Notes: generated from the sequence alone by a model not told the origin. A DNA stretch of 64,000 nucleotides from Neoconidiobolus thromboides FSU 785 (GCA_025603075.1 MU626297.1:73933-137932); one strand, 5' to 3'; shown: positions 1 to 64,000, counted from the first letter of the stretch. Translations and numbers: made by a program.

Positions 1-336
1 TGATCTAATAATTTAACTCGTTGATTATTGATTAATAAATTATTAATATTTTTATTATAATATAATTGAACTGGTACATGATTCATTAATTTATACATTA
101 AAGTAGTTATTATCAAGAATAATATTGTATATAACAATATATTATCCATTATTAATTTATATTCTATTAAAAAATAATTATTGATTTTATATCTCACTTG
201 TAAATAATATTTTTATTCAACCTCATTTTATTTTAAAATTTCATCAAATCATTTAAAGCTTGGATTAATAATAATAATTCAAAATTACATCAATTAGAAG
301 TTGTTACTTTTTTGAATAAAATAAAATAAAGATAAA

Positions 337-1210
337 ATGGCTTCTACAACAACTAAACTAATTGAGATTACAAATGAAGAAACTTTTGAGCAAATAATTC
401 AAGGAGAAGAAAATAAAAATAAAATATTAATATTCTATTTCTGGGCAAGTTGGGCTGATGGTTGTAAAGATATGGAACAAGTTCTAGTCACTTTAGCTGA
501 ATTATATCCTCAATTATGTTATTATAAGGTAAATCAGTTTTAAATTCAAAGATAAAAAAATAAATTTTAATCTTTTAATCTTTTAATCATAATAAAATAG
601 ATTGAAGCTGAAGAGTTACCCGATGTATCCGAAAGTTTTGATATTGATTCAGTACCAAGTTTTGTATTTATTAAAGTAAGTTAAGATGATTTGACTTTTA
701 AATTACAAATTAATTTTGATTTAGGGTGGAAAATTATTACAAACTATAATGGGAGCAAATGCTATTGAATTAACTGAAACGGTTGAAAAATATATTCAAT
801 TAATAGGCTCTAAAGTGAAGCCAAGAGTCGAAACATCCAAAGAAGATATCAATGAAAGATTAGAGAAATTAGTTAATTTAGATAAAGTTATGATCTTTAT
901 TAAAGGTTCACCAGAAGCACCTAAATGTGGGTTTTCTAGACAATTAATCAATATATTAAAAGAACAAGGGGTTCGTTATCAACATTTTGATATTCTTAAA
1001 GATGATCAAGTTAGACAAGGTAAGTTAATGATATAATAATAATAATAAATTAATTTTATTTTTATTTTAGGTTTAAAAAAATATTCTAATTGGCCAACTT
1101 ATCCTCAATTTTATGTTAATGGGGAGTTAATGGGTGGTTTAGATATTATTAAAGAAATGATTGATATGGAAGAATTTATTGATAGTATCCCTAAAGAAAA
1201 TAGAATTTGA
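337..1210 (+). CDS. GRX3: Monothiol glutaredoxin Grx3/4 (PICOT type; Trx + Grx domains), 4 exons
   Basis: Trx-like N-terminus (FWASWADGC) and Grx domain with [12 protein letters not shown] and [20 protein letters not shown] introns at 529-600, 676-724 and 1020-1070 give a continuous frame to TGA at 1208-1210. Confidence 0.95.
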
Positions 1211-1257
1211 AAGATTCAATATATAAAATATCCCACTTTTATTAAACAAAAATGATT

Positions 1258-1307
<50 letters not shown>

Positions 1308-1312
1308 TTATT

Positions 1313-2071
1313 TTATAATTTATCATTTAATAATAAACAACGGGCTATTTTTAACACAATTATTAAAATAGTTGATTCAGGTAATAAATTCTATAATAAA
1401 AGTGGAATATTAATATTAATATTAATAATATACAATATTAAAATAAGAAATAATACCCTGAATATTGGAACTAATTCATTATTATTTTGATTAGTTAATA
1501 TAGCTAAATAAAATTTAACTTGAAACTTAGTAAATCCTTCTAATATGTAAATTTGTTGAATGTTTTCAATTGGTATAAATAAGGTGGTTTTTGATGTTCT
1601 TTTAGTTGTTAATTGAATTCCTAATTGTGAAAATATTGTTACTGATTCTAAATAATATTTAATAATTATTATATTATTAATATTATATTAAATATATTTT
1701 ATTAATTACCATATTCTATCCTTTGATATTTGGAATAAATCATATTAAATAGAATAAACAAAAATAACAAATGAAACAACTAAATATAAAATGTAAATAT
1801 AAGATTATTAAAATAAACAAAATAAATAAAGATCAATAAAAACAAATAAACTTACTATTCCAATAAGATTTAATAAATAAAGAGTAAAATAGAGTATTAA
1901 GGTAATAGTTAATAAATAGTAATACTTTGTTTTACTTTGATTAATTATTTTTATCTTATAACAATTATTATCTATATTTTTGTATTCTATTTTATATTTA
2001 GACGTTATTATATCTAATTGCTTAATTAATTGTTCTATCTTTTCTTCTATAGGTATTGTTTCTTGCTTCAT
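1313..2071 (-). CDS. GPI15: GPI-GlcNAc transferase subunit PIG-H/Gpi15, spliced
   Basis: ORF 1808-2071 carries two TM segments. Downstream exons read ESVTIFSQLGIQ...LFIPIENIQQIYILEGFTKFQVKFYLAI and NLLPESTIL, the PIG-H domain signature. Confidence 0.8.
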
Positions 2072-2333
2072 ATTTATTTTATTATTTATATATAATAATG
2101 TTTAATTCTATTACAAATTAAAAGAGTATTGAATGAATTTTACTCAATTTTCTAATAAATAGTTTTATGATAAATAAGATTGTTATCTACCAATCAATTT
2201 CGAATTCATTTTTATCTTAACAAAATTGTAGAATAATCATAATAATAATCAAATATCAAAACAATCAAATATCAAAACAATCAAAAACACTTTTTTTATT
2301 TTTTATTTTTTATTTTTTATTTAAAAAGAAAAG

Positions 2334-3434
2334 ATGGAAAATGAATTTTTAAATTATTTATCTCAACTAGATCCCAATGAACAAAATAAATTTTTATTAC
2401 AACATGGTTTATTAAATCAAAATAATTTTACTTTTTTAAATAATAGTAATAATAATAATAGTAATAATAATCACCATCAAAATTTCATTAATTTGAATAA
2501 TAACTATTCAATACCAGCTACATTATCAATGTCAATTCAACCTGTGACCGAGAATATGACATTACAATTAAGGAATATTCAACCGACAACAGAGGACATG
2601 ACATTAAAACTAAGGAATATCCAACCTATTGTAGAGACTATATCTTCACAAGAAAGACCTTTGAATAAGATTAATAATAATAAATTAGTACCCACCCCAC
2701 GAAAAAGTAAAGTATGGAAATATTATTCAGAATTTAAAACTGAACAAGGTTTGGATAAATGTTTTTGTATTTTATGTGGAAGAGAATATTTTAATACAAC
2801 ATCTACTTCAACATTAAGAAGTCACCTTTTAGCAAGTCATAAAATTAATTTTAAAGCGGATTCAATGGAGATTAACTCACCAAGTATGGAGCAAGCGAAT
2901 AGGAATGATGTGAATGGTAACATTAATGATAATGGTAATAATAATAATGATAGTAATAATAGTAATAATAACATAGAAATGGGTAATATTAATTTTGGTA
3001 AAAAAAAAGAAATATTTCATAAATGTTTTAAAAAAAAGGGAATCAATAGTGAAAATGGAAAAAAAGAAATCGAGAAGTTTCAATGTTTATTTTGTAATAG
3101 TTTATTTTCTATTAAGACATCGTCAAGTATTTTATTATTACATATGAAAAGTAAACATGAACAAATGTTATTAGGAATAGTAGCTTTAAATGATATAAAT
3201 ACAATGAATACTACAATATCAAAACCTATAAACAAAGGTAATAATCCTAATTTTTATGAAAGTTTATGGTTACATTTTGAGAGAAAGAAAAATTTAGAAG
3301 ATAAAAAAGTATACTCTTGTAGATATTGTTCTCATTCTTATTCAAGAACTTGTAATTTTATTACTTTAATTAAACATTTGAAAAAATTACATAATATTCA
3401 TCTTGAAGTGGAAACAAATCCAAATTCAAATCCC

Positions 3435-3467
<33 letters not shown>

Positions 3468-3752
3468 TCACCTAAACTAGCAATGTCTCATACTGATGTA
3501 TCAATTAACTCATTAGAAGAATTATGTGTATTTAAAACTGAAGAAGTTAAAAGGAATTCCATGTTCATTTTGAGTGATTGGTTAAAAGCAAATAATCTAA
3601 CAATAAGTTTAAATAAGAATCATGCTTTAAATGAATTTTTGTTTTGTATTGATAATAGTATTAATTTAAATCAATTAAATGAAGATAATAGTCAACGTAG
3701 AATATTAAAAGATAGTCGAAATAAAGAATTGTTTCAAACTACAATCATAGGA

Positions 3753-3850
<98 letters not shown>

Positions 3851-5462
3851 AAGTATAGAAAAAGAAAATAGTAATTATTATTTATATTCAAAAGATCAAA
3901 AGATTAAACAGTGTATGTTTTGTTTAACGTTATTTAGTGAAGAAACTTCGGAATTCACATTAAATCGACATTTACATGAAAGTCATAAACAACTATTTAT
4001 TAATACAATTCAATTAATTCCAAATTCAAGCCAAGATATGGCATTAGCAATAATGGCTAGTAAATTTTTAATACAAGAATTAAAATCAAATCTTATTTTG
4101 CAGCAAGAATTATTTTTAAAATATTTAATTATAAAAGAAATACCAATTTCAATATTTGAATCAAATCAAATTATTCAAGCTATTGATTATTTATATCAAC
4201 AAATTGAAATTAGTATGAAACAATTAATACTTAATACAACTTCAGATATTATATTATGTTTAGAATTTTTACCTTTATTACCTGTGGGTAGTTCTATGAT
4301 ATTAAGTTTATATTTTAAAGATAATAAATATAAAAAGAAAAAAATAATATTAGAAATTGTTAATTATAAAGTGGATATATTACAAATTCAACCAGAATGG
4401 ATTCAAATGAAAATTAAAGATATTTTAGTAAAATTTGATATCAATGAATTAAGAATTATTAGTTTATTAATTAGTATTAATAATAATAATAATAATAATA
4501 AAGATAATAATAATTCACAACAATCTTTATCTTCAATTCATCATAATTTCTTAGAACAACTTCAGTATCAATTAAATATAATGGGATTTAATACAAATAT
4601 ATTATATTTTTATTGTCAATTAAAACAATTAAATAATAATTTAATAGATATATTTTATAAACATCCCATTATTAATAAAGTATTAAAAGGATTAAGATTG
4701 AATAAATTAATAATTAATAATTTTAATTTAATTTCCAATGGTCAATTAATATTAAATAAATTAAAATCTATAGAAATTGTTAATGAATTAATAAATAATT
4801 TGGAACTTAGTATTACTATGGAAGATATTAATAAAGTTCAAGAAATTTTAGAAATCTTAATTACAATTCAATTTAATAGTGATCAACTGTATAACAATTC
4901 ACAAGTAACATTAGCTCAAGCTTATATAAGTAATCGTAATTTTTTATTAAATTTACAAACTTTATTAAATCAACAAATAAGTAATTCCAATAATATATTT
5001 ACAAAACTTGAGCAAAGTATTAACTCTATACCTAATTTACAAATTAGTTTATGTTTATTATTAGATCCAAGGTATAAATTAGGTCCAACTACATTAAAAA
5101 GTAAATGTGAGTATTTAAAATGGCTACAATTAAGCTATATTCAATGTTGTTTAAGAAATCAAAATAATAATAATAATTATTTATTAAATAATAATAATAA
5201 TAATAATAATAATAATTTACAATCCGAATTAGAGTTATATTTAAGTATGCCATTAATTAATCCCATAATTAAACCTATTAATTGGTGGTTGATGGTACAG
5301 TATCGATTACCTTTATTATCAAATATTGCTATTTGTTTATTAAATATACCAAGTTATACTAAATTAGGAGATAATATATTATTAAATTTTAATCAATATG
5401 ATCAATTTTGTAATATAACAATTAAACAAATTATCATTAACTGGGCATTTAATCAAAATTAA
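2334..5462 (+). CDS. Intronless 1042-aa ZBED-like protein: four BED zinc fingers plus degenerate hAT transposase core and hAT dimerization domain (domesticated transposase)
   Basis: BED fingers: SKVWKYY..CILC..HLLASH; CLFC..HMKSKH; SLWLHF..CRYC..HLKKLH; CMFC..HLHESH. Also LLDPRYK and ELELYL..PINWW..PLLSNIAICLLNIP. DDE, CxxH and SERxFS motifs are not recognisable. Confidence 0.8.
2535..2636 (+). repeat. 42-bp coding tandem repeat (~2.4 copies; IQPxTExMTLxLRN)
   Basis: attcaacctgtgaccgagaatatgacattacaattaaggaat / attcaaccgacaacagaggacatgacattaaaactaaggaat / atccaacct... Confidence 0.9.
3753..3848 (+). repeat. (AAT)32 microsatellite encoding poly-Asn
   Basis: Perfect AAT run inside the ZBED-like ORF. 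Many shorter AAT/TTA runs occur at 1258-1305, 3436-3466, 7405-7445, 30663-30710, 32500-32563 and 36110-36212. Confidence 0.95.
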
Positions 5463-5682
5463 ACATTATTAATATTATTAACAACAATAATAATAACTGG
5501 TATTTCTATTTCTTTATGTTTATATAGCTTCTCAATTCTCTTTTTTGTTTTATTAATAAATTTAAAATTATAATAAATAAATAAATAAATAACATCTATT
5601 TTTCTATTTTATTTTATTTTATTTTATTTTAAAAATAATAATTCTATGTTTTTTTATTTTTTTTTATTTTTTTTTATTAATA

Positions 5683-6504
5683 TTAAACTTTACCATCAAA
5701 TTTATATTCTTTTAAATAAGCTTTATAAGCTAATTTTAATACATATTGTTGCGATGGATCTAACCAAGTTAAAATAGGTTCAGGAGATAATGGATACATA
5801 ACATCAAATATATTAAACCAAGCTTCAAATGTTTTCTTACTTTTATTTTCTTCGTTATTATTATTATTGTTATTTTCATTATAAACAAAGCCTTTAACTA
5901 ATTTAATTAATAAATAATTTAAATGTTGATTAAAATTCTTATTTTTTTTCATTGCTGATAAACTTTGTAATAACCTATAAAAGTGAGTTGAACATTCTAT
6001 AGTTGATAATTTTAATAATAGTTGGATTAGTGTAGGTTCAAAACTAGTTAGTTCTTCATAATGAGATTTCATTAATTGAGATACTATATTACAATGAATT
6101 TCATCATATGTTGGATGTAATGGTATACTTTCTAATATTGTTAATATAATTTCAATTTCATTAGAATGTAAAATATATTCCTATTAATTATTGATAAATG
6201 AAAACATTATTATTATTATTATATTAATCATTACCTTATTAAATATAATTACTTCAATAATTTGAATTATTAATTTAATTATCTCATTATTATTATTATT
6301 ATTATTTACTAATAATAATACTTGAGATAAATAATCTAATACTTTATTTAAATTACGTGAGATTAATTTCTTGGTACCTGTTAAAATTAAAAAACAACAA
6401 GAATTAATAAATATTTTAATAAATAGATTATTAGAATATATTAATTACTTACCTTCTAATCCAAATTTAAAACAAAAATAATAAAAATATAAACTACTAT
6501 AAAT

Positions 6505-6537
<33 letters not shown>

Positions 6538-7402
6538 ATTTTGAATTAATCTATTCATTCCTAAATTTAAACAAGAGTCCCATTGAGTAGATGATAATCT
6601 ATTAGTAAATTGAATAATTAATTGAATAATACAATTTAAATTGTCCTCTTGATTTTTAATTTGTAATGAAGTTGAATTTTGACTTAATGAATATTCAAAA
6701 CTTAATAAAATAGAACTTAATATTGGCAGTAAAATGGAGTTTTCTAGAAAATGAATCGGATATGATTGAATTAAAATTAAATGTAACTGAAATAATCTTT
6801 GAATTATTATTAAATTATTAGGATTATTCTTTGTAAAATTTGATTGTAATTGATGATAATATTGTATTGATTGTAATAATATAAATTCATATTGTTTATT
6901 TTGTAAATTATTATTGCTTAAACTATTACTTAAATTATATAATATTATTAAATCAAATAATTCTAAAAATTTATTTAATAAATTATTTGGATTACTATTA
7001 TCATTATTATAATCATTGTTATTATTTGTAATTGTATTAAATATATGTTCTATCTTAACCCATACTTTTTTGATTATTTGATTGAATATTATATTAATTA
7101 ATGATATTGATTTTAATCTATAAATAAATAAATAATCATATAATATATATTATGTATTAATTTTACCTTTGTAAGTTATTTAAAGAATTTAATGCTAATT
7201 CCATAGCAATGATACTAGATTGTCTACATTCATTATCAAAAGTATTATTTTCTTTTTTTATTGTTAATGTGTTATTTAAAAATTCTAAAATGAATTCATC
7301 TTGTTTATCTGATTGGCTTTTATTTAATTGATTTCCTAAATTTAATAAATATTGTCGAATACCAATTGATAATACTTTATTTAATTTTAATTTTAATTGT
7401 TG

Positions 7403-7446
<44 letters not shown>

Positions 7447-8149
7447 ATAAAAATTGATTTAATGAGTTTAATAACCAAGAAATATAAGATTGATCATAGC
7501 GAATAAGATGAATACCCATATTATTGTTTATAACTAAATTTATTAATATTGTTAAACTTAATTCCCAACTATTATAAATTTGTTGATTTAATGTTGAATT
7601 ATTATTATTATTATTATTAAATAATTGTTTGATTAATTTTTGTATTGAATAAATAATAACAAATAATTGATCTCTTAAATTACTATCAATATATTCTTCT
7701 GGAAAATAATTGAGTAACATCAAATTATGATTAATTTCTTTTAATACGTTTTCATTACATTGAATATTATTATTATTAGTTATTGATATTTTTTGAATTT
7801 CAGAAATAATCTGTTGATAATCAATTTCTTCTTTTCCTTCAGTTTGTAAATAATTATTATGATTAAATAATAATTTATGTGTTTTACTTAACAAATTGAA
7901 TACGAATTGATTTTTAAATTTAGTGATCTCATAAAATCGACTACTATTTAACAATTCATATAGGATTGAATTATATGTATTATTGTTATTATTGATTATT
8001 AAATTAGTAATATCATTTAATTGTTGTTTATTTGCTAAACTAATAACTAATGGAAACCAGGGACCAATTAATGTCTTCAATAATATATTATTATTACTAT
8101 TATTATTATTATATTGAATTAAATTAATAGTACAATCTAAAATATTCGA

Positions 8150-8184
<35 letters not shown>

Positions 8185-10339
8185 AATAATAATTAAAATC
8201 TAATAATTGAAATAAAAATCGAACTAAACAATTTAAATAATTGCCATTCATTAAATAATAATTGTATTGATTACTAATACCAATTAATAATTCATTAATA
8301 ATTGGTTGATTTAAATTATATTTTGGTAAATAATCAATAATAGTATTAATTAATAACAAACAATTGCTATTTAATTGATATTCTATTGAATTTAATTGAT
8401 TACTTATTTGTTGTTGACTATTATTGAATTTAGTTTGCTGAATTTTATTATTAATTTGTAATATTGGATTATCTTCAATTTTATTCAAATTTCTAAAATA
8501 TTCGTTTTGAAAATAATTCAATAATTTATCAAATATTTGTTGTAATAATTGATGGTCTATACAATGTTTAGGTATACCAAGTAATGTATGAATTAATAAT
8601 AAAATCACGCTTACTTTATTCCTATTATTGTTACTTTCTTTTTCTGTTTTACTTTTTTTATTTTTATGTTCTTCTATTAAATTAATCTCAATTTCATCTT
8701 GATTTTCTTTTAATATATTCTTCTCATCTACAATGGCTTTAAAAAATAATTGAATAATAACTCCATTTAACATAATTGAGTTCATTTCTTTTAATAATAA
8801 TTTATATTGTCTAATAAATGGTCCATAATAAAACAAACTTTGTAATCCTTGCTTCTCATTTTTAATGTTATACTTTAAACTAGTATTGATAATAGTATTA
8901 AAAGATACCTCCCATAATCGTGCATCATGATATTCTTTAATTAATGCTAATGCTAATTCACTGGCTTCTTGTTGAATGTTTTCTGTCGGATATAAAACTA
9001 ATTCCCATAATTTTGGTATTTCCTGTTGTACTAATAAATAATCAATTTTAACAAAGGAAGTATAAGCCTTAATTAAACTAGGTAAATTAACATCATCATT
9101 GATATCATAGCTAAATATGATTTGTTTTACTTGTTGTAATATATCCATTTGTTGTTGTTTAATAATATCATTTGTTGGTTGATATAGTTCATAATATGCT
9201 ATTTTTTCTATTATCTTTGATAAGCTAATGATCTGGTAAGTTTTATAATTGTTATTACTTTCTATTTTAATATTGATTATTACTTTTAATAATTGTAATA
9301 TAAAACTAAATTCTAATATAACAGCTGGTCGGTTGGGATTTTTTTTAATAAATAAATCAATTAATTGTGGTAACATCAATAATAAGGTTGGATTAGTATT
9401 ATTGTTATTTTCTTCTATTGATTTTTTAATCTTTTCAAATAATAATTGGCGATAACTTTGAGTTAATTCAGACGAATAAATAGTACCATAATCTATTAAA
9501 TAACTGGGATGAAATAAACTAATACTTAAAAATTCTTTAATTTTTCCTTGTAGTAAAATAATATTTTCATTTTCATTTTCATTTAGGTTGTTTTCAATAA
9601 TCTTATTTAATTGAAATTGGCATTTTAATATTGTTATTAATAATTGATCCACAACTGTTTGAAATAATTTTTTATAAGTCGGACTCCAATTAATTAATTT
9701 AATAAGATAGCCTGAAAGCATAATTAACAATTCAATAATTGAAGCTAAAAACTGTAATTTTTCTTTTAAATTGAACTCTTCTTCTTCAACTTCAATAACC
9801 TTATCAAACAATAAAAAACATTCCAAATATAATTTAATTAACCCATCCGAATTCATGGCTTCTAAATAATTGAAACAAACTGAAAACGCTTTTGTTGATA
9901 ATACTAATAATTGTTGATAAATTTCTATCTCTTCTTTTCTGTACTCTTGATTTAATTCTTTGATAATATATTTTATTGTACTTGTAATAACTGTAACAAT
10001 GGGTAATTTAGAAAATAAATTTTTTACCTTAATATCCTTATCAAAACTATTTAATTCTTTATTCTCTTCATTCAATTTCATTAATAATTTAGTAAAAAAT
10101 GACCAATATCTAATACTTAAATAAGGAGTATCATTTAAATAAGTTGTATGATAAATAGTAGATTTAGATATCAATTGAATATTCCATTCTAATAAAAATG
10201 TATCTAAATTTTGTAACGTAGTACTGGTAGGGTCTTGTAATACTTTTTCAGCTATTTCTATTTTTTGAGTGTTGGATAAAGAACTTCCCTTTAAACTTTT
10301 GACTAATCGATCTCCGCTAATCTTAAATGGCTCCGACAT
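5683..10339 (-). CDS. URB2: Nucleolar pre-ribosomal-associated protein Urb2/Npa2, multi-exon
   Basis: 1058-aa first exon (LVKSLK..FLLEW). Last exon has the Urb2 C-terminal pattern AWFNIFDVM..LKLAYKAYLKEYKFDGKV. Intervening exons lie at ~6100-7100. Confidence 0.8.
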
Positions 10340-10539
10340 GATATATTCTATTTCTATTTCTATTAAAAGTAAAATAAAATAAAATTGAAAATGTAGGATT
10401 AATTATTTTTTAACAATCTATCAACTTGATTTAATTGGTTCATTTTAATCTCAATTTTTTTTCGAAAAGTTAAAATATTGAGCTTTAAAATTGCATTAAA
10501 CTATTCTTTAACTAAACAACATTGAATAAAAACTAAAGT

Positions 10540-11276
10540 ATGGTCAACCCACGCCAACGTCGTAAGCTTAAAAACCCAGTGCAGAAGCGTAAAGCAAAAA
10601 AAACGAATCGAAAAACAGCTGTCCCCGGAATTGCTTTAGTCCAACAACATTGGGATAAATCCAAGTCGATTCAAGAAAACTATTCGAATCTCGGACTTAT
10701 GCAACGGCTTAATAAACCAAAAGGAGGTATAAGTTCTCAAATAACTGAAGATAGCACGAAGCCATTTGATTTATCTAATTGTGAATCCATGGATAATGCT
10801 ACTTTATCAAGATATATTGGACCTGAGTTTGGTGTTATTGAAAGGGATGAAGAGGGTAATATTGTTAATATTACTATCGCTGATAAGGAGGATTATATTG
10901 ATAAACCATTACCTAAAGCTCCAGCTAAAACAGAGTTTATGAAAGGTAAGAATTGATTTCGATTTGTAAAGGAATATTTGAAAGTTAAATTTTGTTATTG
11001 TAGAATTGGAGAGTTTAGCTTCTCAAGAGGTAACTGCAGCTAAATTTATTGGTGAACTAGATAGAAAAATGTGCGTTCAATTGATAAATAAATATGGCGA
11101 TGATTTTAAGGTAAGAAAGTTTATAAATTATTGTTTATCGTTTTAATTAATGCTTGTTTTAAATACAATAGGCTATGTCAAGGGATCATAAAATTAATAT
11201 GAATCAACTTACACCTAAACAAATTAAAAGGTTGATTGAGAAATATCATAGCATTGTTGGAGAAGGAAAAGAATAG
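10540..11276 (+). CDS. NOP16: Nucleolar protein Nop16, 3 exons
   Basis: MVNPRQRRK, WDKSKSIQENYSNLGL, LINKYGDDFKAMSRDHKINMNQLTPKQIKRLI; stop TAG at 11274-11276. Confidence 0.92.
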
Positions 11277-11353
11277 GTTCTATTTTTGGTGTTAGAAAAA
11301 GAAAGAAATATTATAGAGAAATTATTAAATTTTTATTTACAATTTATTCATAT

Positions 11354-11411
11354 ACTTTTAATTATGTTACTTTTAATTATGTTACTTTTAATTATGTTAC
11401 TTTTAATTATA
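11354..11411. repeat. 15-bp minisatellite (acttttaattatgtt) x~3.7
   Basis: Direct tandem repeat downstream of NOP16. Confidence 0.9.
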
Positions 11412-11966
11412 TTCCAATTGACTTTTTTATTAAAGTAACACATTTATTAAGTTTATACACTAAAGTTATGTCCTTATTGAGTTCATATTCTTAGTTAGGT
11501 AGGGAAATATCTATTAAAATCTCTTGCTTATTTAGTTTTAGAATAAGCTACATAATAGCTATAAATGGAACTATCATGTTATAATTTATTCAATGCCTAG
11601 GACCTTGGGTTATGAATGATAATATTAAAATAGTTTAAATAATCTAATATTTTTTATAACACTGTTAGCTAATGATTTATTTTATTTATTAGATATTCAA
11701 TTATAAATATAAATGATTGTGTTGACTATTTGTTTGCCAATTTCTATATTATATATATACCATCTTATATAAATTTGAATAAAGTATCATATTACTTAAC
11801 TTAATAGCTATTGATATTCTCATTATTTATTATAAAAACACATTACAATCTAAAATATAGAAATTTAAAATAAAGGTAAGAATAAAAATTATAAAGTTAG
11901 TTTATTCTATAACACCATTAATATATATATCAAACCGTCAACTTTCTATACTCCTTTGCACCCGTT

Positions 11967-12932
11967 CTACTCCTTCTTTTTACTTTTCTTTTCTTTTTTC
12001 TCCTCTTTTTCCTTTTTACTTTTTTTTTCTTTCTTTTCTTTCTTTACCTTCTTTTCTTTTTTCTCTTTTTTAATATCCTCCCCTTCCCTTTTTTCCTTCT
12101 TAACTTTCCCACTCATAATAGTTTCATTAACTTCAACTACTTTCGCAATATCGGCTCCTGTTCTAACTAGTTTTCCCACTTGTTCAGCGCGAGCACCTTT
12201 ACGTGCACTCAATCTTCCACAAGCTTCAAACAAAGCTTCATCACTGATTTTAGTAGTAAAATCTCTATATTAATGTAAAATATTAACATTTTTATCAATT
12301 TTTCACCAGAACAAAGCTAAATTTACTCTACTTGAAAGTCAGCAGCGGAAGACTTATTAAAATAACCATATAATGTATTCTTTAAAATAATTTGATGTTG
12401 GTTTAAAATTCGAATTGGACCTGAAATAACTTGTTCCTCTTTTTCCTCTTTTTTTTGCTTTTTTCCAGATGGTCGTTCAATACTGATAATACCCATTGTA
12501 TTCTTTTCAATTGATTCGATATCAGTACTTTTTACTTGAATTTCCTATTGACCATTTTCTATTAATAAAAAATTCGTTTGTTTAATATTAACTAAAGACT
12601 TACCCCATTTTCATTATCGACTTGAACAGTTGAAGATACTTTATTATAAACATGATCCCACCATGCAAACTCATAATCATTTTTAGCACCTACCTAATAG
12701 CAATAATAAAATTTTATCTTGATATTATTATTATCATTAAATTACCCCTCTAGTATCAGATTTTTTAGCTACAGTAATAGCTTTTTTTATACCTTTTCTA
12801 TCTTTTCCCAAACCTTCTCCTCTAGTAGGTGTTTATATTAATATCTTTTGATTTATATATTTCCATTAATCCAAGTACTTACTTGCTCCATCCTTGATTT
12901 CTTAAATGTTTTTCAGCAAATGGCCCGGTCAT
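11967..12932 (-). CDS. G-patch protein, GPATCH4/Tma23-like (ribosome biogenesis), spliced
   Basis: MTGPFAEKHLRNQGW..GEGLGKDRKGIKKAI (G-patch), WWDHVYNK, LYGYFNK, SDEALFEACGRLSARKGAR and a KKE-rich tail. Confidence 0.8.
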
Positions 12933-13139
12933 TTTGAGTAGGGTAATATTAATAAAATAATTAATCAAGTTTTTCTGTTAAAATGGTTCCTGCCTTATGC
13001 AAATTTAGTGGTAAAATTAAGGTCAAGAACTTTTAATCTAAAGTTTTGCAATTTGGGTAAAAAGACTGGGCAAAAATAGGAAATTGCAGGTTGCTAAAGT
13101 TTTGTACTTTTCAAAATTTTAAGCCATACGAAGATAAGA

Positions 13140-14230
13140 TAAATTATCAAATGAAGCCAACAAATTCTTTGAAGCTTTAGCAGCCCGTGAAGTTTTCAGT
13201 AAACCTAAAGTGAAGCCTATGGATAAAAAAGACAGGCTTAATAAATAGAAAGGTGTAAGAATACAAAGTTTGACTGAAGATGAAAAAACAAAAAGCAGAA
13301 ACTAGAAAGCGCGTGAATGATGTAAATGAAACTAATATTGATTTTCATTCTAATATTTATGATTTAGGTGGATTAAAAGACATAATACTAAAAAATTCGA
13401 TCAGCTACACATATGGAGATTTAGAACTATTAAAAACAGTGAGGAAAATAGTCATTAATATTTAATATCAAACATATTCTAGAAAGCTCATGAGCCTAGA
13501 ACAATAAAACAAATAGCGAAGTAAATTAACATCAAAGGATGGGAAGAGTCTAGGTTGTATGATCATTTAAAAATAGTTGACAAAGTTACCTACAATCTTG
13601 AAAATGATACTTCGAATTAAAGTAATTTTCAATCTAAAAAAAATCAAACTAATCATATAGGCCCGATTATGTTGTAAAAGAACCTGATGATTTATTTAAA
13701 ATTGTTTGTCTTCAGTATAGGGATAACTCAAATGAGAGAGTGATTCTTTAACTGGACTTAAAACAAAAAGGCTTGTTGAATCCATAATGGGTTTAGTTCC
13801 TTTTGCAGAAAATTTTATAGAAGTAAAAAAGTATGTTTTTAAAGAAAAGCGCGGAATGAAAAGCTTACATTATAAAATTTACACTATGTCATGTGATGTT
13901 GCTGATAATATAGAGATAGTAGTGTAAAATTATAGGATTTTCATTATTTTATAATTTATGGTCATGTGGGGGTAAACTTGGGGCACTTGATCAAACAGAT
14001 CTTATATCCCAGATGGAGAAGAGTGAGTTTAGTTTAGATCAATATCTTTTGCTTGTATTGCTATAGAGGACTTAAAAACTATGGGGAAACCTTTATTAAA
14101 AAAGGATACAGAGGTAAGTTATGCTATAGTTTTAGCACTGTTTATTGTAAACAACTTAAAGGGTTCAAAGCCAATTGTTGAAAAACCTTATCAATCTAGG
14201 CAAAAGCAGAAGCGTACCAATATTCACTTG
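13140..14230 (+). mobile_element. Degenerate retroelement relic (gag/pol-like fragments with an integrase-type HHCC zinc finger)
   Basis: Coding-like sequence broken by stops. 13942-14061 reads H-x6-H-x28-C-x2-C with GHVG (HYFIIYGHVGVN...IFCLYC), the Ty3/gypsy-type integrase zinc-finger spacing, with one in-frame stop. Confidence 0.4.
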
Positions 14231-14893
14231 CCTTAAACGATGAATTATATTTAAATGAGACTATACTCTTTATATTTTATTTTAGATTTACATTGATCAT
14301 TCTTATGGTACACATACCTCATACTTATAGCAAGTCAAATTTTATCTTTACTGTAAATTGTATCAAACATTTGTTATAATAATAACCTTAAGCAAAGTTG
14401 TCATTTATGAAATTATCAACTTTTACTATTGTTTTTTATTTTGAGCTCCTATCCTTGAATTATATAAATCAGTGGAATAAACGTAATGCGGATTTGAATT
14501 CATCCACAATTATGTAGTAATATTACACCAGAAAAAAAAAGAAAGGTATTAGATATATTCCAGATAAAATAAAGTTATGAGAAATAAGTATTTTCAAAAG
14601 GTTCATTATATGAAACAAAGGTGAAGGGTGAGGCTATTTAACACACACAAGAGTTTATTCTATTTGGTTGCATTTTTTTGTCCAAAAATTTTACTAACAA
14701 TCTTGAACAAAAAAATACATCCTCATATGCTTAACTATTGGAATTTGACTAGAAAATATAAAAAATTTAAAATATAAAAACTTTGTCATTTTTAACCAAT
14801 TAAAGTTGAATTAAACCTAGCTTTGTATAATAATTTAACAGCAAACACAAAACTATAAATGTAATGTATTTTCAAAAAACAGTTTTTCAAAAT

Positions 14894-14990
14894 AGGGATA
14901 TTTTTTTTACTTCATTATTTTTCCATTTTTTAAGCGCTATTTGAATAGAAAGATTGTTAGTAAAATTCTTAAACACAAAGAAACACCCTC
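14894..14990 (+). mobile_element. ~97-bp MITE copy, TSD AAAT
   Basis: AAAT|AGGGATATTTT...AAACACCCTC|AAAT; internal sequence homologous to the other copies. Confidence 0.8.
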
Positions 14991-15742
14991 AAATAATTAC
15001 TTTATTTGAAACCCCTATATATTCTTGTTTTTTATAGCGCAACTACATAATTGTGTATAACCCCAACTATGTATTAAGTCGAGTTTTACTATAGTTTTAC
15101 TATAAGGTTTAATTTGTTACTAATCATTTATCTTAGTATAATATTATTATGATACCTAACTTCAAAACTATTACAAATTTATAAGCAAAAACTTTATAAA
15201 TAGATTAAAGCTTTTAAACATTAAATAAAATATAAATTAAACCTGTTGTTAATAAAATTTAAAAAAAATTAACGATATTATGATGTTGTTAAACCTTATT
15301 GCATGTTAGTATGCTAAATGTTCAGTTCATTTTAATTTTAATATTTAGGTAATTTTTTAAATCTATTAATTTTATCATTTATTGTTAATGCATTAATTAA
15401 AAACTAAAATATAAAACTTATATAACCGAATCCTTTGAATTTATAGGTCATAGATTAAAAATGTATAACAAGGAAAATAATAAAAAATTGAAGTTGTTAC
15501 CATATGTATAAATATTTTATGTATTTTTATTATTATTTAAAAAAATTATTTAAATTAGGTTTTATTTTTATTAAGATATTTAATTTATTAATTGAGAAAT
15601 GTGACTACTTTTCAAACGATAAAAAATTAGACAGCTTAAACTTTCTATTAAATCATAGCTAAATGAATCAACCCTAGCCAATAAAATAAAATAAATATAA
15701 GTAAAGTACCTTAAAATATAACAATCTTCTTTGTTTAAAAAT

Positions 15743-18700
15743 ATGAGCGATAGTGACGTGGAAGATTGTTTTGAGTTGGTCGAATATATGACAAATGCCA
15801 ACAAGTTGGATTATATTGATTTTTTTGAAAATAATTTGAGGAAATGGTTTTTAAACAATGCAGAAAATACCAATGACTCCAATAGAAGCGAGCTGGTTGA
15901 CTTTTGTAAAATAAAAGATAACACATTTCAACTGAAATGTCATATATATCCCTCATTAAAAAATAAAAGCTTTGATAAATCGGAATTTAACCTTGAGGAC
16001 ATTTTAAATTTGAGTTCCAATCTTTTTTTATGTCAACCATTTTTGTACCATCCAGATCCAAATGATGAGACTAAATTTGATATTTCGTATAACTATGAAG
16101 CGAATAATTACCATCGTTGGATGGGTTTTCCTGTTATCCTTGAATTAAGTTCTGAGAATCAAAATCAAGAAAAGAAGAATGTAATTTTAGTTGAAGATTT
16201 GACAAAAAAAGAAGTAAAAGAGAAAAAAGTCAGTCATAACATAGATCCAGAAGCAATAAGTCAATTGCTAGATACCACAAAACAAGTGCTTAAAAAATTA
16301 AAATTATATAACATTCCTTTAGTGCTATCAAATGGGGTTCAGAGTAAAAAAAACTTTGAAGGATTGATTTATATAACACTTGATGATAATGCAACAAAAT
16401 CAACAGAAAGGCATGAAAAGGAATTTATTCAAGCATACATATACTCTAATGCTTCAAGTATAAATCCAACGGCATTTTCGGATCTTGAGAAAGTAGTTGA
16501 TTTTTATAAGGATTTGTCTCGAAGACACTTTAAAGGTAATTATAGGTTTTGATCATTTTATAAGGTTGAAATTTATTATTTTGACTTTATTTAACCACTA
16601 TATTTTTATTTATATTAAGTATAGGGAAAGAAATGCAACAATACTTAGGTTGTAAACTCTATATAAGCGGTGAATTTTTGTATCAAATTAATATACCATC
16701 AGATCCAAAATGGAGCGAGATCAAAATGTCATATTGTCAAAAGCCAAAAAATTTAGGCCAAACCAAATCAAAAAATGGAAGTATTTCTAAAAGAATAAGT
16801 TTTGGGACTGTTATCGAAACTACTTTGCAAAATTCACTTTCATTTATTGATAAAGAAGTTCATATTGATAATCATAATTTACAGTGGGGTCCTACATGTG
16901 ATCCACTAAGATCTTTCCAGATTTTAGCTAGCTTTCCACAAAGTGAATATTCCAGTGATCTTGAATTAACTCCAAGTATAGCCAGTTATATTCATATATA
17001 TGCTCAGTTTAGGGAACCAAAAGAAGAATGGCTTCTATTAAGTAGAAATTTAAAAGATATTATAAACTCTTGGTCAGATTCAGATAGTAATTTTATGTTT
17101 TCTATGGAAAATGAAGAAATATCCCATGTGAGACGTAATTCGAATACCTCTATCAACATATCTTCCCCATTGAACTATAGTAAATATTCCATTTCTAAAT
17201 TAACTGAAAAGATTATACATTCTCTTTTCAATGAAGTAACTTATACATGTACAAAGTCTGTCAATTTCAGAAAAAGCTCCAATTTGGACGACGTACTATC
17301 TACTCCTTATTTAGCCTTTAACTTTTTTAGCTCAAGAGCTGTTCCATATCAATCCTTTCTATGGAAGTTGATATATAATTGTCTAATTATGGTATCTACT
17401 TCAGATGATTATAAAAAGTTAGATTTAAATTCAATACTTAGGGCAGCATGGAATGAGATAGTTCGAATGTTAAGAAGTTATTGGGAAAACAAGACAATTA
17501 TTCCAAATGTAAATACTCCACATAATGAAGGAAAATATGAAGTCGATCTAAGATTTAACATTTTACACCAAAAAATATCAATGTTAAATTATTGCATTGA
17601 TCGCTCTAATAAAAATTTCTTTCAAACACCTAAAAATAAAAATAAAATTAAAGAAGCTGATAAAAGTAATTCAAACTCATCATCATTTCCATCAAATTTT
17701 AGAAGGTTAAGTAAGCGCGAGCCAATTTCTGATTTAAGCCATGACCCCTCACCTAAAGGTCAATTTGTTAAAGGTGATATATCTTCACTACAATCATTCT
17801 GGAACGATAAAATTCAAACAGAACAAAAGGAAACGAATAGTAATGATATCAATAACCAACTCGAAGAAAATTTAGGCTCTTTATCTATTTCATCCAAAAG
17901 TTGTAAAAGTTTAGCATACAATGCTTTACAGGGTTCTCCTGAGCTTGTGTCTCCACCAAGTAGTTATCCAGTAAATTTGATCATTTTTTGGATACTAAAT
18001 ATATTACTAAATTTATTCTAGAAAGACTCTATTGACTCATACACTGAAGATATAAAATATCATAGTCAAAATATAAGCGAAAAAGAAAGTTCATTTGAGA
18101 AAAAATCATTCCCAGTACCAGTTAATAAAAATGGACATAGTCATAAAGTTTTTAATCAATCAGTGGTAAGAGAAAATAGCTTAGCGGCAGAAAGCTTTGT
18201 ACAATTACATTGTCCTTCGAGTATTAGTTCATATAACTCGGTTTCTGATATTGTATTTGCATCAGCTTCTCCAAAAGTTAATTCAATAGGAAAACAATCC
18301 AGTAATGTAATGAATAATGAGCCTCAAGGGAGATTGAAGGTTTTAGAAAGCTGTAGGCTTTTAAAGCATGATGAGCCAATATATATACCCATAACACAGG
18401 TAATATTTTATACTTTTTTATCTTATGACCATATAGTAATAAATTTTAATAGGACCCTGGAGTAATGTCAGAGGACATGCTGCTAGATCAAGCCCAGCTT
18501 TTTGAAAAACTAGGAACCTCAGAGACTGGCGCGAGAAGAAGAGCTCAATTACAAGGAGCCCAGTTACTTTCTGGTAATTACTTGAAATATTATTTGAAAC
18601 AACTTTTAACATTATATTAAGATATGGAGGCATTCAAAGCAGCCAACCCAAAATCGTGCTTAATTGACTTTGTAAGATGGCATTCTCCTAGAGATTGGGT

Positions 18701-19805
18701 AGTAGGCGATAAAGATGATAACGTTATGACTGAATCAAGAGTAAAAGAACTTAATGGCAAGCTTTCAGCAAGAATGGAAAATCCAGACAATCTTTGGCAA
18801 GAATTATGGGCTGTAAGTTGAATTTGATATTATACCAATTGTAAATAATATGACATAAAAATATTAGAAAGCAAAGCCAATTCCAGTATATCTTCAAAAG
18901 CCTCTTTTCGACTATATGTCTGAAGGAGAAAAGGTATTTAATAGTATATATAAAAATATAATTCAAGTTGACTCAACAACTAGGCTTTGCATTATATTGA
19001 AAATATTTCAATAGAGGATTTGTATCATCTGTGAGTATTTTAATTTCTTTATACTAACATATTAACTCTTATAAGTTTACTACCAACTATATTTTTAATT
19101 ACATATGATACTTTATTGAACAGTATTCCAAAAGAACACTTTACTGGATTAAAGCACCTCCAAACTAAGATAAATTCGTTTGGGAATGAATTGATGGGGT
19201 TCCCTTGGCAACATCAAGAGTAACCCTTATTATTTTTTATAACTTTCAAATTAATTATATGATTAAGTTTGGATTACCATGAATTTGATAATATATTAGA
19301 CGACATTAAAGATTTGGAAGTAAATTTTGGAAGGGCCATATCACTTATAAATAAGGTATAATCTATGATCATTAAAGTTTAAATTATTAATATAATTATA
19401 AGCTTGGAAATCATTATAAACTGATTGAACTCCTTCTAAATCCACCGTGTGGATCTCCAGTATTGGTGAAAGAAGGGGATGAGAGAGAATCAGTAATGAA
19501 GCTATTTAATAATACAAGGCAAAATTCGTTCATTCCACCATTAGGTAAGCTTTTATTTTTAAAGAAACACCATTAATAAAACATACATTATAGCGCGCTT
19601 TGAGCCAACTTTAGCCCCAAACATCATGCAATTTAACTTTCCACCTCCTTTGAAACGAGAGCTAATAGTAGAAAACCGTGCACTTCCATTAGTTTCAACT
19701 CATCAATTAAATCATGGTGATAATTGGCATAGGGTATACTTTAGTTTAGAAGGCTCCAATATGAGAGTGACAGAAATGTTTTCAATATCAAACAACAATC
19801 AATAA
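15743..19805 (+). CDS. RAB3GAP1: Rab3 GTPase-activating protein catalytic subunit, multi-exon
   Basis: LLHQKI-like ILHQKISMLNYCI; MSEDML..RAQLQGAQLLSDMEAFKAANPKSCLIDFVRWHSPRDW; LSARMENPDNLW. Confidence 0.9.
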
Positions 19806-20574
19806 TTAATCTACGATAATTATTATAATATATGATCTAATATATTATTCAATAATTAAATTCATTAAAAATTACATTGAAGATCTCTGAGGATTGGATA
19901 TTCACGGCTTTATTTATTATTTTTAATGTATTTCCAAAATTCAATTGTTAGAATAAATTTAACAATGTCCAAAATAAAATGCATTATTAATAAATTATCT
20001 TATGGTTTAATTAACGTTATCTACAATTTGCATTTATCTCAAATCAAATAATAAAACATAAAGATGTAAAAAATAATATCATTTCTAGATTAAGAAACTA
20101 TAGTAGCCATTTTATTATGTCACAATTATTCAGAAACAGCTTAAAATTAAAATTTAATATAAAATATTATAAATTGAGTAAAATATGATAGCTTGATAAA
20201 ATAAGTAGATGTATAATATTCACTGTTATTATACAATAAGGCTAAACTGTATTTCTTGAAAAAGTAGCTAAGCATAAAAATACAAATGCTTAAAATTTTA
20301 ACTTTGTCTACTTTATTATGACAATAACTTGAAGTGTATCTTTTATTCAATAATATAAAATAAACAAATTTTATATATTTATAATAAAAGTTCCATTATG
20401 ATTATTACGTAGAGCTAATTAAAGAATTGTTAGCCAATTTAACTCAAAGTTTGTTAGAATATTATGATTGGCTAATAAAAAGCGTAAATATTTTACTTTT
20501 AATTTTTGCTTCCTTCTGTCTTTAGAAATTAAAGAATTTATTTATTTCTATCTTAATTTTAATAAAAAAGGTAA

Positions 20575-22485
20575 ATGTCTGATTCATTTCACAATGAATT
20601 GGTAAGGAGAGCAGCTGCTCGAGTATTACAACAGCAACAACTAAGACGTGGTATCCCTATTCCAACGGCCTCAGAATCAACGCTTGATATTTTATCGCAA
20701 GTAACCCAGCTTTATTTGTCAGAAATGTCATTTGAAGCTAAGAAGTTAGCAGAAATATCTGGTCGCAGTGAGCCAAACGCATTTGACGTTATTAGCGCAC
20801 TTGAAAACAATTCAGTAAATATCAATGATCTTTATACATTTGGTATTCATAATATAAGGTTAAATAAGATTGCTTCAATGAGCGTTACAAAGGAAACAAT
20901 TCAAGGTATTTTTTTAGCTATGAAAAATTAACTTCGTTTAATTTAAATTTTAGATAAAAAAGTTGAAAAAGGCAAAACAATCTATGAATTCAAAGATATA
21001 AGTAGGAGTGATGGTATAGAGGAGCTTATCCTTGAGGAAAATAAAAGGATTTTGGAGGTTACTATACCAGATTTAGTTGATGAAATAATTCCAATTAATA
21101 CTCCTGAAGATAATATCGAAAATTTCCTACCGAATAAGAAGATTGATACTCAGATGGAAGCAAGTATAAGTGAAGAGACCCCTAAACCAACTCCATTCTC
21201 CAATCCAATAGTTCCAAAAAATAATGAACTCCCCATTAACCGAATAAAACGCCAAAATTCAGTTTTTCAAAAACGAATCAACTTTAAAGATCATCTTAAC
21301 TCACATCCATCAATTGGTATAGACGCAGAAAAAGTATGGGAATCTCTTTTAGAAAGAAGAAAAGAGTTAGACAATGATAATGATGTCAGAAAAGAGATTT
21401 CTATTGTTGCACAACATGACGATTTCTATAAACGTGCCTATCAACGCTTAAAAGGCGACAAAACTGATCTTGCAAAGTTCAATAAAGAAAGCCCGTTCAA
21501 CTCATGCCTTCAAAGCATTGAACCACCTATAAGTAATCCTCCTACGGCTGGTGATGACATCATCAGCTTTCAAACTCCACTTAAAAAAATATTTTCTGAA
21601 ACCGCTCTTACTTCCACACAGTCGAAATTCTCAGTAGTAGCGGAAAAGCTTTCAGAGAATGAATTTAAATCATTAAGTGAAGCCCCCTTTCCTTCATGGT
21701 TGACGCCAGAAGAAATTGAAAGATTGAAGCCACTACCGCCCAAGCCACAGCTACGTTTAATAATTCCAACAAATGCAATTCCTTCAGCTAACGGGACATC
21801 AAAAAAGGCTTTTAAAGCCCATGAAAAGGAGGATCACCAATTTAAGTCTGAAAATTTAAGCAAAAAGAATAGCATAAATCTAAAGAAAATACATTTAACA
21901 AGTCAAATTCAGAACACGAAAAATGGTTCTAAAGTAATAAAAAAAGGTAATGTAGAAATTAAAAAGAAGCCAGTCATTATAAATAAACAACACAATTTAA
22001 TTAAAACTAATCTTCACGACAAATCCTCTTTAAACCATACCCCAAAGAATTTCAATGGTAAGGATTTTAAGAAGAGCTTACCTCCCTCTCAAGGAAAACT
22101 CAACCGTAATAAAGGCTCAATGGATACTATGTCACCTATAGAAGAGGAGGTTCAAATAAGCTCATGTACAACTAGCTCAACTGAAATAGATCCAAGAGGT
22201 GGATCCAAAAATGTTAATGATATTACATCACCATCATATTCAAAAAATAGACTGTCTACTTCAAAAAGCAAGTCAAAGGTTACATTCAACTTAAATAGTG
22301 ATAGCTCAAATGTTGTATTAAAAAGTCCAAAGCCCAATAAACTTCCAAGGAGACCCTCTATATTACTTAATAAAGAAAAAGATATTAAAAGCGTAAACCA
22401 CGTAAGGCACCGCCTTCCTCCGAAAGATTCAGACTATATTGGCGACCCCGCAGAAATATCACCTTACTCATCATCAGATGATAAC

Positions 22486-22529
<44 letters not shown>

Positions 22530-23028
22530 CCCTGTCCTAGAAAAGCCTACTTTACCAAAAATAACATTTAAGCTTAACTTAGGAAGCACTGATGGAAAGC
22601 AAAAGCCTGTAGTGCCTAAAAAAGTACCCTCTGGTAATAATGAATGTGTGACAAATGATAATCAACTTAAACCTAAAGTAGCAACAAAAGCACCAAAGAT
22701 TGAAAATATTACTGGCGATATCCAGCCCATCTACACACCAGTCGTAGACTTTACTCGAGGTTATGACAATGTAACTGAGGATGCTACTAACTGCTTTTGC
22801 GCTAATTTCGCTGCAAACGATGGGTTTATGCTTGCATGTGATGAGTGTAACCAGTGGTTCCATGGTTTATGTTTGAATTTTCCAACCGAGAGCGACGCTC
22901 CAGAATATTGGACTTGTCCTCGTTGTATTCGTCGTAAAAAGTTGGCTAGTAAGAAGAAATACAGGGGGGAATCTAATACTGAGCATATGCATAAGCGTAA
23001 AAAGGGCAAATATAGTGAATCATTTTAA
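20575..23028 (+). CDS. TAF3: TFIID subunit TAF3-like: N-terminal BTP histone fold plus C-terminal PHD finger, 2 exons
   Basis: Exon 1: ASESTLDILSQVTQLYL..AEISGRSEPNAFDVISAL. PHD: CFC..DGFMLACDECNQWFHGLC..WTCPRC. Confidence 0.8.
22486..22533 (+). repeat. (GCTCCT)n coding hexamer repeat, (Ala-Pro)8
   Basis: Visible tandem repeat inside TAF3. Confidence 0.95.
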
Positions 23029-23270
23029 ATAATCAATTAGTTTAATTGGATCTTATTTTATGGTGTTTATCATTCCATTCATTGTTTTATATTTTAATCT
23101 ACTTGAGTTTCTTAAATAATATACTCAATAAAGCTCATCCAGTTTTGAATCAATTTTCTTTACATATTTTTAAATCTAACGGTTTCAAAGTAAATAATTT
23201 GGGTAGTTAAACAAGTCGATTAGATAAGACAATATCTCTATAATCTTAAACATTAAACTATAAATATTAA

Positions 23271-23371
23271 TTGAATGTATTTTTTTTGGCTTTATCACTT
23301 TTTCCGTTTTTTAAGTGCTATTTGAGCGGAAAAGTCCTTAATAAAATCCTTAAACACAAAAATATATCCCG
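23271..23371 (+). mobile_element. MITE copy (degenerate left end)
   Basis: TTTTTTTGGCTTTATCACTTTTTCCG..AAGTGCTATTTGAGCGGAAAA..AAATCCTTAAACACAAAAATATATCCC matches the family consensus. Confidence 0.75.
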
Positions 23372-23450
23372 AGTTATTTTAAACAAAAATCAGCAGCATC
23401 ATAGACTTAAGCATGTACTTAATATTTGGAAATATTAGCTCATAACACCA

Positions 23451-24749
23451 TTATTTATTTAAGGTGATAGGATTGAAAACATAACCAGCAGCATAAGAGA
23501 CAGAAGAATCACGTTTTGAAGTAATTTGAGAAGATTGAGCATAGTAGATAAACTTCAAAATTGGCACCGAACCAGAATATTGACCATCGGTAATACCTTG
23601 ATCTGAGATAGGATTACGACTAATTTTAGGGAAAGTATGTTCTAAAATAGCTAATAAAATAGAGATAGGATGCCTTCCGCAAATAGTGTTCCCAGTTGTT
23701 TGTAAGTATTGTTTAAATTGGTCAAAATCAATAGCTTCAATAATATTCATCCCTTCACGATCAAGGTTTTCTATAGCCTCATAAAGCTTAAAGGGTCTAT
23801 TTGTACATGTATCAAAATCATCAGGGTCAGAACTTGGTGTCTTTGAACTGGAATAAAATGTATAACTGAAACGTGAGCCCCTATTAATTTTAATATATAT
23901 TCTAATTTTAATGTTATTATTTACCAATGACAAAAATCAGATGATATAACAAACAAGTTGCGGGACTCTTTGAAATAAGGACTTAATAACTCACCATACT
24001 TTTTTTCTAAAGAACTGTTTATACTTCCTACCATGATGGGTATCAAAGCTACCTCATCAATACTAACTGTAAGTCAAGTCAAAATAAGGTATATAAAGTT
24101 ACCGATCTTCAAAAATCTTATAAAGGTAAGGAAGCTGCATTTCTAAACTATGTTCTTCTTCATCAACAGTTCCATCTAAATATGAGAAATGTTTGCTATC
24201 AGCCAATTCCTTATTTACTTTAGTTTTGTTAGCAACTGTAAATTAAGTATAATTAATAAGTTATCTACTTTCTAAATCTATTTTAATATCCCCTAATGGT
24301 GTTGAATAATGTTTAAAAGGACTTAAACGACATTCTTTGAAATAAGAGTGATGGGATGGCCCCAAGATGAATATTTTATCACTTTAAATTATTAGATTGA
24401 AATTTAGTTTTATATGTGAACTTTACAATTTTGTAATGTCAACACATTTAAATGCATGGGCTGCTGTTTCTCCGGAATAAGAATATCCAGCATGTCTATT
24501 ATTAATTAAAATAAAATTATTATTTAGCTCCAACTCAACTTACGGCACAATGATAGCAGTAGCACCATTGACGGGAATACTTATACTTTCTTCAGTAGCA
24601 CTTGGCACTTTATCTAACCAAGTCTGTAATTGATTTGATAATACAGACTCTTAAGGATCTTATTAGCTTTAGGTTAAACATAGATAATGTAAAATACTGC
24701 TATCGCTGTACCAAGAGCCTGAATGTGTTGCATACCTTTTTCCACTCAT
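23451..24749 (-). CDS. MEMO1: MEMO1/Mho1 family protein, multi-exon
   Basis: RYATHSGSWY, IVPHAGYSYSGETAA, ILGPSHH, EHSLEMQL, ISSDFCHWGSRF, GNTICGRHPI, YAQSSQ..DSSVSYAA. Confidence 0.95.
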
Positions 24750-25621
24750 TTTATTAAAAAACGATATTTATTTTTGCTTACATCACAACTTTATTCATTT
24801 GGTTAAATTGTGCATTTTAACATATTTATGTTGAAAATAGGGATAGCCAAAATAGGAAATTAAGCTAATAAAACAAGCTTATAGTATCTAATGTAAAATA
24901 TAATTTTAAAATAAAATAGTTTATTGATCAAAAAAGCTAATCGTATTAATATATAGCCATAGAACAATGATATTAACCTTAACTAAAAAAAAATTTACAA
25001 TACAAAGTTAATTTATCCCATTTGTTTTATTGGAATTAAGGAACTAACTTAGGATCTTCTGTTGAACAATTTATATTTGAAGAAACTCACAAATTATTTC
25101 ATTTCTATACCAAGTAGTTAACATATACATGTCTGGATCGAGTGGTAATTTTTTATTGTGCTTCACTTCATTTCCATCTATCGATCTTATCTAATTTTTA
25201 ATATATCTTGTAATAGTTATCACAATGATCTAAAGTTTATGATAACCTAGAGAATGTTCATGTTTAAAAGTTCCTTGAGTAAGGTCATAATCAATCATCT
25301 TTTATATTTAGTATTATCGATGTAACCATAAGGTATGAGTCCCTTTTTTCTTATCGTTTTTGTTGTTCTACTTTCAATCAATTTGTTTCTAAATTATTGA
25401 ACTTAAATAGCAAGTAAAAATAAACTTATGTAAACATTCAATAGTTGTATTATCATATTATTTTTAACACACTATTCTATAAAAATAGGTTCGTTTTTTT
25501 GCATTAAATTACTACTCCAATCATAGTCTAAACTTTAACCTTAAATTTACCAATTTAGCAAATTGATTTTTCATTTTTTATTCTAATATTTGTAAAGCAA
25601 GTCAATTATATTTATACTACA

Positions 25622-27872
25622 ATGTGGAATGTATCCATTATAGTCAATATTATTATAATCAAACTAATGATAATTTAAAGGCTTTAGAATTTTTAAGAAA
25701 AAAAAATGAAAAAAAGAAACAACAAGTAAGTGATACTCAAGTTAATCCTAGTACTGTAGATGGAGAGAATGAAAACCATTTATCACAAAGTATTGTTGGA
25801 ACCCAAGGTAATAAAAAAATAAAAATAAAGATAATAACATAATAACAAGTTTAATCGAACAATTATAGTTAGAGATGAAGAGGATGATTTTTTGGATTTC
25901 TTAAATGATATTAATAATGATGAGCAAACCACAATACAAAAGAAAAAAGAGAAACAAGTGGTAAATGAAGTTGATTTGAGCTTTTTAGACGAACTTCAAA
26001 ATGAAACTGAGTTAATTTTAGCACCAAATACAGTTACTAAGAAAATAGAGCAATCAAACATGGATTTAACAAATGAAATTCAATGTAATAACAAAAATGA
26101 TGAAGAACGTAATAGTACAATAGATAATGATATTTTATGTATTCAAAATAATAAAAGTAATCAAAATAATCAAAATACAAATAATAAAAGTACTCAAGCT
26201 CCTTTTATAAAAAACAAAACGATAGAAACAAATACTATTGTATATTTAAATCAACAAAAAAATAATAGTAGAGACCCTAACACTTGTTTTAATAGCAATA
26301 CAAATAATTTTAATAGCAATACAAATAATTTTAATAGCAATACAAATAATTTTAATAGCAATACAAATAATTTTAATGCTGATGATAAAAAGGAGCAAAC
26401 AAAAAGGGATAATCAATCTGATACAGAGAGCGTTACAAATGTAGAATTGAAATTGAAAGAAAAGTTATTAAAATTTGCATTTACAAATAAAAAGAATATT
26501 ACTGAAGATACCACTAAAAGCATAGAAACCAACAAAATTTTAGATAAATTACCACTAAGTCAAAATGATAGCCAAAATAGGCTTCCAATTAGTAGTAAGA
26601 TAAATCCCAAGGTTGATACATATATATACAAAAATAATATTTCGAAGTCAAGAAGTATAGACGTCAATAAATTAACCCAAAAGAGTTATCTTAATATAAA
26701 TAAGGATATATTAACCCAGAAAAACAATCAAAACACAAAGGATGATATATCAAGTCAAAGAAGGGAAGGTAGTGTAAACAATAACACATTAAGTCAAGAG
26801 GAACATTTTGATATAAGCGAGAACATATTAACTCAAAGAAGTAGCCAAACCGTGAATAAGAACACATTGACTCAAGAAGGTCATCCCAATATAAATGTGG
26901 ATATATTAAGTCAAAGAAATCAAAATAATAATTCTAACAGAAGAGAAACTATTTCAGTTAACGAAAATGTAACACAAATAAATGGAAATCAAGGATCAAG
27001 GACACCTAAAAGTAGCAATTACAATAATAATTCTCAAATTAGTAGAAATGCCTCCAGCTTAGGCTACTTTACTAGAAATAATATCAACTCAGATTTGGAT
27101 GAAAATGATACTAGTTTCCAATCAAATATTATTAAACTTGATAACAATGATATTTCTAAAATGAATTTAGATTTACCTTATTTAAATGGAAGAAAGAGAC
27201 CGCCTGGACCTGCTGGATTATTGTCATTAAAAAAATCAAAAAGACTAGAAAGAGAAAGAAATGGTATTGTTGATGAGTCATACAATGAAGAGTTAGTTGG
27301 TCAAGACTTGTTTTTTCAAACAAGTACATGGATCCATTTTTTAAAATCGAATGATTTCCCAGAATATTTACGTAAGTTTCTAATATACTATAACATATTT
27401 TATTGAATGCTAATATTTATTTAGCATCAAATTATTTGAAGTTTATACTTTCAAACAATAATGAATTTAATGGAATATTAACCCATTCCATTTCAAGGAT
27501 ATTTAAAGGTGAGTATCAGTTTGATTTAATGATACCAAACTTGGCTGTTGTGATAAAACAAATTATTAATAAAGATGACCATGCTAATGTATTATTAGCT
27601 GATCCATCAGGTAATTTATAATAGTTAGGTAATATTAAAAAGAAGCATTAGATTAAAATTTAGGGGAAATACAGGGCTCGATTGAAAAGAAAATATTTAA
27701 AAGACATCGAAAACTGCTTTGTAGTGGAGTTACCTTAATATTAAAAGATACTCCTATTATCTATATCAATAATAAGACACAGTATATAAGTATCACTTTA
27801 GATAATATGGTTGAATATTTTATATTTTCAAAAGAAAATCAAAATGATGCTGAGCGAATTACTATAAAATAA
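25622..27872 (+). CDS. HROB: HROB/MCM8IP (DUF4539 OB-fold) homologous recombination factor, spliced
   Basis: Long disordered N-terminus, RPPGPAGLL, then IPNLAVVIKQI..ANVLLADPSGEIQGSIEKK..SGVTLILKD..YISITLDNMVEYF, matching the HROB OB-fold pattern. The start codon is inferred via a 9-nt first exon. Confidence 0.8.
26287..26377 (+). repeat. 21-bp coding tandem repeat x4 (FNSNTNN)
   Basis: ttttaatagcaatacaaataa repeated. Confidence 0.95.
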
Positions 27873-27928
27873 AAGCTAGTTAATTTAAAATTATTTCATT
27901 AGTTGATTTTGATTTTAATTGTTTTTAT

Positions 27929-28544
27929 TTAATCATCCTCTAAAGACAATTCTAAGCCTGGCGTATATCCACAATGATGACATATTTTTGTAATCTTATC
28001 ATGGTCTTCATTACATTTTTTATGTGCTTTTAAAAATGGAATGGGCAAATCATAATCTATTTATTGGTTATAAAAATTTAAAAAATAAGTTATTTAAATT
28101 ACGAGTTCCATCACAAAAACTTTTAAATAGATTAAGCAGATTATTATATAACTATTATTAAACTTACGGTGGTTTCTTTGTATATTTACAATGACATATA
28201 CTAAATCTATTACATACTATGGAAGAGTTTGAATTTATCTCAGGTACTTTCCATTTCATTGGTTTAAATGGAGTACCTTTATGACTATCTTTTAAATATA
28301 AATATTATCAATAATATGTATCATTAATAATAGTTACTATCACACCATGGAGAATCTTTACTCAAACCACATCGACAATATAATTTGGTTTCACCTGGAG
28401 TTAAATTTTTTAGATTAATTGGACCAAACTATTAAATTGAATATACTGAAGTTTATAGTATGTATTTTATATGATTACCATTGGTACACAAGGCTTTAAA
28501 TCCCCTAAATCTTCAATATTTAATATATACTCGTCTTTTCCCAT
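27929..28544 (-). CDS. CDGSH iron-sulfur domain protein with two CDGSH motifs (CISD3/MiNT-like), spliced
   Basis: YCRCGLSKDSPWCD|SH and ICHCKYTKKPPFCDGTH. Confidence 0.85.
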
Positions 28545-28719
28545 AGTTTATTTATTAAATTTGATAAATAAAATGTCGAAATTTTGGTTTTTTATAAATT
28601 TAGTCGTTTAATTAATTGCATTTATTATATTAGTTCATTAAAATATAACCCCCCTTTATGTATATTTATTAGGAACAACTGTTAAATTGATTTTTTTTTA
28701 TTTTTTATTTTTAATTATA

Positions 28720-29744
28720 ATGTTTCAATCATTGAATATAATCAAAAGAATTCAATTAGGTCAATTCATAAGTTTTTTATCATTTATGATAATTATAACA
28801 ATTGCTATTTCTGCTGGTTTACAGAATAATAAAGGGTATAAAAAGTCACCGTTAAATCAATTTATTGAAGAAAATAAATCATATGAAGGTGTATTAGTTT
28901 ATTTGACCATTGAAGATATTAACCCAAGTGAAAGAACAATTCAAATTAATAGTAATATTAAATTAAGTTATAACTTATATGAAAAAATAAAAGGGAATAA
29001 TGGTGAGTTTAAGTTTAATTAAAATAAATTTAGTTTATTATTAATTTTAAATTATTTTAGAAACTGTTAATATTTTAGTTCATCACAGTAAAAAATCGTA
29101 TCAATTATATAAAGATAGACCAATGTAATTTATAGCATTTAAAATTAATATTATTATTTATCAATCTATTTAATAGAGAACAAAGTACATTAATTGATTT
29201 TCAAACAGGTGAACCAGATAATTATCCATTTGATTCATACGAATGTTCATTTCCATTTAAAGTATATACCAATAACAGTATTACTTTAGATACCAAATTT
29301 GACTCTGATATTTCTTATCAATTGTTCAATATTAATTTTTCAACCGAACTAAAAACTAATGAGTTTTCATTATTTTTTATAAGTTTAAAAGTGAAAAGAG
29401 CTAATTTAGCTATATTTTTTTCTTTTTTAATTCATTTAATATTATGGTGTTTACCTATTAGTTTAGCTTGTTTAGCTATTAATATTTTTATGAATAAAGT
29501 AACTATCCCTGCTCCATTATTAACTTTTGGTCCAGTTATGTTGTTTTCTATATCAGCTATTAGAGCAGCTCAACCGGGTATTCCTGAAGTAGGAGTATTA
29601 ATAGATTTATTTGGTTATATTTGGTAAGAGTTATTAATTATATATTGCTATTTTTATTAATATTTATTTATTTATTTTAGGTCAGTTGTTATCATATCTA
29701 TTAGTAGTATTGTTATTATACTCTGTTGGGTAGTTCGTAGTTAA
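28720..29744 (+). CDS. DUF4436-like membrane protein (N-terminal TM, extracellular domain with YPFD, three C-terminal TMs), spliced
   Basis: GEPDNYPFDSY, KVKRANLAIFFS..LW, LFSISAIRAAQPGIPEVGVLIDLFGYIW. Confidence 0.65.
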
Positions 29745-29824
29745 CTAGTAAATTAAAGTAATAAATTATTTGATATAATAGAACATAATGATATTAAACA
29801 TACATAATGATAAATTTATTAATA

Positions 29825-30662
29825 TTAATTAAAAGAATAAGATTTAGCTACTCTTTTTATAAAGTGTTTATATTGTAAGTAATTCATATTCTTACTTAAT
29901 GAATAATATTTAATTAATTGTGATTTAATCCAATTTTTCAATTGATTTTTTAATTGTGTATTATTGAATTTATAATCTTTATGAAATAATAATATATTAG
30001 AAAAGATTATTAAAACTATTTTTTGAATTGTAATGTAAGTAATAGATTCTAATTTCATTGTAGTGTTATTTAGTTTGTCATTCTTTTTTTTTAATAAAAT
30101 TAAATTGACTCTATTAATGTTGATTTTTGGTTGAATATATTTCCATGTTTTATATATAAGTTGTTTAATAATATCTAAAAATTAAAATATTAATATGAAG
30201 TTGTATTTAACTTTAAAAAAATACCTACTTAACATAGCAGATAGATTTAATTTATAGGACAATTTATTAATAAATACTATTAATTTTTGTATTATATTTA
30301 ATATTAAATGATAAATATTATGTTTAATTCCTTTCATTCGAGTTTGGTAATAATTTTGAAATAACTTTGGTTCTATAAACTTCATATTCTTTTTTATGTT
30401 TTTTAATTGAAACATTTGATTTTGAAGTTTTAATCCAATTAATCTATTTATTATATATTTCATTAATATTATATTTATTATACAACAATAATTATATATT
30501 ATATTTAATTACCTTATTAATTTTGGTATAACTTTTTTAGTAGCCCCATTAGTATAATCCATTGTAAAACTATTAATACAAGTATTGAAATTTAATTCTG
30601 AATTATTATTTAATAAAACTTGTAAATTATTAGTATCAATTAAATAACCACACCAAGGAAAT

Positions 30663-30711
<49 letters not shown>

Positions 30712-32503
30712 CTTCTGTTGTTTCATAATCATAAAATTCATTATTATAAGCTAATGTTTTTAAATAAATTGGCAGTTGAAAGTTTGTTAATGTTTTTGTT
30801 GGATTAATATAACAACCATATTTTGATATTCCCAAGTGCATTTTTTTTATAAATTTTAATACATTTAATTTACTTGTTGATATTATTAAAAAATCATCTG
30901 TCATTCTTAATATTAAATTATTATTATTGTCATTGAACTCATTTAAAAATTGAGATTGAATAAATGAATAATATAATCCACATAATAAACTTGATATTAT
31001 AGACCCTTGTGGTATTCCGTTCATTTGTATATAGAAATCATTATCTAACTAAATAAAATAAAAAAAATGAAAAAATTTAAATATTCTATTTTATTATTAT
31101 ATTTAATATGAAATTACCTTAACGATATTATTTAATAGATGTTGTTCAAGTACATTTAATAACTCCTTTTTACTTTTAATACTATCTAATTTTTGATTGA
31201 TTATAATATTATCTTTTAAACTTATATTATAATCTTTCATTTCTTGTGGAATTACTAATTGAGTATGTTTTTTTATATATAATCGTTTATGATTTGATTG
31301 ATTTAATTTCAATGTTAATAATTTAAAATAATAATAATTTTCAGACAATATAAACTCATTTGTTAATTTCAATAAATGCTCATGTGACATTCGATCATAA
31401 CATTGTTCAATATCTACTTTACCGAAATAAAATGAACTTGTTGTTTTTATTTTTGAATTATTTTTTAGAAAAGTATTTAATTGTTCATGAATTTCAGTTA
31501 TTCCTAACATTGAACCCTGAAATTTATTTAATTGAAATCTCTTTTCACATTTTAAACTTAAGAAACAATTATATAACGCTTGATTAACTGATTTAATCTT
31601 AAGTTGACTATCATTTTTTATTATCGTTATTAGTTATTATTATTATTATTATTATTATTTACTCTAAATAATACCCAAATGATTTTACATTTGAATTAGT
31701 TATTAATCTTAATATACCACCATTCTTTGGTATAAATCTACCATAACCGAATCCAAATCCTCTACTTTGACATATTTGTTTAATTTCATCCTATAATAAA
31801 TAATAATAAATAATAATAAATAATAATAAATAATAACTTACACTTTTAATTTTAATAAAAATATTATCTTTTTCTAATTTAATTTTATGCTCTTGTTTCA
31901 TTTTATTCCAAACATCAAATCTATAATAACATAATTTATATTTCATATGTTGATGTTCAGTTACATAAAAATTAAATCCAATTAAAGGTAAAACTATATC
32001 ATTAATTAACCATAATATAAAAGAACATAATAATTTTAATTGTTTCTTTTTATATGTTATAGGTTGTGTTTTAATTTCATTTATATCTAAAAATAATAAC
32101 TTAATTGTTTGTATAAAAAATAATGTATTTTATATTACTTGAATTATAATTAAGCCAACTTATTTCATTTATTTTGATATTTTGTATCCAATTATTTAAA
32201 TTATTTACTTCATATTTAGTTGCACTCAAAAATATTTTAATATTTTTTTCAAAAATAATATAATTCTTAATATTTCCAAAAATATAAGGCGGTAGTAGTC
32301 TTTTTAATATATTAGTTACAAATTTATATATTTGTTCATGACTGTTTGGTAAATTATAATTATTGTTAATTGGACAATAATTATCAAATAACTGATTATA
32401 TTGAACTTTATATCGATGATTTTTAATAATTTTTTTTAATATTGATTTAAATTTTAATAATGAATTTGGTATAAATGTATTATTAAATTGATTTGAATTA
32501 TTA

Positions 32504-32564
<61 letters not shown>

Positions 32565-34005
32565 CTAAATTTTAAATTAATTTTAATGAATTTATATTAA
32601 TATTTACCTTTTTTTAATATTTCTTTATTCTTATTTATTTTTTTTAATAATTTATTATAACATTTAATTTTTTTTTTATAATTAGTTGTCTAAAAATAAT
32701 TAATTCAAATCACAATAAATGAATGAATAAATAAATAAATAAATAAATAAATAAAAACTTACTTCAAATTCAAATCTAAAAATATTTTTTAATATATCTA
32801 TATAATCAGTCTTATCTAAACAAACTGTTTTATATTAAATTAATTATATTATATTATATTATATTATAAATCTTAATGAAATTAATTTACATGATATTGG
32901 AATCCTTGAACTATTTTTAAGTTCTGGTTTTGAAAGTATTTTACCATATAAAATAGTCGTTCGTAAAAATTTAATATCACTTGGTTTAAAAGTTTCAAGT
33001 TCAACATCCCTTTTAACTCTTTTTCTTTTATTTAATGAAATTACTTATTATATTAACATGAGTTTATTATAATTATAAGTACATTTATAATTTATTACCT
33101 TCATTGTTTTTACTTTTTACTTGTGAATCATAACCATCTATTTTATCATTTTGATTTTCTAACAAATTGTTTAACTCAAGTTCTATATCCAATGGTGGAC
33201 CTTTATATGATTTATTAATTTAATATCAAATAGAAATATCCGACTTCAGTCTTTGTTTTCTATTACTTAAAATAATAAAATTAAAAGTTACCTGTAATTT
33301 GTCTAAATGATAAATCATTTTCAATTTGATTTACATAACCTTGGATTCTAATTATAATAGTTCTTTTTGTTAATAGCCAAACCATGATGTCAGACCCAAT
33401 ACTAAATATTTGAAAATAAAATTAAAAACAAAATTTATAGATTCAATTTTTAATAACTAAATTAAATTAATTGTGTTTTATTATTTTAATATAAAAATAA
33501 AAATAAAAATTACTTATTTAATAACCAGGACCATGGTTTTGAAGTCAAAACTTGAGTTCGAATATTATTATTTATATCCTTATTTATTTCATTCTTAATT
33601 CTTTAATTTATTTGTAATATTATTAAAAAACCTAAATACCTTGTTTTCATGATTAAGTACACTTAAAATGTGTTTATTTTTAATTAATTCTGTTTTTAAA
33701 TATTCCACTAACTTTTATTTATTAGATTAGATTATTTCAATAAAACTAAATTTGAATACTTTTGTTTGATTATGTTTTATTGTTTCTGGAATTGATATTA
33801 TTACATCTTCACTTATATTTACTCTATTTATATTGATATTATTGGACACAATAAACAGATTTTGAAAATAATACTTATAATTGATAGTATGCTTAAATAG
33901 ATCCTTATTTATAAGCTTCAAATAATAATCTAAAGTTGAAACATAGTTGAATTTTTTACGTAGTACTTTTAGCTGTTTAAAAACATCTTTATTCTTTTGT
34001 TCCAT
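29825..34005 (-). CDS. TERT: Telomerase reverse transcriptase, multi-exon
   Basis: TEN (PWSWLL..IGSDIMVWLL..QITG), CP (YNQLFDNYCP), QFP (EQIYKFV..LLPPYIFGN), T motif (WLINDIVLPLIGFNFYVTE..YYRFDVW), motifs 1/2 (RFIPK..LRLITN), A (KVDIEQCYD), B' (GIPQGSIISSLLC), C (LRMTDDFL), E (FPWCG). Confidence 0.97.
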
Positions 34006-34122
34006 AACCTTTTTACTTGTTGCTTAGTTTATTAAAAAAGCAATTCTTAGTTTCATTTACTGCGAGTTTTTTTAGTATAAATAATTTGTAAAACCAGATT
34101 TTTATTTCTATCTTAGATTAAA

Positions 34123-36347
34123 ATGATTCAGTTTTCCAGTGACGAAGCAACAATTTTAAAAGCCAAGTTAATTAAAGTATTAACAATTAATGAAGAAGAA
34201 TTTATTAATCTTTTTATAGAAGATAATAAATTTTTTCAAGTGATTGAATATAGTTGTAGTGATTTAATACAGACAGCACAGAATAGTTATTTAAATTTAA
34301 TTAATAAATATTTGTTTTTAATTGTTTATAGATGGAGTAATATTGATTTATCTTTATTAAAAGGTAAACCTATTCATCTTTTTATCCCTTCAGTTCCTTT
34401 GCTTTTTGATTTTATTACCTTGTTTGTGGAAAAAAATCAACAGCTTGTTCAAACTATACTGGAGAACTTTTTAACCAAATTTACAGAATTAGAAGTTAGT
34501 TTTATTAATTCAAGAGCAGAAATAGTTGATTATTTAAGATTATTGTTAAAGAGATTAGAAAAAGGAACATATTTGAAATTAAAACAAGAGGAGCAATTTA
34601 ACTTCAAAATATTTGTTTTAAATTTAATCAAAGATTTAAGTCATAGTTTGTTCATTGTATTCAATTTAAATAGAAAGATATGTTCTTGGTATAATTCAAC
34701 AAATGAATTTATATCAACTTTAATGGGATTATATCCAGCTATATCAAAGTTATTTTCAAGTGATGTAGATGTTAATGAAACAATTCAAACTAAAAAGAAA
34801 TATTTAAAACTAGTTAATAGTTGTATTACATTTAATTTTATTGAGCCAATTTTAGATTCAGATATATCAAAACAAAAAAGAATTACAATATTTGATCAAT
34901 TTTATAATCTTTTAATTAAATTTTCTCAAAATAATATTAATGATCCGAATATACCAATTTACTCATTAATTAATGCTTCATTATTTTCAGATCTTAGTTT
35001 AAATTTTGAATATATTCAATTAATAAGTGAAATTTATATGAAATCTTCTTCCTTGGAATTAGAGTAAGTCATTTACTATTATATTATTATATTATTATAT
35101 TATTATTTTATATTTCATTTAATTCATTATTATTTTAGAACTCGTTCTTCAAGGATTGAATATTTAATTGATTTATTAAAAGATTCAATTAAGAATATTG
35201 AAATATTACCTGAAACTAATGAGGATGAACCACCAAAATACTCATCAACAGTACAAAATAATGAAATTAGTTTACATAAGGTAAATAATTTTTAATATAA
35301 TATAATAACATGTATTAATAATAATATATAGAATACGGATACTTTTAATTTAGAAGATGGTGTGCTTGAATCTAAAATATCTCAAATTCAAGAAATATTT
35401 CCAGATTTATCAAACGGTTTTATCAAAAAATGTTTAAAGTATTATAATTTTGATAACGAAATTTTAATTATGAGATTACTTGAAAATGAACTTCCTAAAG
35501 AATTAAAAGAATTAGATAGAAATATGGAAGAGTAAGTTATTACTAAATTATTGAACTTTAATTAAATTATTTTATTAGGGAAAAAGTAATTGAAAATAAA
35601 AATGAAACGAGTATATTATCATCAAGAAGAAATATTCATGATAATGATGAATTTGATATATTTTCAAATAATAATAATAATAATAATCAAATTCCCAAAG
35701 GAATATATCAAAAACAAACAAATGATACTTTAATTAATTATGAAAACAAAATAACACCTTCATTAAAATATAATATTATAAATTTAAGTTATGACCAATA
35801 TGATGATGAATTTGATGAAGAAGATGATTTAAATATTAAATCAATTACAACTGATAATAGTCAATTAGATGATCCTACTGAACAACATCAATCTTTATTA
35901 TATAGTTTTTATTCATCTAATCCTAAGATATTTAGTAGAGATAAAGAAGCTAGAAAATCTAAAGATCGAGTTCAACTTAGAAATAGTACTAATATGAGTG
36001 ATGAACAAATTGAAGGTTGGGCAACAATGATTCATAGAGAGCCATTTAGATTAAAAAAATTAGAAAAGATATATGGATTAGAGTCAATATCTCAAAATAA
36101 TATTCAACAAAATAATAATAATAATAATAATAATAATAAAGTAGATAATAATAATAATAATAATAATAAAGTAGATAATAATAATAATAAAGTAGATAAT
36201 AATAATAATAATTCAAATAAAAATACAAATAATAAATCCAATCAAAGTAAAGCTTATAAAGAACATAATAAAGCAAAAATAAGTAATCATCGTAGAAAAG
36301 ATATGAGACAAAAGAAAATTAATAAACAATTGGGTGATAACATGTAA
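34123..36347 (+). CDS. ASCC2: ASCC2/Cue3 (RQT complex, CUE domain), multi-exon
   Basis: CUE: ISQIQEIFPDLSNGFIKKCLKYY..LLENELP. Also RRNIHDNDEFD, YDDEFD, MSDEQIEGW and C-terminal HNKAKISNHRRKD. Confidence 0.9.
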
Positions 36348-36374
36348 ATTACTTCTATATTTTATTTCTATTCT

Positions 36375-37739
36375 TTATTTCCAAGTCATAACAATATTTT
36401 GTCTTATTATTTTCATCTCTGCAACAAAATCTAATACAATAGACTGCTGTTTACAAACTGGATTGCCACATATTTCTAAACTTTTTAAATTTGGTAATAA
36501 AAATAAATCATTTACTTTTGTTTTTAATAAAGTTGATAAATTGTTTAATCCTATTTCATTTATCTTATTAACATTTAAATCTAGTACTTCTAATTTAGAT
36601 TGTAATAAACTAGGATCCTTTAATAAATCATTTACTAACTCATCATTAAATTCAATATTATTATTTATAAATACTAATTTTTTGATATGTTGAAAATGGA
36701 TTAAACTGTTATAAAACGTAGTATCAGTTACTTCATTTAAACCTAAATCTATACTACTTAAATTATTACAATATCTAGCTAAATCTTGAATTAGATTGAT
36801 ACTTGATTCATCTTTAATTCCACATCGACGGAATTTCAAATTAACTAAATTATGATTATTAATTGACATGGTCCTTGTAATGTATTGTCCTAAATCAACA
36901 CCAGATATTTCTAAGTCTGAAAGTATTCCATTTTTACCATTTACTTCTAAAAACTCAAATAGTACCTTCATTACATTTATGCTATCCTCTATCATATTAA
37001 TTCCTTTTGGATTCTCTATATCTTCTAAAGTTGCTAACCCTAATCCTTTAATATGAGTATTATTTTTAATTGAATTTAAAACATTAATTATTTCTAAATG
37101 AGTGAATTGAACATCAACCAAAGTTACTTCCTCGATGAACAAGTCAGCTACTTCAAAGGGTTGAAAAAATAAGTCTATTAGAGTTAAACTATTACCACTT
37201 AAATCAATTTTTAATGGAAATTTTGCTTCTGAATTACTTTTTATTGCAATTACTAACTGTTGAACTAATTCATCATCTAATTGATTATAACTTAAATTCA
37301 ACGATTTAATATACTTTTGAAATTTTAATAAATGGATTAAACTATTTTGACTACTTTTTTGTAAATTTAAATTAGATAAATCTATTTCAATACCATCTTT
37401 ACCTTGAAATTGTTTTAAAGCATCAAAATAAATGTTTAAATTTTCAATATCTTCTCCAAACTTCGAGTTACCAAAACTAATAAACTTTAAGTGAGTATTT
37501 GAAGTGAGACAGCTGGCCATAGCTAAGATAGCTTCTTTACTTAACTCTTGACCAAAACAATAGAATTCGGTTAAATGAATATTGTTGGTAATAGAATTAA
37601 AAATCGTTATTAATTGAGTTTGTGTTAATTTTCGAAAACTTAACAAATGTAAAGATCTAAGTGTGGAATCATTTGAAATAAGCCGTTTTACCCAGTTTTC
37701 CACTACTTGGATAGTATCATCTTTTTTCCCCCAAGCCAT
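36375..37739 (-). CDS. Intronless RNI-like leucine-rich-repeat protein (454 aa)
   Basis: Repeated LxxLxLxxNxI units (IKSLNLSYNQL, LSSIDLGLNEV, LEVLDLNVNKI); N-terminal RLISNDSTLRSLHL. Confidence 0.8.
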   Translation of the reverse strand: MAWGKKDDTIQVVENWVKRLISNDSTLRSLHLLSFRKLTQTQLITIFNSITNNIHLTEFYCFGQELSKEAILAMASCLTSNTHLKFISFGNSKFGEDIENLNIYFDALKQFQGKDGIEIDLSNLNLQKSSQNSLIHLLKFQKYIKSLNLSYNQLDDELVQQLVIAIKSNSEAKFPLKIDLSGNSLTLIDLFFQPFEVADLFIEEVTLVDVQFTHLEIINVLNSIKNNTHIKGLGLATLEDIENPKGINMIEDSINVMKVLFEFLEVNGKNGILSDLEISGVDLGQYITRTMSINNHNLVNLKFRRCGIKDESSINLIQDLARYCNNLSSIDLGLNEVTDTTFYNSLIHFQHIKKLVFINNNIEFNDELVNDLLKDPSLLQSKLEVLDLNVNKINEIGLNNLSTLLKTKVNDLFLLPNLKSLEICGNPVCKQQSIVLDFVAEMKIIRQNIVMTWK

Positions 37740-38903
37740 AGTTAAGTACTGTTATTTAAAGTTCAAGCTGCTATTTTTTCAAATTTAGAATTTGGAAATC
37801 AGTTATCAAATTGTTTTTTTTGAAATGAAAAAAAAATAAAAATAACACAATTAATGTTTAAAACTTATTTTGTATAAAATTAGTTGTTATTTTTTATAAT
37901 ATAAGAAACATGAGTTACCTGTTTTATTTTTTTATCCTTTTTTCATATCTTAATTTATTTTTTTTATAATTATATTTTGAAATAGTAGTTTTGACTCCCT
38001 GGTTTTGGACCATATATATCATCTAATAAACCTAGGCGTAAGATGCTAATGTTTTGGCCTTTTTCTCTTATTCCTTAAATAGAGTTGGTAAATATTTATT
38101 AAAGAAACACTTGGAGTAGCTATATTATTCTTACAAGAATACAAAAAAATCGTTAGTTTTATGCACAAAGTAACTATAAATTTAAAGACATAATAACTAA
38201 ACTATTATATAAATAGCTTATTATAATATATATTAACATAGTAAATACACTTTTACCTACTAATAAACTTTATAATATACATTATTACACCTATCTATAA
38301 CAAGTATAATGAGTTGAGATGCATAAATAATTATTTATTCTTATTATTTAATAATAACTCAAGTCAAATGTTTTAATCACACTTTTTTTTGATAAGATAA
38401 TAAAATTATTAGATTAACTATTAGCTTATTATTACTTGTATAAAAATGATTCGATGTTATTATCTATATAAAGTAATATGTTATTTTTAAATTTTCATTC
38501 TTTTTGTATGGAAAAACAATTAGTTTCTTCTCCCCTAATTTTATTTAAATGCTTTAATTTAAGGGGATACATCAATAATTTTTTTGATTGGCTGTATTTA
38601 TTTTATGGTTGACTACAATTTGATAGATGATTAGATTTATGAGTCAATTTATAAATTATATACCGTGGGAATAAAGTTAATACAAATGATTGTGTAAATC
38701 AGTAAAACCAATATCACCACATAATCATTTAAATTGGCGCACAATGATTTTAATTGGATAGAACTAAAGGGCATAATACAAGTCAATTCTCGTGACTAAA
38801 TATAGAGTTATTTTAATCATCAGACATAATATGAATAGAATAATATAAAAACAAAGCATTACATTTTAATAAAAAAACTTTGTTTATGAAAAAGAAATTA
38901 AAG

Positions 38904-41629
38904 ATGATGACAACTGAGAAAGAATTAGCAAATCCTACTATTCACCCACCACATTTACCACCTGCCAAACAAGAGCAGATGGAAGAAGTAACAAAATCAT
39001 TTGCTTCTCATCCTCCAGAGGGTTTATCTGACCCAGATCCTATTCATGATGTACCATCAAGATTATTTGATGCTACCAAATATCCAAAACCACACTTTTC
39101 TTCCTTTGAACATTACCAAACTGAACACAAAGAAAGTATAACTAATCCAAATAAATTCTGGGGAGAGGTAATTACTTTAATATTTTTTATTATAATATAA
39201 GTTAATCTTTAAAATTATAGAAAGCAAAAGAATTATTAAGCTGGGATAAACCATTTACTAAAGTTCTTGAAGGGTATGTTAAAATTTAAAATATTGCTTT
39301 ATTGTACTGAAAAATAATTTAGTTCTTTAAAAGAAGGTAACGTTACCTGGTTTGCCGATGGTACTTTAAATGCCAGTTATAATTGTGTTGATCGTCATGC
39401 TGAAAAAAATCCAGATAAGGTAATGACTCTAAAATAATAGGATCAAATTATTAATTATCATTTTTGTAGATTGCTATTATTTATGAAGCAGATGAGCCTG
39501 GTCAGGGTTATAAAGTAACTTATGGGGAATTGAAAGATATGGTATCTCGTTTAGCAAATGTACTTTTATCCTATGGTTTGAAAAAAGGAGATACTGTTGC
39601 TATCTACCTTCCTATGGTACCTGAAGCACTTGCTTCAGTGTTAGCATGTGCTAGAATTGGTGTATTGCATTCGTAATTAATTACTTCGATATTATTATAT
39701 ACTATATTTACTCATTAAATTAGATTGATCTTTGCTGGTTTCTCTGCTAGTTCATTAGGGGATCGTATACGCCATGCTGAGTCAAAAGTACTCATCACCG
39801 CTGATCAAGGTAAAAGAGGTTCCAAAGTAATTGACCTCAAAAAGATCGCAGACGAAGCTGTATTAACTTGCCCAACTATTGAAGTAAGTAAATCAATATT
39901 TAAATTTGAATTTAAATTTAAATGTTTAATTAGAATGTTCTTGTATTCAAAAGAACTGGAAACGTTTCTGTACCATTTCAATCACCACGTGATAAATGGT
40001 GGAATGAAGAATTAGTAATCATATTATAAAAACATTATATATTTCATTAAACTGTTATTTATTTAGCTTAAACATGAAGCTAATTGCCCCCCTGTAGCAG
40101 TAAATGCAGAAGATCCACTATTTTTGTTATATACTTCTGGAAGGTAGCTATTTTAATATGTACATCAAATTAAAACTAAGTTATTTAGTACTGGAACTCC
40201 AAAAGGCGTTGTACATACCACTGCTGGGTACCTTTTAGGTGCTGCAGCAACAACGAAATATGTATTTGATTGTCATGAGGGGGATGTATTTGGATGTACT
40301 GCAGATATCGGGTAATTAATTTTATTTAGTAACAATTATTTAATTAATTTTATTTTAGATGGATTACTGGCCATTCCTACCTTACATATGGCCCACTTGC
40401 TTTAGGACTTACAACTGTTGTATTTGAAAGTGTTCCTACCTATCCAAATGCTTCTCGTTATTGGTATATTATTAATGAATGATGACTTAGAGATATTAAC
40501 TTATTTGATTAGGAAAATGGTAGAAGACCATAAAATAACTCAATTTTATACCTCACCCACTGCTATCCGTGCTTTAAGACGTTTAGGAGATTCATGGGTA
40601 GAAGGCCATGATTTATCTTCTCTCCGTGTTATTGGTAGTGTAGGTGAACCAATCAACCCAGAGGTAATTTAACTAAAAAATACCTGAAAAATAATTAAAC
40701 CATCAATTTTAGGCTTGGGATTGGTATAATCTTAAAGTTGGTAAAGGACAGTGTGCAGTTGTTGATACTTATTGGCAAACTGAAACAGGTTCTATTATCA
40801 TTACGCCACTTCCTGGAGCAGTACGTACTAAGCCAGGATCTGCCACTTTCCCATTCTTTGGTATTGACCCTGTGATTTTAGATGCTCATACTGGTGAAGA
40901 ACTTCTTGGAAACGATGTGACTGGAGTACTTGCAGTTAGAAACCCATGGCCATCTATCACTCGTACTGTATTTAAAGATCATAAAAGATATATGGAAGCT
41001 TATCTTAAAGTTTATGATGGTAATATAATAATATTACAGTATAATATCAGTATTTATAAATATTTTTATTAGGATTTTATTTCACTGGTGATGGCGCAAC
41101 AAGAGATAAGGATGGTTACATATGGATTCGTGGTAGAGTTGATGGTAATAGATATATATTTATATTAAAATTAAGATTATTAATTTAATAAGATGTTATC
41201 AACGTCTCTGGCCATCGTTTAAGTACCTCTGAAATTGAATCTGCTTTGATTCTTAACGGTTCTGTTGCTGAAGCAGCCGTTGTTGGTATTGCAGACCCAG
41301 TAACTGGACAAGCAATTTGTGCCTTTGTTACACTTAAACCAGATATTAAAACACCAGAAGCTGATTTAATTAAAGAATTTGTAGCTGGCGTAAGAAAGAA
41401 CATTGGACCATTTGCAGCACCTAAGAAAATCATTATTACTGAAGATTTACCTAAAACACGCTCTGGTAAAATTATCAGAAGAATTTTAAGAAAGATCGTA
41501 GCTGGTGAAGCTAAAGAAATAGGTGATCTTAGTACAGTTGCTGATCCAAGGTAAATTATAGTAGTTTTTTTAAAATACATTTGTTAACTATTTAGTGTTG
41601 TTGATCAATTGATTAAAAAGGTTGGTTAA
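38904..41629 (+). CDS. ACS1: Acetyl-CoA synthetase (AMP-forming), many short introns
   Basis: LYTSG|[50 protein letters not shown]. Confidence 0.97.
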
Positions 41630-42111
41630 AGTGTTATTTTCTTCTCTTAATAAAGTATCATATTTAAAATTTATCAACATAAAACTTTAGTATTGAGCTT
41701 TCATTTAATAAATCTATCAATTAAACAAAAAAGCATTCTTTTTATGTTTATTCTACTTTTATAATGTGGAATAATGAAAATTATTAAATACTAAGACAAA
41801 GATGATGTTACACTACATGGGGATGTCCAAATTGGTTTCATTTTTTTATCCAATTTTTAAATATATACTTTAAAAACTTTGCTTAAAATTTTACAAAAAT
41901 AAATCTCTTATTAAAAACCAATAGTGTTTGATCTGATCTGATCTGACACAGCTACGAATTATCAATATATTATTAAGTTAATAAATAGCTGTATATAAGG
42001 GAGTAGTTAGCCATAAAACTATGGTTGTCTATTTTTATTTATTATTACAACTATCTGCTCTTTAATTATATATTAACTTAGTTATTAATAATTTAAGTAA
42101 TATTAACATTT

Positions 42112-42206
42112 GGGGATGTATTTTCGTATTTAAGAATTTTATTAACAATCTCTCCACTCAAATAACGCTTAAAGATAGAAAAGTAACAAAGCCTAAAAAC
42201 ATCCCC
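42112..42206 (-). mobile_element. 95-bp MITE copy, TSD ATTT
   Basis: ATTT|GGGGATGTATTT...AAAAACATCCCC|ATTT. Confidence 0.85.
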
Positions 42207-42395
42207 ATTTAAGGATTTATTTTCATCATTTAATAAAACACTCGCCTGCTTAATAAATATTGCAATTTTTCAATTTATTATTATTATAAGATGAATGCTA
42301 AGGTTAGTTTTTTAATCTCTGTTTCTTATAGACTTTAAAACTTCAATTAGATTTATATTATTATTTTTAATCTATCAAATACTCTATAATGATAT

Positions 42396-42494
42396 GGAGA
42401 TGTTTTTTTTGGTTTTATTGTTTTTCCATCTTTTAAACGCTTATTTGAGTGGAAAAATTGTTAGTAAAATTCTTAGACAAAAAGACATATCCTC
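42396..42494 (+). mobile_element. 99-bp MITE copy, TSD ATAT
   Basis: ATAT|GGAGATGTTTT...ACATATCCTC|ATAT. Confidence 0.85.
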
Positions 42495-42578
42495 ATATGG
42501 TTTATTTCATATTTAATAAAATATAAAGATTTCTTAGTATTTTATGTTTTTAATATTTTTTTAAAATTATATCTGTTT

Positions 42579-43042
42579 TGTGAAATCTAGTACTCAGTGA
42601 TTGGAGTCAACAACAATTATTGCTTAGTTGACTATACTGTAAGTCGAAAGGTCTTAGTTTATGTGACTAAGATAGACTTGAATTATGAAGAATACCACGT
42701 AATAGACTACAGACTATGTAAAACAAATAGAACAGACAATAATAATGTAAAATCTACGTAAAATACTATTAAGGAAACTTATTGGGCTTATTAAATGTTC
42801 GAGATATCAGGGAATAATTCAGTTAAAAAGCCTAGAGCTATTATGTTTTATAATCTCTTTTATACTCCGATAACTATAAATATCAAAACGAGAGGATTAT
42901 ATTTTTTGAGACAAAGATAGAACTTCTCTTAGCAAATCAGAATAAGAGCATGGGACTAATTATCCCTATAATTGAGAACACAACAGCTTAGGAAATTATT
43001 ATACTATAATTAGCCATGGGGCTGACAAAGCGATGTTTCACA
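42579..43042 (+). mobile_element. ~460-bp LTR-like dispersed element (solo LTR or non-autonomous TIR element)
   Basis: Termini TGTGAAA...TTTCACA; colinear homology with 58765-59219 and 63441-63905; no TSD seen. Confidence 0.7.
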
Positions 43043-44110
43043 TAGGGATGTTTTTTTATATTTTAATGGTAGATCATAATATTAGTATTTTATTATTAAT
43101 TATTTTTAAATAGTTATGTTGACTTTTATTTAAAAAAATATATTAAAGCTATAGTTGATAGTAGTGTCATTTATCGGTTTTTACTTGTTTCCTTTGAAAT
43201 ATTAATTTTTACACTATTTGATTAAATTCATTATTAGAATAATAAATTCTAATAATTTTATTGTTATCATTATATCATGAAACTTCATAAGCTCTGGGTT
43301 ATTATAAACAATTGTTAAAAATAATACAAATGAATTACAATGTTTGTATAATGTGTTTTTCCTTATTATATTAAAATTTAGTTATAAAAGCTTGCATCTT
43401 ATTTTTATTAAAATAAAAATAATATAAAACATATAATTAAAAAAATTAATTATTTAAAAAAAAATAAAGTAGTTGAAATAAGTCTTTTAAGTTAAATAAA
43501 AAGATTTAATTTCAAGCTTTTTAAATTTAACCATATAATAAAGACTTACAAATTTAAACTTAAATTTAGATCGATTTTCAAATTCTGAAACTAATTTAGA
43601 CATCCCTGTATGTTGCTTTTACTTTATTTTCATAGTAAATTGAAGTTGATTTAAGATATGATTTGCATTATTAATTTCTTATATATCTTATTTATTATTA
43701 AAGTATACAAGTTGAATAAATATCAGTTGAATTCTTGGAAAAAAAGCATACTCCTAGGGTATTATTACTAGATCATTTCTCACTATTTCCATCCAATACC
43801 CCCTTTTATCTATAAATCTTTTTAAAAAAAAACAAAACACTGCCTGTTTAAAAGAGAAATATAAAAAAATGCGCCCAATTGGTTTTATAACAAATCAAAA
43901 CTACCTTAAAGCAGGATGTTTTTATAATGATAATTAAAAATGTTATAGTAAATTAATTTAGAATTATATTTTTTAAATACTACTAAATAATACGTTAGTC
44001 CATTATTTAACTTTAACTTTAACTTTAACTTTAACTTTTTATGTTATTCATCCTGTATTTTATTGCTTATATCATTGTAACATAATGTAAGTCTATCTAT
44101 CAATTTTTAT

Positions 44111-45345
44111 TTACTCAGTTTGAGAATGCAATAACTTGTATTTTGAAACAGTGTTAGCAATAATATCGTCGACTAAAAGACCGGGTAATTGATTAGTGGA
44201 GATACATACTTGTTGTAAGAAACCTAAACCAAATGAATATATAGTAAATAAATTTAATAATAAAACATTACCTTTTTTGACAGAAGGAGCACCGATTTCA
44301 TAGATTGAACTCAAAACAGTTTGGATATTATCTAATTTAAGGTTAATTTGTATCTTTTAATATTGATTTTACGATTACCTTGGATTTCTTGGTCATTAAA
44401 TCCAAGCTATATAATATTAAATTAAGACACTTTTTCACCAAATGATAAAAGTTATACCTTAGCTATACCTGAATTATAATTTTAATATATTGTTCCATGA
44501 TAAATGTTAGTTAATTTACCTAAACGTACCATACCAGTATGATCAGATTTATAATCGAACATACCTTTGAATTGCATAATAGCTGGGGCTAAATCATTTG
44601 TTACATTTCCTAAATGTTGTTAACAACAATTCATAAAAACACTATAAAGTTACCCTTTTTAACTGTTGGCATAAGACCTCTAGGACCAAGAACACGAGCA
44701 ATTTTAGTTACTTGTGGTAACATAGCAGGTGTAGAAATACATTTATTAAACTCAATTAAACCTTCTTGAATCTAATTGAATGAAATTATAACTCGGTAAA
44801 TTCTCATCAGCTTAGTTATTACCTGTTGAATAAGCTCACCTCCTCCAACAATATCAGCTCCTGCTGCTTTTGCTTCTTCAGCTGCTTTACCCTTTTTTAA
44901 AAGATGAGTTTGTTACTTACTTATAGTTTAGATTATTATTACCTCAGCAAAAACTAAAACAATAGAGTCTTGGTTCATGGCTTTAGGTAATATAACTGAA
45001 CCTAATAGCTCTTTATTATATTTATTACGATCATAGCGAACCATTAATTCAATTGTTTTATCTTTAGTGGCATCAAAGTCGTGACTCTTTAATTTAAAAC
45101 AATCATGATTAGCTAAATTGCTTTATTCGTATTATTATTGTTTACTCTTAATATATTCATTGCCTCTTTAAACGATATAGCTCCAAAATTACGAGTTTTT
45201 TTGTTCTTCTTATTACCGCTTCCTTTAACTGAAGCATAGCTTCGAGTAATAATCTTTCAAGTGTTATTTATTAAGTTATTATCAAGTTTGATTGTCACCT
45301 TACCTTTGTAATAGTTGAATTTCTATTTAAATTATTAACTAACAT
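44111..45345 (-). CDS. MRPL1: Mitochondrial ribosomal protein uL1m, multi-exon
   Basis: GSVILPK..VLVFAEGKAAEEAKAAGADIVGG, IARVLGPRGLMPTVKKG; basic presequence-like N-terminus. Confidence 0.92.
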
Positions 45346-45515
45346 TTTATATTATTATCTTTTTATCTAAAAAATAAGTTAATCTCAATTAGTTTTTTGA
45401 TTCTAAAAACAAACTTGAGATAAATTCAACCAATAAAATATGCTCATTTAGGATTAAAACTATCTAATAAAATGAGCTTTTGTTTATTTTTATCACTTAT
45501 TAAACCAAAAGCAAA

Positions 45516-46233
45516 ATGAATGAAAATGAAATGAAGAGTGAAAAACCAAAAGAAATAAACAGTAAAGGAAATCAAATAAATGACAAAGAAGAAGAGATAA
45601 ATGAGAAAGAAAATGGATTTAGGTTTAAAAAAAGGGATACTAGTATTAAAAAGAATTTAAGAAAGAGAAAAATCGATCCAGATGAAGGTAAAGAGCAAGA
45701 AAAGGAGGATAAAAAGGGGGATGAAAAGGGTTCACTAAATGAGCAAGATAAAATCGAAAATGAAATAAAGTAAGTTTTGATTTTTATGAGTATTGTTTAA
45801 TATTTAATAACGATTATAGTGAAGAAGAAATAAAAACTCTATTAGAATTACGTTCATTAATTAAACCTAAAAGGGGAGTTAAAGGAAACTTGAATAAAAA
45901 TCAAGAAAAAAAAGTAAAAAAGAATCAAGCGATGGAATCATTTACTAACTCTACAATATTATTGAATATGGAGCACCATATGAATAACTATATTAGCTCA
46001 AGGCTAAATCAAACTAAGGATCCTACTTTAGATCTTGAACAAGATATTAGAAACGAAAACGAAGAGAGCAATTCAAAAAATAATAAAGCAGGGATGGATA
46101 AATGGATCAATTCTAATGCATTTTTAACCAAAGTACAAGAAGTAGATTTAAACGATGAGTAAGTAATTATTTTATTTTATTTTATTTTATCTTCATTAAA
46201 CTTTTTTTTAGAAAAATAAAGAGTAAAGAATAA
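45516..46233 (+). CDS. TLS1/C9orf78-like splicing factor (HCC antigen 59 domain), 3 exons
   Basis: FKKR..LRKRK; LELRSLIKPKRGV; NMEHHMNNYISSRL; LTKVQEVDLNDEKIKS resembles the C9orf78 motifs MxxYIExEL and IPEVDLG..KIK. Confidence 0.65.
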
Positions 46234-46263
46234 AATTATATTTATTAACATTATATTTTTATT

Positions 46264-48237
46264 TTATTTATAAATTGAATACATTGAATATTGTATTAAT
46301 GCAAATAATACTACCATTAAGAAATAAGGTAACATTATTATTACTATTGGTGAAACAACAAATATATTTTTAAATTCCTTAATGATCAATGGTAATATTA
46401 CTCTACAACCAGTAAAAAATAGCTTAAATGATTCGATAAATGCTATTGGTTGATAATAAAATGGGGAACGTACTACCATTAAATATTGAGCATATAAACA
46501 TACTCTAAAGAAATGATATGTTAAATAATATGGTCTACTATCAATACTATATTATAATAAAAGTTAATAAATATTATTATACTATTATAGTTATGTTTAC
46601 CCTGATAAAAAGTTGATTGGGCCATCCACACAAATACCACCCAACTTAAAGTACTCAAAGCAACCTTCTTGTAATAAAAATAAATTTGGATCTAATAAAT
46701 AATCAGTTTTGTACTTAATAATATAAGATGATTGCAGTATTTACCATCTTCTGCTTGAAATAAAGCATATAAGGCATTTGCTAAAATATTGATTACTGAA
46801 CCTGTTGATTTACGTTTCCAATGGAATTGATAAAGTAAATCTTTAAGATTTTTTTGATTAGAAGTTGATTCTAATAAGTCTTTTAAAGTTAAAATATCTT
46901 GAAATGCTATTGTCATTCCACCTCCTGTTAATGGATGTCTCATATTCATAGCATCCCCTGCCATTATTAAGCCATCTGGGAATAAAGCATTTTGTGTAGG
47001 TGGTAAAAATGAATTTGGCATTACTCTTGGTTTTTGGTCCATTACTGCTGATTTAAAACTTGACTAATAAAATTGCTAATATTATTATATGTACTAAAAA
47101 TACTACTATTATATTTACTTGAAGTGATTTAGGTAATTCGCTTAATACTTTTTCCAATAAATAACTCTAAAATTTATTATTAATTAAATCTTAAGATTGA
47201 TTGTTATAATAGTTACTTTTAAGTCTCCATTGGATATACTTGGTAATTTTCCTGCAATATCAATTAAAACACGTGTATCTGGAGTTGATATTTGATATAA
47301 TAAAATTGGTCCTGTTTTGCCTAATACAACATGCCCATGATGCTTATATGGTAATTCAGCATTTTTTAGTATAAACCTATTTATATTTAATTTATTTTCT
47401 ATTTAAAATAAGAACTAATTTACCCTACAAAGTGAGATGTTGTTTCAGGTTCCATTGTAACTAAACCTTTACGGAATTTTGAAAAACAACCATCTGCAAT
47501 AACAGTAATTGATGAAAAAAACTAATTATATATTATTATATTATTTATATTATATTATAATATATTATTACCATTTTTATTTCTTCCCCTACTTTACATT
47601 GTACTCCTAATACTTTATCCATTTCTTTATCATATATCAGCTTATTTACTGTTCCTTCTACTATCGTAATACTATATAATCATTAGTATTACTTTATTTA
47701 TCTAATAATAATTACTTTTCTTCTTTTTTAGCCAAATTCCTAAGGTTAGTTATAAATCTACCATGATGAAAACTCCTACCATGATATTGTTCATTGTTTT
47801 CATCTTTCGTATAGGGAATAGTAATTGGTTTTCCTTTGAAAAAAATAGCATAGCCGTCTTCTTGAATTGAGTCAATGTTTTCCAAAGCATCTTCTAAGTT
47901 TAGTTTTTTCAATACTTCTAAGCCTCCAGGTTGTAATAGTTCTCCTACTATTCTATCTGGTTCTTTTAAATCTCTTTCTATTATCTTGTTATTTTATTCT
48001 TTCAATATCGTTATTGTTTCAATTACCAATCAATAATACTTTTTTTCCTTCCCTTGCCATTGTTGTTGCAAATGCTGCCCCAAATATCCCTGCTCCAATA
48101 ACTAAATACTCATAATCTATGAACTACAGAATGATTTTATGATTAAAAAATATTATATTATATTTTATTATATTAAATACTTTTTGATTATTTAACATAT
48201 TTTTGTCAAGTTCGATAAAATTACTCTTAACATCCAT
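46264..48237 (-). CDS. ERG1: Squalene epoxidase, multi-exon
   Basis: GAGIFG FAD motif, EPDRIVGELLQPGG, FHHGRF, IADGCFSKFR, GDAMNMRHPLTGGGMT. Confidence 0.96.
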
Positions 48238-48516
48238 TTTAATAATACTTTTAGTAACAAAATAATATATTTTATTCAAATATATTTTATTTTTTATAGT
48301 AAATAGTAAATGGTTCCACTTTAAATGGTGATATTTTTTACACCAATTAAATTTATTTATAAAAATATCATTCGTTTTTTAGTGTATTTTCTAAATCTCC
48401 TCAAACAAAAAGATCAAAAAAATCGGAGAGAAAAGTAATTATTTATGATAATATTTAATTAAGTTTATCTTTAAAAATCAAATGTATAAAACTATTCTTA
48501 TTAAATTCACTTTTTA

Positions 48517-50022
48517 TTAAATAAAAATTTTATTTATATCGATATTTTGGGATATCAGTTTAATCCTCCTTTTTTGTATAATTAAATTAATATCGTTTCT
48601 ATTTAATAATAAAGGTTCATTCCAACTAGTGTTGTTTAATAGTTCCATTTCATTTAATGCTATTAACAAGTCGTTTTCAGTAATAAAAGTTAACTTTGAT
48701 ATTTGCTCAAGCGTTATTTTACCTTGATAGTTCAATAATATATCGATTATACTATTCATCCAGTACCTTAAATAACTTCTATACCCTGATTTAGATAATG
48801 GCCTTTCTGCTGATCCCATTTTACCCTCCACTTTTGATAATTTATAGCCTAAAAAGAATATGATTACTTTATTATTGTTATCATTGTCAAACAAAATGTA
48901 TTACTGAATTCGATCAATAAAGTCCCATAGCCTTTGTTTTGGAAAGCGGGGAAAGTCAAAATGCAAGCCAGATTGTTTCCTTTAAATTCTTTTTCCTTAA
49001 AAATAAATAAATGCACAATGTAGTGTAGTATATATTATGTTTACTTTCGAGAAATAAGCTACAGGTTGAAACATATCGTTAATTTTAACAAACAATAAAT
49101 AAAAATTAAAGCCTTTGAGTGAATAACAAATATCTTTATGGCTTATAAATAGTTTTGAAAATAAACACAAATTTTGACATAACAACTATAATTTTTAACT
49201 GTATACTAATAACCAAATATATTAATTTACCTTTTCTTCTTCTCCATCCAATTTCATTATCATTTCGTTTTCTGTACAATATACTATCTGGTGTTCTTGA
49301 TATTTATTTATGTTACATTTTTTCTATTAATGTTGTTATATTACATAATTGTAATAATAAAATAATACTTACTAAATGTTCTTCATATGGATTAGTATAT
49401 TGAAAATATTGAAAACAATAATGACAAATCAATAAAGTTTTGACATAATAATAATGATCTGGATACGGAGAAGGATAATAGCAAGGTATAAAGTGATCAT
49501 TCATAAATACGTTATATACGTTTTTTATTGGATATTCTTCAAAGGTTAATGGTTTTCTTTCTGAATGCTATATAGTTTATTATATAAAATCTTAGAAATG
49601 ATTTAAAAATGATTTAAAGTATTTTACTGCTATTATTCTTTTTGATGTATTTCCTTTATCTTGTTTCAGGTTATAAGAAAATTCTCCTTCAGAAAATGTT
49701 TCAATTTTATTTTTATTAACCCACTGATCATATTTTGTATCTACTATATAATATGTTATTATATTTCTTAAAAGAGTGTTTTCATATCAACAGTTGCTTA
49801 CAATTTCCAAAGTGTAAATAATATTCCTTTTCTTTATTTTGGCTTATTCTTTCACTTATAATAGTAGCTGTAACTAATAAAATAAGTATTATAATTAAAA
49901 GTTATTTGCTTATTACTTAATTGATTTCCCCAATATAATTCGCATTCCCATCCTATTAGACTATTTAATTTTAATTTATTCATTTTTCGAGTTGTAAAAA
50001 TATATTCATTGTTTTTATTCAT
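48517..50022 (-). CDS. MYST-family histone acetyltransferase with chromo-barrel (Esa1/MOF-like, divergent), multi-exon
   Basis: YYIHFGNCNKKYDQWV, YYPSPYP, ICHYC..H zinc finger, LCQNLCLFSKLF, NNLACILTFPAFQNKGYG, GSAERPLS. Confidence 0.88.
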
Positions 50023-50237
50023 GAATTTTTATTTTCGTTTTTTTGATTGGAATCTTCTTTTAATAGTTTAATTAGTAACATAATAAAAATTTCTTGTTTT
50101 GTTGAATTGTATAATTAATTGATTTCATAGTGCCCTTAAGAATAAGCTTATTTAAAGCAAGTCCAGTTCTTTTGAGATTAGACTTGACTGTCAAAAAAGG
50201 TGCTTTTGTTTTTCTGTTGTTTATTTTTACTACTACA

Positions 50238-51290
50238 ATGAGATTTGAATCTGTTTATTTAACGACAGCACTAGCCATCGAAGTTGTATTTTCATTGATA
50301 GCGGTAGCATTAAATATCTTATTGTTGCTAAGTATCAGTAAACTGAAGGCGAGTAAGAGGAGAAGTAATGACATTGTTATTATTCAGCTACTATCAATCC
50401 TAGACTTTATCTATTCAACGTTTTCATTTTTCAATTCAGCTATAGTATTAGCGACTAAGAACAAGTATTTTTACAATAATAGTACTTTATGCTGGATAGA
50501 AAGTATCATAAAGTACGTTTACTTATTAAACAATTTATCGCTATTATCTCTGCTGTCTTTCTTAAGGTATTATATTATAGTTAAAGAAAAGAAAGTCAAA
50601 AAAAAATATATTATTATTATTATTATAGTTAATTTTTTAATCAATATCATCCTGCTAGTAGTAAACTTAGTATTATCGACACCAAAGCTAATGCCAATCC
50701 AAAGCTACTGTTTATTAAGAAAAAAACAAACTACATTATCAGCAGGCATCTATGTTCGATTTTTTAATGTATTCTTCATTATCAAACTATTTGTATTTTT
50801 ATTTATTATTTATTATTCTTATTTGAGTTTAATATATTATTATTATAAAAAATGTCATTCCATTTTACTATCCAATTTGATTAATTATGATAATAATAGT
50901 AATAATATTAATGGTAATAGTAATAGTAATATAAATATAAATATAAATAACAATAATATAAATAATTACATTTCAAATAATAATTTACTTTACTTGAATT
51001 ATAATAGTCATATTAAAAAGACATTAATATTTATCATTGTTAAAGCGTTTATCATTTTGCTTTCATACACCTTGACTGTTATACCAGATCTAGTGACGTT
51101 GATCCCATATACACTGTCAAAAATAAAGATTAACCCAGAAATTGACTTAATTTGTTCAATTTTAAGATCTTTAATGCCCTTATTTGATGCCATCTTTGTC
51201 TTGATTCTACACGATGATGTTTTTGTTTCATTAAAAAGTATGATTTTTGATGTTAGTAGCTATAATACTAGCTATTATCAAATTAATTAA
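50238..51290 (+). CDS. Intronless 7TM class-A (rhodopsin-like) GPCR-like protein
   Basis: Seven hydrophobic segments; TM1 Asn, TM2 LSILD, TM3 LSFLRY, putative TM3/ECL2 Cys pair, TM7 PLFDAIF. The first ATG is at 50238 (the ORF track used an upstream GTG). Confidence 0.7.
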   Translation: MRFESVYLTTALAIEVVFSLIAVALNILLLLSISKLKASKRRSNDIVIIQLLSILDFIYSTFSFFNSAIVLATKNKYFYNNSTLCWIESIIKYVYLLNNLSLLSLLSFLRYYIIVKEKKVKKKYIIIIIIVNFLINIILLVVNLVLSTPKLMPIQSYCLLRKKQTTLSAGIYVRFFNVFFIIKLFVFLFIIYYSYLSLIYYYYKKCHSILLSNLINYDNNSNNINGNSNSNINININNNNINNYISNNNLLYLNYNSHIKKTLIFIIVKAFIILLSYTLTVIPDLVTLIPYTLSKIKINPEIDLICSILRSLMPLFDAIFVLILHDDVFVSLKSMIFDVSSYNTSYYQIN

Positions 51291-51518
51291 ATAGAATATA
51301 CATAAGCTTAATCTTTATTCTGAGTTTTTAGCTATATAATGTGACTTAATTTTTACATTAAATCATTAAAATAAATAGTAATCTAATTATTATGCTAAGT
51401 CAAAATACTATAAATTAAAAATTCAATTATTCTTTTTGATTTCTTATATAAATATAAATAGTAAAATAATAAATTCAGATATAATATTGGGTTAGTAAAT
51501 CAACATTTAATATTCAAA

Positions 51519-52817
51519 ATGAGATTATTATTAAATTCCTTAAATAAAATAAGTAAATTTACAATCTTGAATAAGAACATCACAAATTATAATAAACAGT
51601 TGAACTTAAATGTAAATATTAAGCATATATATCACAAACATAATAAGGATTTAAACAATTCTAGAGCACTAAATAAGAACTTTTTATTATTAAATAATAA
51701 AATTGGTATGAAACATAACAGCAATTTGAATGTTATCTTAAGTTTAAATTTTCATTCAACAAGACAAAATCAGTTTAATTCAACGATAATAATTTCATTA
51801 GTTAATTTAGCAAGTAGAATGAGTTTAATCTCAATACCATTCTTTTATACTTTTAGAGTCTTTAAAAAGTATCCAAAATTTACCTTTTTATTCGTTAGTA
51901 TACCATTAGCATTACTATCTATAATGATAATAATAAGTATCGAGTATAGTAAATATGGCCAAAGATGGAGACTTGTGTTCAATAACGAAAAGAGTGAAGT
52001 CAAAGAAATCAAGGATTTATTTGATAAATATAGACCCAATTTAAACATAAACTATGATATTGTTACTGAAGAGCTATTAGCAGTGATAAGGATTATTATT
52101 TTCGAACTATTGTCAGTTACTGGTGAGTTTAATAAACGCGAGCTATTAAATCAAAAATGGGAAATAATTATTACTGATGAAGATACTATTCAAGCACAAG
52201 TGTTATCTTCTGGACATATAATAATAACAAGTGAAACATTAAAGTTTATTAAATCAATTAATGAGCTTGCATTTATTTTAGCTCATGAAATATCTCATAT
52301 ATTATATCGTCATAATGCCGAATTAAGAAGTTTAACGGACCTAAGTAATAACTTTTTATTTGTAATAGCAGGCATTATTGACTTTGTTTCATCTCAATTC
52401 CCAAAAGTAAAACAAATATTAGGCCCAACACTATCGAATTGCTCTAAAGGCTCTCTATTATATCCATATACAAGATTACAAGAACTAGAAGCGGATAAAG
52501 GTGCTATTTTTTTAATGTCCAGAGCAGGCTATAATCCAAATAGTAGCATAAAATTTTGGAATAGATTGCTGAAAGAAAAAGAGGATGAAAGAGAAAATAA
52601 GGATGACAATAGTAATTTAAATAAAATAAATAACAACAGGCACGTCTTTAATTCACATCCAGATATTTTATTTCGAATTAAGTTCATTGAGTCAATTATA
52701 TCAATTGTTTCTCCAATTTACCTTCAAAATAGACAAATATCGACTTATAACTTTAAAGATTGGGAACCTATATATAAAGAGATAGGCTGGAATGATATTA
52801 ATATATTTCGTAAATAA
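51519..52817 (+). CDS. OMA1: Mitochondrial metalloendopeptidase OMA1 (peptidase M48), intronless
   Basis: LAFILAHEISHILYRHNAE (HExxH), YTRLQELEADKGAIFLMSRAGYNP, SHP; presequence-like N-terminus. Confidence 0.9.
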   Translation: MRLLLNSLNKISKFTILNKNITNYNKQLNLNVNIKHIYHKHNKDLNNSRALNKNFLLLNNKIGMKHNSNLNVILSLNFHSTRQNQFNSTIIISLVNLASRMSLISIPFFYTFRVFKKYPKFTFLFVSIPLALLSIMIIISIEYSKYGQRWRLVFNNEKSEVKEIKDLFDKYRPNLNINYDIVTEELLAVIRIIIFELLSVTGEFNKRELLNQKWEIIITDEDTIQAQVLSSGHIIITSETLKFIKSINELAFILAHEISHILYRHNAELRSLTDLSNNFLFVIAGIIDFVSSQFPKVKQILGPTLSNCSKGSLLYPYTRLQELEADKGAIFLMSRAGYNPNSSIKFWNRLLKEKEDERENKDDNSNLNKINNNRHVFNSHPDILFRIKFIESIISIVSPIYLQNRQISTYNFKDWEPIYKEIGWNDINIFRK

Positions 52818-52825
52818 TATTAATG

Positions 52826-53602
52826 CTAGCAACGATCCCAAATATCATTAATTGTATCAAAATCTAAAGTGGAAGAGTTTAAGATATCTGTAATAGTAAT
52901 TGTAGATAATGACAAATTGTCCGAACCTAAAATAGTATATTATTTTAGGATATATTATATTGTATTATATTATTGAATAAAATACCACATATTTGTAATT
53001 TATAGTTTCTGTCATTCCCATTCTTATTTCCATGATCAAGTAAATAAAAGCCTAACCTATGACATAATTCTATCTTCAAACTAAAAAATATTATTAAATA
53101 TGATAGAGAAGGTAAAAGCTTACACATTAGGATCAGAAGGAATATAATTTGTAAGAAGATTATTTTCTATTTCGATGATTTCATTCTCTAAAGTATCCAC
53201 TTCTTCAGTTACATTTAAAAGAAGCTGTTCATTTATTTGAATTTTATTGGATAATTTAAATATCTCCCTATTATATTTAATCCTCAAACTCTCATCGTTA
53301 ATTTCATTAACTTTAGTTACGTATTTACTATATAAGCGTAAATCGTTTTCCACTTTTTTAGCAACATCTATTTTTAATACTTCATTTAGTACTGTTATGA
53401 TTAAATTATAAATAAGATTACCTTGCTCCTTAATCTTTAGTTCGTTAATTTGGCTGTTTGTCTTCTTTTTTATTGAATTATAAAGTTCTATTATTTCGTA
53501 AACCTCATTTATAACCTCGTCTGTATTTGTAATTCCATTTAGTTTGATATTATTATTAGCATCTGTCCCTTTTCTTTCTTGATTATACATGATAGAATCC
53601 AT
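52826..53602 (-). CDS. SPC24: Probable kinetochore protein Spc24 (coiled coil plus RWD-like C-terminus), spliced
   Basis: Coiled-coil exon followed by PNVLKIELCHRLGF..INDIWDRC, resembling the Spc24 pattern VLKLxLYRxLG..YxW. Confidence 0.55.
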
Positions 53603-53792
53603 TTTTAATTGAAAGCTAAAATAAAAACTAAAGCATTTTTACATTGTATATACTAAATATAATTGGTTAATTTAGTAATTAGAGCTCACTTGAATAATTA
53701 AATATTAAACTGCAGTTTGTACATTTATTTAAGCAATGCAAATATTGGAGTCTATTTAACTTCAAACCGAATGTTGAGTAGCTTCACAATTT

Positions 53793-53888
53793 GCGGATAT
53801 ATTTTTGTGTTTAAGGATTTCACTAACAATTTTTCCACTCAAATAGCGCTTAAAAATGGAAAAAACAATGAAGCCAAAAAACATCCCC
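53793..53888 (-). mobile_element. 96-bp MITE copy, TSD ATTT
   Basis: ATTT|GCGGATATATTT...AAAAAACATCCCC|ATTT. Confidence 0.85.
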
Positions 53889-54409
53889 ATTTGAAGTTAA
53901 GAGAGTTCTGGAAGTGCAAAATGGGCGAAATGAGCTTAATAAGCGGAATTAATTAATAAACTTAATAAACTATACTTTTGAAAGTGAAATAAATCCTTAT
54001 TACCAATTAAGAGTATTTTAAACATTTTTACTTTTATCATAATATCTTATTAATTTATGAATCGAAGATTTTTATTTCCTTTTTTATTAATCAGCTTTAT
54101 ACAGCAGACTATATTAATAAATTATTTATTGCAATTCCGTGTTTTAGACATAAAGTATTGAAAACTAATTTGAGTATTCTCGATTTATAATATTTAGAAT
54201 GCGTTTATTAATAATAGTAATAGCAATCTTATTACAGTCGTAAATATAACAGTATAGTATAGTAAACGAAATAACTGAGAACAGAAAATAAATCATGCTA
54301 AATGGGAAACAAGGGTCAAAATGAGAATAATTTATTAATTCATTATTAAATATTTGATATAAATACAGCTTAAACAAAATGCCTTGTTTTATTTTTTTAT
54401 CAGTTAATA

Positions 54410-55351
54410 ATGGACAATACTTTATTAATCCCTAAAATATCAATCGGACTGGACTTTAGTGTAGCTGGACTATCAACTATTATTAACAGTATTATATTGA
54501 TCTCACTATTTAAATTATCACCACTTAAAAACATTGAGATATTAATCACATTCTTATCATTATCCTTTGATTTATCCTATTCAGCTTTATCAATTATACA
54601 AAAAGTATTTATATTTGCATTTGAGAGCAAATATTTCCATGATAATAGTTTATTATGTTTAATTAATAGTATTTCAAATGAATCCATAGCATCAAATAAT
54701 GTATGCTTTGTAATGCTGTTGGCTATATTAAGATATTTTTATATTGTAAAAAACAACAAAATCAATTACTGGGTTATTGTCGGTGCTATATTGTTTTTTA
54801 TGATAGTTAATTTCAGTTTAATTATTGTTGATGTGATAATATCAAACCCTAAGGTTATGCCAGTAGGCCATTATTGTAGACCTAGGAAAGTAACTAATAG
54901 TGTATTTGCAGAGAATTTTATTTTGGCCTATAATCTCATTTTAATAATAAGATGGTGCTTATTTATAATAACAATTTATTATTGTTACACATTAGTATTG
55001 TACCATCACTATAAGGTCAATTTTAAGCAGCTAATTAGGAAATCAATGAGTCCTATCAAAAACAACAATTTAATTCATCAATTTAATACTTCAGTTAAAA
55101 GTAGATATTTTAATTTAATTATTAAAGCCGTTTTGATGTTAATTTGTTATACATTAACCGTCAGTATGGATTTATATACACTTATTCCATATATGCTCTA
55201 TAAACAGAAGATCCCTCCTTTAATTGATTTAATAAGTGTTTTTCTGAGATCCTTGCTTCCCCTATTTAATGGTATTTTTATTTTATTATTACATGATGAA
55301 ATTTATTATTCCTTTATTAACTTAATAAAAAAGATGTTTTTTATTAAATAA
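54410..55351 (+). CDS. Intronless 7TM class-A GPCR-like protein, paralog of 50238-51290
   Basis: Shared motifs KYFxxNSxLC, LAILRY, PKxMPxxxYC, YTLTV..DL.TLIPY, IDLIxxxLRSLxPLFxxIFxLxLHD. Confidence 0.75.
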   Translation: MDNTLLIPKISIGLDFSVAGLSTIINSIILISLFKLSPLKNIEILITFLSLSFDLSYSALSIIQKVFIFAFESKYFHDNSLLCLINSISNESIASNNVCFVMLLAILRYFYIVKNNKINYWVIVGAILFFMIVNFSLIIVDVIISNPKVMPVGHYCRPRKVTNSVFAENFILAYNLILIIRWCLFIITIYYCYTLVLYHHYKVNFKQLIRKSMSPIKNNNLIHQFNTSVKSRYFNLIIKAVLMLICYTLTVSMDLYTLIPYMLYKQKIPPLIDLISVFLRSLLPLFNGIFILLLHDEIYYSFINLIKKMFFIK

Positions 55352-55467
55352 AAAGCAAGAACAAAATAAACAAAAGTTAAATTTGATGTTTTTTATTTAA
55401 AATAATATTTTTATTATTTTTTAAGTGAAGGATATGATTATTGTAATTACTATGTAATAATAATAAT

Positions 55468-56856
55468 TTATAATTCAGGTGAGGACCTCTTTTGAATTCT
55501 AAAATGTTTATTATCATTATTATTTAATAATGATCTCGTGCTATAGCTTTTGTTAGGTGATTGCTTCATCTGTTTATCTTTATCTTCTTCGCTTCCTTCT
55601 TCACTTTTATTAATTGTATTATTACTGTCATCATCGTTTTCATCATTATTTTCATTTTCATTATTGGTTTGATTACTATTGTTGCTACTACTTTCGTTTG
55701 ATTTGGTGAAAAGTCTATGATAACTCACATCTTTATTATGTGTACGCATATGTTGTTTAAGGTGTGTTTTACGATGAAATGATTTACCACAATTTGATAT
55801 TGGACAAAAGAAACTTTTTTCTCCATGTGTTTTCTTGTGCTCCCTTAATGTTTTTGGATCATTATACGCCTTATCACATCCTAGTACTTTGCATTGGTAC
55901 GGCCTTTGATTTGTATGTGAATGCATATGTTCTGATAATCTATCTGATGCCGAGTAACTTTTATCACACCCTGGATATTGACATATATATGGCCTTTCCC
56001 CAGTATGAGAATAAACGTGGCGATGCAATGAGCCTTTCGAACGATAAGTATTAAAGCAAGAATTATATCTACAAGGATGCCATTTTATGGGATGATCACA
56101 CTGTTTTTTATTTAATTCAACTAAATAATTCAATGGTACGCTATCCCTCATAACTGTAATTAACTGATGGCTCAATTTATTTTTCTTTTCTTGTTCCTGT
56201 TCATCCTTGGTTTTATTTGAAATAAAATAAAGTGAATGTGAAGGGCTAATAGTATGACTATTGTTAAACGAGTTATTACTCATCTTTTTCTTTTCTTTTT
56301 CTTCTTCTTTTTCATCCTCAGAATATTTTTTTAATAGGTTCATCATACTTAGTATTAATTGATCCATATGCTGGATATTTGGTAATTCATTTGCAGTCGG
56401 AAGTAAACTATTTTGGCTATTCTCATCAGTGATTGTAGTAACATTAGCTAAATCCCCATTATTATTCAATGTACTATTGTTGTTTAATTTAATATTACTT
56501 AAATCTGAATAATTTGATAAACTCTGCTTTTCGCTTTTTTCTAGCCGCTGATCTCCATATTTGTTGTTGTTTTTATAGCTTAAATTAAATTCTGCTTTAG
56601 GAAATAAGTCTAGGTTTACCGGCGAGTTGCTATTCCCGCTATCAGTCACTGAAATATTGTAGCTTGATTGTTCTGGAGAATCGTTTGTATTTACTTTATT
56701 TGAACCTAAACTTTCGGATCTACTACTCACGACAGTTGATGATGATACCCCTTGATCAGGTGACAAAAAAGTGGCTTTTAATTTTTTTGTTAAAGAAAAG
56801 CTATTTAATTCTTTGTTTTGATTCTGATTATAGCTGTCTTTGGACCTGGAATCCAT
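55468..56856 (-). CDS. C2H2 zinc-finger transcription factor (4 tandem fingers), intronless
   Basis: Four Cx4C-x12-Hx3H fingers with HTGERP and HTNQRP linkers; Ser/Asn-rich N-terminus. Confidence 0.92.
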   Translation of the reverse strand: MDSRSKDSYNQNQNKELNSFSLTKKLKATFLSPDQGVSSSTVVSSRSESLGSNKVNTNDSPEQSSYNISVTDSGNSNSPVNLDLFPKAEFNLSYKNNNKYGDQRLEKSEKQSLSNYSDLSNIKLNNNSTLNNNGDLANVTTITDENSQNSLLPTANELPNIQHMDQLILSMMNLLKKYSEDEKEEEKEKKKMSNNSFNNSHTISPSHSLYFISNKTKDEQEQEKKNKLSHQLITVMRDSVPLNYLVELNKKQCDHPIKWHPCRYNSCFNTYRSKGSLHRHVYSHTGERPYICQYPGCDKSYSASDRLSEHMHSHTNQRPYQCKVLGCDKAYNDPKTLREHKKTHGEKSFFCPISNCGKSFHRKTHLKQHMRTHNKDVSYHRLFTKSNESSSNNSNQTNNENENNDENDDDSNNTINKSEEGSEEDKDKQMKQSPNKSYSTRSLLNNNDNKHFRIQKRSSPEL

Positions 56857-57371
56857 AAATTAAATATTATACTTTGAGTTCTGTATAGTATTGTTCGGGT
56901 ATATTAAGGATAATATTACACCTCAATAAATAAATAACTTTGAAATAACTTAATATTTATTGTAATATGTAGTAATATATAGTAATAATAAATTTAATAT
57001 CTTCTGGTATTAACTTTAGAATTGAATATTTATGATTGTTATATCGTTCCTTTCTTATAGTTACTAATAATCGGTTTTAGTAAGCGGTGACTGTTGTAGT
57101 GAAATGAGAAAGAGAAAGAAAGATTTACTTTCAAAAGCGCTCAAAAATTAATTTCTATTTATTTAAACTTACAACTAACTTATCAAAATTTACGAAATCT
57201 AGTTCAAGTTATTTAAATTTAATCATTTTTAAGCAATTAAAATCAAAAATTAGATACTTTTTTTTTGTTGTTTTTTTTAAACAATACAACTTTTTAATTA
57301 TATTTAAACGATAAATTTATTTTGTTGATTCATTTTAACTTAATAATTATTGCCCACTCCCACTATCCTCT

Positions 57372-57722
57372 AGATCGGATCGAAAATCGAAAATAACTCT
57401 TCGTTATTGGCCCCAAGCTTAGGGCATGTCATCCCAATTAAGTAATTTTTCCTTTACTCCAACTTTCCATTTAGACTTTGCTTAAACACCAGATGAGAGT
57501 GATAGTCCAATCAAACTTAAAAAAAGACCCTATTAAAATTAATATTGGTAATATTTAGGTAATTCTAAGGAGGGGTGAATTCATGACAACTTTGTAAGGA
57601 TAAAACTTACAATAAAATTGCACTTTTGGGGGACAAAAAGTAAAGATCGGATCGAATTAAATAAGTTAGGGACTTAAACTTTTACCCTAAATAACATGAT
57701 TGGCTAACTCGCATTACCCTAA
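57372..57722. promoter_or_regulatory. Motif cluster upstream of the C2H2 gene: four TTAGGG/CCCTAA hexamers and a duplicated 13-mer AGATCGGATCGAA
   Basis: TTAGGG at 57419 and 57666, CCCTAA at 57685 and 57717; 13-mer at 57372 and 57644. Function is inferred only. Confidence 0.4.
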
Positions 57723-58500
57723 CTTTTTTATGTTTGGTTTGATTATTGATTTCATAAAAATAGTAAATTGAACTGATTTATCACTTTGTATTATCTTGCA
57801 TAAATAAAATTTTCATTGTTTTAAGGAGAGATCATTTGGGTTGTTTGACAACTGGCTCAATTTAAACGTGGATTGGGGATTTTATTTTGTATTTACTAAA
57901 TTTAATAGTAATAATATTTTCTATTTTTAGAATAAGAAATACAATATATAAATGCCTATTCTACGTTTAAATGAAATTCTAGTAAGCATTCATCTTACAA
58001 TTTTATTCTTTTTGAATAAATTTCACAGTTCCTATCTTTGCTTAAAACATTACACCATGATTCAATTTTAAAAAGCACTTATTGGATTCTACAATCAAGA
58101 TAACAACAATAAATAAAACTGTAATTTTATTATATGTTTTATCTGAAGCATTTTTATTAAATGCTTTGTTATTAATATTCGACTTATGAAAGTTAAAAAA
58201 GTTAATTTAAAGATATGTCTTTTTATAATTTTAAACTTTCAAAATTTATTATTATATTTTATGAGTTTTATCATACTATATATTTAAAGTATTTTTATTT
58301 AAATTGATTAAAAAATTATATTTTTTATAATTTTTATGTTACAGTTATTTTATAAATAATAAAGTCTATTTTGCAAATTATCAAAATAATAATTGAAAAA
58401 AAAATAAATTTAAATATTTTTATCAATACAAGGGATGTTTAAATTATCTCAGGATTTAAAATTCAACTTTTAAGTTTAAAGTTGTAAGCCCTTAATATAT

Positions 58501-58599
58501 TGAAATGTATTTTTTGTTTTAAGAATTCTATTAATAATGTTTCCACTCAAATAGTGCTTAAAAGATTAAGAAAGTGATGAAGCCAAAAAAAATAGCTTT
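58501..58599 (-). mobile_element. 99-bp MITE copy with decayed termini, TSD ATAT
   Basis: ATAT|TGAAATGTATTTTTTG..CCACTCAAATAGTGCTTAAAAG..GAAGCCAAAAAAAATAGCTTT|ATAT. Confidence 0.75.
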
Positions 58600-58764
58600 A
58601 TATAATTAGTTAAATTTAAAAAGCTTAAAACTAAATAAAAATAAAATAAAATGAAAAAATAAAAATTAGAATTTATTACTAATATAAATTCAGTTAAGCG
58701 ATATATATAATTAATACTTCAAAAAAATAGAAAAAGTGATGAAGTCAAAAAAATACCCCCATAT

Positions 58765-59219
58765 TGAAATCTGGTACTCAGTGGCTGGAGTCAAAAGCAG
58801 TTCCTGCTTGATTAATTAATTGTAAGTCAAGAGGTCTTAGTTTATGTGACTAAGATAGACTTGAATTATGAAGAAAAGCACACAATAGGCTACGGACTAT
58901 GTAAGATAAATAGAATAGACAATATTATTGTAAAATCTATGTAAAATACTATCAAAAAGACTTAGTAGGCTTATTAAAAGTACCATATCAAAGAATAATC
59001 CAATTAAAAAGTCTTGAGTTACTATATTCTAAAATCCCTTTTATACTCCAAGTACGGATACCAAAGCGAAAGGATAATATTCTTTGTAATGAAGTTGGAA
59101 GTTCTCTCAGCAAATCAAAACAAGAGACTCTGAATTGATTGTGCCTGAACTTGAGAACATAACAACTTAAGTGATTGTTATGTTATAATCAGTCATAGAG
59201 CTGACAGAACAATATTTCA
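58765..59219 (+). mobile_element. ~455-bp LTR-like element copy
   Basis: TGAAATCTGGTACTCAGTG...GCTGACAGAACAATATTTCA, colinear with 42579-43042. Preceded by a MITE half ending at 58760. Confidence 0.75.
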
Positions 59220-59225
59220 AAATAT

Positions 59226-59320
59226 AGGGATGTTTTTTCTTGATTTCATTATTTTTCCGTTTTTTAAATTCTATTTAAGTGGAAAAATTGTTAATAAAAT
59301 TCTTAAAAAAATATATCCCC
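59226..59320 (+). mobile_element. 95-bp MITE copy, TSD ATAT
   Basis: ATAT|AGGGATGTTTT...ATATATCCCC|ATAT. Confidence 0.85.
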
Positions 59321-59542
59321 ATATAGTAAATATTTTAATAATTTAAAAGATAAAGCAGTAGTTAGGTTAATATTTTTTAAACATATATTAAGTAATTTTA
59401 AAAATATAGGAAGAAAAACAAATTTATATAATATATGTATCTAGTATATAGGTAGAAAAAAGCCATTTAAAATAGAGCAAATATAATAATAAAAAATAAA
59501 ATAATAAGAATTATATAATAATTTTGGACTTCAAATAAAATA

Positions 59543-59635
59543 CGGGGTGTTTTTTTGGTTTTATTACTTTTTTCTTTAAGCACTATTTAAGCAGAAATAT
59601 TACTAGTAAAGTTCTTAAATGAAAAAACATATTCT
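59543..59635 (+). mobile_element. 93-bp MITE copy, TSD AATA
   Basis: AATA|CGGGGTGTTTT...AACATATTCT|AATA. Confidence 0.7.
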
Positions 59636-60523
59636 AATATACATGAGGCTGTTTGACTGATTTAATATTTAAAAAGCTCTTATTTGAAAAATTCATAATG
59701 ATTAATGTGTAAGCAAATACAGGAAATCGTTTTTAATTTTAAAAGTTCTTATATTATATACTAAATTTTTTTATGAAATAAACAATAGTATAAATATCAA
59801 TTTTAAAGCTTTATAATAAAAAAACAGCTTTAAACATAAATAAAATAAAAAATATTGATTAGTTAGTTTATAAACATAATAAAAAAAGATATAATTTTTA
59901 AAAAGTATAAAAAAATAAAGAAATAAAAAACATTTATATTTTATCATTGAGTATCTGATGAATAGATGAAAGATGAATATAAGTTTAATTAAAATTATAA
60001 AGTTTATAAAAAAAACAAAAAATTTAAAATTTTTAATATTTATTAAGCAAGTGATTTATTAAATGAAAAGCTAAAAAAGACATGTTCAAATAAATCTCAG
60101 AAATTGAATTTAAAATGAGCTGCAAAATTCATTGATTTTGGGTGTTTTAAAACTTGCTAACTAAATCAAAAGTTACTACATGAAAAATTGTTAAAACTAA
60201 TTTTTGTGATGCAAAAAGCCACTTTTACTTTGGATTTAGTAATAGCTTATACATGTACTTTAATGTTTCTTAAACTCAAAATTAGTAAACATTAAACATA
60301 CTTACTTCTAGTCTTGTTCATTATGATAATCTTCAAGGAAGTTTAATAATTTTAGTTCTATTATTGCTTAATAATATCAGTTTAGTTTTTCGTTCTTATA
60401 AATTTTTACATATACGCAGTAAGAGTAATGTTCTAAATTTAAAAGCTTATGCCATTGCCACAAAATTTGTTCCCAAAAAGTAAAGTTTGCAAAAAAAAAA
60501 GCAGATTTAAAAACTAAAATAAA

Positions 60524-62151
60524 ATGGTGATTAGTTATTGTTTTTTAATTTATTACGGCCAACAGATGGATAGCTTTTCAGATAATGATGGAGAATTTTA
60601 TGAAGAGAATAGTGATATTGAATACGATTCTGATAGTGGAATGGTAGATGAAATAGGTGACTCGTTTGAGCCATTAGAAAAAGAAAAAAAGAAAAAAAAA
60701 ATGTATGAGTGTGAATTTAAGATGTTCACCCCAGAAGAATTACGCGAATATCAGGATAAGGAAATTACAGCAATAAATGATATATTTGGGCTAGATAAAG
60801 CTTTAATTGGGATTTTATTGAGAAAATATCGCTGGAACAGAGATAAGCTTACTGAATTGTTAAGCGATGACCCGGATAACACTTATAAAAAATCAGGAAT
60901 TGATATCATATTAGATAAGGGAGATTTTGAACCAGAAATTAAAGAAGAAACCGATTTTTTTTGTAACATATGCTGTAACGATTCTCCAAATCAAAAAGTG
61001 GTCAAGTTTTATTGTGGAGTTGATGTTTGCTTTGATTGTCATAAAACTTACCTTGAGCAGAAAATTTATGATGGTGGTTCCAGAGCTATAGTTTGTCTAA
61101 CTAATTGCGGTGTTCCGTACAAAGATGACACTATTAAAAACATTGTTAGTACTTTTAATTATGAAAAGTAAGTAGTTTTTTATCTTTATTTTTATTTTAA
61201 TTAATATTATAATATAGATATTTAGAATGTAATGATAAAATATTTGTACAAGATAAGTCCTATTTTAAATGGTGCCCATTACCTGAATGTAAAAACGCTG
61301 TGTATTGCGAGGTACCACCATCTTCGTTAACAACCTTTGTGCCCTCAGTTAAATGCCAAAGTGATCATTCATTTTGTTTTGGTTGCTTACGTCAAGATCA
61401 TTCCCCGTGCTTATGCTTTTATGCAGATTTATGGATAAAAAAGTGTGAAGATGATTCAGAAACAGCAAATTGGTTAAATGCAAACACCAAAGAATGCCCA
61501 AAATGTGGCTCAACTATTGAAAAGAACGGTGGTTGTAACCATATGACTTGTCGTAAATGTACCAATGAATTCTGTTGGGTATGTATGGGATCGTGGGCTC
61601 AACATGGACAAGCTTGGTATAATTGCACTAGATATGATGAAAAAGAAGGTGCAGATGCAAGAAACAAGCAAGAGGAATCGAGGAGAAACTTGAAAAGATA
61701 CCTCCACTATTATAATCGTTATATGAACCATCTCCAAAGTTCTAAGTTAGATCAAGATCTTTATGCTCGTACTGAGAATAACATGGAGCTTATGCAAAAA
61801 GAATCAGAGCTCTCATGGATAGAAGTACAATTTTTAAAGAGTGCCGTGGATACCTTAGTAGAGTGTAGACACACCTTAATGTGGAGTTACGCATTTGCCT
61901 ATTATCTAGCTAGAGATAACTCTGCTTATTTGTTTGAGAACAATCAACAAGATTTAGAACTTAATACAGAAGCTTTATCTGGACTGCTTGAAGAGCCAAT
62001 TGAAAAGGATACAATTTCGATATTAAAGCAAAAAGTTCTAGACAAAGCTTTTTATGTTAGCCAGCGCAGAGATATTTTGCTTGAAGATGTTATGAAAGGA
62101 TTCCAAGAAGATCGTTGGGCTTATAACACTGATATGAAGAAACCTTTTTAG
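60524..62151 (+). CDS. ARI1: Ariadne-type RBR E3 ubiquitin ligase (ARI1/Hel1), spliced
   Basis: Acidic N-terminus, UBA-like region, RING1, IBR (WCPLPEC..C..H.FCFGC..DHSPC), RING2 (ECPKC..IEKNGGCNHMTC..EFCWVC) and Ariadne domain (RYLHYYNRYMNH). Alternative start ATG at 60566. Confidence 0.96.
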
Positions 62152-62521
62152 GCCATTTAATATACTAATTTTGCTAATAAAGTTTTATTTGTTTAAAATG
62201 ATATTTTATTTTATATTTAAGCTATTATATAAATCATTAATAATAGATCATCTTTTTTGATTTTTGAAAATTTGTGTGATTTGAATACTTTTTTTCTCAT
62301 GAGAATAACCTCGTCTTATGAGTGTAGGTTTATAATACAGTGTAGTAGGAAGGAGAATTGTCTTTAGCCTTTTTTTAAAAGCTAAGTCATTGAATTATTT
62401 CAATTTAAAAATACTTGTGTAATTGAAGTTATAAGTATGGGGCTATTTTTATTGGTTTGTTTCTAAAAGAATCTAATTAATGATGATGGAAAATTTCAAA
62501 CTTGGATTAATTTCAATATAC

Positions 62522-62619
62522 GGAGATGTATTTTTGTATTTGAGAATTTTACCAACAATTTTTTCACTTGAATAGCGCTTAAAAGATGGAAAAAGTAATG
62601 AAGCCAAAAAAAACACCCC
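62522..62619 (-). mobile_element. 98-bp MITE copy, TSD ATAC
   Basis: ATAC|GGAGATGTATTT...AAAAACACCCC|ATAC. Confidence 0.85.
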
Positions 62620-63267
62620 ATACTTTTCTCCCAAAATTTAGGTTTATCTGTTTTGTGGTAAAAAAATTTAACATTCAACCTGTTGTTAACTATTTCATCT
62701 CGTTTTTAAGCAAGAAAGGAGCTAAATTTGAACAATATTTTAATACATCATAAATTAAAATTAGACGTTTTTATTTTCATATTAAACAAAGCTGTTGTAA
62801 TGTAATCTTTAAAAAAATATTATTTAAAGTGTTAAAATTAAAAAGTATAATTAAAAACAATGTTTAAATGTATATAAAATAATAATAAAAATATTTGATA
62901 AAAAATCTTTAATAAAAAATAAAATCATAAAGCAAAGTTACTTAATGCGTACGACAATATTTTATAAAACATACATTCTAATTTTTAGAATATTTATTTT
63001 TAATTAGCTTTGTTTTTAACCGGTTTTAATTGATTTTTATTTTGGAAGTTTAAAAATTAGATAAAATTTAAATTAATCAAATATAAAATATTGTTTTACT
63101 AGCTTTGTGGTTAATCTGAAGCTTTTTATTTAGACTTATTATAAATCTTTTTACTATTTAATTGAAAAAAATATTATTTTTACATTTTAATGTCTATATT
63201 TAATAGCTATGATGAAAACAGTAATAATTTTATTTTTTATATACAGCTGTTTAATTGATACATACAT

Positions 63268-63365
63268 AGGGGTGTTTTTTTGGCTTCATCGCTTTTTTTA
63301 TCTTTTAAGCGCTATTTAAGCGAAAAAATTGTTAGTGAAATCCTTAAACATAAGAATATATACCT
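63268..63365 (+). mobile_element. MITE copy (TSD not clean)
   Basis: AGGGGTGTTTTTTTGGCTTCATC..AAGCGCTATTTAAGCG..AAATCCTTAAACATAAGAATATATACC. Confidence 0.8.
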
Positions 63366-63440
63366 ATACTCTTTAACATAATAGTTAAAAGCTTTTTTAA
63401 ATCATTTTGTATACTATATTTTTTATATATAGCTTATAAG

Positions 63441-63905
63441 TGTGAAATCTGGTACTCAGTGTTTGGAGTCAAGAGGTCTTAGTTTATATGACTAAGATAG
63501 ACTTGAATAATAGCACATAATAGGCTACGGACTATGTAAGATAAATAGAATAAACAATGCTACTATAAAATCTACGTAAATACTATCAAAAAGACTTAGT
63601 AGGCTTATTAAAAGTACCATATCAAAGAATAATCCAATTAAAAAGTCTTGATTTACTATATTCTAAAATCTCTTTTATACTCCAAGTGCGGATACCAAAG
63701 CGAAAGGATAATATTCTTTAATATATCGAACATTTAACAGACTCTCTAAGTTTACTTAATAGTATTTTACGTACATTTTACATTAGTATTGTCCGTTTTA
63801 TTTATCTTATATAGTCCGTAGCCTATTATGTGCTATTATTCAAGTCTATCTTAGTCATATAAACTAAGACCTCTTGACTCCAAACACTGAGTACCAGATT
63901 TCACA
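63441..63905. repeat. Terminal inverted pair of 5' parts of the 460-bp element (forward 63441-63719, reverse ~63706-63905)
   Basis: 63441-63535 is the exact reverse complement of 63811-63905 (95 bp). Confidence 0.92.
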
Positions 63906-64000
63906 GTTAGGGTTAGGGTTAGGGTTAGGGTTAGGGTTAGGGTTAGGGTTAGGGTTAGGGTTAGGGTTAGGGTTAGGGTTAGGGTTAGGGTTAGGGTTAG
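63906..64000 (+). repeat. Telomere, (TTAGGG)n: 15 full units plus a partial unit to the window end
   Basis: Perfect TTAGGG array, G-rich strand running 5'->3' toward the end. Confidence 0.98.

Follow-up and report, generated by a model that had tools for sequence, protein, structure and literature searches.

Telomere repeats begin at the exact termini of a dispersed LTR family at more than half of the assembled chromosome ends of Neoconidiobolus thromboides

How does a chromosome come to end, to the base, on the last nucleotide of a dispersed mobile element? This question is raised by one end in the draft genome of Neoconidiobolus thromboides FSU 785, a short-read assembly of 24.6 Mb in 799 contigs. 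We analysed a stretch of 64,000 nucleotides with a G+C content of 24% (the window), which corresponds to C40:73933-137932; the contig is 137,932 bp long, so that base 64000 of the window is also the contig end. The telomere occupies positions 63906–64000 on the plus strand and consists of one G (63906), a pure (TTAGGG)15 array that is perfect from 63907 to 63996, and a final TTAG that runs out at the end of the contig. The terminus of the window is a true chromosome end. An earlier note, made from the sequence alone, had claimed that the telomere adjoins the exact terminus of a mobile element and that its repeat unit is GTTAGGG. The first claim is borne out, as the last unique base, 63905, is the final A of ...CCAGATTTCACA, with which the consensus of a dispersed LTR family terminates; the unit itself has to be corrected to the hexamer TTAGGG, with a single G between the terminus and the array. 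The last gene before this end, an Ariadne-type RBR E3 ligase at 60524–62151 (+) that comprises two ORFs with UBA_ARI1, IBR and Ariadne domains, stops ~1.75 kb from the telomere, and the C40 end consequently has almost no subtelomeric buffer.

The last ~465 bp before the telomere had been described as an inverted repeat made by two opposed copies of a 460-bp element, and positions 63441–63905 do form a quasi-palindrome. Both element copies are partial, however, and the orientation that had been taken as forward is in truth the reverse of the element. The first copy, delimited by BLAST against reference LTR copies, lies at 63441–63719 on the minus strand and carries positions 461 down to ~140 of the LTR, with its U5 terminus (TGTGAAATCTGG on the plus strand) at 63441, beside unique flank. 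The second, at 63710–63905 on the plus strand, carries positions ~221–461 and ends with the U5-terminal ...CCAGATTTCACA that stops at 63905; it begins ~40 nt past the TATA box of the LTR, TATAAAAG, and would thus roughly correspond to R-U5. Segment 400–430 of the reference LTR is absent from both fragments. They meet at 63706–63719, where the centre junction GATAATATTCTTT/AATATATCGAAC (in wider context GATAAYATTCTTT/AATATNTCRAAC, the slash here and below marking the junction) falls on a short self-complementary AATATT motif.

An inverted-repeat search places the arms of the palindrome at 63437–63580 and 63766–63909, with a length of 144 nt and 93% complementarity. Base-by-base alignment of the outer arm (63441–63547, which pairs with 63799–63905) resolves this figure into two parts: 63441–63535 and 63811–63905 are identical at 95 of 95 positions, with 107 of 108 identical up to 63547, and identity then falls abruptly to ~72%. 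When the terminal 465 bp are folded as single-stranded DNA, the predicted structure has a dG of -144 kcal/mol (z -31), in line with the hairpin-forming ability that had been proposed for them.

The arms are also mosaic in their affinities. The inner part of the minus arm (63581–63720) is 97.8% identical to a full-length solo LTR that lies 4.6 kb inside the end (58765–59223, minus strand, with MITE termini on both flanks), compared to only 87% for the outer part, which matches the outer part of the other arm at 93.5%, the two outer parts being mutually closest. For the inner part of the plus arm, the best match (89%) is the LTR that adjoins the telomere of contig C221. An older copy of the family, likewise a full-length solo LTR, was identified by sequence match at 42579–43044, also on the minus strand. 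Together, the mosaic arms and the sharply bounded identity block of 95–107 bp argue for repeated gene conversion among neighbouring LTRs, with the solo LTR at 58765–59223 as the conversion partner of 63581–63720. We conclude that the terminal 465 bp are two 5'-truncated, inverted LTRs of different lineages, whose outer 95–107 bp have been homogenised by gene conversion, and that the palindrome at C40 is a secondary product of adjacent inverted LTR fragments and conversion rather than the capping mechanism.

Judged by its sequence features, the ~460-bp repeat is the LTR of a Ty3/gypsy-type (Metaviridae) retrotransposon. Dozens of copies share the constant ends TGTGAAAT...ATTTCACA (TG..CA, a short terminal inverted repeat), with U3 starting as TGTGAAATATCGC... 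and U5 ending as ...CCAGATTTCACA; in reverse, the U3 terminus reads ...GCGATATTTCACA. Genome-wide, 622–664 candidates were detected, approximately one per 37 kb, and at least 40 copies were scored. Perfect target duplications of 4–5 bp flank 13 of 20 copies of the youngest subfamily and 15 of 34 copies in a broader sample, telomeric ones included, and a weight matrix built from the 15 duplicated sites, intended to predict the register at telomeres, yielded no usable target consensus.

The sole internal region found in the assembly lies on contig C168 (locus L076, G000:C168:36000-43717), where the element spans 679–7262 and the internal region 1342–6658, in the order LTR, TT, primer-binding site (PBS), 1486-aa ORF, SH3_Tf2-1 ORF and LTR, with both LTRs in direct orientation. 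The 1486-aa ORF contains a weak gag match, a dUTPase-like segment, RVT_1, RT_RNaseH_2 and Integrase_H2C2 (zinc finger), and the integrase core, between the two ORFs, is interrupted by at least four stop codons. The PBS, TGGCGCTCATAACTAGG, begins 2 nt past the upstream LTR and is complementary at 16 of 17 positions to the 3' end of tRNA-Asn(GTT) plus CCA; this 3' end is common to 11 gene copies, three of which were confirmed by ARAGORN. At the position of the polypurine tract, upstream of the 3' LTR, there is only a short ...CATAGGG run. The two LTRs of C168 lack a matching duplication. Their similarity to each other and to the family is only ~76%, indicating that the C168 element is an old relative rather than the origin of the young burst of copies described below.

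A Pfam RVT_1 search of the whole assembly gave two matches, the gypsy-type pol of C168 and one degenerate fragment, and a corresponding search with Pfam rve gave no match, because the only integrase core carries stops. With the exception of C168, the primer site follows none of the 48 U5 ends sampled, which indicates that the family consists almost wholly of solo LTRs. In the window itself, degenerate RVT_1 pieces (E 3e-8 and 2e-4) split by stops are located at 30509–31510 (−), inside a 28–34 kb stretch of 16–21% G+C; tblastn with the C168 pol found no match in the window or in the other loci examined, and these fragments probably derive from a decayed retroelement other than the C168 type. 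An ORF of 1042 aa at 2334–5462 (+), with a BED zinc finger and no further Pfam match, may be transposase-derived, and a tRNA scan of the 64-kb window returned no tRNA.

By pattern search we identified 14 chromosome ends in the assembly, consisting of 12 contigs with TTAGGG arrays and 2 that end in TTAGGG/ATAGGG arrays, all sampled in a draft whose telomere arrays stop at ~90 bp. At 8 of these 14 ends the telomere repeats abut an exact LTR terminus, the U5 end in two cases and the U3 end in six. The earlier note had named recurrence of the junction at other telomere-adjacent sequences as the check on its reading, and the TTTCACA/GTTAGGG junction of C40 does recur, at C221. Both of the U5-type junctions (C40 and C221) read CACA/G/TTAGGG, while four of the six U3-type junctions, in which the U3 terminus is reversed, read CACA/AGGG/TTAGGG (C51, C100, C213 and C308); the remaining two are one-base variants, with AAGG at C124 and AGAG at C685 before TTAGGG. 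The register is therefore fixed per terminus type, although the U3 and U5 termini share the same end, ATTTCACA.

None of the 14 telomeres starts within the body of an LTR, a genome-wide pattern search for telomere repeats up to 10 nt inside any LTR terminus gave 0 matches, and no LTR copy in the assembly has telomere repeats on both sides. Chance is excluded as an explanation, because at most ~1,300 LTR termini exist in 24.6 Mb and a random position would match one of them with p ~5e-5. On the inner side, the terminus of the telomeric LTRs is complete and borders a unique flank that differs between ends, with homology between ends ceasing at the LTR boundary, and at no telomeric LTR does the inner flank repeat the four telomere-side bases. 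Complete inner termini lacking both duplication and inner repeats mean that these LTRs are neither intact insertions into arrays nor insertions at array boundaries. Plain integration at the boundary between telomere and subtelomere was also considered and ruled out, as the inner flanks hold no matching 4-bp duplication.

The other six ends show ordinary-looking junctions, five of which end in G, GG or GGG. LTRs are concentrated near chromosome ends in general: 13 of the 14 ends have a copy no more than ~2 kb away, as compared to approximately one candidate per 37 kb genome-wide, and these near-end copies have normal target duplications wherever this can be checked. Two further features of the ends were observed. 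An ATAGGG variant is mixed into, or replaces, the innermost repeats at the start of C17, the end of C213, the end of C308 and the start of C685 (loci L061, L068, L077 and L078), with the longest run, (ATAGGG)12, at C308. The non-LTR ends C44 and C254 (16210–16298 in the latter; loci L062 and L070) have in common an AT-rich segment of ~80 nt, 77% identical, that reaches the junction, and in C254 this segment separates the telomere from an LTR U3 terminus.

The draft nature of the assembly raises the concern that a short-read assembler mis-joined telomere reads or the inverted arm of the palindrome. The arrays do break off at ~90 bp, a perfect inverted repeat of 95–107 bp is difficult for a de Bruijn graph, and scaffolding errors do occur, as seen at C66:57341-57394 and C254:16299-16392 (L064 and L070), where telomere arrays run straight into N; both are telomere-ended contigs, counted among the 14 ends, that scaffolding has connected to other sequence, probably wrongly. 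An artefact of this kind is nonetheless scarcely credible: the eight junctions lie on eight distinct LTR sequences with differing flanks, the palindrome centre is unique sequence with a second copy, 15–19% diverged, at C17, and whichever way the inverted repeat is resolved, the telomere still sits on the U5 terminus. A seemingly 'interstitial' telomere at C66 was ruled out, since its array borders an N gap and the contig is telomere-ended.

We searched the whole assembly for the centre-junction pattern of the palindrome and found it only at C40 and at C17:837-867. The C17 palindrome has arms of 226 nt that are 99.6% alike, with a MITE inserted at the centre; it is located 0.47 kb inward from its contig's telomere, in flanks unrelated to those of C40, and the two palindromes are 81–85% alike. 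The palindrome is old and real, occurs at two ends, and is not a general cap. It is a possibility that this unit, bounded by two U5 termini, arose as an aberrant snap-back product of reverse transcription and was itself mobilised.

The earlier note had drawn on MoTeR, TRAS and SART for a telomere-specific element, and had alternatively suggested a recurrent palindromic cap; in such a reading, a dedicated element targets telomeres or cuts ends, or a hairpin or cruciform protects them. Recurrence of the junction, the strong hairpin predicted for the terminal 465 bp and the presence of a palindromic unit with two U5 termini at two ends with unrelated flanks would all agree with it. The distribution of these structures does not, because the terminal palindrome is confined to 2 of 14 ends, with an internal position at C17, and the remaining seven LTR-capped ends carry simple solo LTRs, including C221, where the LTR at the telomere is simple and complete, so that no palindrome is needed for the junction. 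Furthermore, the repeat is a Ty3/gypsy-type LTR dispersed genome-wide, with at least 40 interstitial copies in the young burst alone, without an endonuclease or other non-LTR features, without two-sided telomere repeats and with 0 insertions within telomere arrays. Both forms of this reading are thus largely refuted, and we consider them very improbable.

The relationships among the telomeric LTRs were examined in a maximum-likelihood tree of 56 LTR copies and in difference maps whose baseline was the most frequent base at each column among 20 natural LTR copies. The C51 copy is a member of a young burst with at least 40 interstitial copies (93–95% identity) and is nested within it in the tree; C100 is just basal to the burst, C213, C308 and C685 form a small clade, and C124 and C221 are further basal. 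The two arms of C40 group with older lineages, except that the plus arm points to C221 in its inner part. By their placement in the tree, the eight telomeric LTRs all go back to a single sublineage, situated at the base of the young burst or close to it. No variant was found to be confined to the telomeric LTRs (best uncorrected p 0.0036), and their telomere-side thirds are no more similar to one another than to interstitial copies. An old, star-like spread may be compatible with these null kinship tests, as the telomeric copies have long branches.

Copying between ends is demonstrated for one pair only, C308 and C685, whose LTRs fall in one clade and have a TGTA variant at the terminus, and whose telomeres both carry a TTAGGG(ATAGGG)n array. 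Recombination is evident at other ends too: the C213 LTR is a mosaic whose U5 third is 98.6% like young copies, whereas its U3 (telomere-side) third reaches 88–90%, and the ~80-nt segment common to C44 and C254 points the same way. In this compact genome, LTR recombination shapes the chromosome ends. In an alternative history, one or two chance healing events at LTR termini, followed by break-induced replication of the LTR-plus-telomere unit between ends, would suffice, with no step specific to a retrotransposon. The uniform register within each junction type, the clear relationship of C308 and C685 and the frequency of gene conversion among subtelomeric LTRs are what such a history would leave behind; however, two founders would have had to fall on the exact terminal bases of U3 and U5, with a probability of ~(2/460)^2 even given breaks inside LTRs, the telomeric LTRs lack a shared-variant signal, and the similarity between the LTRs of C40 and C221 is only 82% over 200 nt. 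We regard this history as quite improbable.

A further pattern concerns the sequences that LTR termini adjoin elsewhere in the genome. An abundant MITE of ~93 bp, with termini of the type ATGGGGATG...CATCCCCAT, is present in at least 10 copies in the window. One copy, at 63269–63361, lies 80 bp from the terminal LTR and has an inverted counterpart at 62526–62619, and the solo LTR at 58765–59223 is flanked by MITE sequences at 58722–58759 and 59224–59307 with facing termini; further copies lie at 14892–14982, 23281–23367, 42404–42490, 53797–53888, 58505–58591 and 59540–59619. Genome-wide, LTR U3 ends adjoin the G-run of the MITE (CACA/ATGGG, 10 cases) far above chance, and this flank is the most frequent one at interstitial sites. 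More generally, LTR termini are found at G-runs several-fold over expectation, and the same preponderance of U3 is seen at interstitial sites (20 U3 versus 8 U5) and at telomeres (6 versus 2). The polarity of ...ACATCCCCAT/TGTG at MITE ends is also the same as that of ...AACCCT/TGTG at telomeres. The idea that the MITE G-run itself had served as a telomerase seed was rejected, as interstitial U3 termini read CACA/AGGG in no case and no telomeric junction reads ATGGG.

The G-run pattern bears directly on the main rival explanation, in which the integrase, with a preference for G-runs, inserts the LTR element into telomeric repeats, and the inner telomeric tract is subsequently lost by recombination with a resident subtelomeric LTR. 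The several-fold excess of G-run abutment with its U3 bias, and the polarity common to MITE-end and telomere junctions, would be expected under this explanation, as would LTRs near 13 of 14 ends with normal duplications where checkable; it also accounts for the U3- and U5-specific registers and requires no action of telomerase on a non-telomeric end. On the other hand, it demands a second event for each independent junction, and the corresponding intermediates, with telomere repeats on the inner side, number 0 in the assembly. The AGGG or GTTA duplication is missing from the inner flanks, the spacing from U3 to the G-run is mostly 0 or 2 nt at interstitial sites but 1 nt at telomeres, and target sites are generally without clear consensus. 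Insertion followed by loss of the inner tract is, in our judgement, unlikely, if by no means far-fetched.

The account that we prefer, tentatively and at somewhat below an even chance, is that LTR-terminated DNA ends were capped by telomerase and then spread between chromosome ends by LTR homology. We favour it because the only DNA species known to us that ends at LTR termini is the linear cDNA of the retrotransposon. In a first step, one-ended integration near a chromosome end would leave a free LTR-terminated end, the CA-3' of the linear cDNA; alternatively, an eroded end might copy a cDNA or LTR template to its final base. Telomere repeats would then have capped such ends a few times, while one LTR sublineage was active. 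Finally, the LTR-plus-telomere units would have moved to other ends through break-induced replication or gene conversion driven by LTR homology, and copying of this kind would hold the junction register constant for each terminus type. Capping followed by spread would leave exact termini in either orientation and complete inner ones, with neither duplications nor inner repeats and with a register that is constant for each terminus type, as observed. The mechanism first suggested for C40, a cut at the element terminus with de novo telomere addition, is possible in a modified form, in which the cut is replaced by an LTR-terminated cDNA or a half-integration end.

Several observations weigh against the preferred account. 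With the terminal A as its point of alignment, telomerase would be expected to begin with GGG, whereas the junctions read CACA/AGGG and CACA/G. Moreover, we found no full-length element at any of the 14 ends and no active integrase gene. The telomeric LTRs have no exclusive shared variants, and their telomere-side thirds show no special closeness to one another, so that spread by descent is demonstrated for C308 and C685 alone. The broader proposition, that LTR-DNA termini with their integrase-defined CA ends act as direct and recurrent substrates for end-making, by telomerase capping or by strand transfer into repeats, is one that we advance with more doubt than conviction.

What gives the question its weight is that at more than half of the assembled ends the telomere starts exactly on the terminal base of an LTR, which points to a mechanistic link between integrase-defined ends and the formation or repair of chromosome ends. 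If LTR termini are indeed substrates for end-making, an LTR element would have repeatedly built or repaired most chromosome ends, and this would constitute a third retroelement route to chromosome ends, beside target-primed insertion by non-LTR elements and the endonuclease-deficient Penelope-like elements. A literature search returned no report of telomeres beginning at exact LTR termini. To our knowledge, all well-described links between retroelements and telomeres involve non-LTR or Penelope-like elements that prime reverse transcription on the chromosome end, and LTR elements had been known only for a subtelomeric preference (Ty5) or for aiding the survival of telomerase mutants. A link of the LTR type thus appears to be new, as we found such links described only for other retroelement classes.

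Among known systems, chromosome healing adds telomere repeats to non-telomeric DNA with an ambiguity of 0–4 nt, at sites that are normally scattered. The six non-LTR ends resemble ordinary healing in this sense, whereas 8 of the 14 junctions are confined to two exact nucleotides of a single repeat family. Integration of LTR elements at specific positions is known to occur by tethering, as for Ty3 at Pol III start sites and Tf1 at Sap1 sites. The N. thromboides family similarly hits one exact point, the MITE terminus, far above chance and with an orientation bias; unlike in Ty3 and Tf1, the target is a G-run at the MITE end, and any relevance to telomeres is our own extrapolation. In yeast, Ty cDNA is captured at double-strand breaks, and we know of no description in which telomerase caps an LTR cDNA terminus. 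Ty1 cDNA has also been found in telomerase-negative survivors, in the form of Y'-Ty1 chimeras (cited in PMC4700185). The likeness lies in the use of LTR-retrotransposon cDNA as material or template for end repair; the Ty1 cases concern mutants or induced breaks, whereas in N. thromboides the junction is a standing structure of most ends.

Retrotransposons at chromosome ends have been reviewed, and the non-LTR cases include HeT-A/TART, TRAS/SART and L1 at dysfunctional telomeres (PMC4700185). MoTeR of Magnaporthe (PMC7367193) and FoTeR of Fusarium (PMC12857005) are non-LTR elements that reside within telomere arrays, and TRAS/SART of Bombyx are telomere-repeat-specific non-LTR retrotransposons (PMC7265360). 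As in these systems, many ends show a retroelement terminus that meets the telomere repeats in a constant register. MoTeR, FoTeR and TRAS/SART, however, bring their own endonuclease and reverse transcriptase and insert by target-primed reverse transcription inside the array, leaving repeats on both sides, while the junctions described here are formed by LTR termini, without inner repeats and without an ORF of that kind. The closest LTR counterpart in location is Ty5 of Saccharomyces, which is targeted to telomeric heterochromatin through an integrase-Sir4 interaction (PMC4700185). Both are LTR elements that survive mainly as solo LTRs and cluster within a few kb of the chromosome ends. Ty5, for which telomere repeats starting at its exact terminus have not been reported, is of the Ty1/copia type and makes subtelomeric insertions with normal duplications, whereas in N. 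thromboides the element is of the Ty3/gypsy type and its terminus is itself the junction with the telomere.
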